From NCBI GenBank assembly GCA_965215565.1, contig CBDCDZ010000004.1:4160001-4224000 (forward strand): a stretch of 64,000 nucleotides of DNA, given 5' to 3'. The position numbers and the translations under genes are program-made. The stretch's first letter is position 1; every line of letters begins with the position of its first letter. Positions 1 through 64,000 of the stretch are shown here, piece by piece. Source of the stretch: Trueperaceae bacterium (GTDB taxonomy: Bacteria > Deinococcota > Deinococci > Deinococcales > Trueperaceae). The notes under the pieces were generated by a model. It made no database searches. It was not told the origin of the DNA and saw nothing but the letters and a program-made list of their open reading frames with translations.

Positions 1-611
1 TTCTGCTCTTCCGCGTGGAGCAAACCACACCGCTGCTATTAGCGTCTATCGGCTTCGGCGTCTTCCAGGTGCTGCTCGGTTGGGGACTGCGTACCTACTA
101 CGGCGTCAAGCATGGCGACTCGCATCACACGTGGGAAGGCATCGGCATGTTCTTCGGTTTGGCGGCGACGGTTGTTTTTTCCTACGCCTTTCTCACCGAC
201 AATTTGCAGGGCAACGCCTTCGTACTCTTTTTCGTGGCGCTAGGCTTCGCAATCTTTTTGCTAGGCGTCGTGATGGCGCGAATGCCGCTGATGCTCGTGG
301 AACTGATTTCCAACTCGGGCAATATCCTCTCTTACCTGCGACTTTTTGCGGTGGGTTTATCTGCTGCGCTCGTTGCCAACCTCGCAACCGATGTAGGTTT
401 CGCCTTGAACGGCGTCGCGCCCATCATCGGACCGATTCTGGGCATTATCGCGGCGCTCTTTGTGCATACTGTCGCGATTGCGCTTACGATCATCGGTCAC
501 ACGCTGCAACCCTTACGTCTTCACTACGTCGAATTCTTTACCAAATTCGGCTTTTACGAAGAAAACGGACGTCCGTACAATCCATTTAGACTCTTTGGAG
601 GAAAAGCATGA
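1..611 (+). CDS. atpI: V/A-type ATP synthase subunit I, C-terminal part (gene begins before the window)
   Basis: Hydrophobic helices with NILSYLRLFAVGLS and LQPLRLHYVEFFTKF motifs; first gene of an ATPase operon. Confidence 0.95.
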   Translation, partial: LLFRVEQTTPLLLASIGFGVFQVLLGWGLRTYYGVKHGDSHHTWEGIGMFFGLAATVVFSYAFLTDNLQGNAFVLFFVALGFAIFLLGVVMARMPLMLVELISNSGNILSYLRLFAVGLSAALVANLATDVGFALNGVAPIIGPILGIIAALFVHTVAIALTIIGHTLQPLRLHYVEFFTKFGFYEENGRPYNPFRLFGGKA

Positions 612-922
612 TTAAGAAACTTTTATCCGTACTCGCCTTTATGCTCGTTGCAGGACTCGTCTTCGCCCAAGAAGGGGGCGGTGGTGGCGGCGGTGCCAGC
701 ATCGGTGACGGTCTTTTAGCCATCGGCGCGTCGCTCGCCATCGGTCTCGGAGCCATCGGCGTCGGTATCGCACAAGCCTCAATCGGTAGCGCAGGCGCAG
801 GCACGCTCGCGGAGCGCCCCGAAGCATTCGGTCAGATTCTCATCTACTTGGTTATTCCTGAAACCATCATCATTTTCGCCTTCGTCATCGCCTTCTTCTT
901 GCAGGGTAACCTAGGGGGTTAA
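608..922 (+). CDS. atpK: V/A-type ATP synthase subunit K (c/proteolipid) with N-terminal signal peptide
   Basis: GLGAIGVGIAQ...IPET hairpin; MIKK-hydrophobic-VFA leader followed by poly-Gly; ATGA overlap with atpI. Confidence 0.95.
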   Translation: MIKKLLSVLAFMLVAGLVFAQEGGGGGGGASIGDGLLAIGASLAIGLGAIGVGIAQASIGSAGAGTLAERPEAFGQILIYLVIPETIIIFAFVIAFFLQGNLGG

Positions 923-924
923 GT

Positions 925-1548
925 GTGGCGAATCTTTCTGCTCTGCTCGAGAAAGAAGCAGGCGCGGAGATCGAGTCCATTCTCTCCGAGGCGCGTGAAC
1001 GTGCCTCGGAGATTGTCTCTCAGGCTGAGGACGAAGCCGAGTCGATTCGGGCGCAAAAAGAGCGCGCCGCGTCGTCGCAGAGTGAAGCTGTCAAGGTGCG
1101 CGGGCGCAGCTCGGCGCAGTTAGAGGCTTCCTCCATGCGGCTCAAGGCGCAGCACCGCGCCGTCGAGTCGGTCTTCGATCAGGTTGAGCAGGACCTCCGC
1201 GACCTCACTCAAGATGACAAGCGCTACAAACCTGTGTTGACCTCTTTGCTTGAAGAGGTGGTTGAGTCCTTAGGTGGTAGTGACAACATCTCCAAGCTTT
1301 ACGTCAACCCAAACGACCAAAAACACATTAGTGATGCGGCGAAAAAGCATGGCTTAGCCGACAAGATAGAAACCGACGAGTCCGTCGAGGGCGGCGTCAA
1401 AGTTCGCTCGACTAAAGCGAGTGCGACGGTGGAGAATAGCCTCTTCGATAGGTTGGAAGCTGCTAAAGACGACCTCGCCTCGGAAGTCTCCAAGGTTCTC
1501 TTCTTTGACGGAAATAGCAATAGTAGCGATGATACCGAGGGGCAATAA
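925..1548 (+). CDS. atpE: V/A-type ATP synthase subunit E
   Basis: N-terminal coiled coil, VNP.D, GGV...ENSL..RL motifs; operon position. Confidence 0.9.
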   Translation: MANLSALLEKEAGAEIESILSEARERASEIVSQAEDEAESIRAQKERAASSQSEAVKVRGRSSAQLEASSMRLKAQHRAVESVFDQVEQDLRDLTQDDKRYKPVLTSLLEEVVESLGGSDNISKLYVNPNDQKHISDAAKKHGLADKIETDESVEGGVKVRSTKASATVENSLFDRLEAAKDDLASEVSKVLFFDGNSNSSDDTEGQ

Positions 1549-2570
1549 TGCCCTCGGATTACGGCTACATCAACGCGCGGGTGCGCGGGCTCAAGGCGAA
1601 GCTCTTGGGTGACGACTTCTACGCGGACGCCCTCAACGCTTCGGGGTTTGACGCCTTTATGAGTTCGCTCGGTCAGTCGCCCTACAGCAGCGAGGTGGAG
1701 GAGGCGCAGTCGCAATACAGTGGGCTGCGCGTGGTAGATACGGCTTTAGCTCGCAACTTCCGCAACATCACCCGCACCATCCTCAACTTCTCGGACGGCG
1801 CTCCCGAGCGGCTTATCGCGACCTTTTTGCTGCGCTACGACCTGCAAAACCTCAAAGCGATCGCGCGGGCGAAGCATTCGGGGCGCGAGGCGGAGGACAT
1901 CAAGTCGGCGCTCGTCCCGGCGGGCGAACTCAAACCGGCGGTCCTGAACAACATCGCCGAAGCTGCGGACTTGCCCGCGGCGGCGCAAGCGTTGGCGATT
2001 ACGGGGCACCCGCTCTCCAAGGCGTTCACCAAAGCCGTTGGGCAATACAGCTCAGACGGCGACCTCTTCGAATTCGAACTCGCCCTAGACCGCGCCTACT
2101 ACGCTGCACTCTTCGAGGCGCTAGACGAGAACCCGCATTCAGACATGCTGACGCGGCACATCCAGCGCGAGGTGGACGCGGCGAACATCCGCACCGCCCT
2201 CAAGATGCAGAGCGCAGTGGGCGACGCCGACGCGGATAAGCTCTACCTCTCGGACGGCAAAGAGGTCAGCCGAGGGATGTTCGACACGCTCCTCTCCGGC
2301 GACATGCAGCCTCTCTCTAACACGAGTTTCAGCGACGTTGCCGAGACGGATAACCTCAGCAAAGCCGAAGAGGTCGTGCGGGGCAGTCTGGACAAGAGCG
2401 CCCGCAAGCTCTACTTGAGCAACCCCTTGGGTATCGGCGTGGTGCTCTACTACCTGCGGCTCAAAGAGCAGGAGACCTCGAGACTCCGTCTCGTCGCTAG
2501 GGGCAAGTACTACAACGTGCCGCGCGAATCGCTCGAGCGCGAACTCGGCAAGGAGGTAGGCCGTGGCTAA
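1548..2570 (+). CDS. atpC: V/A-type ATP synthase subunit C
   Basis: DYGYINARVRG N-terminal motif, LRLVARGK C-terminal motif. Confidence 0.93.
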   Translation: MPSDYGYINARVRGLKAKLLGDDFYADALNASGFDAFMSSLGQSPYSSEVEEAQSQYSGLRVVDTALARNFRNITRTILNFSDGAPERLIATFLLRYDLQNLKAIARAKHSGREAEDIKSALVPAGELKPAVLNNIAEAADLPAAAQALAITGHPLSKAFTKAVGQYSSDGDLFEFELALDRAYYAALFEALDENPHSDMLTRHIQREVDAANIRTALKMQSAVGDADADKLYLSDGKEVSRGMFDTLLSGDMQPLSNTSFSDVAETDNLSKAEEVVRGSLDKSARKLYLSNPLGIGVVLYYLRLKEQETSRLRLVARGKYYNVPRESLERELGKEVGRG

Positions 2571-2889
2571 GATGCTCATCTTAACCGACAGCGAGACCGC
2601 CACCGGCTTCCGTTTGGCGGGTGTTGAAGTGCTCGAGGCGGACCAAGAGGGCGCGCAAGAGGCGCTAGAAAGTGCCATCGAGTCCGAAGACTACGGTCTC
2701 GTCGCGGTGGACCAGGGGCTCATCCCCGAGCCGAATAAAGCCGCGTCACGTGTCATGCGCGGGCGCGAGTTGCCTGTCTTGCTCTCCATGCCCAGCTTAG
2801 GTGCAGCCTTCGACGAGGACGAAGACCCGAAAGACTACATGAAGTCGCTCGTGCGGAGTGCGATTGGGTTTGATATTAAGTTGGAGTGA
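2563..2889 (+). CDS. atpF: V/A-type ATP synthase subunit F
   Basis: D.ETATGFRLAGV and AIGFDIKL motifs. Confidence 0.93.
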   Translation: MAKMLILTDSETATGFRLAGVEVLEADQEGAQEALESAIESEDYGLVAVDQGLIPEPNKAASRVMRGRELPVLLSMPSLGAAFDEDEDPKDYMKSLVRSAIGFDIKLE

Positions 2890-2919
2890 TAAGGAAAGAG
2901 TCGTTAAGTATGTGCGTAG

Positions 2920-2997
2920 CGAGAGAATCCCCGCATTCGCTTCTCCCCTCGCCGAGTTTGCGAGGCGAGACCCTTCACCTAAAGGTTCAGGGTGACA
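2920..2997. repeat. Partial REP-like repeat related to the 27351-27455 element
   Basis: GAATCCCCGCATTCGCTTCTCC...GAGACCCTT...TCAGGGTGACA aligns with GAATCTCTGCATTTGCCTTCTCC...GAGACCCTT...TCAGGGTGACA at 27.4 kb. Confidence 0.65.
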
Positions 2998-3128
2998 CGG
3001 CGGTTTACATATACTTCATGACATACGACTACGATTATCACGCGCTAAAAGAGGTAGGCTAAGGGTCAAGCAACGCGCCCTTAGCCGTCCATCTAAATTC
3101 TAGTTACACCTCTACAGAGGAGGCAACA

Positions 3129-4868
3129 ATGGCCATCGAAGGAACAGTTCAGCGCATCTCGGGTCCGGCGGTTATCGCCAAGGGGATGATGGGCGCACGC
3201 ATGTTCGACATCGTGCGCGTCGGCGAGGAGCAGCTCGTCGGGGAGATCATCCGCTTGGACGGCAACACCGCCTTTGTGCAGGTTTACGAGGACACGGGCG
3301 GGCTCCAGGTCGGCGAAGCCGTCGTCTCGACGGGGCTACCGCTCGCCGTCGAACTCGGACCGGGGATGCTCAACGGCATCTTCGACGGGATTCAGCGCCC
3401 GTTAGATAAAATTAACGAGCAGTCGGGCACGTACATCGAGCGCGGTATCGTGGTGAATTCGCTCTCGAGGGAGAACAAATGGGAGTTCACCCCTGAAGTC
3501 TCCGAAGGTGACGAAGTCGAAGCGGGTCAGATTTTAGGCACTGTCCCTGAGTTCTCCTTTACGCACAAGATCATGGTTCCGCCCGATAAGAAGGGCAAGA
3601 TCAAGTCCATCGCTAAAAAAGGCGAGTACACCGTCGATGAGGTCATTGCGACCTTAGAAGACGGCACCGAACTCATGCTCTACCACCCCTGGCCCGTACG
3701 CCAAGCGCGTCCGGTCGCCAAGAAGCTCGACCCTGTCACGCCCTTCTTGACCGGGATGCGCATCTTAGACGTGCTCTTCCCCTTAACGATGGGCGGCACG
3801 GCGGCGATTCCGGGACCGTTCGGCTCGGGTAAAACCGTCACGCAGCAGTCGATTGCGAAGTTCGGCAACGCGGACATCGTCGTGTATGTGGGCTGCGGCG
3901 AGCGCGGCAACGAGATGACGGACGTGCTTGTGGAGTTCCCTGAGTTGGAGGACCCCACCTCGGGCAACCCGCTCATGGAGCGCACCGTCCTTATCGCGAA
4001 CACCTCGAACATGCCGGTGGCAGCGCGTGAAGCCTCAATTTACACGGGTATCACCCTAGCCGAATACTTCCGCGACCAGGGCTACCGCGTCTCGGTCATG
4101 GCGGACTCGACCTCCCGCTGGGCTGAGGCACTCCGCGAAATTTCCTCACGCTTGGAAGAGATGCCCGCCGAAGAGGGCTACCCGCCCTACCTCTCCTCAC
4201 GTCTCTCCGCCTTCTACGAGCGCGGCGGACGTGTCACGACCTTGGCCGACGAGCAGGGCGCAGTTTCCATCATCGGCGCGGTTTCGCCCGCTGGCGGTGA
4301 CTTCTCGGAGCCCGTCACGCAGTCTACCTTGCGCATTACGGGCTGCTTCTGGGCGCTCGATGCGTCCTTAGCGCGCCGCCGTCACTTCCCCGCCATCAAC
4401 TGGAACCGCTCGTACTCGCTCTTTACAGACATATTGGAGGATTGGTACCGCGAGAACGTCGCCGAGGACTTCCCCGAGCTAAGGGATCGCGCCGTCAACC
4501 TCTTGCAGCGCGAATCCGACCTACAAGAAGTCGTGCAGCTCGTCGGTCCCGATGCGCTCCAAGACCAAGAGCGCCTCATCGTCGAGGTAGGCCGCATCAT
4601 TCGCCAAGACTTCTTGCAGCAGAACGGCTTCGACGAGGTCGACGCCTCGTGCTCGCTCGGCAAGGCGCACGGGATGTTGGAAATGATGATCAAGTTCAAC
4701 GACACCGCCCGCAAAGCCATCGAAGAGGGCGCAACCGTAGACGACATCTTGAACGCTGACGTGATCGAGAAACTCAACCGCGCACGCTACGTGCCAGAAG
4801 ACGAGTTCGACGCTTATAAGGAAGAGACCTTAGAGCAACTCGATAACGCCTTTGCGGTGGCAGCCTAA
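3129..4868 (+). CDS. atpA: V/A-type ATP synthase subunit A
   Basis: Walker [32 protein letters not shown] upstream. Confidence 0.98.
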
Positions 4869-4882
4869 TAGAGGTAAATGCA

Positions 4883-4911
4883 GTAGGGGTGGGTTTGAAA
4901 CCCACCCCTAC
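4883..4911. repeat. GTAG-type REP palindrome
   Basis: GTAGGGGTGGGTTTGAAACCCACCCCTAC perfect hairpin. Confidence 0.75.
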
Positions 4912-4979
4912 GCCGCACACTCCCGCTAAGTGGAGCAACATAGATTCTAGGCTGAGGTTGAATCACGCAAGTATCATCC

Positions 4980-5044
4980 TTCAACGTGCGAGCTAAAAAG
5001 TGCTTTATCTACTGAGAGCGTTCGTGACCAGATAATACCTGCTA
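4980..5044 (-). mobile_element. Degenerate MITE-family end
   Basis: GACCAGATAATACCTGCTA matches the end of the elements at 32130, 37994 and 58956. Confidence 0.55.
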
Positions 5045-5060
5045 TACAAGGAGGATTGTA

Positions 5061-6518
5061 GTGGCTGTTTCAGACAAAACCACAGGCAACAACGGCGACA
5101 GCAAGCCGAAGAAGAAGCAATTCAAAAAGGAATACAGCGAAGTTTCGTATATCTCCGGACCGCTGATGTTCTTAGAAAACGCACCTGACCTCGCGTACAA
5201 CGCGATTGTCAACATCAAGGACGCCAATGGGCGCATCCGCGGCGGGCAAGTCATCGACGTATCTGAGAAGGTCACGACGCTTCAGGTCTTCGAAGACCCG
5301 CGCGGACTCGACCTGTCGTCGACCACCGTGACCCTCGTCGAGGACGTGGCGCGTTTAGGCGTCTCCAGAGAGATGATCGGACGCCGCTTCAACGGTATCG
5401 GCGAGCCGATTGACGGTCTGCCCGAAGTTGTCGCGGACAAGCGCGTGCCGATTGGCGGCGCACCGATTAACCCCGTCGCCCGCCAAAAGCCCGAGGAGTT
5501 CATCCAGACGGGCGTTTCGACCATCGACACGATGATTACCCTCGTGCGCGGTCAGAAGCTCCCTATCTTTTCCGGCTCGGGTCTCCCCGCGAACGAACTC
5601 GCCGCGCAAATTGCACGTCAGGCGAAGGTCATCGGGGAGGGCGAAGCGTCCGACTTCGCCGTTGTCTTCGCCGCGATGGGCGTGACGCAGCGCGAGATCA
5701 CCTTCTTCACGCAGGAGTTCGAGCGCACAGGCGCGTTGGCGCGTTCGGTCTTGTTCCTTAACAAAGCCGACGACCCCGCCGTCGAGCGCATCCTCACGCC
5801 GCGCATGGCGCTGACCGCTGCCGAATACCTCGCCTTCGAGCACGACTATCACGTCTTGGTCATCATGACCGATATGACGAACTACTGCGAGGCGCTCCGC
5901 GAAATCGGCGGTGCCCGTGAAGAGATTCCGGGACGTCGCGGCTACCCTGGCTACACCTACACCGACTTGGCGTCACTCTACGAGCGTGCAGGCGTTGTGG
6001 AAGGCAAAAAGGGCTCGGTCACGCAAATCCCGATCCTCTCCATGCCCGATGACGACGTGACGCACCCTATCCCCGACTTGACGGGCTACATCACCGAGGG
6101 TCAAATTTACTTAGGGCGCGACCTGCACACGCAGGGCTACTATCCTCCCATCAACCCCGGTCCCAGCCTGTCACGCCTGATGAACAACGGCATCGGCGAG
6201 GGCAAGACTCGCAAAGACCACAAAAACATCGCCGACCAACTCCAAGCCGCCTACGCGAACGCGCTCGACTTGCGCCGCCTGGTTGCGATTACAGGTGAGG
6301 ACGCGCTGTCCGAGAACGACAAGAAGTACTTGGAGTTCGGCGACAACTTCGAGGAGAAGTTCATCAGCCAGGGCTCCGAGGACAGAAGCATCGAAGAGTC
6401 GTTGAACATCGCTTGGACGACGCTTTCTGTACTCCCTCAGAGCGAGCTGACCCGCTTGAGCCGTGACCAAATTGATAAATATTACGGCGCGAAGATGGAT
6501 GAGTTGTGGGGGAGCTGA
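5061..6518 (+). CDS. atpB: V/A-type ATP synthase subunit B
   Basis: [36 protein letters not shown]. Confidence 0.98.
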
Positions 6519-6522
6519 GCGA

Positions 6523-6578
6523 TTAGCTATTAGCCGTTAGGGTTTAGCTAAGCGCTAAAAGCTAACAGCTAACAGCTA
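6523..6578. repeat. Heptameric tandem repeats arranged as an inverted pair
   Basis: TTAGCTA-TTAGCCG-TTAGGGT-TTAGC followed by GCTAAAA-GCTAACA-GCTAACA-GCTA. Confidence 0.7.
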
Positions 6579-6599
6579 GTTGCTCCGAAAGGAGCTGCT

Positions 6600-7319
6600 A
6601 TGGCTGAAAACATCGCCCCAACCCGCTCGAACCTGCTCCAGCAGCGCGACCAGCTCGACCTGGCGAACAAGGGTGCTGACCTCTTGAAGCGCAAGCGCGA
6701 CGCGCTCATCTCTGAGTTCTTTGACCTCGTCAAAGAGTCTTTGGAGGCGCGGCGCTCTTTAAGTGAAACGAGCAAAGAGGCGTACTTTAGCCTCTTTCTC
6801 GCCAAAGCCTGGGACGGTCCCGAGGCGGTTGAGGGACTTAGCTTAGCGAAGCAGTCAGGCTTAGAGGTGGATATCAAGATTGAAAATATCTTCGGCGTCA
6901 AGGTGCCCCAGGTTCAACCGCCCGACTTCGACCGCGAATTGCCCTTTTCGCCCATCGGCGCGGGCGCACGCACGCTAGACAGCGCAGCGCAGTTTCGCGA
7001 ACTCACCGAAGCGCTCGTCAAGGTTGCCTCGACGGAGACGAGGCTTAGACGCATCGGCGAAGAGATCAAAAAGACCTCGCGCCGCGTGAACGCTTTGGAG
7101 CAGATCGTGGTGCCGCGCATCAAGCAGCGCATCAAGAATATTCAGAGCGTCTTAGACCAGCGTGCTTTAGAAGAGATTACCGTCTTGAAACGCATCAAGG
7201 CGAAGCTCGAGGCCCGCGAAGAAGAGGATGAAGACGAAGACAAGCAAGATAGCGAACAGCAGAGCAAAAGCGAAGTCAAGCGTTCAGAGAAGGAAACGAC
7301 GCAAAGCGCCTCTGCCTAA
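6600..7319 (+). CDS. atpD: V/A-type ATP synthase subunit D
   Basis: PTRSNLL, LLKRKRDAL, RRVNALE motifs. Confidence 0.96.
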   Translation: MAENIAPTRSNLLQQRDQLDLANKGADLLKRKRDALISEFFDLVKESLEARRSLSETSKEAYFSLFLAKAWDGPEAVEGLSLAKQSGLEVDIKIENIFGVKVPQVQPPDFDRELPFSPIGAGARTLDSAAQFRELTEALVKVASTETRLRRIGEEIKKTSRRVNALEQIVVPRIKQRIKNIQSVLDQRALEEITVLKRIKAKLEAREEEDEDEDKQDSEQQSKSEVKRSEKETTQSASA

Positions 7320-7338
7320 ACTGTACACCGCTCACACG

Positions 7339-7373
7339 TCCCCACATTCCGCAACGAGGATGTGGGGATTCTT
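7339..7373 (+). terminator. Intrinsic terminator after the ATPase operon
   Basis: TCCCCACATTC/GGATGTGGGGA stem followed by TTCTT. Confidence 0.7.
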
Positions 7374-7411
7374 ATGTCGTGCGGGGTTCAGGGCGACTTA
7401 TACTCACAGAG

Positions 7412-8194
7412 ATGCGAATAGTGGCTCCTCTCCTCCTCATTCTTTTGGTAAGCTGCGCACCTAGCCAGAATATCGAACTAGCGACGAAGACGGTAGCCCG
7501 AGCTGCCGCGCTCGCTGATCTAGACGGTTTAGAGCCGTTTGAGGCGAGCGCTAGACCTTTTGCCGAGCGCCCTATCGTCGCGGCTCCTAACTTTACAGTG
7601 CGCTCGAATAACCTCAAGCTCAAAGGACAAGAACTCAAAGGCAAAGACGACAGCTACTTCGTCGAACTCGGCTCGGGCGTCGCTGATATTTTGATCAGCG
7701 AACTCTACCGCAGCGAACAGTTTCGCATCACCGAACGGATGCAGCTCGCGCAGATTTTGTTCGAGCAGGATTTGGGGCAGTCGGGGCGGGTGGATAAAGA
7801 GACGGCGGCGGAGGTTGGGCGCATCACCGGGGCGGAACTGCTCATCTTCGGGAGCGTGACGGAGTTTAGCGTCTCGACAACGGGCGGTGGTGGACGATTT
7901 TTTGGACTTTTAGGCGGCTCGGCTGAAATCGTGACCGCTAGAGTCACCGTGGATTTGCGCTTCGTGGACGCAGCGACGGCTGAAATCGTCGCAATCGGCA
8001 GTTCGACAGCCGAAGCTTCACAGGGCAATGTACAAGTGGACGTTTTGAACGTGATTCGCGGCTTACAAGCGGGGCGCACCGGCACGACGATCGTAGACCT
8101 CGCAGTGCGCAACGCGATTATCGGCGCGGTCAACGAGGGAGCGGACGACTTTTTCGGCTCGGTGCAGTACTCGAGCAAAAGTTCGAGCGATTGA
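7412..8194 (+). CDS. CsgG/HfaB-family lipoprotein
   Basis: LVSC lipobox; ER.QL..IL.EQ.L and G..TGA.LLI.GSVTEF motifs; TATACT 7 nt upstream of ATG 7412. Confidence 0.8.
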   Translation: MRIVAPLLLILLVSCAPSQNIELATKTVARAAALADLDGLEPFEASARPFAERPIVAAPNFTVRSNNLKLKGQELKGKDDSYFVELGSGVADILISELYRSEQFRITERMQLAQILFEQDLGQSGRVDKETAAEVGRITGAELLIFGSVTEFSVSTTGGGGRFFGLLGGSAEIVTARVTVDLRFVDAATAEIVAIGSSTAEASQGNVQVDVLNVIRGLQAGRTGTTIVDLAVRNAIIGAVNEGADDFFGSVQYSSKSSSD

Positions 8195-8238
8195 AGCTTG
8201 CGCCGTACTGAAGTGAAAATGGTGTAATTTTCGTTATA

Positions 8239-9474
8239 CTACGCACGCTTTTCGGTTTCCGCCTCGACGGGTTTTGCAACGGGGACGCTCGCCGTTATCT
8301 GGGTTCCGGCTTGCGGTGCGGCGCGTATCTCGAGCGTGCCCCCGACCGACGCGATATGCTCCTCTAAACCGATCAGCCCGAAGTGGTTGTCATGGGCTAG
8401 GGCGCTGAGTTGCTCGGGTGGGGTAAAGCCCTGTCCGTCGTCGCGTACCTTTAGTACGGCGGCACCCTCCCTCAATTGTAGTGACACCTCCGCGCGACGC
8501 GCCCTGGCATGTTTGAAGACGTTGCGGAGCGCTTCTTGGGCGGTGCGAAAGAGGCAGAGAGCGACGGGGGCGGAGACCGTGCGTCCGTCCGTCTGAATGT
8601 CGGCGTCGATATCGACGCCGTGCTTCTCTCCTCGAAGCTGGGTCAGGTAGTTTCTGAGCGTGACCTCAAGTCCAAGTTCCTCCAGCCCCGAGGGGCGCAA
8701 GCCGCCGATGAGGTGGCGCAGTTCTTTGGAAACCCCTAAAACTGCCTTGCGGTGCGCGCCGAGTGTTTCATACTCGGGATGTGCACTCCCTAGACCTTTT
8801 TGGCTTTCGGCGAGACCGTACGAGATGCCGATGAGCTGTTGTACCGCGCCGTCGTGGAGTTCGCGAGCTAAGTGGCGGCGTTCGCGCTCACGGATGTCGG
8901 CGAGTTTGATGCGGAGCGCGTTGAGTTCTCCCTCGGCACGTCTGCGGTTGGCGTTCTCGTGCTCGAGTTGCTCATTGGCTCCCTGAAGCTCTGCGGTGCG
9001 CGCCTCGACTCTCGCCTCCAATTCGTCGTTCGCACGCTTGAGCGCCGCTTCCGCCTTGAGACGGGCACGCTGCGTGGCAGTTTCGCGAAGCGCCCGGTCC
9101 ACTGCGGGTCCCAAGCGGTGAAGCTGACTCTTGTTGATGAGGTCAGACGCGCCCAGTTGCATGAGGTGAACCGCCGCCTCTTCACCCACCGCGCCCGAGA
9201 CAACGATGCAAGGGATAGGCGTCTCGCGCTCTTCCAACAGCTCCAACACATCGTGCGAGCTTAGCTGCGGCATGGCGTGGTCCGAAAGGACGATGTTCCA
9301 GTCAAAAAAACCGAGATTTTCCTCAATTTCGGCGCGAGTCTGGGCAAACTCCGCGGTGACGGCGAACCCGTAGCGGCGCAGCTCTAAAACGGCGAGTTCG
9401 GCGTCTTGAGTGGAGTCGTCCACCACGAGAACGCGCAGCGGGATGCCGCCAAGGGCTTGGCTTATGTGGTTCAC
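8239..9474 (-). CDS. Receiver domain fused to HisKA_3 (NarX/UhpB-like) histidine kinase
   Basis: VLVVDD receiver; ERRHLARELHD H-box; QEALRNVFKHA, DDGQGF, GL.GL HATPase motifs. Confidence 0.9.
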   Translation of the reverse strand: MNHISQALGGIPLRVLVVDDSTQDAELAVLELRRYGFAVTAEFAQTRAEIEENLGFFDWNIVLSDHAMPQLSSHDVLELLEERETPIPCIVVSGAVGEEAAVHLMQLGASDLINKSQLHRLGPAVDRALRETATQRARLKAEAALKRANDELEARVEARTAELQGANEQLEHENANRRRAEGELNALRIKLADIRERERRHLARELHDGAVQQLIGISYGLAESQKGLGSAHPEYETLGAHRKAVLGVSKELRHLIGGLRPSGLEELGLEVTLRNYLTQLRGEKHGVDIDADIQTDGRTVSAPVALCLFRTAQEALRNVFKHARARRAEVSLQLREGAAVLKVRDDGQGFTPPEQLSALAHDNHFGLIGLEEHIASVGGTLEIRAAPQAGTQITASVPVAKPVEAETEKRA

Positions 9475-9496
9475 GAATAACCTTTGTAAGGTCTAC

Positions 9497-9946
9497 TCAC
9501 GCTACCGGATGCCAAGGGTTTTCGTTCAGTACGAGCCAGTACACGCCGAGCTGCCGAATCGCTTCAGAGAACGCCTCGAAGTCGACGGGTTTGCGCACGT
9601 AGGAATTCGCGCCTTTCGAATAGCTCTGCACCACGTCGCGCTCTTCTTGAGAGGTCGTGAGCATAATTACGGGCAAGAGCTTGGTGTCGTCGTGTCGGCG
9701 CAGTTCGGCGAGCACGTCTAAGCCGCTCATCTTGGGTAGGTTGATATCCAAAAGGACGAACTGCGGCATGGTGTCCACGCGCTCAGCGTATTCGCCGCGC
9801 CGCAACAAGAAGTCGAGCGCCGCCGCGCCGTCTTGCAGCACGACGATCTCGTTGATGAGGTTGTGGCGGCGCAGCGCGCGAATCGTTAAGTCGATATCGT
9901 CCTGATTGTCCTCGACCAAAAGAAGGTAGGTGTTGTCTTGCATCAT
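9497..9946 (-). CDS. Single-domain response regulator (Rcp1-like)
   Basis: LLVEDNQDD, LLDINLPKMSG, GANSYVRKP, YWL; ATG at 9946/9943. Confidence 0.9.
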   Translation of the reverse strand: MMQDNTYLLLVEDNQDDIDLTIRALRRHNLINEIVVLQDGAAALDFLLRRGEYAERVDTMPQFVLLDINLPKMSGLDVLAELRRHDDTKLLPVIMLTTSQEERDVVQSYSKGANSYVRKPVDFEAFSEAIRQLGVYWLVLNENPWHPVA

Positions 9947-9974
9947 AGTGTCCCTATTATGACCTATTCTAAAG

Positions 9975-12900
9975 CTATGTGAGGCTTTCTGATGCGGTAG
10001 GTTCGGCGGGAGGGAGCGTGAAGTAAAAGGTTGCGCCCTCACCCACCGCCGCCTCCGCCCAGATCGCGCCGCCGTGCCGATGCATCACGCGCTGCACCGT
10101 CGCTAAACCGATGCCCGTACCCTCGAACTGGCCGGGCGAATGAAGCCGCTGAAACGCGCCGAAGAGCTTGTGCGCGTACGCCATGTCGAAGCCCGCGCCG
10201 TTGTCGCGCACGAAAAACGCCCCTTCCTCGTTCACGCCAAAGGTGATGTGCGCGCTTTTTTCATGTCGGGTGAACTTCCAGGCGTTTTCGAAGAGGTTGG
10301 TCAGCGCGATGCGAAGGAGCCGCTTATCGCCCTGAGCACATAGCCCACCCTGAATCTCGAGCGAAACCTCACGTTCCGGTTCGCGTTCTTTTAATTCTGC
10401 GACGATAGACGCCGCTTTAGCGCTTAAATTGACCTCTTCATGCTTCATCTCGCTGCGCGAGAGCCTCGAGAACGCCAGCATATCGTCGATGAGCGTGCCC
10501 ATGCGCTGCGCCCCCGAACGTACCCGCCTCAGGTAATGAACCGCAGTCTCGTCCAAGGTGTCGCCCGTGTTGTAGTCCTCTAAAAGCGCTTGTGAAAACC
10601 CGTCGATGCCGCGCAGTGGGGCGCGTAAGTCGTGGGAGACGCTGTAGGAAAACGCCTCGAGTTCCTTGTTCGCCGCTTCTAGCCCAGCCGTACGCTCTGC
10701 CACGCGCTCCTCTAGCTCTTGGTTGAGTTTAAGCACCTCGGCTTCCGCCTCTTTCCGCGCAGTGACCTCTTCCACGACGGAGATGCAGTAGAGAGGTTCG
10801 CCGCTTTCACCACGTTGCAGCGCGGTGGTGAGGTCGATCCAGACGGTGTGACCGTCCTTGTGGAAGTAGCGCTTCTCCATCGTGTAGGAGTTGATGTCAC
10901 CCCTCATGAGCTGCTCGAACTGCTCGACATCCGCGCCGACGTCGTCTGGATGTGTGATGTCTTGAAAGGTCCGCGCCAAGAGTTCCGCTTCGCTGTACCC
11001 CGAGATGTTGCACAGTTTCGCATTGACCTTGAGCCACTGCCCGCCTATGCCGACGTGTCCGATGCCCACGGCGGCATTTTCAAACGTGCCGCGGAAGTTG
11101 CGCTCGCTCTCCAAAAGCGCCTCTTGCGCCTCTTTGCGAACGGTGATGTCGTCGAAAAGTGAGTAGACCTGAAAGGGTTCCGTCTCGCCCGGTCCAAACT
11201 GCGGCACGGCGTCCACCGAGAGCCAGCGGTAGCGTTCATCGTTAGGGTTATAGACCGCCATCACGACGTTTTCGACTACCTTACCCGCGCGGAGCGCCCG
11301 CATCGGCGGGTGCTCTTCGCCCGGAAAGTCGCTGCCGTCTTCGCGCAAGGCTCGCCAGCGCAGGTCCGCCGAATAGCGCCCCGTTATCTCGTCGTTTGTA
11401 AGACCTAAAATCCGCTCGGCAGCGGGGTTGGCGGATATGATTTCACCTTTAGCGTCCTGATAGACCACCGCTTGCGTCATCGTTTCGAAGAGCGTGCGGT
11501 ACTCCGCCTCGGATTTGCGCAGCGCTTCTTCCGTCTCTCTTTGCTCTGTGGTCTCCGTCAATACTCCGACAAAGCGCACGGCACGTCGCTCTGCCCCTGC
11601 CCCTTCAAAGAGCGCTTGTCCGGTCGCCCGAATCCAGCGAACGCCGCCTTCGGGTTTAAGGACGCGGTACTCGAGGTCGTAGTCTCCCGTCTCACTTGAG
11701 CGCGTCACCTCTTCCACCTTTTGGGCGACGTCATCACGTTCGTCTGGGTGAATGTGAGAAATCGCTCCCTCTAGGCTTAGCAAGCCCTCGGAGGGCAAGT
11801 CGAATCTCACGACCACGTTTGTCCATACTAAACGTACCGTTGACGTCGATGTCCCACGTCCCCATCGCCGCTGCTTCCAGCGCGACGCGCCGCTGCTCCT
11901 CGCTCTCGCGCAGCATCTCTTCGGCGAGCTTTTGCTCCGTACCATCGCGAAAGACCTTGGCGAAGCCGCGCAGCTCACCCGCGTCGTTGCGCAACGCGGT
12001 CACCGTCCCGTCGGCAAAGAAGCGCGTCCCGTCCCTGCGCAGATGCCAGCGCACGTCTTTGGCCGAACTACGGGCGATGCGCATCTCCGTTTCGTATGCT
12101 CCTGGGTGTCGTGAGGGGTGAAGATGAGGTCGTGACGGCCCACCTCCGCTTCGCGCTGCCCCATGACCCGCTCGGCTCCGGCGTTCCATTCGCCCGCCGG
12201 ATCGGTGATGACAACCGCGTAGTCTCGCGCCTCTGAAACGAGCAGTTGCAAGCGTTCGGTAGTCTCTTGCAGGGCTTCTCGAGCCCTTTCGCGCTCGGTG
12301 ACGTCTTGCACCACGCCGAACAGTTCAGCGGGCACACGCTCGCCGTTTTCCTCCATAAAGCGGCACTGCCCGCGCACCGCCATCCAGCGCACTTCACCGT
12401 CCACGCCGTAAAAGCGGTGCTCGGCCATATAACGGTTTTCGGGTTCCTGCGGATTCGTCGCGTGAAGGATGGCGCGTTCCAACGCGGGGAGGTCGTCGGG
12501 GTGGACGAGGTCTAACATCGCGCCCGCTTCGGCTTCAGCCGGGACGCCGAAGAGGTCTTGACAGCGCGCGTCAAACCACATTCGCCCGCTCTGTAAGTTG
12601 CGGCTCCAGATGCCGAGTTCTGCGCCGTCGAGCGCGAGCCTGAGCCGCTGCTCGTTTTGCTGCAAAGTTCCTTTGGTCTCTTCGCGCTCGGTCACGTTCG
12701 CTGCCGACGCGACGAGGCTCGAGACGTTACCTCGAGCGTCGCGAACAGGTGCGAGCATGAAATCTACGGTGAGAAAGCGGTCCTTGCTCATCCGCACCTG
12801 CGTATCAAAGCGTTGCGTTTCGCCCCGAGCAACCTTGCGAATCGCCTCTCGCAACCTCCTCTGCACCGCCGCATCGTGTCGCCACCAAGGCGTTTCGGCA

Positions 12901-13658
12901 AAAGGTAAGCCGATGACGGCGGCGAGCGCCACGTCCGAAGCGTCCAGCGCGGCGCGGTTGACATATTGGAGCGTGCCGTCCGGGTCCAGCACAGCCACAA
13001 AGGTGAGCAAATGGTCCAGCACGTCCAAGAGGCGGCTTTCCGAAGCGCGGACTTCACGTTCGGCGCGTTCTCTCGCTTGGACCTCGAGCCGCAACGCCTG
13101 GTTCGACTCGTCAAGCGCACGGGTGCGCTCGCGGATACGCTCTTCTAAAGTATCGCGTGCCCGTCTGACCTCTTCGGTGGCTTCTTTGCGCGCCATCGCG
13201 TCGTTCTGTACGCCTAAAAAGAGCACCAACTTGCCCTCTTCGTCGTAGACCGGCGAGAGGTAGAGGTGATTCCAGAACATCGTCCCGTCTTGGCGGTAGT
13301 TGCGCAGCTCTACATCCGTGCTCTCGCCCAACTGAACCGCCGCGCGAAGCTGCCTGACACCTTCTTGGTCGCGGTCCTCGCCCTGCAAAAAGCGGCAGTT
13401 CTGACCGATGACCTCATCTGGACCGTAGCCCGTGAGCTTCTCGAAGCCGCCGTTGACGTAGATGATGGGGTTATCGGCTTGGTTGGGGTCGGTGACGACG
13501 ATGGTGTTGTCGAAGGCGTCTAAAATTGCGCCGAGAAGCTCCAAGCGGTCCGACGAGGTGACGAGCGCGGTGAGTCGGTGCTCCAAATCTTGAATGCGGC
13601 TTCTGTCGTTTGCCCGCATCCGTTCGGCGTCGTGTTCGCTGTTGCGTTGACTCGTCAT
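9975..13658 (-). pseudogene. LOV-multi-PAS sensor histidine kinase broken by two frameshifts (or a sequencing-error patch)
   Basis: GQNCRFLQG LOV motif in 13658-12000; PAS continuation in the 12189-11734 frame; PAS-HisKA (SHDLRAPL)-HATPase in 11978-9975; frame switches at about 12105 and 11835. Confidence 0.85.
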
Positions 13659-14112
13659 TTATAGAGGTGCACCCATGACGAAGAGAAAGGCGAAGAGAAA
13701 AAGGTGTGTTCTGAGGTGTTGCGCGGTGTTCATGCGCATAATGTACCCCGAAGTAGACGGGAAAATCGTCGGCAGTACGAACCTTTTTGCAGTGTGTCAA
13801 AAATCTCATAGCGCGCGTTTACGGGCGTACTATCACGTTGAAAAGTGGGCGAAACCTCCTCTGTAGAATGAGCGTATTTCAAGAGGTTGTTCAAGAGGTA
13901 GAAGTGCGTGACAGGGGCGCAAACACTCTCCGACGAAAAACCCCGAATAAGGCGCGCTCACGCCATCATTAAGGGCGCGCTTGACCCAAAGCGCTTTACA
14001 AATCTCCACCGCAAAAGGTAGCATAGTGTAGCGAGGGGAAAACTTCACATGACCCAGAGATGCGGTCGCTACGATTCAATCTCTAAACCTGGGTCACTCT
14101 AAAGGAGAAAAT

Positions 14113-15126
14113 ATGCAAAGACGTTTATTTTTAATCATTGTGCTCTGTGCTGCGTTTAGTGTGGCTTCAGCGCAGAACCTGCTCGAGGAGATTCAAGACC
14201 GGGGCACCTTGGTGTGCGGCGTCAACGAAAGGCTGCCCGGTTTCGGCAGCGTGGATGACCAGGGCGAGTTTGAGGGCTTCGACGTGGACTTCTGCCGCGC
14301 CTTTGCCGCGGCCATCGTCGGCGACGCTAACGCCGTCGAGTTCCGCCCGCTCAGCGCCCAAGACCGCTTTACGGCGGTGCAGACGGGCGAGGTGGACGTC
14401 CTAGCCCGCAACTCCACCTGGACGAGCAGCCGTGACACCACCGTCGGGATGCAGTTTGCGCCCGTCAACTTCTACGACGGTCAAGGCTTCATGGTGCGCC
14501 GCGACTCGGGCATCGAGTCCATCGAAGACCTAGAGGGCCGCCGCATCGGGGTGCAGTCGGGTACTACTACCGAACTCAACCTCGCCGATACGATGGAAGC
14601 TTTGGGCATCCAGTACACGCCCGTTATCTTCGAGAACTCGGACCAGCTCGCGAGCGCCTACGACGACGGTCAGATGGACGCCTGGACGACGGACAAGTCG
14701 GGTCTCGCCAGCACGCTCATCACGCTCCGCGATCCGTCTGCGCACCGCATCATGGACGTCACGATCTCCAAAGAGCCGCTCGCGCCCGCCGTCTTGCAGG
14801 GCAACACCGCGCTTTTCGACGCCGTTAAATGGATTATGTTCGGCCTCTTCGAAGCGGAAGAGTACGGCATCACGATGGAGAACGTGGACGAGTTGGCGGA
14901 AACCACCGAGAACCCTAACATCCAGCGCATCTTGGGCGTCGAGCCTGAGAACGTTGAGGGTATCGGTCTCCCCGCTGAGGGCATCCGCAACGCGATTGCA
15001 GCGGTCGGCAACTACGGCGAAATCTACAATCGCAACTTGGGTCCAGATACGCCCTTCGATATTCCGCGCGGCTTAAACGCGCAGTACTACGACGGAGGTC
15101 TCATCTACGGGATGCCCTTTCGTTAA
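14113..15126 (+). CDS. aapJ: Amino-acid ABC transporter substrate-binding protein (AapJ/BztA family)
   Basis: Signal peptide; GFDVDFCRA, RNSTWT, ISKEPLAP, GNYGEIYNRNLG. Confidence 0.92.
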   Translation: MQRRLFLIIVLCAAFSVASAQNLLEEIQDRGTLVCGVNERLPGFGSVDDQGEFEGFDVDFCRAFAAAIVGDANAVEFRPLSAQDRFTAVQTGEVDVLARNSTWTSSRDTTVGMQFAPVNFYDGQGFMVRRDSGIESIEDLEGRRIGVQSGTTTELNLADTMEALGIQYTPVIFENSDQLASAYDDGQMDAWTTDKSGLASTLITLRDPSAHRIMDVTISKEPLAPAVLQGNTALFDAVKWIMFGLFEAEEYGITMENVDELAETTENPNIQRILGVEPENVEGIGLPAEGIRNAIAAVGNYGEIYNRNLGPDTPFDIPRGLNAQYYDGGLIYGMPFR

Positions 15127-15144
15127 GCCGAAAGAGTAATATGC

Positions 15145-15173
15145 GGGGTGATGGTTTGAGCCATCACCCCTTT
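15145..15173 (+). terminator. Stem-loop after aapJ (terminator or mRNA stabiliser)
   Basis: GGGGTGATGG-TTTGAG-CCATCACCCC followed by TTT. Confidence 0.65.
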
Positions 15174-15361
15174 CGCTATAAAGACGCTTGGACTCGAGCC
15201 GTTCGCTATATCTCAATTTAAGCTAGAACGTTCGGTTACGAAGCAAAACTTGGATTTTACCAGCAGAAAATTTATCACATTTTATTAACCGCGATCAGCC
15301 GCGAAGTTAGAGGTGACGAGGTGCGTGTCAACCACACATTCTGGCATTTTGGAACGCTCTG

Positions 15362-17191
15362 ATGGCGTCACGTTCATTTCAGGAGAATAAAAGAGGTGAG
15401 GGCGAGCGAATCCCCTTCTACCGCAACGTCAAGCTCATCGGCGTTATCGCGCAAGTTGTCTTTGTGCTCCTGCTTATCGCTGCGGGATACATCCTCTACA
15501 ACAACGTGACCACCGCGCTCGACCGCTCGAACTTGCCCGCGGACTTCGGCTTTTTAGACGCGAGGGCGGGCGTGCCCATCGCGGAGACGCCGATTCAGTA
15601 TGAGCCGAGCGATTCTTATGGGCGGGCGCTCATCGTGGGCGTTTTGAACACCTTGCGCGTGGCGCTCGTCGGCGTGGTGCTGACGACGCTTTTAGGAATT
15701 TTAGTCGGGGTGATGCGGCTCTCGAGTAACTGGCTCATGCGCCAAATTGCCACCGTCTATATTGAGGCGATTCGCAACACGCCCCTAGCGGTCCAGCTCG
15801 TCTTCTGGTTCACCGCCGTGCTCGTGCCGATCCCGCCGCGCATTTCCAATCCGGTGGACTTGCCGGGAGGGATTTACTTTAGTCAGGTCGGTCTAGCCCT
15901 GCCCTGGCTCTATCCGTCGTACAGCTTCTCGAGTTGGCTCCCTTGGCTCGTCGCGGCGCTCGTCGTGCTCGCCGCGTTCTACCTCTTTCGGCGCAGACAG
16001 ATCGAGCGCTCGGAGCGTCCCGGCAACGCCTGGCTCTGGCCGCTCCTCTCGGCGGCCGGCATCGCTGTGGTCGGCTACGTCGTCGTGACCTTCACGACGG
16101 GGTTGCCTGAAAACCTCGCCACCGACTTCCAAGCCAACCGGGGACGCGGCGTCGTATTTGCTGACAGTAACGACAACGGCTTACGCGACGCGGGCGAGCC
16201 GGTCGTCCCTTACGCCGTAGCCCGCGTCAACGTCGAGGAAGGCACGCTGACCACCAACACCCAGAACTTCGTCGAGTCGCGCAGCTTTGTCAATAGCACC
16301 TTCCGCTTCCCCGCGATCGAAAATATCGAGGTGGGCGAGGCTGAACTCTCCTTTACCAACCCCGAGCAGGCTGAAGGGCTCGCCATTCACACGCTCAACT
16401 ACCCGAGCACGGGCGTCGTTTATGAGGATAGAAACGGCAACGGCGAGTACGACGAGGGTGAAGAGGTGGGCGCTGAGGGTGCGGGCTTCGGGAACGTCGG
16501 CGTCACCTTGCAAGTCGAGGAGTTCAGCCGCCGCATCGTCGCGGATAGAGGCGGGCAAATTCGCATCCCCATCTTCGAGGGGGCGCAAGCCGAAGGCGAA
16601 GGCGGGGAAGAAAGCGCTAGCAGCTCACAGGGCGGCGGAGGCGGACTCGGCTCGCTCTTCAACCGCTCGAGCGGCGGCAGCTCGAACGCCGTAGACGCGA
16701 GCGTAGAACTCCAAGCCGCCGCGCCACTCGTCCTGAGCTTCCCGAGCGTTCCGCGCGGCAACTACGTCGGCGGCATCAGCCTCTCGGCGGCGTACTTAGC
16801 GCTCCTCATCGGTCTCGTCGTCTACACGGCGAGCTTCATCGCGGAAATTGTGCGCGGCGGCATCCAAGCGGTCCCTAAAGGTCAGCGCGAAGCGGCGAAA
16901 GCGGTGGGTCTCAGCAACTTTCAGACCTTCCGGCTCGTCGTCTTTCCGCAAGCATTGCGCATCATCTTACCGCCCATGATCAGCCAATACCTCAACCTGA
17001 CTAAAAACTCGTCGCTAGCGATTCTCGTGACCTTTCAGGACTTCTTCTCGATCAGCAACATCGTTGCGAACCAAACCGGCGCGGCGATCCCTGTGATTCT
17101 CATTGTGATTGGTGGGTACCTCATTATCAGCTTGACGTTTGCGTTTATCCTCAACATCGTCAACGAGCGCATGGCGCTGGTGGAGCGCTAA
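15362..17191 (+). CDS. aapQ: Amino-acid ABC transporter permease (AapQ/BztB family) with a large soluble insertion
   Basis: NTLRVA, RNTPL, AEIVRGGIQAVPKGQREAA, YLNLTKNSSLA. Confidence 0.9.
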   Translation: MASRSFQENKRGEGERIPFYRNVKLIGVIAQVVFVLLLIAAGYILYNNVTTALDRSNLPADFGFLDARAGVPIAETPIQYEPSDSYGRALIVGVLNTLRVALVGVVLTTLLGILVGVMRLSSNWLMRQIATVYIEAIRNTPLAVQLVFWFTAVLVPIPPRISNPVDLPGGIYFSQVGLALPWLYPSYSFSSWLPWLVAALVVLAAFYLFRRRQIERSERPGNAWLWPLLSAAGIAVVGYVVVTFTTGLPENLATDFQANRGRGVVFADSNDNGLRDAGEPVVPYAVARVNVEEGTLTTNTQNFVESRSFVNSTFRFPAIENIEVGEAELSFTNPEQAEGLAIHTLNYPSTGVVYEDRNGNGEYDEGEEVGAEGAGFGNVGVTLQVEEFSRRIVADRGGQIRIPIFEGAQAEGEGGEESASSSQGGGGGLGSLFNRSSGGSSNAVDASVELQAAAPLVLSFPSVPRGNYVGGISLSAAYLALLIGLVVYTASFIAEIVRGGIQAVPKGQREAAKAVGLSNFQTFRLVVFPQALRIILPPMISQYLNLTKNSSLAILVTFQDFFSISNIVANQTGAAIPVILIVIGGYLIISLTFAFILNIVNERMALVER

Positions 17192-17192
17192 G

Positions 17193-18410
17193 ATGGCGAC
17201 CTCACGTAAGCCCCCTACCGGAACAACAGGCGTCGCAGGTTGGTTGCGCGGTAACCTCTTCAATTCGGTGGTCGATTCCATTCTTACGGTGGTCATGGGT
17301 GTGCTCATCGTTTGGACGATGTATAACTTTCTAACCTGGGCGTTCTACGCCGCGTCATGGCAGCAAGTTTGGAACAACCTCAAGCTCTTCTCCATCTACC
17401 GCTACCCCTTCGACCTCCTGTGGCGTCCGATTCTCGTGATCGGTCTGCTCATGGGTCTTTTAGGGTTTTCGGCAACAGCTATTCAAGAAAGTGTCAGTAA
17501 AATCTTGAAGGGCGCGTTCTGGCAGTTTTTCGCGCTGCTCGCGCTCATTACGGTGGTTGCGTTCATCATGGGCTGGGGTGTGCAGGGGTGGTGGCTCGCG
17601 GCGAGCGCTCTAGCCCTTGCTGGGTATTTCGGCGGGCGCGCCGCGCCTTCACTTGCCGGAACGGTGCCCTGGCTCTGGCTCGGCGCGTTAGTCATCAGCT
17701 TTTTTCTTCTTTTCGGTATACCGGGCGTGCGCTCTGGTGCGCTGCACGTTGTGCCTGTGCGTGAATGGGGCGGCATCGTCCTCACGTTTATCCTCACGAC
17801 GGGCGTCATCGTGAGCTTTCCGCTGGGCGTCGCCTTGGCGCTCGGGCGGCGCAGCAAGCTGCCCGCCATCAAGTACTTCTGCATCGGCTTCATCGAGCTG
17901 ATACGCGGCGCACCGCTCATCTCCTGGCTCTTTATCGCCGCGCTTTTGGTGCCGCTCATTCTCAACATCGACACAGCCAGCATCAGCGGCCTCGTGAAAG
18001 CGTACGTTGCCGTAACACTCTTCTCGGCGGCGTACATGGCGGAAAACGTGCGCGGCGGCTTACAGTCGGTCCCGAAAGGTCAGCCGGAAGCGGCGAGGGC
18101 GCTCGGACTCTCCGCGTGGCAAACAACGCGCCTCATCGTTCTGCCGCAAGCCCTTAAAGCGGTGATTCCCGCCATCGTCGGACAAGCCATCGGACTTTTT
18201 AAGGACACCTCGCTCGTCTTTATCGTCGCGCTCTTCGATGTATTTAACGTGCACAACATCGTTGCAAACCAAGTCGCCTCGAGAGAGATCACAGGCGGCA
18301 TTCGCCTCGAGCTTAGCCTCTTTTTAGCCATCTTCTACTTCTTCTTCGCCTTCCGCATGAGCTTGGCGAGCCGGCAGTTAGAGGAGCAGTTGGGAGTGGG
18401 AACGAGGTAG
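17193..18410 (+). CDS. aapM: Amino-acid ABC transporter permease (AapM/BztC family)
   Basis: WLRGNLF, IELIRGAPL, AENVRGGLQ, GLFKDTSL; ATG at 17193. Confidence 0.9.
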   Translation: MATSRKPPTGTTGVAGWLRGNLFNSVVDSILTVVMGVLIVWTMYNFLTWAFYAASWQQVWNNLKLFSIYRYPFDLLWRPILVIGLLMGLLGFSATAIQESVSKILKGAFWQFFALLALITVVAFIMGWGVQGWWLAASALALAGYFGGRAAPSLAGTVPWLWLGALVISFFLLFGIPGVRSGALHVVPVREWGGIVLTFILTTGVIVSFPLGVALALGRRSKLPAIKYFCIGFIELIRGAPLISWLFIAALLVPLILNIDTASISGLVKAYVAVTLFSAAYMAENVRGGLQSVPKGQPEAARALGLSAWQTTRLIVLPQALKAVIPAIVGQAIGLFKDTSLVFIVALFDVFNVHNIVANQVASREITGGIRLELSLFLAIFYFFFAFRMSLASRQLEEQLGVGTR

Positions 18411-18490
18411 AAGGATTAAGAGAAAAGAACCGAGAGAAAAGGGAAAAGAAGAAAACCTTTCACCTTTTCTCTTTTACCTTTTAACTTCTT
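18411..18490. repeat. Purine-rich/pyrimidine-rich short tandem repeat hairpin
   Basis: AGAAAAG/GGAAAAG units followed by complementary CCTTTT/CTTTT units. Confidence 0.55.
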
Positions 18491-18506
18491 TTTGAAAGGA
18501 CTATCT

Positions 18507-19292
18507 ATGGCAACCGCTTACAGTTCTCTAGCTAAAAACGCCGCTCACGCCCCCGAAGATGGGGAGCGCATCATCGAAGTTGAAGGGCTCAACAAGTGGT
18601 TCGGCGACTTTCACGTGCTGAAAGACATCGAGCTTTCCGTCAATAGGGGAGAGGTCGTCGTAGTCATCGGTCCGTCGGGCTCGGGAAAGTCTACACTGAT
18701 TCGCTGTATCAATAGGCTCGAGGAGCACCAAGAGGGTAAGATTTTCGTCGATAAGGTTGAACTCACCGACGACGTGAAAAAAATCGACCAAATCCGCCGT
18801 GAGACGGGCATGGTCTTTCAGCAGTTCAACCTCTTTCCGCACCTGACCGTTATGGAGAACATCACCTTAGCGCCCATCCGCGTACGCGGATGGAAGAAGT
18901 CGAAGGCGGAGGAGCGGGCGCAGTACTTTTTAGGCAAGGTCGGCATCCCTGAACAGGCGAACAAGTACCCCGGTCAACTTTCGGGCGGTCAGCAGCAGCG
19001 CGTGGCGATTGCGCGGGCACTGACGATGGAGCCCAAAGTCATGCTCTTCGACGAACCCACCTCTGCGCTCGACCCCGAGGTCATCGGTGAGGTCTTAGAA
19101 GTCATGGTCAACCTGGCGCAAGAGGGGATGACGATGGTGGTGGTAACGCACGAGATGGGGTTTGCTCGCGAAGTGGGCAACCGCGTGATCTTCATGGACG
19201 CAGGGCAAATTGTAGAGGTGGGGAGCCCGGAGCACTTCTTCACGAATCCGCAAGAGGAGCGCACCAAGTCGTTTTTATCGAAGATTCTTTAG
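18507..19292 (+). CDS. aapP: Amino-acid ABC transporter ATP-binding protein
   Basis: [25 protein letters not shown]. Confidence 0.95.
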
Positions 19293-19422
19293 ATTTTGCG
19301 TCCGACGCCGATGGACACCGGTGTTGTTGGTTTGAGACCGAATCGGGTCCGTAAGTTTTTCGTTCTGGGTACTCGAGCGTAGGGGTAGAAACAATTCTTT
19401 CTCTCGTTGAGCAGCACCCGCT

Positions 19423-19638
19423 TCACGCGGCTAAAAGTGCGTCCTTTGCCAGCTCGAGAAAAGAAATTGCCTGCTCACGGCTCACACCGGGAAAGCCGTC
19501 TAAAAACTCATCTAAGGTGTCGCCGCCCTCGAGATAATCCAATAAGTTTTGAACAGGCACACGTGTATCCGTAAGGACAGGCGTGCCGCCTAGAATCTCA
19601 GGGTCAGTGTGGTAGACCTCTTCGCGCGTCATCGGCAT
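19423..19638 (-). CDS. DUF433-family antitoxin
   Basis: DPEILGGTPV..TRVPV..L..YL..G..L.EFL..FP pattern. Confidence 0.9.
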   Translation of the reverse strand: MPMTREEVYHTDPEILGGTPVLTDTRVPVQNLLDYLEGGDTLDEFLDGFPGVSREQAISFLELAKDALLAA

Positions 19639-19958
19639 TAGGACGCCTTATCCAGTCGTTCGGCAATCCACTGATTCAGGCTTTTGCCCTCTTTTTTAGA
19701 AGAGGTGTACACCTTGCGGTGCAGTTCAGGCGATAAGCGGAGCATGAGCTTACCGGAAAAAGGCTTATCGGGCTCTTCTCCGCGTTCTTCGCAGAACTCG
19801 AGGTAGTCATCTACGGAACCCCTAAACGCTTGAGAAAGTTCGTCCACACTTTTACCTTGAAACGTCACTACATCGCGCAGGTCGAGCACTTCACCGCGAA
19901 AGATGCCCGCTTCGTCGTTAAATTCGACATGTCCCGTATATCCTTTGTAGTTCAACAT
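19638..19958 (-). CDS. hicB: HicB-family antitoxin (no hicA upstream)
   Basis: YKGYTG, SVDDYLEFC, PDKPFSGK..LRL.PELH, SLNQW. Confidence 0.92.
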   Translation of the reverse strand: MLNYKGYTGHVEFNDEAGIFRGEVLDLRDVVTFQGKSVDELSQAFRGSVDDYLEFCEERGEEPDKPFSGKLMLRLSPELHRKVYTSSKKEGKSLNQWIAERLDKAS

Positions 19959-19980
19959 TAGTGCACCTCAAAAACTAGGA

Positions 19981-20008
19981 TTGGCTCGAGTCGTGATAAC
20001 GCAACGCC
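19981..20008 (-). repeat. yoeB-tail repeat R1
   Basis: TTGGCTCGAGTCGTGATAACGCAACGCC; minus strand encodes ALRYHDSS. Confidence 0.8.
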
Positions 20009-20017
20009 GCACCATCT

Positions 20018-20311
20018 TTACTCGAGCCGTTCTCGCCAATAATTTGGCTTGCGATGACCGTGCGCTACAGCAGCGACGATGACACGCTCTTCGCGGATGA
20101 AATAAGCAACGTAGAAGGGGAAAACAGGACAGTTGACTCGTCTATAGCTGCCTTCACGTTCGCGCTAGAGCAGCGGGTCTGCGAGGATGCTCGTACAGAC
20201 CCTAAGCACCTCATCTCGAAACCGGACGCCGAGCCCCGCTTCTCTACTCTCGTAATAGGTTGCAGCCTCTAAAAATTCATCTCGAGCTTCGGGTAGGAAC
20301 TCTAGCGTCAC
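20018..20311 (-). pseudogene. parE: ParE/RelE-family toxin with an internal TAG
   Basis: Manual translation MTLEFLPEARDEFLEAATYYESREAGLGVRF...DPLL*REREGSYRRV...FPFYVAY...AVAHGHRKPNYWRERLE; GTGA overlap with the antitoxin; TAG at 20165-20167. Confidence 0.88.
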
Positions 20312-20541
20312 TTCGCTAAACGCTTATCAATCTCTTGGAAGACCTGAGAGGCGGAAAGACTCTGTACATCTCCTCCGTCGTAAGCTTGAATGCGACGCTG
20401 AATTTCAGCATCCCAAGCCGCTTCAACCTCTTTAGCTTCTTGTGGCTCGAGGCTACTCAGTAAGCGGTGCGCAAGCGTGAGGCGCTGGTCTTCTGGAAGG
20501 GTCAGTGCGTCACTCGTAAGGGTATCAATCGTCTTTTGCAT
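20308..20541 (-). CDS. Putative addiction-module antitoxin component
   Basis: AL.LP..QR..LA..LL.SL...AW..EI.RR pattern; TACAAT 6 nt upstream of ATG 20541. Confidence 0.85.
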   Translation of the reverse strand: MQKTIDTLTSDALTLPEDQRLTLAHRLLSSLEPQEAKEVEAAWDAEIQRRIQAYDGGDVQSLSASQVFQEIDKRLAK

Positions 20542-20572
20542 AGAGACATTGTAGCACTGAGGGTTGGAGAGG

Positions 20573-20713
20573 TTAGCTCGAGCCGTAATACCGCAACGCC
20601 ACGATATGCAGCTCATTTCCCTGTACGCGGTAAACCAGCCTGTGTCCATCCGTAATGCGCTGTAACCACCAGCCGGAGAGGTTGTATTTTAGCGCTCTGG
20701 GTTTGCCTAGCCA
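20573..20713 (-). pseudogene. yoeB: YoeB toxin C-terminal relic (repeat R2)
   Basis: Translates LGKPRALKYNLSGWWLQRITDGHRLVYRVQGNELHIVALRYYGSS*. Confidence 0.9.
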
Positions 20714-22411
20714 TCAAGTATTGAAAGGGGCTTTCCAAACTGTCGTAGCTAAATCGGCTAATTTTTCTTGTCGTTTTTTAAGCGTTAGTGGTGTCCACTC
20801 GTTATATATACTTCTCTCACTCGTTAGCTTGTAAACGCTTTCTCTGTAAATAGGAAGCTTCTGCTCATAAGGCTTGTTGGCACACACCTTATTTTTCTGC
20901 GGTTCAAGTAAGGTTAGGTTGCCTATTCTTTGCGTCGCTTTATCTTGCTCTTCCGGTGAAAAGAAAACGCCCCAGGCTTCCGAAGCATTTTCAGGTAATA
21001 TGTGCTCTATTGTAGCTTTCATGTTGTCACTGTAATCATACGCCGTAGAAGCCAGTTGGTTTTCAAGCTCAAAGAGAATATAGCGTATTAAATTATTGTT
21101 ACGCTGGAGTGTTTTTAGAGCAAAGTTAGCTTTGAACCGCTCGTCATCTATGTAGATAGATTTTAGCTCTGTAAAAATATTGCTAGCATTTGCTAAACGT
21201 CCCGAAGTCACCTTGACGGCTGCTCTATGGTAAACATCCTCGAGAAGGTTGGGGTTCAGTCCGCTAATGACATTGTAGCGAAAAGAGATAGCAACGCAGA
21301 GCCTTAACAACTTAGTAAACTCTTGAGAGTCGAGCTTTCGGTAGGCGGCGAGGAGAAGAGGATAGCACTGCCTAACTCTAAAAAGGTCAAGTGCATCTAT
21401 CCACTTGACCTGCTCTTTCTCCCAAAGGTCATCAGCAGGTTTCGATAGCGCGACAAATACTTCAACGAGGTCTTCTAAATCTTCTAGGAGACTAAAGACG
21501 CTCTCTCTAGTCGTGATAGTTGATTTTATTGCCTTAAACAGTGTTTGCTTGCGCTGAAAAGAATATTTTGAATTCCAGTAATAGCGTAGAAAAGAAGGAA
21601 AGTCCTTATTGCTCAAACTGTCGTTGATGCTCTGCCACTGTCTTTCCGCCTCTTCAAGGTCCGCCTCACCTCCTCTAGCAGCAACGGAGAAGAGGAAATT
21701 TTTAAGTAGGTCTGTCGTTGAGAGACGCACGCCTCGAGCGTTGAGCGTCTCAAAAACCTTATAAGCATTGAGGTCATCTGCCACTGTTATTGTTGTAAAA
21801 ACTAGTTTATCGGCTACCGTCTTCTCTAGGAACTCTGTAAGCATAGCGCCATCTCGTTCATCCTCGAACCGCTCTTTAAGTCGCTCGTAAAGATATTCGA
21901 GAGCTTCCCAAAGTAGCCTTTGAGACGGTTTCAATTTGCGTCTATTCGTGGGAGGACGCAAACGCAGTAAGCGACTTTGATAAAAGTCATCATTGTTGCG
22001 ATTCAGAAAAAGCTTGCTTCTCAACATTAGTGAAGAGACATCTGTTTGACTGATAAACCTGCTCGTTAAGAGTTCTTGACGTTGCTGATTCTGATCTGAC
22101 GAAATTCCTTCATCTGCCCAATCTCCTAATAGCTTGATGACAGCAAGTACTAAAATACTGAGTGTTGTGATTCGCTGCTGCCCATCAATAATAATGAAAT
22201 TGCGGTTGTCATCGCTCTGCAAAACTACGTAGCCCATGTAGTGAAAGGTTTCTTCTCCCCTGGAGACCTCTAAAATATCCAGCCACAGGTCTTCCCACTG
22301 TTCCTCTGCCCATGAGTAATCACGCTGATAAGGAGGAACCCTAAAAACCCGCCCATTACTTATGAGATCATTGAAAGTGGCTGTGCCTGTAGGTAAAAGA
22401 ACCGTTGCCAT
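20714..22411 (-). CDS. DUF262-DUF1524 (GmrSD-like) protein, putative modification-dependent restriction/defence nuclease
   Basis: PPYQRDYSW, IDGQQRITT, FETLNARG; C-terminal HNH-like EHILP...IGNLTLL...N; AT-rich. Confidence 0.9.
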   Translation of the reverse strand: MATVLLPTGTATFNDLISNGRVFRVPPYQRDYSWAEEQWEDLWLDILEVSRGEETFHYMGYVVLQSDDNRNFIIIDGQQRITTLSILVLAVIKLLGDWADEGISSDQNQQRQELLTSRFISQTDVSSLMLRSKLFLNRNNDDFYQSRLLRLRPPTNRRKLKPSQRLLWEALEYLYERLKERFEDERDGAMLTEFLEKTVADKLVFTTITVADDLNAYKVFETLNARGVRLSTTDLLKNFLFSVAARGGEADLEEAERQWQSINDSLSNKDFPSFLRYYWNSKYSFQRKQTLFKAIKSTITTRESVFSLLEDLEDLVEVFVALSKPADDLWEKEQVKWIDALDLFRVRQCYPLLLAAYRKLDSQEFTKLLRLCVAISFRYNVISGLNPNLLEDVYHRAAVKVTSGRLANASNIFTELKSIYIDDERFKANFALKTLQRNNNLIRYILFELENQLASTAYDYSDNMKATIEHILPENASEAWGVFFSPEEQDKATQRIGNLTLLEPQKNKVCANKPYEQKLPIYRESVYKLTSERSIYNEWTPLTLKKRQEKLADLATTVWKAPFNT

Positions 22412-22518
22412 CTATATGTTGATTCTACAAAAGTATTGTGTATTCTGTCTGCAAGTCAGCGTCATACGCTTTTGGTAGATGCTCGAGCATCGTTTCCTCA
22501 CCTCTTTACTTCCGAGCG

Positions 22519-22644
22519 TTGGCTCGAGCCGTGATACCGCAACGCCACGATATGCAGCTCAGTTAGATTTTCTCTTTTCAAAGTCTCGAGTCGCTTCTAA
22601 GAGGCGTTCGGCGTTGGCGGGGCTGCGCAGCAAATGGTATGTCT
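22519..22644 (-). pseudogene. yefM 3' relic fused to yoeB tail (repeat R3)
   Basis: TYHLLRSPANAERLLEATRDFEKRKSN* followed directly by ELHIVALRYHGSS; about 110 bp nearly identical to 23699-23810. Confidence 0.88.
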
Positions 22645-22649
22645 AAAGT

Positions 22650-22931
22650 GTGCCGTTCGAACTGACGATTGCGCCAAGTATCGAAGAGAAGATTTGGACG
22701 AAGCACCGCGTTTTACCTGACGAGGTTCGCGAAACGCTAGACGACCCTACCCTGCGGCGCTTTCTCGTTAAGCGCAACCGTAAAGCGAGGGAGATAACCT
22801 ACCTGTATGTAGGATTGACCTATACGGATAGGCTCTTGAGGTCTATCATCATCCACAAGCCGGACGGGTCAGCCTACCTAAAGACCTCACTTGATGCGTT
22901 CAAGCAAGACCGAATCGGCTATAATAGGTAA
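22650..22931 (+). CDS. BrnT-like toxin
   Basis: KI..KH.V...EV.E and Y...G.T...RLL pattern; 93 aa, upstream of a small acidic ORF. Confidence 0.65.
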   Translation: MPFELTIAPSIEEKIWTKHRVLPDEVRETLDDPTLRRFLVKRNRKAREITYLYVGLTYTDRLLRSIIIHKPDGSAYLKTSLDAFKQDRIGYNR

Positions 22932-22933
22932 AG

Positions 22934-23116
22934 ATGAGTGACGTTCTAAATCGCCGCGATACTGAGCACAGAGTCATCACCGACCCCGAGGACTTGCCCA
23001 ACTTCGACCTCATGTCGGATGATGAGGTTATGGCATGGTGGGAGCGTCATGAGGTCAGCGCGGAGATTCTAGCCTCTTTGGAAGACACGGGCGAAGAGAT
23101 AGACTTCGACTTTTAG
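22934..23116 (+). CDS. BrnA/CopG-type antitoxin-like small protein
   Basis: LPNF..MSDDE..AWWERHE motif; 2 nt after the toxin stop. Confidence 0.6.
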   Translation: MSDVLNRRDTEHRVITDPEDLPNFDLMSDDEVMAWWERHEVSAEILASLEDTGEEIDFDF

Positions 23117-23166
23117 GGCGAATAGGGCTGAAAACTTTTGAAGTGTGGGCTCGAGCCAGGTTTGAG

Positions 23167-23199
23167 GGTTAGCTCGAGCCTCAATACCGCAACGCCACC
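23167..23199 (-). repeat. yoeB-tail repeat R4
   Basis: GGTTAGCTCGAGCCTCAATACCGCAACGCCAC. Confidence 0.85.
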
Positions 23200-23208
23200 G
23201 TATGAGAC

Positions 23209-23460
23209 TCAACTTATCAGCCTGTCATACTCAGCGTGGCTACCAATCCAGACCCAGATGAAATCGTCGCCGTCTTTCACGGCTAAAGCTCGGTAGCTGA
23301 GACCAACGCGCACCGACCAATAACCACCCACTTCCTTGAAATGCAGCGACGGATGCCTAGGGTTCTCTTTAAGCAGCTCGAAGTTCTTACGGGCAAGTCT
23401 TTGAACGTTTTCACTCAGCGCATCAAAACGCTTCCAAAACTGCGGCGTAGTGCGGTGCAC
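23209..23460 (-). CDS. RelE/ParE-like toxin
   Basis: FW..F..L, NPRHPSLHFK.V, SVRVG..YRALA, WIGSHAEYD. Confidence 0.88.
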   Translation of the reverse strand: MHRTTPQFWKRFDALSENVQRLARKNFELLKENPRHPSLHFKEVGGYWSVRVGLSYRALAVKDGDDFIWVWIGSHAEYDRLIS

Positions 23461-23661
23461 CTACAAGTCCCGCAGTTCACCCTTGGCTTTAGCCGCCTTC
23501 GCCTCTTCCCGCAGAAACTCGAGTTTGCCCGCCGCCGCATCCTTCTCTATCTGCTCATCCCACTGTCGCCAATCTCTTTCGGCGAACCATTCGCGCAGAT
23601 GGATAAAGTCTTCGGCTGGTAAGGCTTCAATTTCGGCTTTGAGATGATCAACTTGAGACAT
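23461..23661 (-). CDS. Antitoxin of the RelE-like pair
   Basis: I..LP......LREWF...DW..WD.QIE.D...GKL pattern; TATAAT 5 nt upstream of ATG. Confidence 0.82.
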   Translation of the reverse strand: MSQVDHLKAEIEALPAEDFIHLREWFAERDWRQWDEQIEKDAAAGKLEFLREEAKAAKAKGELRDL

Positions 23662-23698
23662 AGGTGATTATACGCGAAGTTAGAGAAGAGGTCAGGTT

Positions 23699-23972
23699 TT
23701 AGCTCGAGCCTCAATACCGCAACGCCACGACATGCAGCTCAGTTAGATTTTCTCTTTTCAAAGTCTCGAGTCGCTTCTAAGAGGCGTTCGGCGTTAGCGG
23801 GGCTACGCAGTAAGACCATTGTCTCCTGCCGAGCGTTCCAATCGTCCAAGCTCATCATGACCACAGCCTTGTCGCTGCCTTTGGTGATGATGAGGGGGTG
23901 TGGTCGTCCACAACCTCATCTACTGCGTTGGCTAGGTTCTTGCGGGCTGTGGTGTAACCGAGGATTTTCGTA
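23699..23972 (-). pseudogene. yefM: yefM pseudogene fused to yoeB tail (repeat R5)
   Basis: ACG start, KILGYTTARKNLANAVDEVVDDHTP/frameshift/LIITKGSDKAVVMMSLDDWNARQETMVLLRSPANAERLL...KSN*, then ELHVVALRY. Confidence 0.88.
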
Positions 23973-23975
23973 GAA

Positions 23976-25394
23976 TTAACTGCTTTTCACCTTTTTAGTC
24001 GAAGGAAGCTTCGGAAACTCAACAACCTGCCCTGCCCCCGTCTTAATTGCTCCTCGACACTGCTTCGCGAAATCCTTATCGTCATTCTCTTTCAAATACT
24101 TAGCTGGACCGAACAAGTCGATAGTGCGGATCAAAGCAATTTTAGAACGCTGTGCCCCGCTCAAACACTTTGTCGTGAAAAATTCTTTCCTCGTATTTGG
24201 TTTATCGAAGCGATAGGCGTTGCCGAAAAGAACGCCGTTTGCGTACTCGTCAACTTCTTCTCTTGCAAAATCCTCCTGTAATTCTCTCTCAAGTTGGCTC
24301 AACTTATCTATATTGATAGCTTTGTTATCCCTTCCTTCAGCTTCACCTATGAATCTACCTTCCTCACTTACAAATACTGCATCGAACTCGGACTCATCGT
24401 TTTGATAATTCTCAGCCTCAAAACCAAAGAGCTTCAGCGCTTCGATAATGGCTGACTCTAGCGGTTTTCCTTTTTCGAACAGTACATCACGAAGAGAACC
24501 CTCTTTTCGAAGTTCTTCTTGAAGGATAGTACGCTCAGTATTTAGATTTTCAATTTTATTCGTTATGTTTATTATCTCTTCTTGAAGAGCCACTTCACTC
24601 TCGAGATTGAACTTGGAGTCTTGAGTCCAATCTGGTGGCGGAGTGACCTCACTTCTCGTTTTCAACGCTTTATCTACTTGTACAAGGGCTGTAACTAATC
24701 TTTTAGTAAATGCTTTACCCTTCTCATTCTCAATGTACTCATCTGTTTCTTCGTCGTAGTCGGATAGCTCTTCAATATCGTAGTCAAGTGAAGGCAACAG
24801 CACTAAGTGCCCTTTACCTACTGACAATATAGAACCTACAGTTTTGCCACCAGATTTAGTTGCAAGAATAGGAAGTCCAACTGGTTTATCTAAATATGCT
24901 TTGTATTCGGAATGCTCGCCGAAATCTTTCCAGTAAGTTGTGAGCGGTCCCAACTCTGCTAATGCCTTAATCTTCTCTCCACTACGAGAGATGAGATGAT
25001 CAAGCTTAATAGGTAGAATCTCGTAATTATTGTGGGGCTCAACATGCTGAGTTGTCACTCTGTTTTTTCCCGTTCCAGAGAATGATTTATTCCCTGTATA
25101 TGCGTAAAACGTATTCCTAGCTCCTAAGAAGAAAAAAACTGTTTTACCCCCTTCTAATGCGTTCTTTATCTCTATACGCCAGTGCGATAGAGCTTCAACG
25201 GTTCGAAAAGATAAAGATTGACTTAGGAGGGGTTTACCGCCGTATTGCTCGCTTGAATAAAGTATAAGGTCTATTTCTGGACTAGCTAGGATAATGTCAG
25301 CGTCCAAAAGAGATCGACTAGAGAAAAAGCCAATTTGCTCGTCTCCATCCGAAAGAATTTCTACGTTAAGCGAGAAAATGGCTCGTTTTGCCAT
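23976..25394 (-). CDS. AT-rich hypothetical protein with a coiled coil and a C-terminal PD-(D/E)XK-like nuclease fold
   Basis: LE.AI..AL..FGF...EFDAVF...FIGEAEG..QL pattern; low GC. Confidence 0.55.
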   Translation of the reverse strand: MAKRAIFSLNVEILSDGDEQIGFFSSRSLLDADIILASPEIDLILYSSEQYGGKPLLSQSLSFRTVEALSHWRIEIKNALEGGKTVFFFLGARNTFYAYTGNKSFSGTGKNRVTTQHVEPHNNYEILPIKLDHLISRSGEKIKALAELGPLTTYWKDFGEHSEYKAYLDKPVGLPILATKSGGKTVGSILSVGKGHLVLLPSLDYDIEELSDYDEETDEYIENEKGKAFTKRLVTALVQVDKALKTRSEVTPPPDWTQDSKFNLESEVALQEEIINITNKIENLNTERTILQEELRKEGSLRDVLFEKGKPLESAIIEALKLFGFEAENYQNDESEFDAVFVSEEGRFIGEAEGRDNKAINIDKLSQLERELQEDFAREEVDEYANGVLFGNAYRFDKPNTRKEFFTTKCLSGAQRSKIALIRTIDLFGPAKYLKENDDKDFAKQCRGAIKTGAGQVVEFPKLPSTKKVKSS

Positions 25395-25459
25395 TCCATA
25401 ACCCCCTTATAAACATCAGGTGTTAGATGGCGCTACACATAAAGCAACGCACCTCTACT

Positions 25460-27322
25460 TCACCCCAATACATCCAACGCCTCCTCATCCCCCACCTCCT
25501 CCAACACCTCTTTCCGCCGCGTCGCCCACGCCGGAAAAGGAAAACTCAGCATCAAGGGGCTCGGCACGTCGGGCTGGTGCACCACCATCGTACCGGGGGC
25601 GAGGATGGTGGCGCGGGAGCGGAAGGTGGCGGGCATGAAGCGGTATTCACTGCGTTCGGACTCGGCGGCGTCTAAGCGTCCGACGATGCGCACGGCGGCG
25701 TTGGCGACGATGCGGCGCTCCACTTCGGAGGCGGTCTGCTGCGCCCCGATGAGGACGATGCCCATGCTGCGCCCGCGCTCAGCGATGTCTAGGAGCACGT
25801 CTTTGATGGGGCTGTCCCCCTCGGCGGGCGCGTACTTGTTCAGCTCGTCTAAGACGACAAAGACTTGACCCTTGCTATTGCGCGACTCCTGCACGCCGAA
25901 GACCTGTTTTAAGAGGACGCCGACAACGAACATCTGCGCTAAGGGCGCGAGGTTGTGGATGTCCACGACGTGAACTTGTTTTTCACTGTTCAAGATGTCG
26001 AGGCGGCTGCGGCTGACCTCTTTTTGGGACAAGTCGCCGCGAATGAGGTGGCGCAGGTGCTTAGACGCGCCGCGCAGACGGCGGATGAAGGCTTCGCGGG
26101 TGGCTTTGGCTTGGTTGGCGGTCCAGGCACGGTTGCCGCCTTTGCTGCTCTCTTCGTCTTCGGCTCCCTCGAGCAGCAGCTTGTACTCGATGTAGTCCAC
26201 CAGCTCTAAAAAGGTCGTGAGGCGCGGCTTATGCGAAGAGGTCATGAAGTCTTCTGCGCCGAGCGCGTCCGTTTCGCTGATGCGTCCGACTTGTTCTTGA
26301 CCGGGGCGGTAGCCGGTGTCTTCGTCGGCGACCTCGAGGTAAGGTCCGCGCTGCTTTTCGGCGAGCTTGGCGAGCTTTTCCTCCAAGTGGCTGACCAAAA
26401 AGCCCAAGTTCGTCATCGCGTCGCGGTCGGTCAGGACGAAAGGCAGCATCCGCTCGGCGGCGAAGTCGCGCAGGGTCCAGAGGTACGGCGAGACGCCCTC
26501 GCGGGTCTCCACATCGGCGCGAAGGGTGCTTCCCTCTCGAGCAGGTGCGTGCAGGGCGACGCTCGGAAACGGACCTACCGGCAAATCACAGATTTGAAAA
26601 CGGGTCTCCGCGCTCTTGCGCTTCTCCTGCCACTTTCGCTCGGTCTCGACGAAGTCCTTGTTCTCCTTGTCCAAAAAGAGCAGGTCTTCGCCCTTGACGT
26701 TGAAGATGATGGCTTTGGTGGCGTTCGGGTTGGTGAGGAGGCTGCCGCCCCGCTCGCGGTGCTGGGCGTTGAAGATGCTGTAGAGCAGAAAGAGCGCGTA
26801 AGAGGTCTTCGTGGCGATGCCCGAGATACCCGAGATGTTGATGTGTGCGCCCTTTTGCCCGCTGATGAAGTCGTAGTTGAGGTAGCCGGGCTCGCCGTTG
26901 CGCAGGACGCCTGCGGGGAGGGGCGCGTCCATATTGTCGAGGTAGAGGGCTTTTTCTAACGCCGTATCCGTCGCCATGTAGACCAAATCGCCAGGACCGG
27001 GCGGGATGAAGTCTTCGGGTTCGACCCTGGTCACCAAGATGTGCGCGGCATATGCGATATTCGCGGGCATCAACCCTTGCGTCACGAGCGCCGTGTCCCC
27101 GTCGAACTGCACGCCTTCAAAGCGGCGGCGCACCTCGTCCACGACACCGTAAAAGGTCACGGCTTCGTCCTCGTCCGAGGGGTCTTGCACCTTGACGGTC
27201 AAGATGTCGTCGAGCTGGATTTTGACGCCGTCCTCGACGGCGATCCAGAATTGGAGAGGTGTCGCATCTTCAGTTCCGAGTACCATTCCAATGGGAGTTT
27301 CGCTGTTCAATTTAGAGGTCAT
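25460..27322 (-). CDS. herA: HerA-family ATPase/helicase
   Basis: HAS barrel N-terminus; HINISGISGIATKT Walker A; VVLDELNKYAP; AERGRS.G; GAQQ. Confidence 0.88.
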   Translation of the reverse strand: MTSKLNSETPIGMVLGTEDATPLQFWIAVEDGVKIQLDDILTVKVQDPSDEDEAVTFYGVVDEVRRRFEGVQFDGDTALVTQGLMPANIAYAAHILVTRVEPEDFIPPGPGDLVYMATDTALEKALYLDNMDAPLPAGVLRNGEPGYLNYDFISGQKGAHINISGISGIATKTSYALFLLYSIFNAQHRERGGSLLTNPNATKAIIFNVKGEDLLFLDKENKDFVETERKWQEKRKSAETRFQICDLPVGPFPSVALHAPAREGSTLRADVETREGVSPYLWTLRDFAAERMLPFVLTDRDAMTNLGFLVSHLEEKLAKLAEKQRGPYLEVADEDTGYRPGQEQVGRISETDALGAEDFMTSSHKPRLTTFLELVDYIEYKLLLEGAEDEESSKGGNRAWTANQAKATREAFIRRLRGASKHLRHLIRGDLSQKEVSRSRLDILNSEKQVHVVDIHNLAPLAQMFVVGVLLKQVFGVQESRNSKGQVFVVLDELNKYAPAEGDSPIKDVLLDIAERGRSMGIVLIGAQQTASEVERRIVANAAVRIVGRLDAAESERSEYRFMPATFRSRATILAPGTMVVHQPDVPSPLMLSFPFPAWATRRKEVLEEVGDEEALDVLG

Positions 27323-27350
27323 GCGGTCTCCAGAAGATTGCAATAGACTA

Positions 27351-27455
27351 TGTCATTCTGAGCGGAACGTAGTGGAGCGTAAGAATCTCTGCATTTGCCT
27401 TCTCCTCTGTGAGAGATTACAAGACGAGACCCTTACGCATTCGCTCAGGGTGACA
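27351..27455. repeat. REP-like palindromic element between nurA and herA
   Basis: TGTCATTCTGAGCG...AGAATCTC / GAGACCCT...CGCTCAGGGTGACA inverted ends. Confidence 0.75.
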
Positions 27456-27481
27456 AATAATTACGTTGACTAACAGTATAT

Positions 27482-28510
27482 TCATTGCTGTTGACTGATG
27501 TACTGCGCAATCCTCCTACGAATAATCTGCGCATTCCCCATCCTCCGCCCGAGTTCAGCCTCGAGCGCCCTTACAGGAAGTAGCTGCTGCGGCGCACGCG
27601 GGTCTTGGTGTTGGCGGGTGGCGAAGCGGGGCAAGAGGGTGCTGAGCCAGTCGGCGAGGTGGCAGACGCGCTCTAGGGTTTCTTCGGGGCGTGAGCCTGC
27701 ATAGGCTTGGAGGCGCACCACACCTGCGAACGAGTAGAGCCAGGGGCGCGGGTCGCGGAGGCGCAGAAACCACTCGAAGACCTTTTGGCTCTTGTCACCA
27801 TCGCTGACAACGTAGAGAGGTGAACGTTGTCCCTCTTCCAAATTGCGGACGACCTCGAGATGCTCGTTCTCCAGCGGCAGCGTGTGGTGCGTTTTGATGT
27901 AGCCCACCACATTCGGCACGTTGCCGATGCGCGGTCTTGGTCCGTCCGTGAGGATAAGCCCATTAGGAAAGCAGTCGGTGAGGCTCGAGGCTAACCCCCG
28001 CTCCGCGTTCAACATCTCGAACTGGATACGTCGCACCACCGCGTCCGCGTCGCGTTCTTCGGTGGAAACGATGGTGTAGTTAAGCTGCCCGAGCTGACCT
28101 TTGAGCGCTGAAACCACATCAAAGCTCGCCAAGTTGTGCCCACCACTCAGCGTGCAAATACGCCGCACGCCGCGCACATTGACCTCTCGCTCCAAATCCA
28201 CGAAACATGCTTTACGCGAACCTTTCGAGCAACAACTCACCACACCGATGCCGAAGGTTCCGATGGCTCCAAAGGCGACCTGTTTGCGTTCGTCCTCCAA
28301 GAGAACTCTCGCCTCCACCCGGCGGCTCCCGTCCGTGAAGAAGAGGTCTCCGTAGAGGCTTTCAGAGGATTTCGGCGAGACCGGACGCCACGTGTCCACT
28401 TCGACATGGGGGTCTACATGCGTCGTCTCGTCGGGCGTCATTTCTTCGGCGAAATACGCGGTGTTGTATTCGGCGGCCCAGGGATCGAGTCTTAGTTGCA
28501 TCTTCGGCAC
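27482..28510 (-). CDS. nurA: NurA-family nuclease
   Basis: RLDPW, FTDGSRR, TDGP, GYIKTH, DPRAPQ.L.PV..LE; upstream of herA. Confidence 0.85.
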   Translation of the reverse strand: MPKMQLRLDPWAAEYNTAYFAEEMTPDETTHVDPHVEVDTWRPVSPKSSESLYGDLFFTDGSRRVEARVLLEDERKQVAFGAIGTFGIGVVSCCSKGSRKACFVDLEREVNVRGVRRICTLSGGHNLASFDVVSALKGQLGQLNYTIVSTEERDADAVVRRIQFEMLNAERGLASSLTDCFPNGLILTDGPRPRIGNVPNVVGYIKTHHTLPLENEHLEVVRNLEEGQRSPLYVVSDGDKSQKVFEWFLRLRDPRPWLYSFAGVVRLQAYAGSRPEETLERVCHLADWLSTLLPRFATRQHQDPRAPQQLLPVRALEAELGRRMGNAQIIRRRIAQYISQQQ

Positions 28511-28667
28511 AGCATAACCCGTGAACGTGCAGAGGTAGAAGAGAGGTATCTGACCTCACACCATTCCCTTCGGATGCTCTTCCCGAGCGAACTGCGCTAA
28601 GCACCTCTTTTTACGGAGAGCCCTGGCGTTAGGCTAGAGTTATCTATTCTCTCAGGAGGCGTAAATT

Positions 28668-28994
28668 ATGGCGATGGAAACCTTGCAGACTAAAGATGAC
28701 TTGGAGAAGATGCTGGCGCGTTCGGAAGAGGAGACCGTCGTGCTCTATAAGCACAGCGCGACGTGCCCGGTCAGCGCCCGCGCTCAGGAGCAAGTCGTCC
28801 CGCTTAAACATGAGATGAGCGTCTACTCAGTTGTGGTGCAGTACGCCCGCGACGTGTCCGAGGCGGCGGCGGAGGCGTTGGGTGTCACGCATCACACGCC
28901 ACAAGCCATCATCGTTCGTAACCGCGAGGCGCAGAAACACTACTCGCACGAGGGTATTACGACTGAGGTTGTGCGCGAGGCGGCGACGGGCTGA
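28668..28994 (+). CDS. ytxJ: Bacillithiol-system redox protein YtxJ-like
   Basis: KHSATCPVS, R.VS...A..LGV.H.TPQ, SH. Confidence 0.85.
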   Translation: MAMETLQTKDDLEKMLARSEEETVVLYKHSATCPVSARAQEQVVPLKHEMSVYSVVVQYARDVSEAAAEALGVTHHTPQAIIVRNREAQKHYSHEGITTEVVREAATG

Positions 28995-29365
28995 GGGTTA
29001 GGAGGGCCTTTCGCCTCCTCCTCGCACTTGCTTTCATTCTGGCGGGGGCGAACCATTTCGTCAGCCCTGAGCTTTACCTCAGCATCGTATCGCCCTACTT
29101 GAGCGCACCTCTTGTGCTCGTCTATCTGAGTGGATTTTTCGAGGTACTAGGCGGCGTCGGCGTGCTCGTACCGCGTTTCAGAAAGGCGGCGGGCTGGGGG
29201 CTTATCGCGCTCCTCGTCGCGGTATTTCCAGCGAACCTCTACATGATCACAGCGAGCGAGCAGTTCACGCAACAGGGCGTTCCGCTCTGGGCGCTCTACC
29301 TGCGGCTTCCTCTTCAACTCGTCCTCATCGCTTGGGTCTATTGGGTCACGCAGGCTGACACTTAA
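28991..29365 (+). CDS. DoxX-like membrane protein
   Basis: AG.NHF..P, SG.FE..GG, VFPAN, LRLPLQ; frame is open back to CTG 28991. Confidence 0.8.
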   Translation: MRVRRAFRLLLALAFILAGANHFVSPELYLSIVSPYLSAPLVLVYLSGFFEVLGGVGVLVPRFRKAAGWGLIALLVAVFPANLYMITASEQFTQQGVPLWALYLRLPLQLVLIAWVYWVTQADT

Positions 29366-30354
29366 AGAGGTGGCAGCGTCGTCGTGTAGCTCCTTACGCG
29401 GTTTCTGCCCGCGCGCTTCGCTTCGTAGAGGGCGCGGTCCGCTCGGTTGATGAACGTTTCCAGGTCATCTTTCCGGCGCGGTGTAAGCGACGCAACGCCT
29501 AGACTGAGCGTGACGTTGGGACCGTACGGCGAGCAGTCGTGCGGCAGTTGCAGCGCCTCGACGCCCGTACGAAGCTTCTCCGCCACCACCTCCGCGCCGC
29601 GAATATCGGTGTTGGGTAAGATGACGGCGAACTCTTCACCGCCGTAGCGAGCCACTAAGTCACCCGCGCGGTGCGGGTGTTGGGCGAGGGTCTGCGCGAC
29701 CGTCCTCAGACATTCGTCGCCCTGCTGGTGTCCGTAGCCGTCGTTATAGGGCTTAAAGGCGTCGATGTCGCAGAGGATGAGCGAGAGCGAGGTTTGCTGC
29801 CGCACGGCGCGTCGCCACTCTAAGGCTAGTGCGTCGTCGAAGCGCCGCCGGTTGGCGATGCCCGTAAGACCGTCCAAAAAGGAGAGGGACTCGAGCCGCC
29901 GGTTCGCCTCTTTGAGTTCCGCCATCAGCCGCTCCAACTCCCGCTCACGCGCCTTACGCGCGTCCGTTTCGTGCTTGAGCTGCAGCGCGGCGCGGACCCG
30001 CGCGGTTAGTTCGGCTTTGCTGGGCGGCTTGATGATGTAGTCGTTGACGCCTGCAGAAAACGCCTCTTGGAGCGTGCTTAAATCGTGGCTCGCCGTCACG
30101 ATGATGACTGAAATATCCCTTAGGTGCGCCTCGCGTTTCATGATGGCGCAGGCTTCGGTGCCGCTCAGTCCCGGCATGTTCTTGTCCAACAAGATGAGGT
30201 CCACTTCGTCGGCGACGTTCGGACCCTTCGTTCTCAAAAAGTCGAAGAGTTGATGGGCACTCTCGAAGGTGCCCACGTCCGCGTAGCCGACCTCTTGCAA
30301 GACGGTGCTCAGCACGCGGCGCTGTGAAGCGGAGTCGTCAACGATGAGAATCAT
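29362..30354 (-). CDS. REC-GGDEF diguanylate cyclase (PleD/WspR-like)
   Basis: ILIVDD receiver; DGLTG.ANRR; RAGD I-site; GGEEF. Confidence 0.92.
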   Translation of the reverse strand: MILIVDDSASQRRVLSTVLQEVGYADVGTFESAHQLFDFLRTKGPNVADEVDLILLDKNMPGLSGTEACAIMKREAHLRDISVIIVTASHDLSTLQEAFSAGVNDYIIKPPSKAELTARVRAALQLKHETDARKARERELERLMAELKEANRRLESLSFLDGLTGIANRRRFDDALALEWRRAVRQQTSLSLILCDIDAFKPYNDGYGHQQGDECLRTVAQTLAQHPHRAGDLVARYGGEEFAVILPNTDIRGAEVVAEKLRTGVEALQLPHDCSPYGPNVTLSLGVASLTPRRKDDLETFINRADRALYEAKRAGRNRVRSYTTTLPPL

Positions 30355-30467
30355 AGGCTCGCGGTAAGGCTCGAGAATAACGGCAAGAACGGTGTAACAT
30401 ACAGTCACTCAATCTACCCAAATTTATACCTCTTGCACCGTCAGGTAATTCACGTCCGCGCGAGCTG

Positions 30468-31583
30468 TTAAGTTTGAACGTGCCGCGCTGCAACCTCTCC
30501 CCACACGCCTCTCGGCAGCGGATGAACGCCCGCTCGCCAGGTTGCGCCCTCAGAGACCATGAATTCGAGCCCCGCTACCATCACTGCCAAGGTCAAGTCA
30601 AAGGCGTTCAAGCTGTCACCGTGACCTGCCGTGAGGTTCGCCATCGAGCCGCCCGCGAAGAGGTACACCGTCTTGCCGTCTATCTCGCACGCTTCAACGA
30701 AGGGGATGACCTCTCGCCGCGTTCCCAGCTTTGAGAGGTTGATCTCATTGGCGACGTGACCGACGTTGAGCAAGAAACACCCTGGCTTGAGGTGGCGGAT
30801 GACCTCTTCGCCGATCACGTCTGGGACGCCTGTCGCTGTAACGACGACGTCGGCGCGTTCGGCGAGGTCCGTTAGCTCGCTGGTATGCCAGCCCGCGTAA
30901 GTTGCGCTCAACCTTCTCGCGGCGTCCCTTTCGGTTATGCTCACCGCGCCGCCGAACGCTCTAGCCGCCTCCGCCACGCCTTGCCCCACGAGACCGTACC
31001 CGACCACGACGACGCGCTTGCCGTGGAGTGAGAGCTGCGTGCGCTCGCAAAAGGTCTGCCAGGTGGAAAGCCCAACGAGATAACGGTTGTGGAGCCCCTC
31101 TTTGATGGGCAAGTCGTCCCAGTTGAAGACCGGATAGCGCAGCGCCACCTTCTCTTGTAAGCGTTGTAAGCGGCTGATGCCTGAGCCTGTCGCCTCGAGC
31201 CCCGCACGGACGGAGGTCTCGCCGCGCTCATGCGCTGCGACGCTCAAGTCTGCGCCCATCTCGCAGGTGTGCGTAGGCTGCCACTCGAGCCCCCGCCGCA
31301 CCCCCTCTTTGGTGTCCGCATTCCTCATTCCCTGCCACGCATGGACCGTTGCGCCTCTTTGCTCGAGATACGCCGCCACCTCACCTCGTACCGTTGTTCT
31401 ATTACACGTCGTTAAGAAGAGGTCGGCACCTCTTTCTAAACATGCCTCCAACGCCGGGACCATCTTGAGGTCTAAATGTACCGAGCAGGCGAGGCGCACG
31501 CCGCGCAAGTCGGGCAGACGTTCGCAAAGAGCGCGCGTCAGCGGCATGTTGAGCCGCGCCCACGCGAGCGACCGCTCGAACAT
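30468..31583 (-). CDS. Adenosylhomocysteinase-like protein (divergent)
   Basis: WAR.NMP, VVVGYG.VG.G.A NAD site, VVTATG, NVGH..EI, ANL.AG.G. Confidence 0.78.
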   Translation of the reverse strand: MFERSLAWARLNMPLTRALCERLPDLRGVRLACSVHLDLKMVPALEACLERGADLFLTTCNRTTVRGEVAAYLEQRGATVHAWQGMRNADTKEGVRRGLEWQPTHTCEMGADLSVAAHERGETSVRAGLEATGSGISRLQRLQEKVALRYPVFNWDDLPIKEGLHNRYLVGLSTWQTFCERTQLSLHGKRVVVVGYGLVGQGVAEAARAFGGAVSITERDAARRLSATYAGWHTSELTDLAERADVVVTATGVPDVIGEEVIRHLKPGCFLLNVGHVANEINLSKLGTRREVIPFVEACEIDGKTVYLFAGGSMANLTAGHGDSLNAFDLTLAVMVAGLEFMVSEGATWRAGVHPLPRGVWGEVAARHVQT

Positions 31584-32002
31584 CACTCGTCGCCGTGAAT
31601 GGTGACGGTGATTTTCCTGGACCCCCCTCGCTCGCGGTGCTCGCACAGGTAAATCCCCTGCCACGTGCCGAGCATAGGTCTGCCGTCCTTGATGGGGATG
31701 GAGAGCGAGAAGCCTAGCAGCGACGCTTTGATGTGCGCGGGCATGTCGTCTGGACCTTCTAACGTGTGCCGAAAATAGTCCGCGCCGTCCGGCACCATCC
31801 GCCGGAAGTGCCGCTCGAAGTCGCCGCGCACGTCACGAGAAGCGTTCTCGTTGAGGGTCAAGCTCGCGGAGGTGTGCTGGATAAAGAGGTGCATGAGACC
31901 GACGCGGACGTTCGTCTCCACCTGAGACATGACCTCATCGGTGACGAGGTGAAAGCCGCGCGCTTTCGGGCTGAGTTGAACGGTTTGCTGAAACCAAGAC
32001 AT
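31583..32002 (-). CDS. yjbQ: YjbQ/UPF0047 family protein
   Basis: HTSASLTLNENA, EGPDDMPAHIK, LGTWQGIYLCEHR. Confidence 0.92.
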   Translation of the reverse strand: MSWFQQTVQLSPKARGFHLVTDEVMSQVETNVRVGLMHLFIQHTSASLTLNENASRDVRGDFERHFRRMVPDGADYFRHTLEGPDDMPAHIKASLLGFSLSIPIKDGRPMLGTWQGIYLCEHRERGGSRKITVTIHGDE

Positions 32003-32129
32003 ACCGCATTCTTTCATGTGAACCCCGCCAGGACAAGCAGCGCCCACAGAGAAGCGCTCATAAAAAGAGAACACCCACGGGTGCATCTAAAAAACCGGGG
32101 GGTGCTGATAGGCTAAAATGTAGGATGAA

Positions 32130-32307
32130 TAGCAGGTATCATCTGGTCAGAGTGAACGAAGTTATGCGAAGCAACACGCTCACTTTATAAAACGATGTTT
32201 CGCTTTGCGAAAAGTGCCTAACTAGCACGCACTTCAAGGGATGAGACCCTTGCCGGAAGCAAAACTTCGTAAGCGCTCAACTGTCTCAATGTATCGCGAA
32301 ACTGCTG
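32130..32307 (+). mobile_element. MITE-like element with 3-bp TSD GAA
   Basis: TAGCAGGT...AACTGCTG ends; flanks GAA/GAA; homologous to 37994 and 58956. Confidence 0.85.
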
Positions 32308-32651
32308 GAAGAAGCTAAAGTGGGAGCGGAATTGCCAACAGCGTATAGGCGTACCTCTTGAAAAGAGCGAGGAGCTAAAGGGCTTTACTGAGTTAGGCGG
32401 TGAGTCAATTGGCGGAGCGAACCTTGCCACATATTATGACCTATCCTAATCTCTGGACACACCTATATCCTCACCTTGCCATCATTCATCCCATCCCATG
32501 TTAAACTGTGCATGGCGAAGGACCTTTGACGTCCAACCTTCCACTTAGACCACGACATCTTGCACCTTCTCGCGCGACCGGCTTTTTTCGTGAAGCATTG
32601 ACGGCGTGAATGTACAACTGAAGCTCACGGGGCAGCTTTAGGAGGCAGAGG

Positions 32652-32933
32652 ATGGCGAAAATAGAGACCAAAACAGTGACTAAAGTCGAAATTTACGGCA
32701 CGGACTGGTGCGGTTTGACCCAGAGCTTCCGCGATGACCTCACCTCAGCAGAGGTTCCCTTCGAGTACCACAACATCGAACGCGATAGCGAGGCGGAAGG
32801 GCAAGTCATCGAGATGAACGGCGGTAAGCGCAAGTTTCCGATGGTGGTAGTCGGCGATACGGCTCTCAAGAACCCGGCTTTAGAGGAACTCGACGCGGCG
32901 CTCAGCGAGTTGGGGCTGCTCGGCAAACACTGA
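32652..32933 (+). CDS. Glutaredoxin/mycoredoxin-like protein
   Basis: YG.DWCGLT, NGG.R.FP, L.NP; SD GGAGG. Confidence 0.82.
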   Translation: MAKIETKTVTKVEIYGTDWCGLTQSFRDDLTSAEVPFEYHNIERDSEAEGQVIEMNGGKRKFPMVVVGDTALKNPALEELDAALSELGLLGKH

Positions 32934-32976
32934 TTTGAAGCTACTAATCTAAAGATACTGGTGCGCGCTTCAAACC

Positions 32977-34056
32977 TCAGTCGGGGATGACCGGCGCGAG
33001 TTTTGGTGCGCCGCCCGAGAGGTCGAGTGCGACGCGGTAGAGCAGCGTGTAGCGCTCCCCTCGCATTTGCACCCCGAGGTCCAGCGTCCCGCGCGCCCAG
33101 GTGCTCGGAACCGTCACGCTGAGCGTGCGCCCGCGCACCTCCGGTTCGGTGTAGTCGCCGTTCAGCCAAGCGCCGAGCGTGTTTCTGGGCGGCGCGGCGA
33201 AGGTGAAGTCGGCGCGGTAGACGCGGCTCACCTGGAGTTGCCTCGAGACCCCTTCGATCTTCGCAAGCTCGCGCGGCGCGCTGCCCGAGGGCTGCCAGCG
33301 CCCGTCCGCGAGGAGCCAACCGTCGTCGTGTAGGATAAACCCGCCCGTTTCGCCGGGGCCACGCACGCCGACGCGTAGGTGGAGGGACGAGGCATCATCC
33401 GCCGTGAAGCTCAGCACGTGCCGTCCCGCCCCTAAAACCTCGCTGGGCAAAGGCGTCACGCCGTGAAAGAGCGCGACCTCTTTCGCTCGGGGCAGGGTCA
33501 ACGCGACTTCGACGCGGTAGCTCTCGCTGAGCCTCGAGGTCACTTGGGCGCGCTGCACCTCTACGGGTTGCGCGGCGAGCACCTGCGCGACGAAGACGCG
33601 CCCGCTGACGTCTCTCGCTGCGCCGAAGCCTACGTGGGTGAAGGAGGGCTCCAGCAGGTTTCGGCGGTGTCCGGGGCTCTCCATCCAGCCCTGTACGCTC
33701 CTCTGCGCGGTCTCTTGCGCGCCGACGAGCGCCAAATTCTCGCCTACGCTGAGCGCCGCCGAGCCCGCCCGCGCGACGCGCTTGCCGAGCGTGGCGTTGT
33801 CCGGCGTCGGTGAACTGTGCGAGAAGAAGTTGAGGTCTCTCATCTCCCGCGCGTGGTGCCGCGCCGCGAGCGCCAACGCCTCGTCTGGAAGGAGCGTACT
33901 ACGTCCCGCGCGCCTGCGCTCGCCGTTCGTGAGGTCTAAAAGATCGCGCTCTAGGCGCGCGTCCGCCGGGATGTACGTGTAACTCGCCGGAAAGACCTGA
34001 GCGTTGGCAACGTTCAAAAGGAGAAGTAGGAGGCAAAAGCGCAGGCTGAGGGTCAT
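32977..34056 (-). CDS. Secreted CAP (SCP/Tpx) domain protein
   Basis: LTNGERR, FFSHSSP, GENLA, WMESPGHRRNLL. Confidence 0.88.
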   Translation of the reverse strand: MTLSLRFCLLLLLLNVANAQVFPASYTYIPADARLERDLLDLTNGERRRAGRSTLLPDEALALAARHHAREMRDLNFFSHSSPTPDNATLGKRVARAGSAALSVGENLALVGAQETAQRSVQGWMESPGHRRNLLEPSFTHVGFGAARDVSGRVFVAQVLAAQPVEVQRAQVTSRLSESYRVEVALTLPRAKEVALFHGVTPLPSEVLGAGRHVLSFTADDASSLHLRVGVRGPGETGGFILHDDGWLLADGRWQPSGSAPRELAKIEGVSRQLQVSRVYRADFTFAAPPRNTLGAWLNGDYTEPEVRGRTLSVTVPSTWARGTLDLGVQMRGERYTLLYRVALDLSGGAPKLAPVIPD

Positions 34057-34339
34057 GATACGTCACTATAGAGAGAGGTCACGCTCGAGGGCGTGACCCG
34101 TGTCAAACCCTGTGTCCGAATGGCAGAAATGTCCGTCATCTTACACATTTCTATCGCTTCACGCGAGGAGATAAGCCTTATAAAGATTCCGGGTGAATCC
34201 ATCACAAAATGCATTCGCACCCCTGCGCTACTCACCGGAACCCGTCGCTGTTTTTGCTCGCATCCACTCGGATTGAACGCACGACTCACCATGTGTTTAA
34301 CCGGAAAGGGCAGTACTTTGTGCTCGAGCAAATAGCAAC

Positions 34340-34852
34340 CTAGCGGACGTAGAAGCTCGTGCGCGCCACGTCGCGCACCTCATAGCTGCGGATGTCGCTC
34401 TCGATGGTCTGCGTCCAGACGTCTTCGCCGCTACGCCCCCTATAGATGACGCGCTCCGTGTCGGTCTCGCGCGGGGTAAACGACGCGCGGACGCGGTTGA
34501 GACCCCTCGGTCCGCCCACCTGATAACTTACGCGGCTGTCCAGGCTCGGGATGAGGTTTGTCCTGCCGCCGCGGACGAAGATGTTGCGCCCGAACACGTC
34601 GATGGAGCCGTCGGGGTTGAGCGAGGTCAGCGTGAGGTAGCCGTCGCGCGTGGTGCGCACGCGGAAGCTGATGTCGTCGCCGATATCGTAGCTCGCGCCG
34701 CCGCCCCTGTCGGGCTCGAACTCGGTGATAATGTCGTTGTACTCTTGACCGCCTAAGCCAGGGCTGACCGAGGTGCCGTCTGGGGTGACGTAAATCGTGC
34801 ACGCCGATAAGAGCGCGCTCAGGGCGATGAAAGCTAAGATGGAGCGAATCAT
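34340..34852 (-). CDS. DUF4384-like lipoprotein
   Basis: LSAC lipobox; Y.IGD.ISF.V....DGYL.L....PDG. Confidence 0.75.
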   Translation of the reverse strand: MIRSILAFIALSALLSACTIYVTPDGTSVSPGLGGQEYNDIITEFEPDRGGGASYDIGDDISFRVRTTRDGYLTLTSLNPDGSIDVFGRNIFVRGGRTNLIPSLDSRVSYQVGGPRGLNRVRASFTPRETDTERVIYRGRSGEDVWTQTIESDIRSYEVRDVARTSFYVR

Positions 34853-35019
34853 GGGTGGTCTCCTCAGTGCAACGGGTGTGGTCAACGTAGCTAGGGTTCT
34901 AGGTTGCGTTGACACCTCGAGTTCACCCTCACAGGGCTCGAGGCTGACTCAATAACGACGTCGATCTTTCAGCGCTAAAGAAGCGAGCGCGGCTTAATAA
35001 GGAGTGTAGCAAGCTTCTA

Positions 35020-35538
35020 TTAAGCCGCGCCTAAGCGTTTCATGAAGAGGTTTTTAACGACTTCGCCTCTCGAGGGGTTCGGTGATGTTTGCTGAAGCAA
35101 CCTTGGCTCAGCTACGCCGTGCACCTCGTTCTGTAGAGATTCTGTAGAGCGTAAGCGTGACCTACTGCCCTCCTGGTGCTGTTTCTCCTGACTAGGTGCC
35201 GCGTCTCTCTGATTACCGGTCACGAGGTAGGGCAAGTCGCTCTGGTGATACTCCCCGGTCTCGTCAAACCAGAAGATGTAGGAGCCCGCTGCGGTCTCGT
35301 TGCCGTTGGAGAGTGTACCCGAGGCGCGGTTCACCTTGCCGTCCACCGCGCCGCTATAGATGGGCGTGCCGTCCAGGGCGTAAAGCGTAATGTACATGCG
35401 CCCACCTGTAAAGTCCTGGATGTCGCGGCGGATGCGGTTCTGGGTCTCGTTGCGGCAGCTTGCAAGCGCGGTGACGAGGAGCAGGAGTGTGAGGGCGAGG
35501 ATGAATTTCTTGGTGACCGTTTTGCGAAGGGTTTGCAC
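35020..35538 (-). CDS. Hypothetical lipoprotein (C-terminal extent uncertain)
   Basis: LASC lipobox, SD GGAGG before GTG. Confidence 0.6.
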   Translation of the reverse strand: MQTLRKTVTKKFILALTLLLLVTALASCRNETQNRIRRDIQDFTGGRMYITLYALDGTPIYSGAVDGKVNRASGTLSNGNETAAGSYIFWFDETGEYHQSDLPYLVTGNQRDAAPSQEKQHQEGSRSRLRSTESLQNEVHGVAEPRLLQQTSPNPSRGEVVKNLFMKRLGAA

Positions 35539-35919
35539 GGTTGAGCCTCCTGAAAGTTTGATGTTCCAAGTATATCGCGTATAGAGCTTTGTGCCGCGTA
35601 TCGGTTATGTTCTTGCGAGGACGCAGAAGGAAATCATTGTGAGGTTGGGTGCCAGTATGTAGAAAGGTTGAGGGTTCTAAGTCGAATGCCGCCGCGCGCT
35701 CTTTCTGCCGTCTCCGCATGATGAACAAGGGGTTGAAACCCCTTGCTGTAGCGCCTGTATCATTCCAGATAGAACCACTACCAAAAGGCTTTTCACACTG
35801 AGATCAGTTGAGCTAGCGTAAGCTCTCACACAACAAGTGGTTCTGACCCACGATGTGTGACTGCTGAACATTTGCTCGCTGCTACTCTCAATGGTTTCTC
35901 CCGCTCACCTCGAGCCAAA

Positions 35920-35950
35920 TTGACACAATAACACTCAAATAATGTATATT
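35920..35950 (+). promoter_or_regulatory. HAIR-like HspR operator overlapping the dnaJ-hspR promoter
   Basis: TTGACA-N7-ACTCAA versus HAIR TTGAGT-N7-ACTCAA; TATATT -10 box 7 nt before GTG 35958. Confidence 0.7.
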
Positions 35951-35957
35951 AAACAGA

Positions 35958-36896
35958 GTGACTAAAACGCTTCGCAACCCCTATGAGGTCTTAAGACTTA
36001 CGAGCAGCGCTGACTCCGCCGAGATCAAGGCGGCGTACCGCCGCTTGGCCCTGCAGTACCACCCTGACCGCAACCCCGGTGACAAGGGGGCGGAGGAACG
36101 CTTCAAGGAGATCAGCGAGGCGTACGCGACGCTCCGTGACCCCGAGGCTAGGGCGCGTTACGACCGCTTCGGCAGCACGCGCCCGCAGGCGAGCCGCCCC
36201 GACTTTAACACGGTGGACTGGCAGACCATCTTCCAAGAGGCGGACATCGACATCGACTGGAGCCAGCGCAACGCGGTGCCGCGTACGGGCAACGCTGTTT
36301 TCGACGCGCTCTTCGGTGCGATGACCGGGATGATGCGCACCTCGGGGATGCTGCCCGGCGAAAACCGCGAGGTGGGCATAGAGGTGCAACTCGCCGAGTT
36401 GCGAGGGGGCAGCGTGCGGCGCGTGCGCATTCCGGGACCGAGCATCTGCGCGACGTGTTACGGCAAAGGGGTCCTAAACAGTGGGCGCATGTGCGAAGTG
36501 TGCGGTGGGCGCGGCTTCGTGCGTAGCGGCGCAGAAGTCGAGGTCAAGGTGCCCAAGGGCGCGAAAGATGGTCTCAAGCTGCGCCTCAAAGAACTCGGCG
36601 GGCCGGGGCGTCCGCCCGGCGACGCTTACGTGACGCTCCGCGCGGCGCTGCCGCCGGGGGCGCGGCTCGAGGACAACGGCACCCTTCACGCCGACCTCGC
36701 CGTGACCCCCTTCGAGGCGGAGCGCGGCGTGACTACGGCGTTTTTGGGCGTGAACGTGGACGTCCCCAAAGGTGCAACCGAGGGCGAGGTTATCCGCGTG
36801 CCCGGCGGCGGTTTGGCGGGGCGCGACTTGCTCGTCACACTCCGCGTCGGCGTGTGGTCGGGGCTGTGGCGGCGCGTGCGCGGCGCGCTGAGCTAG
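35958..36896 (+). CDS. dnaJ: DnaJ-class chaperone
   Basis: J domain with HPD; two CxxCxGxG repeats; C-terminal domain. Confidence 0.88.
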
Positions 36897-36939
36897 GGGC
36901 AGTTTAGGTGCTGAGCGAGAGGCACTTGGAGAGGACGAT

Positions 36940-37365
36940 ATGAGTGACGACGTGAACAAAGGTGAAAGCGCAGACGACGCGGAAGCCAAGGCTGGCGTCA
37001 ATCAGGATAGACCCCTTTACGTCATCAGTGTAGCCGCAGAACTCGTCGATATGCACCCGCAGACGCTGCGGCTTTACGAACGCAAAGGCTTGATCGAGCC
37101 GAGCCGCTCGTCGGGCAAAACGCGCCTCTACTCGCAGCGCGACATCACCCACCTGCGCGAAATCCGGCGGCTCACCCAAGAGTTGGGCGTCAACTTAGCG
37201 GGCGTCGAAGAGATCATCCGTTTGCGCCGCGAACTCGATACGCTTCAGGGGCGCATGGAAGGGCGCATCGGCGAGTTATCCTCGGAGCTGAGCGAGAAGA
37301 TGCAGACCTACCGCGCGAAGGGGGCACTAGGTCCGCCTGAGGATGAGCCGGAAGAGGGTAAGTGA
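36940..37365 (+). CDS. hspR: Heat-shock repressor HspR (MerR family)
   Basis: [29 protein letters not shown]; follows dnaJ. Confidence 0.92.
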
Positions 37366-37501
37366 CCCACCAACCTTGCGATAAAGTCCCCTTTGCCAAC
37401 TCGGTGAGCGGAGTTTTTACTATTTGCAAGCATTTCAGTACGGCACGGCGCGTAAACGAACGTTGATCTGTTTTAGAGATGTACTCAAAATGCTATTCGC
37501 T

Positions 37502-37780
37502 CTAAGATACTGCTAAGAGTTGGTTACGGCTTAAAAAAGCGTCGAGCTTGGCGCGGCTAAAGCCCGACATGCTCGCGGCGTCGCCCTTATAGACGAGCGT
37601 CGGCACGCTTCTGCGTCCGCCGTTGACGCTCATGACGTAGTCGGCTGCGCCTTCGACGTGCTCGATGTTGATCTCTTCGAAGGGGACTTGGAGCTTCTGC
37701 AAAAAGGTCTTCGTCACGTGGCAGTCGCCGCACCAAGAGGTGGTGTACATCTGAACTTTATCGGTCTGAGGGGTATTCAT
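37502..37780 (-). CDS. Glutaredoxin/mycoredoxin-like protein
   Basis: MYTTSWCGDC, VNGGRRSVPT. Confidence 0.88.
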   Translation of the reverse strand: MNTPQTDKVQMYTTSWCGDCHVTKTFLQKLQVPFEEINIEHVEGAADYVMSVNGGRRSVPTLVYKGDAASMSGFSRAKLDAFLSRNQLLAVS

Positions 37781-37993
37781 CGGGGTCTCCTAAGGCTTTA
37801 CAGTTATATCTAACAGTATGCTGCAAGCGCGCCGCGCCGCCGCACTAATTTTTCTCTCGAGTTAAGTCGTTGGTTTGTCGTCCACCTGGATAAGAACTGG
37901 AGCGGACCGTCCTAGTACAAATTATCATGCGCTCATTCGCCGCTTGTGTCGTGGACGTCATAGCTTCTTTGGGGGAAGGCGCTACGAAACAGA

Positions 37994-38200
37994 TAACAGG
38001 TATCATCTGGTCAGAGTGTACGAAGTTTTGCGAAGCAACACTCGCACTTTGTAAAACGATGTTTCACTGCGTGAAAACTACGTAACTAGCACGCACTTCA
38101 AGGGATGAAATCCCGCAACGGCAGGGCGGCCTGCCCGTAACGCTAGTCCTTGCGGACAGAGATCTGCGCTCAACTGTCTCAATATGTTGTGGAACTGCTA
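37994..38200 (+). mobile_element. MITE-like element with 3-bp TSD AGA
   Basis: TAACAGGT...AACTGCTA; flanks AGA/AGA; homologous to 32130. Confidence 0.85.
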
Positions 38201-38376
38201 AGAATAAAAGACCTTTCTATTCCACCTTCTTATAGTCTCGATTCTTTCCACCTGCGGCGCTCTATACCCTGCATCACTCGCAGTCTCACAGGCAATCAAT
38301 GTGTGTGCTGACGCCACATAATGTAAGCTGTGTTTCGATAGCGTGAGAACGCATACTTTACTAAGGAGGTTTTACT

Positions 38377-39756
38377 GTGATTCACGCCGTAACACGTATG
38401 ACCGTCACCTGCTTCTTTCTGCTCGCGCCTTTTGCCGCCGCGCAAACGATTGTCGAGGTGGCGCAGGACAACTCGGACTTGAGCACGCTCGTCGAGGCGT
38501 TAGAGGCGGCTGACCTCACCCAGACGCTTTCGGGTGAAGGACCCTTCACCGTCTTCGCGCCGGTCAACTTAGCCTTTGAGAAGCTGCCGCAAGGACAGCT
38601 CAATGCGCTTTTAGAAGACGGTGACGCGCTCCGCCAGATTCTCACTTATCACGTCGTGCCGGGACAGTTCGCCACTTCCGACATCTCAGCGGACATGACC
38701 GAGTTCGACACGGTGCAGGGCAGCGCGCTACCCATCACGCAAATTGGCGTAGGACAAGCGGCGGTCACGGCGGTCAACATCGAGGCGTCAAACGGCGTGA
38801 TTTACCTTATCGACTCCGTGCTGACGCCCCCGGATTTCGAGATGTCCGAAACGGGCGGGGCGAGTACGGGCGGCAGTATGGGCGACAGCATGACAGGCGG
38901 CGGTGGCGGCGCGTACACGAGTAACGCCACACGTACTGTTCGCTACGCTATCGACGCGCAAGGGGACAGCGGCGTGAGCGGTTCCGTTTTGATCGCTGAA
39001 TACAATCCTCAGTCCGGGACGCGCTCGAGCGGGCAGACCGTGATCACGCTGTCGCTCTCCGGCACGCCCGAGGATGGAACGCACCCCGCCGAACTGCGCA
39101 TGGGCGACTGCGGCGAGGAGGGGGAGGTTGTGCTCCCCCTCGAGAACGTCGACGGCAGCACCGGCTTGAGCACGTCGGTGACAGACACCTCATTTGGCGC
39201 AATCACAGGCGCGGACCACGCGCTTAACGTCTACTTCTCGCCCGACGACACCGAGAGCGCGGTGGCGTGCGGCGAAATCGGCAGCGGGGCGGACGAGCTG
39301 TCGCCCATGAGCGATGATGACATGTCTAGCAGTATGACGGGTGGCGACGTGACCAGTAGCGACGTGACTGGTGGTGCAAGCAGTGAAGAGCAGGGTCTTT
39401 TAGAAACAGTCTTTTATGAGATTTATCCGAACGAAGGGTATGACGTAGAGGGCACCGTGCAGGTCGTTGAGAACGCCGAGACGGGCGGCGCACGGGTTGT
39501 TATTTCCTTGCAAAACACCACCGAGGGGGAGGTGCACCCCGCACACTTCCACGCGGGAAGCTGCGGTGACGGCGGCGACATCATCGTGCCGTTAGAGAGC
39601 GTCGACGGGGAGAGCGGCTCGAGCGTCACCGACACGGACACCTCATTCGAGGAGATCACCTCTTCGAACTTTTACATCAACATCCACCTTTCGCCCGAGG
39701 AGCTAAGCACCATCGTGGCGTGTGGTGAGGTGGGGCAGGGCGCGGGAGACCAGTAA
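38377..39756 (+). CDS. Secreted fasciclin-domain protein with two CHRD/Cu-Zn-SOD-like domains
   Basis: GPFTVFAP, LTYHVV, NGVIYLIDSVL; repeats HPA.....C and N.H......VACGE. Confidence 0.8.
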   Translation: MIHAVTRMTVTCFFLLAPFAAAQTIVEVAQDNSDLSTLVEALEAADLTQTLSGEGPFTVFAPVNLAFEKLPQGQLNALLEDGDALRQILTYHVVPGQFATSDISADMTEFDTVQGSALPITQIGVGQAAVTAVNIEASNGVIYLIDSVLTPPDFEMSETGGASTGGSMGDSMTGGGGGAYTSNATRTVRYAIDAQGDSGVSGSVLIAEYNPQSGTRSSGQTVITLSLSGTPEDGTHPAELRMGDCGEEGEVVLPLENVDGSTGLSTSVTDTSFGAITGADHALNVYFSPDDTESAVACGEIGSGADELSPMSDDDMSSSMTGGDVTSSDVTGGASSEEQGLLETVFYEIYPNEGYDVEGTVQVVENAETGGARVVISLQNTTEGEVHPAHFHAGSCGDGGDIIVPLESVDGESGSSVTDTDTSFEEITSSNFYINIHLSPEELSTIVACGEVGQGAGDQ

Positions 39757-39875
39757 AGCGCTTCATTAAGCTCGGCGAAGCGAGTAAACACTAGGTGCGC
39801 ACACGAGACTTCTGTTATATTTGCCACAGAGATACTCAAGTCGACACCTAAGACATTATCAAACAGGAGGCAGGA

Positions 39876-40661
39876 ATGAAACGCAACCTTTTACTCAGTA
39901 TTTTTATCAGTGCGGTGCTCACCGTTACACTCGTCGTCCTTGCGCAAGATACGGGCGGTGAGATGGATATGGAGGAGACGGGCGGTATGACAGGGGGTAT
40001 GTCCGGCGACATGACGGGCGGTATGACCGGCGGCATGATGGACTCCGACATGGCGAGCGAGATGGACGCGATGTTAGAGACCCTTATGCAGGACAGTAGC
40101 GCTACAGGCGGCAGCATGGAGGACATGGACACCTCGTCTATGACCATCGCTGAAGTCGTCGCGGCAAACCCGGACTTCGGCATCTTGGCGCAGCTCGTAC
40201 AGTCGGCGGGGCTCTTAGAAACGCTCAACGGCGAAGGACCCTTCACCGTCTTCGCGCCGAGTGACAGCGCCTTTTTACCCTTCACCAACAACCAGATCGT
40301 CTCGCTCCTCGGCGACACCGACGCGCTCACGAACGTACTCACCTATCACGTTGTGGACGGCGAACTAAGCTCAGGAGACCTCACGAGCATGAGCAGCGTG
40401 ACCACGCTGCAAGGCGGCGAACTGACGATCGGCGAGGGCATGATGAGCGACATGTCCGGCGACATGACGGGCGGCATGATGGAGGGCGATATGAGCACAA
40501 CCGGCGGCGAGATGTCGGATGACGTGTCTGGCGACATGACCGGCGGTGCGATGAGTGGACCCGGCCTCATGGTAGGCAGCGCCAGCGTTGTTACGGCGGA
40601 CATTCAAACTGTCAATGGCGTGATTCACGTGATCGACTCAGTGCTGATGCCGGGTAACTAA
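39876..40661 (+). CDS. Secreted fasciclin-domain protein with Met/Gly-rich repeats
   Basis: GPFTVFAP, LTYHVV, NGVIHVIDSVL; MTGG repeats. Confidence 0.88.
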   Translation: MKRNLLLSIFISAVLTVTLVVLAQDTGGEMDMEETGGMTGGMSGDMTGGMTGGMMDSDMASEMDAMLETLMQDSSATGGSMEDMDTSSMTIAEVVAANPDFGILAQLVQSAGLLETLNGEGPFTVFAPSDSAFLPFTNNQIVSLLGDTDALTNVLTYHVVDGELSSGDLTSMSSVTTLQGGELTIGEGMMSDMSGDMTGGMMEGDMSTTGGEMSDDVSGDMTGGAMSGPGLMVGSASVVTADIQTVNGVIHVIDSVLMPGN

Positions 40662-40676
40662 GTTTACGCGCTACTC

Positions 40677-40711
40677 AAAAAGAGCGGTCTCAGCGAGACC
40701 GCTCTTTTTTT
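40677..40711. terminator. Bidirectional intrinsic terminator
   Basis: AAAAAGAGCGGTCTC-AGC-GAGACCGCTCTTTTTTT between convergent genes. Confidence 0.88.
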
Positions 40712-40752
40712 GGCTTTAGTTTTCTTGTAGAAGCTCGAGCCTCTTTCTACTT

Positions 40753-41880
40753 TTAAGCAAAGAGCGTTGACTCGGAGAGGGCAGCGTTCGGCGCAACGGA
40801 CTCTACACCGAACGCCTCTCCTACACCCTGATGCGTCAGTTGTCCCTGATGTGTATTCAAGCCCTTGAGTAGCGCGGCGTCGTTCTGTAACGCCCCAGCG
40901 CCATGCTTGGCTAGCTCGAGCGCGTACGGCAACGTCTGGTTCGAAAGCGCAATCGTGCTCGTGTTCGGCACGGCTCCGGGCATGTTCGCCACGCCGTAAT
41001 GCACCACGTTGTCCACCACAAAGGTTGGCTCGTCGTGCGTAGTCGGTTTGCTTGTTTCGATACAGCCGCCCTGGTCCACCGCGACGTCCACGATGACGCT
41101 GCCCGCTTTCATCGTGCCGACCATTGCCTTTGTAACAAGATTTGGTGCCTTCGCGCCTGGGATCAAGACCGCGCCCACCAAGAGGTCCGCTTTCGTCACC
41201 ATCTCCGCGATGTTGGCGGGCGTGCTGGTGAGCGTCTGGATGCGGCTACCGAAGACGTCGTCGAAGTACTGGAGCCTCGAATGACTGATATCCAAAATCG
41301 TAACCCGCGCCCCCAGCCCGAACGCCATCTTCGCCGCGTTCGTCCCGACGACGCCGCCACCCAAGATGACGACTTCTCCCGCTTGCACGCCAGGCACACC
41401 GCCTAAGAGCAGCCCGCGCCCGCCCAAAAATTTACTCAGGTAAAACGCCCCCACCTGCGACGCCATGCGCCCCGCCACCTCGCTCATCGGCGTGAGAAGC
41501 GGCAGCGTCTTATCCGCAAGCTGCACCGTTTCGTACGCTACTGCCGTTGTTCCCGCACTGAGCAACGCCTCGGTAAGTGGCTTGTCGGCGGCGAGGTGCA
41601 AATATGTGAAGAGCAACTGCTCGTCACGCAAAAAGCCGTACTCCCGCTCTATAGGCTCTTTGACCTTCATCACCATCGGCTGCGCCCACGCCTCCTCCGC
41701 GCTGCCCACAACCGTCGCGCCCTGTGCTCCGTACTCATCGTCAGAAAAGCCGCTACCCACGCCCGCTTGCGTCTCGACGAAGACCTCATGCCCTGCGTCT
41801 ACAAGCGCCTTGACCGCGCCCGGCGTCACCGAGACGCGGTACTCGTGCCGTTTGACCTCTTTAGGAATGCCTAGTTTCAT
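40753..41880 (-). CDS. ald: Alanine dehydrogenase
   Basis: GIPKEVK..EYRV, KVKEP, YLHLAA, PMSEVAGR, DVAVDQGG, ANMPGAVP. Confidence 0.96.
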   Translation of the reverse strand: MKLGIPKEVKRHEYRVSVTPGAVKALVDAGHEVFVETQAGVGSGFSDDEYGAQGATVVGSAEEAWAQPMVMKVKEPIEREYGFLRDEQLLFTYLHLAADKPLTEALLSAGTTAVAYETVQLADKTLPLLTPMSEVAGRMASQVGAFYLSKFLGGRGLLLGGVPGVQAGEVVILGGGVVGTNAAKMAFGLGARVTILDISHSRLQYFDDVFGSRIQTLTSTPANIAEMVTKADLLVGAVLIPGAKAPNLVTKAMVGTMKAGSVIVDVAVDQGGCIETSKPTTHDEPTFVVDNVVHYGVANMPGAVPNTSTIALSNQTLPYALELAKHGAGALQNDAALLKGLNTHQGQLTHQGVGEAFGVESVAPNAALSESTLFA

Positions 41881-41947
41881 GAGGTAGTGTACGACACTCT
41901 GAGGAATGAGTTAAACGGGTTATTCAAGTTTTTATACAACATTATCT

Positions 41948-42475
41948 TTAAGGGGTGGGCTCGAGCAGAAATGAACTACCCCTGTTGGGATTACCCGTAG
42001 AGAGAAGTCCTTCGAAAGAAGGCTCGCTCTCTAAATTCTGACTATCGCTCGAGCGATAGTCAGCGACGAGGCTCCAGTTTTCGCCGCCAAGCTCAAACGT
42101 TGCATACACCGAGGGTGTCGTGGGCTCTCTAGGTTCGGTAAGTGTATAGAGGTAATCGCTGCTGTACCCTTCTCCGGTTAGAGGTACGCTCGCACTACCT
42201 TCGACGCTAATGTTCCCCGAAAAGGCGTAGCGGCAACAGGTATCTTCGCTGGTATCGCTCTCAGGATAATCGGCACATTCAGCCGTGAGGTTAGTCAGCT
42301 CGAGCGTCGAATTCTTGCTTTCAGGTACGTTGAAAATAGTCCCTGACCAGTTGCCGCGCAGCACGCTCGGATGTGTAGCGAAGGGTAATTCGGCAGCGGG
42401 CACAAAGGTATCGTCTCGCTGACAAGAGGTAAGCGTAAGCAGACTAAAGAGCACAACCACAAAAGAGCATTTCAT
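41948..42475 (-). CDS. Hypothetical lipoprotein
   Basis: LTSC lipobox; co-oriented downstream of truB. Confidence 0.65.
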   Translation of the reverse strand: MKCSFVVVLFSLLTLTSCQRDDTFVPAAELPFATHPSVLRGNWSGTIFNVPESKNSTLELTNLTAECADYPESDTSEDTCCRYAFSGNISVEGSASVPLTGEGYSSDYLYTLTEPREPTTPSVYATFELGGENWSLVADYRSSDSQNLESEPSFEGLLSTGNPNRGSSFLLEPTP

Positions 42476-42487
42476 AACCCAACGTTA

Positions 42488-43423
42488 TCACTGCCAAACG
42501 CGCAGCAAGCTAAACCTTTCACTTTTCGGCTCCGCTACCGCTACAAGCTCTCCCACCTCGTCCACGAGCCCGACGCGCTCTGTGAGCTTTAAGCTGAGCC
42601 GCTGTCCCTGGCGCACTCTTTTTACCTCTTGTTCGTCCAGTTTAACGAGCGGATAGGGAAGCGCGTCGGCTTTGCTCTTACCTCTTTCATTAGGGAGGGA
42701 CTCTACACTCACCGCCTCTTCTAACCGACTGCGCCCCGCCTGCGTCCTCACCAAACCCGAGAGGTGCGCGGGGACACCTAACGCCGCGCCCAAGTCTCTG
42801 GCGAATGCCCGAATGTACGTTCCTGCTTGCACCTGAACTGAAAGGAGCGCCGTAGGCAACGCCGCAAGAGGTTCAGGTAAGTCGAACACTCGACCCTCTT
42901 CGTTTGGCGTCCAACCTCTTTGCATAGGGCTGAAAGTTTGCGGTAAGGCGTCTCTCGTACTTGCGAAGTCTAAAAGTTGAATGGACCTATAACCCGCTGG
43001 TCGTGGCGGCAACCCTAAATCCTCCCCCTTTCGCGCCGCCTCGTACCCTTTCACGCCCCCTTTTTTGATGGCGGAATACTGCGGCGGAAGCTGCTCGGTT
43101 AGCGCTAAAAAGGGCGGTAACGCAGCCTCTACCTCTTCACGTGTGAGGTATGAGGCGTCACCTCTTTCCGAAATCGGTCCCTCCGCGTCCAGCGTCGGCG
43201 TGCTCGCGCCGAACGAGACCCAAGCGAGATAGGTTTTGTCCGACTCGGTTAGAAAAGGGGAGAGCTTGGTGGCGTCTTCTGTCAGAATGACGAGCACGCC
43301 CGTCGCTAGCGGGTCGAGCGTGCCTGCGTGACCGATGCGTTTAGTTTTGAGGAGTTTTCGCGTCCGCGCTACGACATCGTGTGAGGTGACGCTGAGAGGT
43401 TTATCGACGATAAAAACAGCCAT
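42488..43423 (-). CDS. truB: tRNA pseudouridine(55) synthase
   Basis: TSHDVV, GHAGTLDPLATGVL, PPQYSAIK, GTYIR. Confidence 0.95.
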   Translation of the reverse strand: MAVFIVDKPLSVTSHDVVARTRKLLKTKRIGHAGTLDPLATGVLVILTEDATKLSPFLTESDKTYLAWVSFGASTPTLDAEGPISERGDASYLTREEVEAALPPFLALTEQLPPQYSAIKKGGVKGYEAARKGEDLGLPPRPAGYRSIQLLDFASTRDALPQTFSPMQRGWTPNEEGRVFDLPEPLAALPTALLSVQVQAGTYIRAFARDLGAALGVPAHLSGLVRTQAGRSRLEEAVSVESLPNERGKSKADALPYPLVKLDEQEVKRVRQGQRLSLKLTERVGLVDEVGELVAVAEPKSERFSLLRVWQ

Positions 43424-43439
43424 ACCTCTTTCATACCAC

Positions 43440-43583
43440 CAGCAGGTATCGTCCGGTCACAGACACTATCACCATATAGAACATCCTTTAGTACACATAT
43501 CAGGTGATGGCACCTGCGGCAATTTATCATCACACGGTGTTGTCACACCTTTATCATCCGTCTGACCTCTTGACAAAATGTTG
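43440..43583 (+). mobile_element. Degenerate MITE-family copy
   Basis: CAGCAGGTATCGTCCGGTCA start matches the family end; right end is tentative. Confidence 0.45.
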
Positions 43584-43624
43584 CAGATATACAACAATAC
43601 GTTTTAAGAAAAAGACGAGGAGAG

Positions 43625-43900
43625 GTGCGCGTGCCGGGAGACAAACTGACCATCTACAACCGCCTCTCCGTGCTGCGGGCGGAGCGCGGGTTGTCGCGTC
43701 AAGAGCTAGCGGACGCCGTCGGGGTGAACTACCAGACGGTGGGGTATTTAGAGCGCGGCGACTACAACCCGAGTTTGGAATTGGCGTTTCGGCTCTCGGA
43801 GTTTTTTGAGTTGCCTATCGAGGTCATTTTCTCGACTAAGCCCCTTGAGCCTCTTAGCGAAGCGCTTTACAAATTTCAGAAGGGGAGTGAAGCAGCGTGA
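43625..43900 (+). CDS. XRE-family HTH transcriptional regulator
   Basis: NRL..LR.ERGLS..ELA..VGV..QTV..LERG.YNPSLELA. Confidence 0.9.
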   Translation: MRVPGDKLTIYNRLSVLRAERGLSRQELADAVGVNYQTVGYLERGDYNPSLELAFRLSEFFELPIEVIFSTKPLEPLSEALYKFQKGSEAA

Positions 43901-44406
43901 CTAACCTATTTAGATTTCGTTCACCGCTCAAGCGAAATGTTCGGCGCGTGCTTATTGTCGTTACCCTCACTATGCTTACGCTGTATCTCGGGCTGGCTTT
44001 ATATGGCGGCAGATTTAGCTGGGAAGGTCTTCTCCTTCTCTTTCTTTTCTGGCTTTTCGTATCACGCCTTTGTTACTCAACTTCAATCGTTATGAGTACG
44101 TCTTATCCGTTCAGGAGTAGGAAGGAGAGGCGCTTAGATGAGCGTCAGGAGAGTTTATTAAACCAAGCGTACCGTTTAGCTTACTTCGTCGCCGTTCCGC
44201 TTGCACTGGTCATTTTACTCGTGGATTTCTTTGGTTTTGGCGACACTCAAACTTTTTATAACAACTTGGGAGGTATTACCTCAATTCTAATCTACGCAAA
44301 CTTTTGCCTGATTGCGACGCTTCCAATGATGTACATTGCCTGGCTCGAGCCCGATCCCATCCAAGAGGGAACCGCTTACTCAGTTAAGAAAGGAAGTACA
44401 ACATGA
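43897..44406 (+). CDS. Membrane protein (DUF2178-like)
   Basis: Four TM segments, LDERQE...AY..AY, AWLEPDP. Confidence 0.7.
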   Translation: MTNLFRFRSPLKRNVRRVLIVVTLTMLTLYLGLALYGGRFSWEGLLLLFLFWLFVSRLCYSTSIVMSTSYPFRSRKERRLDERQESLLNQAYRLAYFVAVPLALVILLVDFFGFGDTQTFYNNLGGITSILIYANFCLIATLPMMYIAWLEPDPIQEGTAYSVKKGSTT

Positions 44407-44903
44407 GGCTGACGAAACCTTTTCACCTCGAGCTGAGCCGCTTCTGGCGCAGGGTCCTTGTGGTTCTTCTCTACGCCCTCGACGCCGGGCTGATCACCTT
44501 TTGGGCCTTGTTACCTCCTCCCTTATCCACCTCATTCACGCCATTGGTGCAGTGGGTGTCGCTTGCAGCGTTTGCGCTGATGGTCCTCACTGCGCTCGTT
44601 CTGTACGCCTCAACGGGCGGCGTCTCTGACATACACGACCGTGACCTCTATCCAAACGCCAAACCGCCCCCTGTTGATGAGCGCCAAGAAAAGGTCCGCA
44701 ACCAGGCTTACCTCATAGCCTATCTCATCTTGGGTCCGAGTCTGCTCGTACTCATCCCCTCAGCGGGGCAGATTGCTCCAATATGGCTCGTCACGCTTGG
44801 GCTTTTGCTCTACGCGGTTTTACCCATTGTAGTACTGGCCTGGCTCGAGCCCGACCCCCTCCCAAACGAAGACACCGAGGACGCACCGCACCTCTTGACG
44901 TAA
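44403..44903 (+). CDS. Membrane protein (DUF2178-like), paralog of the upstream gene
   Basis: VDERQE...AY..AY, AWLEPDP. Confidence 0.7.
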   Translation: MRLTKPFHLELSRFWRRVLVVLLYALDAGLITFWALLPPPLSTSFTPLVQWVSLAAFALMVLTALVLYASTGGVSDIHDRDLYPNAKPPPVDERQEKVRNQAYLIAYLILGPSLLVLIPSAGQIAPIWLVTLGLLLYAVLPIVVLAWLEPDPLPNEDTEDAPHLLT

Positions 44904-44950
44904 GCCCGGCGCGACCTCTTGGTCTGTAGCAGCGCTAAGATGAGAAGGAC

Positions 44951-46090
44951 ATGACATGGCTCGCTAGCGCTACTCTATTCCTTTGGCTCGTCCTCGCCCT
45001 CGACTGGTATAGGGGAATGCGCCGCATCACACAGCTTACATATGGCGCGCCGACATTAGAGGCATGCCCGGTGCTTTCAGTTGTTATCCCTGCTCTAAAC
45101 GAGGAGCGAGACATCGAGCGGAGTTTGGAATCCGTCTTAGCGCAGGATTACCCGAACTTAGAGGTCATCGTCTTGAACGACCGCTCGACGGACCGCACGG
45201 GTGAGATTTTGGAGGGGATGAAGGAGAGGGTTTCGCGCTTAGAGGTCATCCATATCGACACGCTGCCCAGCGGGTGGCTCGGCAAGAATCACGCTCTGTA
45301 TGTGGGCGCGAAGAGGGCGAAAGGTGAATGGCTCCTTTTTACCGACGCGGACGTGCGTTTTGATGAACGTGCCCTCGCTACCGCTGTCGCTTACGCCCAA
45401 AAGCAAAGCCTAGACCACCTCGCCGCGCTTCCTTGCTTGGAGGCGAAGAGCGTCCCACTCAAGTCGTTCGTCTCGGCGTTTTCACTCCTCTTTAGCATCT
45501 ACAGCCAACCGTGGCGCGTCACGAAGCCAAAGTCCAGGTGGCACATCGGTATCGGCGCATTTAACCTCTTGAAAAAAGAGGTGTACGAAAAGGTAGGCAC
45601 GCACCAAGCTATCGCCCTGCGCCCGGACGACGATATGAAGCTCGGCAAGCTCGTGAAGAGGGCGGGTTACAAACAAGAGGCGGTCTTTGCGCCCGAGCTG
45701 ATGCAAGTGGAGTGGTATACGGGCTTACGGGAGGCGATTCGTGGACTCAATAAAAACGCCTCTGCGGGATTAAATTACTCGCTACCTCTTGCTCTACTCG
45801 GCGTTGCTAGCCTCTTCGTGACGAACGTGCTCCCTTTTGCCGCAGTATTTTTCGCGGAGGGGTTGGCGCGTTGGCTGTTCGCCTTTTCCGTTGTCACCGT
45901 ATTCCTCGTCTACGTTTGGAACAAGCGGCTTTCCAAGTTGCCCGCATGGTACGCGGCGCTGCACCCTTTTGGCATCACAATGGTTCTTTACGCGACGTTA
46001 GAAGCGGTTGCTAAAGCTCTTTGGCGCGGGAGTATTTCGTGGCGGGGTACGCGCTATTCGCTCTCAGAGTTGAGGAAGAACAAGGTGTAG
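44951..46090 (+). CDS. Family 2 glycosyltransferase (membrane-anchored)
   Basis: VIPALNEE, DRSTD, GWLGK, FTDAD, WRG.RY. Confidence 0.88.
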   Translation: MTWLASATLFLWLVLALDWYRGMRRITQLTYGAPTLEACPVLSVVIPALNEERDIERSLESVLAQDYPNLEVIVLNDRSTDRTGEILEGMKERVSRLEVIHIDTLPSGWLGKNHALYVGAKRAKGEWLLFTDADVRFDERALATAVAYAQKQSLDHLAALPCLEAKSVPLKSFVSAFSLLFSIYSQPWRVTKPKSRWHIGIGAFNLLKKEVYEKVGTHQAIALRPDDDMKLGKLVKRAGYKQEAVFAPELMQVEWYTGLREAIRGLNKNASAGLNYSLPLALLGVASLFVTNVLPFAAVFFAEGLARWLFAFSVVTVFLVYVWNKRLSKLPAWYAALHPFGITMVLYATLEAVAKALWRGSISWRGTRYSLSELRKNKV

Positions 46091-46212
46091 GCGGTGTGTC
46101 AATAGGCTCGGCTGTCCTCTGCGACGTGTCGATTACGGGAGAGGGAGAGGGCTCGAGCCCTCTCTCACGTCTAGCAACCGTTCCGACTTCACAAAAACGA
46201 CTTTATAAAAAC

Positions 46213-48009
46213 TCAGACAACGAGCCGATTTCTACCTCCGCGCTTCGCCTCGTAGAGCTTCTTGTCCGCGATGCCGACGAGCTTCTCGTGATTCTCGGAG
46301 GCGAGATCATCGGAGAGACCGGCGCTCATCGTGATTTTAAGCTCGGGGTGGAAGGTGTGCCAGGGGTAATCTTGAATCGTCTGGCGGATGCGCTCGACGA
46401 TGTGCGCCGCGTTCTGTGAGGGCGTTTCGGGTAGCACGATGACGAACTCCTCGCCGCCGTAACGCGCCACCGTGTCGCCTTGGCGGACGCCCGCTTTAAG
46501 AAGCCTCGCGACCTCTTTAAGGACCACGTCGCCCATCTGATGCGAGAAGTCGTCGTTAACGCGCTTGAAGTGGTCGATGTCGCACACGACGACGCTGAGC
46601 GCGTGTTCGTGGCGCTTGGCGTGGGCGAAGGTTTTCGCCAGGGTCTCGTCTAGGTGGCGGCGGTTGTAGAGACCGGTCAGACCGTCTTCACGCGACTGTC
46701 TCTCCAGCCGGCTCAGCAGGGCGGCCTTTTCGTCGTTGGCGCTTCGCAGCGACGCGGTCAGCTCGCGGAGCGCCTCGACTGCCTGGGCTAGCTCGACGTT
46801 CTTGAGGCGGTAGAGTTCGTTCTCGTGCTCGGTCTGCTCGACCTCATACTGGACGCGCAGCGCCTGGAGTCTGAGGTCGGACTCGCGGTTGAACGCCGCC
46901 TGAGTGAGTTCGTCGTGTTTTTCCAGGTGCGAGCAAGCCTCGCGGAACTGGCGGTTCTTTTTGTACGCGGTGGCGAGGGCGCGGTGCGCTTTGCGGACTT
47001 CGTCGCCCGCGTCGCTCCTCTGCGCGTTGGTGAGACCTTCGTGCAGGGTGTCCAAGGCAAGCTCGAGCCGCCCGAGGCGCAAGTAGAGATTGCCGAGCTG
47101 TAAGCAGACCTCAGCCTCCCCCTTGGTGTCGCCCGCACCCCGCTTGGTTCCCAAGCTCTCCACTAAACACGCTTCCGCTTGCTCCATCTGCTCGAGCTTG
47201 ACGTAAATCGCCGCAAGGTCGTCTTGCGCGTAGCTCGCGCCTAAACGGTCGTCCAAAGCGGTCATGAGCGTCAGGCTTTCCTGGTTGTGGACGAGCGCCT
47301 GCTCAAACTGACCAAGCTGCAAGTAGGTGCGCCCGAGGTGATTGCGCAAGAGCGCGTGGGTGTGTTCGTCTTCGGCTTCGCCGCTCTGGGCTTGCAAAAA
47401 AGCGTCCAGCGCCTCTGTAAAGCGCCCTCGCTCGAAGTAGACCATCCCGATATTGATGAGCGTCCCGACTTCGCCTCGCGCATGTTCGGCGTCGCGGAAG
47501 ACGTCGAGCGCTCTAAAGTAGTAGTCCAGCGCGTTCGTGTGGTCGCCGAGGTTGAAGTAGGCGATGCCTATATTGTTGAAGGTGTCCGCCAACGCTTTTG
47601 TCTTGCCTAGCTCGGCGCATAGGGGCTGCAACGTTAAAAAGGTCTTCAGTGCGCCCGCGTAATCGCCAGACTGACCGTGGATGATGCCCAGCAGGTTGAG
47701 CGCTCTGCGCCTCCCCTCCTCGTCTTGCGAAGCGTCGAGATGTTTGAGGGCGCGCTGCACCTTGTCGCGGGCTACCTGGAGGTCGGACGAGCGCATCGCG
47801 CCGTAGCTCAGGGTGATGAGGCTGAGCGCCTGACCCCGCTCGCAACCTGCCCTCCTCGCGCGGTGGAGCGCTTCCTCGGCGAGTCGTAGCGCCCGCCTCG
47901 TGTCAGTGCGGTGCAGCGTCCAAGCGAGTGCGTTAAGCTCGTCGATTTCGTGGGTGGTAGGGCCTATAAGGTCTGCGCAGATCATCTCGAGGCTCCTTTC
48001 TGGTCTCAC
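46213..48009 (-). CDS. TPR-GGDEF diguanylate cyclase
   Basis: TPR repeats; DGLTGLYNRR, RQGD, GGEEF. Confidence 0.9.
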   Translation of the reverse strand: MRPERSLEMICADLIGPTTHEIDELNALAWTLHRTDTRRALRLAEEALHRARRAGCERGQALSLITLSYGAMRSSDLQVARDKVQRALKHLDASQDEEGRRRALNLLGIIHGQSGDYAGALKTFLTLQPLCAELGKTKALADTFNNIGIAYFNLGDHTNALDYYFRALDVFRDAEHARGEVGTLINIGMVYFERGRFTEALDAFLQAQSGEAEDEHTHALLRNHLGRTYLQLGQFEQALVHNQESLTLMTALDDRLGASYAQDDLAAIYVKLEQMEQAEACLVESLGTKRGAGDTKGEAEVCLQLGNLYLRLGRLELALDTLHEGLTNAQRSDAGDEVRKAHRALATAYKKNRQFREACSHLEKHDELTQAAFNRESDLRLQALRVQYEVEQTEHENELYRLKNVELAQAVEALRELTASLRSANDEKAALLSRLERQSREDGLTGLYNRRHLDETLAKTFAHAKRHEHALSVVVCDIDHFKRVNDDFSHQMGDVVLKEVARLLKAGVRQGDTVARYGGEEFVIVLPETPSQNAAHIVERIRQTIQDYPWHTFHPELKITMSAGLSDDLASENHEKLVGIADKKLYEAKRGGRNRLVV

Positions 48010-48229
48010 TCTAGAGGATGTCCCCTTACACGCTTCTTACAAGCTTGCTTATAGGGAGCTTGCCGCGCCCTCGCCGCAAGGAGCAGCGCGCGAGCGTCTG
48101 TAAGAATTTTGTAAGGTTATCCGCTCTATGCTCGGCAGGAGTATCTCGAGCTGTGCGTGAGCCGCGCAGCCGACATGTGAAAAATATCTATCTGCGAGGC
48201 AGCGCGTAGGCGCTGCGGAAAGGTCGAAT

Positions 48230-51200
48230 ATGTTCCAGACAGTTTGGTGGCGCGCCGCGCTCGCGGCGCTCACTGCCGCCGCGCTCAGCGCGTGCGGCGG
48301 CGCTCCCGCCCCGGACGCCGAGCCGCCCGTCCGTTACGACTACGCGCTGAGCGTCGACATCACGCCGCAGGACAGCCGCGCGGAGGTAGAGGCGCGTTAC
48401 GGCGCGTCAGCCCTCGTTTGGCACCCTGAGGCGGGCTTCGCCGTGCTTGGCGTCGAGGGCAGCCTGGTCCCGCCGGACGCCGAGGCGCTCCGCGAGAACA
48501 ACAAGGACGCTTTTAGCATTCCTGGTGTGAGCGCGCTGGGGCGCAACTCTTGGGCGAGCGGCCGCAATTCCTGGGCGAGCGGCTGGAATGCGGTAGCGGG
48601 TGGCGCGGATGAAGCCGTGCGCACCACCTTCGAGCAAAACCTGACCGCGTGGCGGCAGGTCAGGCTCGCCGAGGGTCAAGCGCTCGCGCCCAGCTTAGGG
48701 CGCGGGGTCAAGGTCGCGGTCATCGACACGGGCGTCGACGTGTATCACCCCGCGCTGCAGGGCAGGCTCGCCCCCAAGAGCGAGTGGAAGGACTTCGTGG
48801 ACGGCGACGCGCTCCCGCTCGACGAGCGCTCTGACGCGGGCAACGGGGGACATGGGCACGGCACGGGCGTGGCGGGCGTGATCTTGCAAGTCGCGCCCGA
48901 AGCAACCATCTTGCCTCTTCGCGTGTTGCGCTCGGACGGCTCGGGCGACCTCACGGACGTCGCGCTGGCTATCGACTGGGCGGTCCAAAGCGGTGCGGAC
49001 GTCATCAACCTCTCGCTCGGGGCGCATGGCGACACGGACTCCAAAGCCCTATCGCGAGTGCTCAAGTACGCGCGCCAGCAGCGCGGCGTCCTCTTCGCTG
49101 TGTCCTCGGGCAACTCCGGCGACGACAAGGTTGCCTATCCTGCTAAACTCGCCCGTCGCGGCGGCTTCGAGCACCTCGTCAGCGTCGGCAGCGTGGACGC
49201 GCTGCGCGTCCGCTCGGCTTTCTCGACCTACGGTTCGGACGTCAGCCTTTATGCGCCCGGTGAAGCGGTCTACACGCTCGCGCCCGAACGCGGTGTTATG
49301 CACTGCACCGGCACCTCCTTCGCTGCGCCCGTTGTGGCGGGCGCGCTGGCGCTAGCCCTCGGCGACTTTGGGGACGATCCGGTGACGCACGCCCAGACGC
49401 TCCTTTCATCCGTCAGTGACGATGTTGATACGAGGGACGACACGGCGGATGGTGCGGACACGGGGATGCTCGACGCTGGACGCTTCTTGAACGTGGTTAA
49501 AGGGGTGACAGGCGAGATGGTTCTCAGCAGCAGTACCGTGCTCGAGAACCAAGCGGCAGGCGAGGTGGTAGGGCGCTTCAGCGTGACGGACGGTAGCCTT
49601 CCGAGTTACAGCCTGGTGCCGGGTGAGACCGACAACGGTAGTTTTACCCTTACCAACGACGAACTCAGAACCGCCGAACGCTTCGACTACGAAACCAAGC
49701 GCAGCTACAGCGTTCTTGTCGAGGCGAATGACGGTAGCGGTAATACCTTGCGCAAGGACTTTACCGTGACCGTTCAAAACTTGGACGAGCAAAACCCTAA
49801 CGCAACGTTTGACAACCCCGGCACACTAACTGAAGGGGAAGCGGTGACGCTCACCGGAAGCGCCAGTGACGACGTGGATGTGCGCAAGCTCGAGCTGTAC
49901 GAAGACGGCCTCCTGCTGGGCGAGGCTACCCTCGCGCCGCCTGGCTCCAGCAGCGACTGGCACTACCTCTACACCCCGCGCTCCGCTGGCACCTTCACGC
50001 TCAAGTTGATAGCCTACGACGCGGCGGGTAACACACTAGCGACAACCCTGACGGTGACGGTAGTAGAGGTAAAGGGATGGTCCGTGCAGTTCGGTGACGA
50101 CACTACCACCGACGATGCCGAAAGCATTACGGCTGACGCCGAAGGCAACCTCTACCTTGCGGGCAAGACCAGCGGCAACTTAGCGGGTACCTCTAGTGGC
50201 AAGCTCGACGTCTTTGTGATGAAGCTTAATAGTCGCGGTGAGCGAGTGTGGGCAGATCAGTTCGGCAGCGGCGGCAATGATGATGCTGAAGGCGTCGCCG
50301 TTGACGCAGCAGGCAACCTCTACGTGGTGGGCTACACGCATGGTAGCCTCGATCCTGAGGGCAGCAACTTCGGCAACACGGACGCCTTTATCGCTCAGTA
50401 TAGCGAGGGCAGTGACGGTGTGCTGAAGCTGAGCTGGAGGAAACAGTTTGGCGCGGCGGGTCATGAGAAGGCTGAAGCTGTGGCGGTTGACGCGGCGGGC
50501 AATATCTACATTACGGGTCACACTACGAGCGGCTCGGCGGACTTCGACAAAGACGTCTTCGTGGCTAGATATGACAGTAGCGGCGTCCAGAAAGGGTTCA
50601 GTCAGTTTGGCAGCTCCGCCGACGAGGAAGGCAAAGATATCGCTGTTGACGCGACGGGCAATGTCTACATCACAGGCTATACAGATGGTGACCTGAAGGG
50701 TTTGGGTTCTAACGCAGGTGGTTTCGACCTCTTTATCGCCAAGTATAGAAGTAGTGGCGAGCAGGAATGGCTCAAGCAGTTCGGCAGCGAGGTTGACGAT
50801 GAGGGCAAAGGCATTGCTGTTGACGCAGCAGGTAACGCCTACGTTGTTGGTTATACGCGCGGCAGTTTAGAATTGGGTTACCAAAACGCCGGCAATTCCG
50901 ACTTTGTTATTGCCAAGTACGACAGTACTGGCAAGCAGGAATGGCTCGAGCAGTTCGGCAGCGCATCGGATGACGGTGCTCACGCCGCCGCAATTGACGC
51001 CCAAGGCTACATCGTCGTTACTGGTTATACCTATTCCGACGATATCCTCGCCCTGAAATATGACAGCGCGGGCAATCAGGTTTGGGCGGAGCAGCTCGGC
51101 AGTGCCCAGCGCGAGCACGTTGACGGTATCGCGGCGGATATGCGAGGCAACGTTTTCATCACAGGTTATACAGAGAGCACGTTGGATGGAGCGCCCATAA

Positions 51201-51253
51201 CGGGTAGGAACATTTTTGTTATGAAGCTTGATAGCAACGTTGCCTTACAGTAA
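48230..51253 (+). CDS. S8 subtilase lipoprotein with cadherin-like, Ig-like and SBBP beta-propeller domains
   Basis: LSAC; DTG, HGT, GTSFAAP triad; FDYETKRSY cadherin; repeated AVD..GN.Y..G.T. Confidence 0.88.
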   Translation: MFQTVWWRAALAALTAAALSACGGAPAPDAEPPVRYDYALSVDITPQDSRAEVEARYGASALVWHPEAGFAVLGVEGSLVPPDAEALRENNKDAFSIPGVSALGRNSWASGRNSWASGWNAVAGGADEAVRTTFEQNLTAWRQVRLAEGQALAPSLGRGVKVAVIDTGVDVYHPALQGRLAPKSEWKDFVDGDALPLDERSDAGNGGHGHGTGVAGVILQVAPEATILPLRVLRSDGSGDLTDVALAIDWAVQSGADVINLSLGAHGDTDSKALSRVLKYARQQRGVLFAVSSGNSGDDKVAYPAKLARRGGFEHLVSVGSVDALRVRSAFSTYGSDVSLYAPGEAVYTLAPERGVMHCTGTSFAAPVVAGALALALGDFGDDPVTHAQTLLSSVSDDVDTRDDTADGADTGMLDAGRFLNVVKGVTGEMVLSSSTVLENQAAGEVVGRFSVTDGSLPSYSLVPGETDNGSFTLTNDELRTAERFDYETKRSYSVLVEANDGSGNTLRKDFTVTVQNLDEQNPNATFDNPGTLTEGEAVTLTGSASDDVDVRKLELYEDGLLLGEATLAPPGSSSDWHYLYTPRSAGTFTLKLIAYDAAGNTLATTLTVTVVEVKGWSVQFGDDTTTDDAESITADAEGNLYLAGKTSGNLAGTSSGKLDVFVMKLNSRGERVWADQFGSGGNDDAEGVAVDAAGNLYVVGYTHGSLDPEGSNFGNTDAFIAQYSEGSDGVLKLSWRKQFGAAGHEKAEAVAVDAAGNIYITGHTTSGSADFDKDVFVARYDSSGVQKGFSQFGSSADEEGKDIAVDATGNVYITGYTDGDLKGLGSNAGGFDLFIAKYRSSGEQEWLKQFGSEVDDEGKGIAVDAAGNAYVVGYTRGSLELGYQNAGNSDFVIAKYDSTGKQEWLEQFGSASDDGAHAAAIDAQGYIVVTGYTYSDDILALKYDSAGNQVWAEQLGSAQREHVDGIAADMRGNVFITGYTESTLDGAPITGRNIFVMKLDSNVALQ

Positions 51254-51272
51254 CCACAACATCCCCTACTTG

Positions 51273-51306
51273 GAGGAGGCTCGAGCTTGCTCGAGCCTCC
51301 TCTTTT
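51273..51306 (+). terminator. Intrinsic terminator
   Basis: GAGGAGGCTCGAGC-TT-GCTCGAGCCTCCTC-TTTT. Confidence 0.8.
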
Positions 51307-51408
51307 GAATCTATTCGCTCAGGCGCGACCTCACACCCCTCCACTCAAAGACGTGGCATTTCTCACGGCTGAAATAGGGCGAGCGGTGCGCCCATTATAC
51401 TAGCCGGT

Positions 51409-54042
51409 GTGCGCACCCTCATGTACTCCCTTCTCATCAGCTTATTTTTCCTCCCCCACGCATTAGCGACGCAAGAGGTCACTGCGCCCCGCGTGCGCGT
51501 GCTCTTCGAGGACCCTGCTTTAGAACCTTTCGCCCAGCGCGTCGCCGCCGAAGCGGAACGGGCGCTGGACGTGCTCGTCCCACTTTTTGACTTCGCCCCG
51601 GGTACCATCACCCTGACGATTGACCCCACCACAGACGTGTATAACGCCACCGCGTTCGCGCTGCCTCGCCCGAAAGTTGCGCTCCGCGCCCTCTTTCCTA
51701 ACGACGTGAATTTGGGCTACCGCACCGAGGATGACCTCACGCTTTTGCTCCTCCACGAACTCACGCACAACCTTCAGCTCAGCTACAACGCGCGCCCTGA
51801 GGGAATATCCGGTGGGCTCGGCGCGCTGCCGCGCCTCGGGCTCGTCGGTGAGACGCTCGCCGCCGTACCTCCGCCTTGGCTCATCGAGGGGTTAGCCGTG
51901 TGGGTGGAGAGCGAGTTCACGTCAGGCGGACGCTTAGGCGACGCGCTCACCACGGGGCTGGTGCGGAGCGCGTCGTTAGGGGAGCACCCCTCCCTCAGCG
52001 ACGTGAGCTTGTCCACCTACAGCGCGTGGCCCGGTGGCGCGGCGCGCTACCTCTACGGGGCGGAATTCACCGGTTATCTGATCGAGCAGCACGGGTTCGA
52101 GGCGATTCTAAAAACGCTGCGCACCTACAACGAGGGTGGCTTCTTCACCCCTTTCGCGGATGCGTGGCAGGAGGCTATAGGCACCTCTTTAACGGACGAG
52201 TGGGCGGCGTGGTGGGCGTCGGTGGAAGAGGTGGCGGCGGCAGAAGCTGACGAGGTTCACGCAGGACGCACCCTCACCGAGACGAACTGGTACACGCGCG
52301 CCCCCACACTGAACCCTGCGGGCACGCAGCTCGCCTGGGTCTCGTGGCCCCCCGCTGTCAACGTCGCTGACTTTATAGACGGCAGAACCATGAATGGGCG
52401 CGAGCTTATCGCCGACAGGCTGCCGAGCACGCTGGCGTGGTTGGACGCGCGGACGCTTCTCTACGCCAGAGCGGTGCGCCGCCCCGGAAGCGAGTTCTCT
52501 GAGCTGTTCGCGCTAGACGTGGTGACGGGCCAAGAGACGCAGTTGACCGAGGGCGCGCGGGCGCAGTTCCCCGCGCCGATGCCGGACGGGTGTGTCTTAT
52601 ACATCTACGATATCGTGACCGAGCCTTCGCAGGTGCGGCGCTGGTGTGAAGGGGAGACTGAAACGCTTGACGTGTTGTGGCGTGCGCCCGGCGGTGAGCA
52701 CGTCGTAGGACTCGCTGTAAGTGACGCGGGGCGCGTGGCGCTCAGCGTGTGGCGCGGCGGCTTCGTGGACCTCGCGGTGTTAGAAGCGGGGCGGCTGCGT
52801 TACCTCACGCAAGACGCCGCGCAGGATTTGGACCCCGCCTGGCGCGGCGAGACCGCGCTCGTATTTCGTTCGGACAGGGGAACGCATAGGGGAGAGGTCT
52901 ACGAGCTTTACAATCTGGAACTGTCTAGCCAAACGCTGACTCGTTTGACGCAGACGGTGGGCGGCGCGTTCGACCCGGAGGTCGCCGAAGCGGGGCTGCT
53001 CTACACCCAACTCGGCAAACAAGGCTATAACCTCGCATTTTTGAGTGAACCTTTAGAGGTCTCGGTGCCGCTCACGCGCGAACCTCTACCCGAGAAACGG
53101 CTCGAGCCAATCCAAACTTTCCCCGTGCACGATTACTCTCCGCTCCCCAGCTTGCTCCCTTATGGCTGGCTGCCGACGAGCGGTGGCGTGTCGGTCTCGC
53201 CTTTGAACGTGGCGGCGAGCGCGGCGGTGTTGGGGCAGGACGACAGCGGCGCGCATAACTACGCCCTCACGCTAGGGTTGAACAGCAGCCTCGCGGGAAC
53301 GCCTCTAGGTCTCTATTCGAATCTTCGCTACGCCTACGGCGAGGGCGGACTTTTGGAAGCGCAGCAACCCCTGAGCTTCGGCGTACAAGCCGGGTTGTGG
53401 CCCCACAGCCCTCATTTGGGAAGGACGGAAGAGGTAGTTATGGGCGTGCGAGGTGACGTGTCGGCGCGGCTACCTTTGGACCAGTGGGTAGGCTACGTTG
53501 GCGTTAGGGCGGGCGGGGTGCGCTTGCCCTCGCGTGGCGATGTTCAGTTTGACGGACGTATCGACGCCTCGCTCTCACAGCAGCGTACCGACAGGTGGGG
53601 CTACCGCACGCGGGGACCGCGCTTTGGCGCGTCGGGTGTCTGGAGCGCCACACCGACGGACCCGTCGCTCGGCGCTTGGCTCGACGCCACCTACTTCACC
53701 TCGCTGTGGGACGGCACTTTAGAACTTTGGGGTCGCAGTGGCTACCGCCCAGCGAAGGTTATCCCCACCCAAGCCGCTACCGACTTCGGCGCGACCTTTA
53801 CAGTGGGCTACCGGCGCAGCTTACCCCTCCGGCTTCGCTACGGCGACGGGCTCTACGCCGCCGAACGCCTCACGCTCGAGCCGAGGCTGCGCACCTGGGT
53901 GGACTCAGGGTTTCACGTCGGCGCAGACCTCACCCTCTCGCTCGACACGGTTGTCAACTACGGCGCGCCGACGAGCTTGAGCGGGACATTCGGCTACGCT
54001 GACGGGTTTTGGTACAGGTTGGGCTTGAGCTTGCCGCTCTGA
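51409..54042 (+). CDS. Exported protein: gluzincin-like peptidase, TolB-like propeller and probable beta-barrel
   Basis: Signal peptide; HELTH...WLIEGLA; DLDPAW repeats; amphipathic beta C-terminus. Confidence 0.7.
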   Translation: MRTLMYSLLISLFFLPHALATQEVTAPRVRVLFEDPALEPFAQRVAAEAERALDVLVPLFDFAPGTITLTIDPTTDVYNATAFALPRPKVALRALFPNDVNLGYRTEDDLTLLLLHELTHNLQLSYNARPEGISGGLGALPRLGLVGETLAAVPPPWLIEGLAVWVESEFTSGGRLGDALTTGLVRSASLGEHPSLSDVSLSTYSAWPGGAARYLYGAEFTGYLIEQHGFEAILKTLRTYNEGGFFTPFADAWQEAIGTSLTDEWAAWWASVEEVAAAEADEVHAGRTLTETNWYTRAPTLNPAGTQLAWVSWPPAVNVADFIDGRTMNGRELIADRLPSTLAWLDARTLLYARAVRRPGSEFSELFALDVVTGQETQLTEGARAQFPAPMPDGCVLYIYDIVTEPSQVRRWCEGETETLDVLWRAPGGEHVVGLAVSDAGRVALSVWRGGFVDLAVLEAGRLRYLTQDAAQDLDPAWRGETALVFRSDRGTHRGEVYELYNLELSSQTLTRLTQTVGGAFDPEVAEAGLLYTQLGKQGYNLAFLSEPLEVSVPLTREPLPEKRLEPIQTFPVHDYSPLPSLLPYGWLPTSGGVSVSPLNVAASAAVLGQDDSGAHNYALTLGLNSSLAGTPLGLYSNLRYAYGEGGLLEAQQPLSFGVQAGLWPHSPHLGRTEEVVMGVRGDVSARLPLDQWVGYVGVRAGGVRLPSRGDVQFDGRIDASLSQQRTDRWGYRTRGPRFGASGVWSATPTDPSLGAWLDATYFTSLWDGTLELWGRSGYRPAKVIPTQAATDFGATFTVGYRRSLPLRLRYGDGLYAAERLTLEPRLRTWVDSGFHVGADLTLSLDTVVNYGAPTSLSGTFGYADGFWYRLGLSLPL

Positions 54043-54081
54043 ACGAGGTTCAGTTGAAGTCTGCAGAAAATGCAGTGCCGT

Positions 54082-54108
54082 GTAGGGGCAATTCATGAAT
54101 CGCCCCTA
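54082..54108. repeat. GTAG-type REP
   Basis: GTAGGGGCAATTCATGAATCGCCCCTA between convergent genes. Confidence 0.75.
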
Positions 54109-54147
54109 AGCCGTCGTAAGGGGATACGCGCTTAGGTCAACATGAGG

Positions 54148-55947
54148 CTACGACAGCCGCCTATCTAATTCAAACGCCGCGCTGATAAGCCCCAAATGCG
54201 TAAAGGCTTGCGGGAAGTTGCCGAGCTGCTGCCCGTAAGGACCGATCTCTTCGGAGAAGAGCCCCAAGTGGTTGGCGTAGCCCAAGAACTTGTCGAACAG
54301 GAGCCGCGCCTTTTTGACCTCGCCGGAACGCGCCAAACACTCGATGTACCAGAACGAGCAGATGTTAAAAGTGCCCTCTTTGCCGCGCAGACCGTCGTCC
54401 GTATCGTCGCTGTGATAGCGGTAGACTAAAGACTCGTCCACGAGTTCGTCTTCGATGACGCGCAAGGTAGAGAGCCACTTGGGGTCATTTGGAGAGACGA
54501 ATTTGACTAGGGGCATCAGTAGGCTCGAGGCGTCCACCGCGCGCGAGCCCTTGTACTGCACGAACGCCCCTCTATCCTCGTCCCAGAAGTTCTCGAAAAT
54601 ATCGTAGTAAATCTCGTCTCTGACCTTGTGCCAGCGCTCTAAAGGTGCGGGGAAGGAGCGCTTGTGCGCCAAGCGAAAGCCCCGGTCCACCGCTACCCAA
54701 CACATGAGCCGGGAGTACAGAAACTCCTGCTGACCGCTCCGCACCTCCCAGATGCCGTGGTCCTTGCGCTGCCAATTCTCGCATACCCAGTCGATCATCT
54801 GGATGAGCCGCTGCCACAACTCGAAGGAGATAGGGTCGCCGTATTTGTTATACAGATAAACCGAATCCATCAGCGTGCCGTACACGTCGAGTTGAAGCTG
54901 GTCGTAGGCGCTGTTGCCTAAACGCACGGGCGCGGAGCCCCTGTAGCCCTCCAAATGTGTCAGGTTCTCCTCAGGGATTTCGCGCTCGCCGCCGATGCCG
55001 TAGAGCGCTTGCAACAATCCTTTGTCGCCCCCTTCAGTGTACTCCGCCGCCCGCGCCGAAATCCACCGCATGAAGTCCGCCATCTCGTCTAAGTAGCCGA
55101 GCCTCGAGAGCCCGTAAACCGTAAAAGACGCATCCCGAATCCAGGTGTAGCGGTAGTCCCAGTTGCGCTCGCCCCCCACCTCTTCGGGCAAGCCCATCGT
55201 GGCGGCCGCGACGATGGAGCCCTCTGGCGCGTAAGTGAGGAGCTTTAGAGCCAATGCCGAGCGCCGCATCTCCTCGCGCCAACGCCCCTCATACGTCGAG
55301 CGGTTCACCCACGCCTGCCAGTAGTTGAGCGTGTTCTTAAACGACTCAGAGACGAAGCTCTCGTCTGCGGCGGGCGAGTGTTCGCCCTCTTTCTCCAGTA
55401 CGAACGAGGCTGTTTCTCCGGCTTGCAGGGTGAATTCAGCCGCCGCGTCGTCGCCGTTAAGTTCTAAGTCCAGCGGCGTGCGTAGCAGCAGCGTCAACCC
55501 TTCCGAGCGGAAGCGCACGCCCTCGTCGCACAGCTCCGCCTTGTGGGACGCGCGTGCGTAGTCGAAACGTGGCGCACACAGCAGGCGAAAGCGCATCTCG
55601 CCGCGAATGATCTTCACGCGCCGCACGACGCGGTGGCGGTGCCCCTCCTTGACGGGCATGAAGTCCGAAAGCTCCGCTACGCCCTCTTCGGACAAGAAGC
55701 GCGTCAGGAGGATGTTCGAGTCGGGCAGATAGAGCTGCTTTTTGGTGACGCGCGCCTCTTCCTTCTGGGACAGAAGGGGCTCTACGCAGAAGTGTCCCCC
55801 CTTCTCCGCGTCTAGGAGCGCCGCAAAGACAGTCGGCGAGTCGAAGCGTGGAAACGCCATGTAGTCGAGTGAGCCGCCCTTGCTGACCAGCGCCACCGTG
55901 TGCAAGTCGCCGATAATCCCGTAGTCTTCGATAGGGCGATAGTTCAC
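54148..55947 (-). CDS. Glycoside hydrolase family 15 (trehalase/glucoamylase-like)
   Basis: RNWDYRYTWIRDA, QLDVYG, GIWEVR, GNFPQAFTH. Confidence 0.93.
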   Translation of the reverse strand: MNYRPIEDYGIIGDLHTVALVSKGGSLDYMAFPRFDSPTVFAALLDAEKGGHFCVEPLLSQKEEARVTKKQLYLPDSNILLTRFLSEEGVAELSDFMPVKEGHRHRVVRRVKIIRGEMRFRLLCAPRFDYARASHKAELCDEGVRFRSEGLTLLLRTPLDLELNGDDAAAEFTLQAGETASFVLEKEGEHSPAADESFVSESFKNTLNYWQAWVNRSTYEGRWREEMRRSALALKLLTYAPEGSIVAAATMGLPEEVGGERNWDYRYTWIRDASFTVYGLSRLGYLDEMADFMRWISARAAEYTEGGDKGLLQALYGIGGEREIPEENLTHLEGYRGSAPVRLGNSAYDQLQLDVYGTLMDSVYLYNKYGDPISFELWQRLIQMIDWVCENWQRKDHGIWEVRSGQQEFLYSRLMCWVAVDRGFRLAHKRSFPAPLERWHKVRDEIYYDIFENFWDEDRGAFVQYKGSRAVDASSLLMPLVKFVSPNDPKWLSTLRVIEDELVDESLVYRYHSDDTDDGLRGKEGTFNICSFWYIECLARSGEVKKARLLFDKFLGYANHLGLFSEEIGPYGQQLGNFPQAFTHLGLISAAFELDRRLS

Positions 55948-56066
55948 GCTCTGACTCCGCTAAGTAACTTGAAGAGGTTTGGACTGTTTCTCGTCATCCC
56001 CTACAATAACGCACGCTCACACTGTAAATAGGGGGTAAACAGGGAGCAGCGCCGTATACTCGCCCT

Positions 56067-57083
56067 ATGAACATTCTCGTTTTAGGCGGTACTCACTTTA
56101 TCGGCGCGCACGCAGTCCGGCGGCTCGCTCTGGAGCATGAGGTCACGGTGTTCCATAGAGGTCAAACCGAGGCTGAGTTACCGGAGAGTGTCGAGCATAT
56201 TTACGGAGATAGGAAGAGGTTGAGCGAGTATAAAGAGGTGTTTGCGGAGCTAGGTCCTGACGTCGTTTTAGACACTTTGGCGATGACCGAGGCGGACGCG
56301 GAAGCTGTGGTAGAGGTTTTCCGAGGACTTACGAAACGCTTAGTCGTGTTGAGCAGCGGCGACGTTTACCGCGCGTATGGCAGGCTCATCAAGCAAGACC
56401 CCGGCCCGCCTGACCCCGTACCTCTCACCGAAGATTCGCCGCTCAGAGACGAGCTTTACCCCTACCGCGAGAGCGCAGACGGTCCCGACGACTTCGAATA
56501 CAGCTACGACAAAATTCTAGTCGAGCGCGTCGTGATGGCGCGGCCCGACGAGTTGCCCGCGACTGTGCTCCGCCTACCGATGGTCTTTGGTCCTGGTGAC
56601 TACCAGCACCGCTTGTTCTCTTACCTCAAGCGGATGGACGACGAACGCCCCTTTATTCTGCTCGCTGAGGATTGGGCGCAGGCTCGAGCCTTGCGCGGCT
56701 ACGCCGAAGACATGGCGGAAGCGGTTGCGCTCTGCGTGACGAAAGAAGCGGCGGCGAACCGCATCTATCACGTGGCGTATAGGGAGAACTTCGTGGAAGA
56801 GGTCTGGTTGAACAAGGTTGCCGCAACGGTTGGCTGGCAGGGCGACGTTATCAAAGTTCCGAACGAGGAGCTTCCCGAAGGCTTACAACATCACATGGAT
56901 ATGCGTCAGGATTGGTCCGTGGACTCAGAGCGCATCCGCGCCGAACTCGGCTACGAAGAGGTTGTCCCGCTAGAGGAAGCCTTGCGCCGCACGGTAGCGT
57001 GGGAGCGCGAGCATCCGCCTGAAGTTGACCCGGAGAGGTTCAACTACAAAGCCGAGGATGAGGTGGTTGCGGCTAGAAACTAA
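56067..57083 (+). CDS. NAD-dependent epimerase/dehydratase family protein
   Basis: GGTHFIG, SSGDVY, YDKILVE. Confidence 0.88.
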   Translation: MNILVLGGTHFIGAHAVRRLALEHEVTVFHRGQTEAELPESVEHIYGDRKRLSEYKEVFAELGPDVVLDTLAMTEADAEAVVEVFRGLTKRLVVLSSGDVYRAYGRLIKQDPGPPDPVPLTEDSPLRDELYPYRESADGPDDFEYSYDKILVERVVMARPDELPATVLRLPMVFGPGDYQHRLFSYLKRMDDERPFILLAEDWAQARALRGYAEDMAEAVALCVTKEAAANRIYHVAYRENFVEEVWLNKVAATVGWQGDVIKVPNEELPEGLQHHMDMRQDWSVDSERIRAELGYEEVVPLEEALRRTVAWEREHPPEVDPERFNYKAEDEVVAARN

Positions 57084-57192
57084 GAGGTGAAGCGGAGGGA
57101 CTCGAGGGTGTATGTTCTAAATTTCACATCCCGCTTCCCTCCGCCCTTTTGTGGACCAATGTAAGGTTTTTGTAGGAGTAGAGGGGTCATAC

Positions 57193-57305
57193 TAACGGTA
57201 GCTTTGAAGTCATTTGAGCTTGTACCGCGCGAATATAATCCCGCGATATGAGTGCTAGTCGACGCTTTATCTACTGAAGGTGTCTGCAACCAATGAGACC
57301 TGCTA
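57193..57305 (-). mobile_element. Short MITE-family copy with 3-bp TSD TAC
   Basis: TAACGGT...GACCTGCTA flanked by TAC/TAC; shares GCTTTATCTACTGA with the 5.0-kb copy. Confidence 0.6.
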
Positions 57306-57319
57306 TACCCGGAGGAACC

Positions 57320-57655
57320 GTGAGAGAAGCTATTCGTAAAGCGATTCAAGATACGGCTGACGAACTCAACCTAGACGTTGCGTTTTCGCTCGGCAGGCGG
57401 CAGACGGATATTTTGGTCATGCACCTTAGAGGCAAGCGCAAGCGTACCCTGGCGTTACCCACCTATATTCTCGACATGTTCCCCGACGTGGACATCGAGT
57501 TTATCCGTTCGGGCAGTACGGGCAGCGAGCATACGCTCACCGCCGTTGTTACGCAGAAACTTTCGGAGCAGTCTACCGAGGTGCAAGAGCGCCGCGCCAA
57601 ACTCCGCTTGCTCCTCACGCAAACGCCGGAGATGCCCTCGCTCAACGCCGATTAA
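57320..57655 (+). CDS. Hypothetical protein
   Basis: GGAGG SD before GTG 57320; coding-like codon usage. Confidence 0.55.
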   Translation: MREAIRKAIQDTADELNLDVAFSLGRRQTDILVMHLRGKRKRTLALPTYILDMFPDVDIEFIRSGSTGSEHTLTAVVTQKLSEQSTEVQERRAKLRLLLTQTPEMPSLNAD

Positions 57656-57834
57656 AGCAGTTCACAGAAGTACTGAGTTGGAATAGCGCTTACGAAGTTT
57701 TGCCCCCGGCAAAAGTCTCAGTTCGAAGAACTAGCGGGATTTCATTCAAGAACGTGCGTGCCCGCCGATGTTCTCTAATGTGGGACTGGCTCAAACCAAA
57801 TGAAGTTCCGCTAGGCTCCGCCTGAGACTTGCTA
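57655..57834 (-). mobile_element. Diverged MITE-family copy
   Basis: AGCAGTTC...ACTTGCTA ends; shares AGCGCTTACGAAGTTTTGCC and GTGCGTGC with the 58956 copy. Confidence 0.65.
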
Positions 57835-57900
57835 TAGCCCGAGTACACGAACGTTCAGCCTCCACCTTCTTGTTATAACGAACGCGGGAAGGTGACTTTT

Positions 57901-58923
57901 ATGCCTCAAACGGAAAACACGCAAATTTTACTCTCGAGCCGCCCTCAAGGTTGGGTCACGCGCGAGAATTTCGAGACCGTCCGAAAGGACATCCCGGAGG
58001 TTCGAGCGGGTCAGATCGTGGTGCGCAATCTCTGGCTCTCGCTAGACCCCTACATGCGCGGGCGGATGAACGACGCGAAGTCCTATGTGCCGCCCTTTGA
58101 AGTTGGTGAGGTCTTGCAGGGTCAAGCGGTGGCGGAAGTCGTGGCGTCAAAGCATGAGAAGTTCGCCGAGGGCGACTTCGTGACGGGCATGTTCGGGTGG
58201 GAGAACTATACGCGCTCAAATGGGGAGGGGGTGCGCAAGGTGGAGCGGGGCGGCGTTCCCCTTTCGTACTACCTGAGCATCTTAGGCGTCACCGGGCTTA
58301 CGGCGTACCTCGGGCTGTTCGATATCGGCGGGCTGCAAGCGGGCGAGACGCTGTTCGTATCGGCGGCGGCGGGCGCAGTCGGCAGCGCGGCGGGGCAGAT
58401 GGCCAAGCTTAAAGGGTGCCGCGTCGTCGGCACAGCGGGCTCGGACGAGAAGATCGACTACTTGACGGGTGAGTTAGGCTTCGACGCGGCCTTCAACTAC
58501 AAAACTGCAAAGCTGAGCCGGGCGCTTAAAGAGGGGTGCCCGGACGGAATCGACCTCAACTTCGAGAACGTAGGCGGCGACATCTTAGAGGCGGTCCTAC
58601 CTCGTATGAACGACTTCGGGCGCGTGGCGGTCTGCGGCATGATCGCGCACTACAATGACGAGACGCCGCGCCCCGGTCCGCGCACCTTGCCGCTCGTGAT
58701 CAGCAAGCGGCTCAAGCTGCAAGGCTTCATCGTCTCAGACCACTTAGACCGGATGAAGCCCTTTATCCGGGAGATGAGCGGTTGGATAGCCGAGGGTAAA
58801 GTTGTGCAGCGCGAGAGCGTCGCCGAGGGAATCGAGAGTGCGCCTGAGGCGTTTATCGGGATGCTCAAAGGGGATAAAATCGGCAAGCAACTTGTCAAGG
58901 TCGGCGAGAAGCCGAGTGCGTAG
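57901..58923 (+). CDS. NADP-dependent oxidoreductase (CurA/prostaglandin-reductase-like MDR)
   Basis: SLDPYMRGRM, GLTAY.GL, AAAGAVGS, FENVGG. Confidence 0.92.
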   Translation: MPQTENTQILLSSRPQGWVTRENFETVRKDIPEVRAGQIVVRNLWLSLDPYMRGRMNDAKSYVPPFEVGEVLQGQAVAEVVASKHEKFAEGDFVTGMFGWENYTRSNGEGVRKVERGGVPLSYYLSILGVTGLTAYLGLFDIGGLQAGETLFVSAAAGAVGSAAGQMAKLKGCRVVGTAGSDEKIDYLTGELGFDAAFNYKTAKLSRALKEGCPDGIDLNFENVGGDILEAVLPRMNDFGRVAVCGMIAHYNDETPRPGPRTLPLVISKRLKLQGFIVSDHLDRMKPFIREMSGWIAEGKVVQRESVAEGIESAPEAFIGMLKGDKIGKQLVKVGEKPSA

Positions 58924-58955
58924 GGACGCCTACTCTGTAGGGGCAATTCATACAG

Positions 58956-59113
58956 CAGCAGTTCCACGACACATTGAGACAGTTGAGCGCTTACGAAGTT
59001 TTGCCTTTTGCATCCGCAAAAATTCCATAACCGGCAAGGGTCTCATCCCTTGAAGTGCGTGCTAAACATCGTTTTATAAAGTGAGCGTGTCTCTGACCAG
59101 ATGATACCTGCTA
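58956..59113 (-). mobile_element. MITE-like element with 3-bp TSD CAG, inserted inside a GTAG REP
   Basis: CAGCAGTT...ACCTGCTA flanked by CAG/CAG; REP halves at 58937 and 59136. Confidence 0.85.
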
Positions 59114-59399
59114 CAGTAATAAATATGTGCCCCTACACAGCGCCGCATCGCCTTTCAGTCTTTAGCTAAATCACCCAACCTCTTTTGGGACCTCGAGCAA
59201 AAACACGACGCCCTCAACCTCTTCTCCGCGCTTCATTCGCGTCCTCAACCTCTTTTCACAGGTACACCGTAGCAACCTCCACAACTCGTGATAGACTTGC
59301 GCGTGCAGTCAAATCTGCAACATCGCTGCCGGACAGAAAGAGGGGCTTTGTGGCAAGTTTGCGGAACTATTGCCTCAAAGGTTCGCAGATATTATTTCG

Positions 59400-59462
59400 T
59401 AATACACGTGCTAGTCACTACCTTTTTGACTGAGCGCGTTCATGACCGGATGATACCTGCTG
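59400..59462 (-). mobile_element. Degenerate MITE-family end upstream of hppA
   Basis: GACCGGATGATACCTGCTG. Confidence 0.5.
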
Positions 59463-59494
59463 CTTTTGTCTGACGATTTTTTAGTGGAGGGTCT

Positions 59495-61615
59495 ATGAGG
59501 TTTTTGATTATTCTGATTCCGCTCTGCGCCGTCGGCGCGCTTGTAGCGGCAGCTTACTTCGCGCGGCGCATCTTAGCCGCCGAGACCGGCAACGCGCGTA
59601 TGGTGGAAATTTCGGACGCCGTCAAGCAGGGCGCGATGGCCTACATGAGCCGCCAGACGCAGACTATCGCAGTGGTCGCGGCGATCATCACCGCGCTCTT
59701 CGCGGTGGTTGCGCTGACTCAGAGCGGCTTCGAGGCGACGCTCTGGTGGTGGACCACGGCGGGCTTCGTCGTCGGGGCGCTCTTTTCAGCGGTGAGCGGC
59801 TACATCGGCATGAATATCGCGGTGAGGACGAACGTGCGTGTGGCGCAGTCGGCGCGGAGTGGGCTTTTAGGGGCGCTCGAGATCGCCTTTAACGGCGGCG
59901 CGGTAGCGGGCTTAGCCGTCGCGGGTTTAGCGCTTCTAGGCGTGAGTGGCTTTTTCTTCCTCTTTTATTCGGTTTTCAATCTGGAGAACCCCGTCGAACC
60001 GCTCGTCGGCTTCGCCTTCGGCGCAAGTTTGATCAGCCTTTTCGCCCGTGTCGGCGGCGGCATCTACACGAAAGCGGCGGACGTGGGCGCGGACCTTGTC
60101 GGTAAAGTCGAAGCGGGCATCCCCGAGGATGACCCACGCAACCCGGCGGTCATTGCGGACAACGTCGGCGACAACGTGGGCGACTGCGCGGGTATGGGCG
60201 CGGACCTCTTCGAGACCTACGCGGTGACAGCCATCGGCGCGGTCTTCTTGGGCTACTTGCTCCCTGGTACGGGCGAAATCACAGCGCTCGTCATCTATCC
60301 TTTGGTCCTCGGCGCGATTGCGATTTTAGCGAGCGTCGCAGGCGTCTTTTTTGTCAAGCTAGACGACGACTTAAACATCATGAAAGCGCTTTATAAGGGT
60401 GTCTTCGTAAGCGCGGGTATCAGCGTGGTGGGCTTCTTCTTAGTTTCCATCATCGCCTTCGCCCGCTTCGACTTTTCGGCAGTCGGGCTCGTCTCCGAAC
60501 TTACCGGGCTCAGCACCTTTCCGCCTACGACGAACTGGTTCACGGTCTTTTTAGCGTCCGTCGTCGGCATGGGCGTGGTGCTCCTCCTCATGTTCATCAC
60601 GGAGTATTACACCTCGACGCGTTACGCTCCCGTGCAACGTGTGGCGCGGGCGTCAGAGACGGGTAGCGCGACGAACATCATCAGCGGTTTAGCCGTCGGG
60701 ATGCAGAGCACCGCTGTGCCCGTGATTATCCTCGCCTTTGCGATTTTCTTCTCCTATCAGCTCGCCGGGCTCTACGGCATCGGCGTCGCGGCGGTCGCGA
60801 TGCTCTCGGTTACGGGCATGATCGTCGCGATGGACACCTACGGCCCCATCACCGACAACGCGGGCGGCATCGCGGAGATGAGCGAGTTGCCCGAAGAGGT
60901 CAGAGAGGTCACGGACGCGCTCGACGCGGTGGGCAACACGACGAAAGCCGTGACAAAAGGTTACGCCATCGGCTCGGCGGCGTTGGCGGCGCTGGTTCTC
61001 TTCGCGGACTACACCTACCGCTTGGACTTAGGCGCGGGCGCGTTCCGTTTGGATGACCCCATCGTGCTCGTCGGGCTCTTCCTCGGCGCGATGTTGCCCT
61101 TTCTCTTTTCGGCGTTCCTCATGGAGTCCGTAGGTAAGGCGGCGGGCAGCGTCATCGAAGAGGTGCGCAGGCAGTTCCGCGATATTCCGGGCATCATGGA
61201 AGGTACTGCGAAACCTGAATACGGCAAAGCGGTCGACATCGTGACCCGCGCCGCCCTTCGTGAGATGGCGCTGCCGGGCATCCTCGCTGTCGTCTCCCCG
61301 CTCATCGTCGGCTTCTTGTTCGGACCACTCGCGCTCGGCGGACTGCTCATCGGCGTCATCGGCAGCGGCTTGATGATGGCTTTGATGATGTCCAATGGCG
61401 GCGGCGCGTGGGACAACGCGAAGAAGTACATCGAGGACGGCAACCACGGCGGCAAAAACAGCGAGGCGCACGCGGCGTCGGTCGTGGGGGACACCGTCGG
61501 TGATCCTTACAAGGACACGGCAGGGCCGTCTATCAACCCGCTCATCAAGGTCATCAACACGGTAGCGCTGATTTTCGCGGGTATTATCGCGAGCGTCGGT
61601 GGGATATTGATGTAG
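59495..61615 (+). CDS. hppA: Membrane-bound H+-translocating pyrophosphatase (K+-independent type)
   Basis: [45 protein letters not shown]. Confidence 0.95.
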
Positions 61616-61705
61616 CGCAGTTTATAACTCGAGTTTCCTGCTTTGTATCAAGTCTGGGGTCTGCCTCGTGCAGACCCTTCGTCTTATATCAACGTTCCGA
61701 AAACC

Positions 61706-62602
61706 TCACGTATACCTCTCGATAGCATCAGCAACTAACTTTCGGAGTTCGCGAAGTTGACCTTCAATGTTCGAAACAGTTTCATCCCAGTTGAATTTGT
61801 CAGTACTCCGGTCATGAGCATGACCAACATCGTTTCTGTGCTTTGTAAATAAGGTTTCCTGCCACTTTTTTACACTTCCCCCGTTCGATGTTGATACCCC
61901 CGGAGTTTCTCCATACCGCGTAACAACTCCGACGCTCGAGCCCAAGGCATCTTTTATAAAATTATCTACTTCATTTTGAGATGGTCTCTTGTTCTTGTCT
62001 TTATTATTTTGCCTGCGTTGTTTTACAACGGGCTCTACAACAAAAAGAAGTGTATTGTAGAGCAAGAGGTAGCTTACAACAGCATCGTCAACAGATAAGG
62101 ACGTTTTTAGCATTTTAGAAGCTATTTCTCGCTGCCGCGAAGGTGTGTCTTTGCTGAAATCCCCCAGCTTATGCAGATAGTTTTTTACCTCTTCTGAGTC
62201 GTTATGAAGTGCCCGAGTCGTCGAGTTTTCATGAAATAAAGATACTCTGTGCTCATTTGTTATAAAAGCTTGATCTTCACTACAAATTCTTCCTCTCTCA
62301 TAACGAACGCTTCCAACGTAGTTCAGGGTATGCAAAAATGTGAGGACAAACTGTTCCACCAACAGTTCTACCCAATATGCAAATTTCTGGTGTAAATCAG
62401 CTACTTGCCTCTCAGACTCATCAAGTTGGTCAATTTTGATCTTCATGTTCAGCAATATTTTTCTATCTGGTTGCTTTTGAGTCGTAAGAGTTAGGTGGGC
62501 TACTTCAGGTCTCGGTCTGTCTTTTTTCATGGGTTCAGTAAGCTCTAAGCCTGCAATTTCTATTGAGTAGCTGAGGCTTGCGGTTCTTTGATTAGAATTC
62601 AT
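61706..62602 (-). CDS. AT-rich hypothetical protein with a HEPN-like RxxxxH motif
   Basis: RNDVGH near the C-terminus; low GC. Confidence 0.5.
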   Translation of the reverse strand: MNSNQRTASLSYSIEIAGLELTEPMKKDRPRPEVAHLTLTTQKQPDRKILLNMKIKIDQLDESERQVADLHQKFAYWVELLVEQFVLTFLHTLNYVGSVRYERGRICSEDQAFITNEHRVSLFHENSTTRALHNDSEEVKNYLHKLGDFSKDTPSRQREIASKMLKTSLSVDDAVVSYLLLYNTLLFVVEPVVKQRRQNNKDKNKRPSQNEVDNFIKDALGSSVGVVTRYGETPGVSTSNGGSVKKWQETLFTKHRNDVGHAHDRSTDKFNWDETVSNIEGQLRELRKLVADAIERYT

Positions 62603-62611
62603 ATTTAGATT

Positions 62612-63457
62612 TTACTCTTTACTACCTCTTTGCCTCACCACCGTGATAATATGCGTCCCTCCGTCCAAATTCCCAGGCTCCGCGCACAGCTTCTGCTCCC
62701 ACCTGAGCACCTTCTCCCACACCTCTTTCTCCTGCTCATAAACTCTCGCGACCTCTTCACTATGCGAGGTCGTGAGGTGATTCGACGCGGTCGCGGCGAG
62801 AAGCTCACAGCCGTGACGCTCTAAGAGCGCTTCGAGTTCAGCCCAGGTGTACATCTTCATCGCGTGACCTCTCGCGAACGCTTTGGGTAGCACGCCCGTT
62901 TTGATAACCTCTTCGGCGGCACCTAAGCCGTATGAGCGCACGAATTCCAAAACGCCCGGTAAAAAGACGCGCGTCGCGCCGATTTTGGACATGACGCTGA
63001 GGAGTAGAGGTCCACCCGGTTGGGTGACGCGGAGCAGTTCGGCGAGGGCGTCGTCAGCTCGTTCCATCACGTAGCTGAGCGGACCGCCGTAGCAGAGGGT
63101 AGCGTTAAACGCCCCGTCTTCGAAACGTGACAAGTCGGTGATGTCGAGTTTGTGGTGGGCTTGGATGAAGGACTCGAGCCCCGCCTCTTTCACCCGCTCG
63201 CGGTTCTGCGCCAACTGCTGCTCGGAAATGTCTCCCACGGTCACCTTCGCGCCTAGCTTAGCGAGTTCAGTCGTGAAGCGCCCCGGTCCTGCGCCTGCAT
63301 CTAAAACGTGCATCTCGCCCTGAACAAACCTCTTCAGATAATGCGTGTGCAGATGCAAGCTCACCCGATCCAAAGGTGCCTCGAAGCGGTTCCACTCGCG
63401 CTCGCCGTAGGCGTCGAAGAAGCGGGCGATGTGTTCGGCGTCGTAACGTGTCGGCAC
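62612..63457 (-). CDS. Class I SAM-dependent methyltransferase
   Basis: VLDAGAGPGRF, GDIS, GGPLSY, LLRV..PGG. Confidence 0.88.
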   Translation of the reverse strand: MPTRYDAEHIARFFDAYGEREWNRFEAPLDRVSLHLHTHYLKRFVQGEMHVLDAGAGPGRFTTELAKLGAKVTVGDISEQQLAQNRERVKEAGLESFIQAHHKLDITDLSRFEDGAFNATLCYGGPLSYVMERADDALAELLRVTQPGGPLLLSVMSKIGATRVFLPGVLEFVRSYGLGAAEEVIKTGVLPKAFARGHAMKMYTWAELEALLERHGCELLAATASNHLTTSHSEEVARVYEQEKEVWEKVLRWEQKLCAEPGNLDGGTHIITVVRQRGSKE

Positions 63458-63502
63458 CCTTCACTTTACCCCCACCTCGTGTTTACCTTACGGTAGCTGC
63501 GG

Positions 63503-64000
63503 TCAGGGATGCTGGTTAGGAACGTGGGCTCGCTGCGGGCTCGCCTGTTCGAAGCGGCGCGTCGGCTCGCTGTACTCGTCACTATATTCACCTCTACGTC
63601 CCTGCCTCTCCGCCGCCAAGCGCCACACGAACGCGGCAATTAGGCTCGCCACCACCATCTCGCCGCCGTCCTCGAGCACCGCGAAGCCCTCTTGCAGCGC
63701 CACCGGCGACGCGCGAAATAAGCTGTGCACGACGTCTAAGCCCAAGCCGAAGACGCCGAGCAGGGCGAAGCGCCAAGCGAGTCGCCTGGAAAGGTGACGT
63801 AATTTGGGCGTGGCGCGTCGGTACGATATCCAGAGCGCCAAGAGCACGGCGACGCCTAGGGCGCTCCAGGTGATCAGCTCGCCGAAATCTTGTCCGCGCA
63901 GCCCTAAAGCGTGCGGAATGTCAAAACGGCTCACGAGGAACCTGCCCCCTCTTTCGTGGAGGCCGAGCGCGTCATCGAGGAGCGCCAAGGTAAAAATAGA
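63503..64000 (-). CDS. Membrane protein, partial (starts beyond the window)
   Basis: LDD.L.LHE..G, LDVVHS, EDGGEM hydrophobic pattern. Confidence 0.65.
   Translation of the reverse strand, partial: SIFTLALLDDALGLHERGGRFLVSRFDIPHALGLRGQDFGELITWSALGVAVLLALWISYRRATPKLRHLSRRLAWRFALLGVFGLGLDVVHSLFRASPVALQEGFAVLEDGGEMVVASLIAAFVWRLAAERQGRRGEYSDEYSEPTRRFEQASPQRAHVPNQHP

Follow-up and report, generated by a model that had tools for sequence, protein, structure and literature searches.

Beside a herA-like ATPase gene in the genome of a Trueperaceae bacterium lies a stack of toxin-antitoxin (TA) and defence modules, each followed by a copy of the end of a decayed yefM-yoeB pair. The stack was probably built by repeated insertion with long target duplication (ILTD), with reshuffling between the copies by host recombination also likely, and with no dedicated recombinase. 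We observed this anatomy, differences in it among relatives, and its recurrence around unrelated repeats at other loci of the genome; the mechanism we infer. ILTD by host recombination is likely and a new kind of integron is not, because relatives differ at the repeats and other gene ends are duplicated likewise.

Coordinates are those of the whole 64-kb stretch analysed (the window), which belongs to genome G000; G001 and G002 are two genomes of the same genus, and the set compared consists of separate species, not strains. R1 to R5 denote the five yoeB-derived repeat copies at the array. Runs X1, X2 and X4 contain small shares only and were therefore used for joints, not for habitat, while run X7 may be the source sample of the assembly.

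Anatomy of the repeats and modules

Five 28-bp cores (starting at 19981, 20573, 22519, 23169 and 23699) match a degenerate pattern with 0 mismatches where none was expected (0 of 100 shuffles held any match), so that the five repeats reported in the initial annotation are real. The cores agree with one another at 22-28 of 28 positions, the flanks being conserved and the middle variable. A genome-wide BLAST search of G000 with the region confined the core to this locus, the only outside matches being to an intact yefM-yoeB paralogue (C4:775369-775834), 75-78% identical. Unitigs built independently from X7 span R1, R2, R4 and the core of R5 with 0 differences and enter R3, and the same repeat is present in G001 and G002; these two results refute an assembly artefact or chance similarity, a reading with practically no probability left even though X7 also contains variants of relatives and the assembly apparently comes from a mixed sample.

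The repeats abut their neighbours within about 10 bp of a stop or start codon, as had been noticed at the outset. Their extents are ragged (about 30, 140, 115-122, 30-36 and 275 bp for R1 to R5). R3 and R5 are not long yoeB tails: in both, a single common internal deletion brings the yefM 3′ end up against the final ~46 bp of yoeB. The YoeB C-terminus ELHIVALRY[H/Y]GSS, originally read from all copies, is encoded only by R2 and R3; R4 and R5 have a stop in frame and R1 gives GAALRYHDSS. The end described as fixed is only nearly so, since some copies have up to ~15 further bases in common past the stop codon. Modules start beyond this stop codon with promoter-like leaders of their own, which show faint mutual similarity; one module is inverted, and the anchor gene is decayed. 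The module identities first proposed hold in part: the RelE-like toxin gene is interrupted, hicB has no hicA before it (Table 1), and yefM is frameshifted and without a start codon.

Table 1. Features of the array and its flanks, with coordinates in the window.
Feature	Coordinates	Strand	Remarks
ABC-transporter ATPase gene, presumably aapP-like	18492..19292	+	Distal flank in G000 only; array in G001 and G002 not adjoining
DUF5615 (PIN-like) gene, 5′ remnant	19385..19426	-	Whole in G002; DUF5615 match at G002 array
DUF433 antitoxin-like gene	19423..19638	-	PF04255, E 4.6e-16
hicB	19638..19958	-	PF05534, E 1.2e-21; hicA partner in G002, absent here
R1, yoeB 3′ tail copy, about 30 bp	19981..20010	-	
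Toxin gene, taken from context to be RelE/ParE-like	20018..20311	-	Internal stop 20165-20167; 88% identical to G001 copy
Addiction-module antitoxin gene (Unstab_antitox)	20308..20538	-	PF09720, E 3.1e-13; TIGR02574 above cut-off
R2, yoeB 3′ 140 bp including tail	20573..20713	-	PF06769, E 1.8e-13; after GmrSD gene in both G000 and G001
GmrSD-family (DUF262-DUF1524) candidate defence nuclease gene	20714..22411	-	PADLOC HEC-06, E 1.4e-215
R3, yefM 3′ fragment and yoeB tail across internal deletion	22519..22640	-	
BrnT-like small protein gene, inverted module, lead only	22650..22931	+	No Pfam match
Putative antitoxin partner of BrnT-like gene	22934..23116	+	No family match
R4, yoeB tail copy	23169..23204	-	Identical to R5 over 30 bp
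ParE-like toxin gene	23209..23460	-	PF24732, E 1.3e-8; module absent from G001 and G002 arrays
Putative antitoxin gene of ParE-like gene	23461..23661	-	No family match
R5, decayed yefM joined across internal deletion to yoeB tail	23699..23973	-	PF02604, E 2.1e-13
AT-rich hypothetical gene, 472 aa	23976..25394	-	Slot with a different gene in each of three genomes; no flanking repeat
herA-like ATPase gene	25460..27343	-	Conserved anchor of the array in the genus

Neither half of the RelE/ParE-like gene has a Pfam or NCBIfam match, and the 472-aa protein received no family assignment in Pfam, PADLOC and NCBIfam-type profile searches. The BrnT-like protein belongs with Atlas clusters (at 0.94) in which 25% of the members have PF04365. 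There are no Rfam matches within 18500-26500 and GC skew gives no clear terminus near the locus. Outside the genus, the tail pattern returned one weak 3-mismatch match, regarded as chance, in 125 other family genomes; metagenome and viral contigs had none, and in genome contigs the pattern was restricted to two overlapping loci from a single record. No comparable array accompanies the family's intact yoeB genes in 30 loci and 12 larger regions. Relatives of the GmrSD protein in metagenomes are 42-60% identical, with a close copy in G001 only.

Module order in relatives and the same anatomy elsewhere

Module order differs in all three genomes, and gain, loss and reordering are bounded by the repeat. 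G000 reads ParE pair, BrnT pair, GmrSD, Unstab/RelE and hicB-DUF433; G001 has a pair that we take to be DUF4160/DUF2442-like, then GmrSD, BrnT pair, Unstab/RelE and DUF433; G002 carries hicAB-DUF433-DUF5615, the same DUF4160-like pair as G001, BrnT pair, truncated Unstab/RelE and truncated hicB. Each module keeps its own fragment junction whatever its place in the array: R3 travels with the BrnT-like pair throughout the three genomes, with decay in G001 and G002. The GmrSD gene occupies a different repeat in G001 and its two copies are 74% identical, against 86-93% for herA, the nurA-like gene and the other modules, which fits separate arrivals. In a contig of run X4, position 22552 is linked to 20020 at an offset of 2538, exactly in R3/R1 register; this fits a different order in another strain or, equally, a circle. 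The proposal that genes were repeatedly acquired at one site, duplicating the yoeB end, is upheld by these rearrangements and by the in-register joint. R5 would be the founding target of the array, its counterpart following herA in G001 and being also present, more decayed, in G002. Single modules are absent here and there, and no wholly empty allele of this array was seen in the compared genomes. In G002 only, the upstream ATPase gene is interrupted by an IS.

The anatomy is not confined to yoeB. Two further arrays and about ten single modules elsewhere in G000 are bracketed by duplicated gene ends of 24-115 bp that are unrelated to yoeB, with other gene ends and terminators in the same role. 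In an automated test (score threshold 34 or more), a unique bracketing repeat was found at 8 of 51 TA-like loci but at only 1 of 300 control ORFs, and four more bracketed loci were missed because target and cargo had been merged. The pilin-side array (6 copies in G000, 7 in G001) contains mostly different modules in the two genomes; at the clpB-side array there are 3 copies in G000, with two unrelated modules, and 1 copy each in G001 and G002; the ureF locus and a nitroreductase-like gene are single-copy sites in G001. Bracketed DUF433 loci number 5 of 15 in G001 versus 0 of 15 in G002. Points that sit less well with ILTD are this G002 count, the 43 of 51 TA loci in which the automated test saw no bracketing repeat, and two of four empty-site tests without a clean outcome: at the RES/HNH locus, and at the nitroreductase locus of G002, the module is kept but a clear second copy is missing.

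Origin of the array

Under ILTD, a module would come in, probably through transformation by DNA of relatives, already linked to part of the target; one join would form through homology within the gene end and the other illegitimately, often at or beside the abundant CTCGAG, leaving target end, module and target fragment in succession. Module and fragment would then make up a unit able to loop out or to enter any other copy, crossover in the common 28-46 bp giving gain, loss and reordering. Joins would be concentrated at stop and start codons, since elsewhere they would disrupt either the resident gene or the module, and cargo that is addictive would slow its own loss. In favour of this sequence of events are the comEC domain in all three genomes, the lack of IntI matches over the cut-off in each, the single-copy sites and the bracketed TA loci elsewhere. 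Against it, several repeats measure only 24-41 bp, which is short for RecA-type integration; the donor's first joining of a new module to the same tail is left unexplained, with at least six different modules here; joins are strikingly tight to module ends; reordering could also stem from unit duplication and differential loss; and no circle or insertion event appeared among the contigs. A search with PF12747 gave no DdrB, the driver of repeat recombination in D. radiodurans (PMC4627823), in any of the three genomes, and the comEC frame is shorter in G000 (580 aa) than in the relatives (737 and 789 aa).

The yoeB tail or GCTCGAGC had been suggested as a dedicated att-like anchor. Such an att site, on which a tyrosine or serine recombinase would act in trans in the manner of integrons, pdif modules or the tandem accretion of integrative elements, would suit a core with conserved flanks and a variable middle and an order that changes as in cassette shuffling, and the genome does hold 6 tyrosine-recombinase matches and 1 resolvase (serine) match, the latter on a small contig. 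However, the window has no integrase or resolvase match, in keeping with the first description, and no genus genome exceeds the TIGR02249 cut-off for IntI (0 of 3; best 108 bits versus 265). The repeats have no attC fold (10 strands folded, z -1.61 to +1.85) and no R″/R′ boxes, and the core shows no dyad symmetry (arms at most 5/11 complementary), no dif-like site and no inverted arms around a fixed spacer. Homology runs raggedly upstream into the gene, the opposite of the pattern of displaced attR fragments, unrelated repeats play the same role elsewhere, and viral and metagenome contigs lack the tail pattern. An att site is largely refuted already and we regard it as very improbable.

Duplication in tandem of the yefM-yoeB unit, perhaps with a neighbour, at least once, foreign modules then replacing most of each copy and deletions eroding the rest to ragged tails, with order set by differential loss, seems to us only slightly less improbable. 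The internal deletion common to R3 and R5 speaks for it, since at least one copy must have arisen after decay, as do the truncated hicB and RelE duplicates in G002 and the faint leader similarity after the tail. Yet no tandem TA duplication is needed for the single modules between duplicated ends of ordinary genes (ureF and the nitroreductase-like gene), which are single-copy sites in a relative; the clpB-side locus rises from 1 copy to 3 and has gained two unrelated modules; and replacement would have to begin within ~15 bp of the stop codon every time.

The CTCGAG palindrome, once singled out as a special end of the repeats, is native yoeB sequence and part of normal yoeB codons, and unrelated gene ends serve elsewhere. 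It occurs 6,990 times in G000, 5.0-fold over zero-order expectation and more over-represented than any other 6-base palindrome, and is enriched in most of the family loci sampled, 2.6- to 10.3-fold in 17 of 17 large loci of relatives. For 5 of the 14 events, CTCGAG is found no further than 8 bp from one end of the repeat, against 3.8% in gene-end controls (p about 1e-4, in a test chosen post hoc on 14 hand-picked events), and this could point to an enzyme; the other 9, the pilin-side array included, have no CTCGAG at the end. An unknown host enzyme that nicks or recombines at CTCGAG, an active junction signal as proposed for cyanobacterial HIP1, making the duplication afresh at each capture, is a possibility we consider unlikely. 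The very short repeats, and identical R4 and R5 cores that carry a decayed allele, fit fresh copying of the resident tail. Published work links HIP1 to site-specific recombination and to transformation efficiency (PMC4390886; bioRxiv 2024.09.10.611283), and HIP1 resembles CTCGAG in being a lineage-wide over-represented palindrome with hints of a role at recombination junctions; CTCGAG differs in sequence and phylum, and its junction role is a post hoc statistical hint. A hexamer with 6,990 sites cannot account for the reuse of one site, and such abundance would also serve as passive microhomology. No XhoI-family nuclease was found in the genus (1 of 61 family genomes has a match), and the many PF07669 matches include none tied to CTCGAG, no cognate methyltransferase having been identified. 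We would advance only tentatively the broader idea that Trueperaceae capture genes integrase-free through CTCGAG, a host enzyme joining TA and defence modules at or beside the palindrome and duplicating the target gene end each time, which would make any gene end an integron-like, reshuffling defence array.

Relation to described systems

Integrons and CALINs are variable, reorderable arrays of compact cassettes rich in TA and defence genes, and the array is likewise variable and reorderable; it differs in having no IntI, no attC hairpins or R boxes in cassette order, and repeats that are gene-derived and ragged. The rhs C-terminal displacement or 'tip displacement' arrays (Jackson et al. 2009, PMC2935791) and T6SS effector-immunity arrays (Kirchberger et al. 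2017, PMC5361080) share unrelated modules set between variable-length gene fragments without an integrase, and their authors propose homologous recombination of circular intermediates or homology-facilitated illegitimate recombination. There, the module is fused in frame to a live gene whose old C-terminus it displaces, and only that gene family serves as anchor. Here, no in-frame fusion to a live anchor gene was found: modules have their own promoter-like leaders and can lie in inverted orientation, and the anchor is a dead gene, a role that ends of unrelated genes or terminators can also fill.

ILTD, reportedly described for restriction-modification genes by Nobusato et al. in 2000, is the closest counterpart of what the initial annotation took for an undescribed integron-like system. 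In Furuta, Abe and Kobayashi 2010 (PMC2853133), it is defined by a direct repeat of more than about 30 bp and variable length around an insert of less than 20 kb; the published repeats measure at least 44-47 bp, frequently run across a start or stop codon and come mostly from competent species. Common to both are addictive or defence genes, a long, variable, locally unique direct repeat spanning a start or stop codon, no linked mobile-element gene, an empty site in a relative and an unproven mechanism (PMC2853133). Our repeats, 30-275 bp at the locus and 24-115 bp elsewhere with a few below 30 bp, are not dispersed elements, and relatives have just one copy at the clpB side (G001 and G002) and at ureF and the nitroreductase-like gene (G001). 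Inclusion in that paper required restriction and modification genes in the cargo, and its text nowhere uses the word 'toxin' (PMC2853133). Since the cargo here is instead mostly type II TA pairs with one GmrSD nuclease, the array works like ILTD as a variant in cargo; it differs further in stacking up to 5-7 times per site, in reordering between species, in about a dozen sites per genome and in a family-wide abundant palindrome enriched at junctions. Open-access main texts yielded no report of TA cargo inserted in this way, of stacking with reshuffling, or of CTCGAG as an iterated palindrome or at repeat ends. CTCGAG is thus far from the cyanobacterial case in lineage, yet a highly iterated palindrome too, and may have a part in gene capture at the junctions. 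The genus offers a dense natural record: one genome has about a dozen events and three stacks, and its close relatives add single-copy sites and alleles in a different order. This record suggests that defence arrays which shuffle in an integron-like way can be assembled by host recombination unaided.

Repeats and modules downstream of herA

All five repeats (R1 to R5) that the initial annotation had placed between the modules are present, and their proposed derivation from the yoeB 3′ end holds, with R2 matching PF06769 at an E-value of 1.8e-13. The 28-base core pattern has five matches in the window versus none in 100 shuffles and, when the whole 4.49-Mb genome (G000) was searched, it was confined to the array locus, the remaining matches being to an intact yefM-yoeB paralogue (75-78% identity). 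R5 contains a yefM remnant (PF02604), and in both R3 and R5 the yefM 3′ end is fused to the final ~46 bp of yoeB, with a common deletion between. Unitigs of sequencing run X7, possibly the source sample, span R1, R2, R4 and the R5 core with zero differences, which argues that assembly did not create the array, an explanation that we consider next to impossible.

Modules found between the repeats are a DUF433 module, a HicB module, an Unstab_antitox gene with a broken RelE-like partner, GmrSD (PADLOC HEC-06), a ParE-like pair and an inverted BrnT-like pair, whose assignment is a lead only. Modules begin 6-10 bases past a -10-like hexamer, an arrangement that suggests leaderless transcripts with minimal promoters carried inside the cassette.

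Coordinates of the repeats, genes and repeat-bracketed loci discussed in the text
Feature	Genome	Coordinates	Description
R1	G000	window:19981
R2	G000	window:20573
R3	G000	window:22519
R4	G000	window:23169
R5	G000	window:23699
-10-like hexamer and module start	G000	window:20538-20560, 22411-22435, 23661-23680
Slot gene	G000	window:23976-25394	472 aa, unknown
Slot gene		L032:3867-4748	293 aa, restriction-enzyme-like
Slot gene	G002	L034:13077-16165	OLD/Gabija-like ATPase, split by IS
MITE-like copy in yefM	G002	L034:12803-12918
MITE-like copy	G000	L104:6537-6654
yefM-yoeB as cargo	G001	L221:6874-7813
Pilin-side array	G000	L104:5950-9400 (C4:1138951-1142391)
Pilin-side array	G001, G002	L119:5476-10213; L120
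clpB-side array	G000	L105:5204-7915 (C4:4145204-4147915)
clpB-side repeat	G001, G002	L121:4850-4913; L122:4864-4927	single-copy
Fic pair	G000	L125:2012-3065
Block of TA-like pairs	G001	L219:4938-7353
DUF433/DUF5615 pair	other genus	L170:970-2258	182-bp repeat
DUF433/DUF5615 pair	other genus	L152:1323-2673	113-bp repeat
CRISPR-like repeat arrays	G000	C4:4338588-4340280, 4350074-4350465
comEC domain	G000	C4:3713749-3714525

Module order across the genus

The tail pattern occurs in all three genomes of the genus (G000 and two separate species, G001 and G002), each time downstream of herA; outside the genus, one of 125 other family genomes gave a weak match with three mismatches. Read in gene direction, the order in G000 is ParE pair, BrnT pair, GmrSD, Unstab/RelE and hicB-DUF433. 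G001 has a pair that we take to be DUF4160/DUF2442-like, then GmrSD, BrnT pair, Unstab/RelE and DUF433, and G002 has hicAB-DUF433-DUF5615, the same DUF4160-like pair, BrnT pair and then truncated forms of Unstab/RelE and hicB. Between G000 and G001, GmrSD and the BrnT pair trade positions: the array is real and variable. Identity between these two genomes is 74% for GmrSD versus 86-93% for herA, a nurA-like gene and the other modules, and the lower value fits either an older duplication or arrivals on separate occasions. In sequencing run X4, a contig ~93% identical to the window passes through the GmrSD start and R3 and resumes at the end of RelE, with R3 and R1 exactly in register; this joint reflects either yet another module order, in a different strain, or a circle, which contigs cannot separate.

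The surroundings of the intact yefM-yoeB copy differ among the three genomes, and in G001 it is itself cargo, with 70-bp repeats on either side that derive from another antitoxin-like gene. The yefM of G002 is interrupted by a copy of a dispersed MITE-like repeat of ~115 bp, a family with well over 100 copies genome-wide.

Bracketed modules elsewhere

The bracketed-module pattern is genome-wide. Scanning G000 for local direct repeats returned 287 pairs, of which 86, at 38 loci, were left after removal of dispersed and in-ORF repeats. A second toxin-antitoxin (TA) array lies after the pilin genes, with six copies of a terminator-promoter-antitoxin-start repeat in G000, seven copies with largely different modules in G001 and, by eye, about three variant copies in G002; its repeat ends are without CTCGAG. 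The third, after clpB in G000 and 12 kb before the window, has two extra modules and a 44-64 bp repeat, with CTCGAG at its end, that is present three times there and once each in G001 and G002.

Single TA or Uma2 modules in G000 are bracketed by duplicated gene ends, including those of ureF (76 bp, 97%), a gene without a name (100 bp, 96%), a nitroreductase-like gene (66 bp), a RES gene (83 bp) and a Uma2 gene (38 bp), among others, where the names are presumptive and come from translations. Tested automatically, TA-like loci had a unique bracketing repeat in 8 of 51 cases and control ORFs in 1 of 300, the lone positive control resembling a Uma2 gene; the test overlooked another four loci, in which target and cargo had been merged. 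Four empty-site tests found ureF and the nitroreductase-like gene single-copy in G001, a ParDE module that had exchanged order with its neighbour about its 31-bp repeat, and a module kept without a clear second copy at the RES/HNH locus (G001) and the nitroreductase locus (G002).

A Fic pair in G000 and three adjoining TA-like pairs in G001 are each bracketed by a 40-bp repeat that carries CTCGAG at either end. Bracketing is not ubiquitous: it was found at 5 of 15 DUF433 loci in G001, at 0 of 15 in G002 and, outside the genus, at 4 of 27 DUF5615 loci, in one case by a tRNA end and in one by a CTCGAG-rich repeat; these tallies take in loci of genome G035, with no repeat there, and none of the claims depends on that genome. 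In other genera, TA genes are surrounded by a CTCGAG-rich repeat region (locus L164, 27 copies in 3.3 kb), and two DUF433/DUF5615 pairs are bracketed, one of them by a duplicated kinase 5′ end. CRISPR-like repeat arrays are also present in G000.

Possible routes of module arrival

From this anatomy, its variation and its generality we infer, as the rather probable route, module arrival with a piece of the target, duplication of the target end and shuffling by host recombination. An incoming module already joined to a target piece would enter, either circular or in a single step, through two joins, the first kind homologous and the other illegitimate, leaving the target end duplicated; module and fragment would then travel as a unit among the repeat copies, and joins near gene ends would be retained by selection. 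However, some repeats are short, and the route leaves unexplained how each new module first joined the same tail.

Replacement is what the slot between herA and yefM looks like: the AT-rich gene in it differs among the three genomes, and no repeat flanks it; within the array, a fragment junction stays with its module regardless of position. Tandem duplication followed by replacement and erosion seems to us a quite improbable origin of the repeats. A site-specific system, proposed initially as integron- or att-like, was largely rejected: folding of ten strands from the repeats' surroundings did not surpass that of shuffled sequences, core arms are at most 5/11 complementary, no integron integrase exceeded the cut-off in the three genus genomes, and the six tyrosine-recombinase matches and one resolvase match of G000 are all far from the window. 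No tail pattern was found in viral or metagenome contigs. Neither is the CTCGAG hexamer of the tail an added att core: intact yoeB genes of G000 and of a further genome (G034) end in RYHYSR with this hexamer, which is thus native to yoeB. A recombinase acting in trans is given very little credence.

Among 6-base palindromes, CTCGAG shows the strongest over-representation in G000 (6,990 copies, 5.0-fold versus zero-order expectation). It is enriched 2.6- to 10.3-fold in all 17 large loci of relatives that were counted and is highly iterated family-wide (large loci L032-L043, L094-L102); GGCGCC, GAGCTC, GCATGC, CAGCTG, TTTAAA and ACGCGT are strongly avoided (observed/expected 0.02-0.06). In 5 of 14 events CTCGAG is no more than 8 bp away from the end of a repeat, versus 3.8% when segments are placed at gene ends (p about 1e-4, a post hoc test on events chosen by hand), and it is absent from repeat ends in the other nine. 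Both passive microhomology and an enzyme would fit its presence at junctions. Model searches of the genus returned no XhoI-family nuclease and no DdrB, nor was a methyltransferase matching CTCGAG identified, and we regard an enzyme directed by the hexamer as unlikely. HIP1, an over-represented palindrome of cyanobacteria, has been connected with transformation efficiency and with site-specific recombination (PMC4390886; bioRxiv 2024.09.10.611283).

Insertion with long target duplication (ILTD) is described by Furuta et al. (2010, PMC2853133) for restriction-modification (RM) genes. The duplications there are long and variable, frequently span a start or stop codon, come without other mobile elements and are known mainly from competent species; the mechanism is hypothetical. 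We read the array as a probable variant of ILTD in which the cargo consists of TA and defence modules and in which insertion has recurred, with reshuffling. Passages of PMC3874152, PMC3457768 and PMC2654758 cite ILTD for RM and rRNA genes, not as a TA-array route, and searches of mainly open-access literature returned no report of TA arrays built by ILTD or of CTCGAG as an iterated palindrome. For rhs tip arrays, Jackson et al. (2009, PMC2935791) propose circular intermediates and homologous recombination, and for T6SS arrays Kirchberger et al. (2017, PMC5361080) favour illegitimate recombination facilitated by homology. In D. radiodurans, repeats of 438 bp undergo efficient deletion independently of RecA (Ithurbide et al. 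2015, PMC4627823). Each of the three genus genomes has a comEC domain; because its frame in G000 is shorter (580 aa versus 737 and 789 aa in the relatives), competence may have been lost in this strain.
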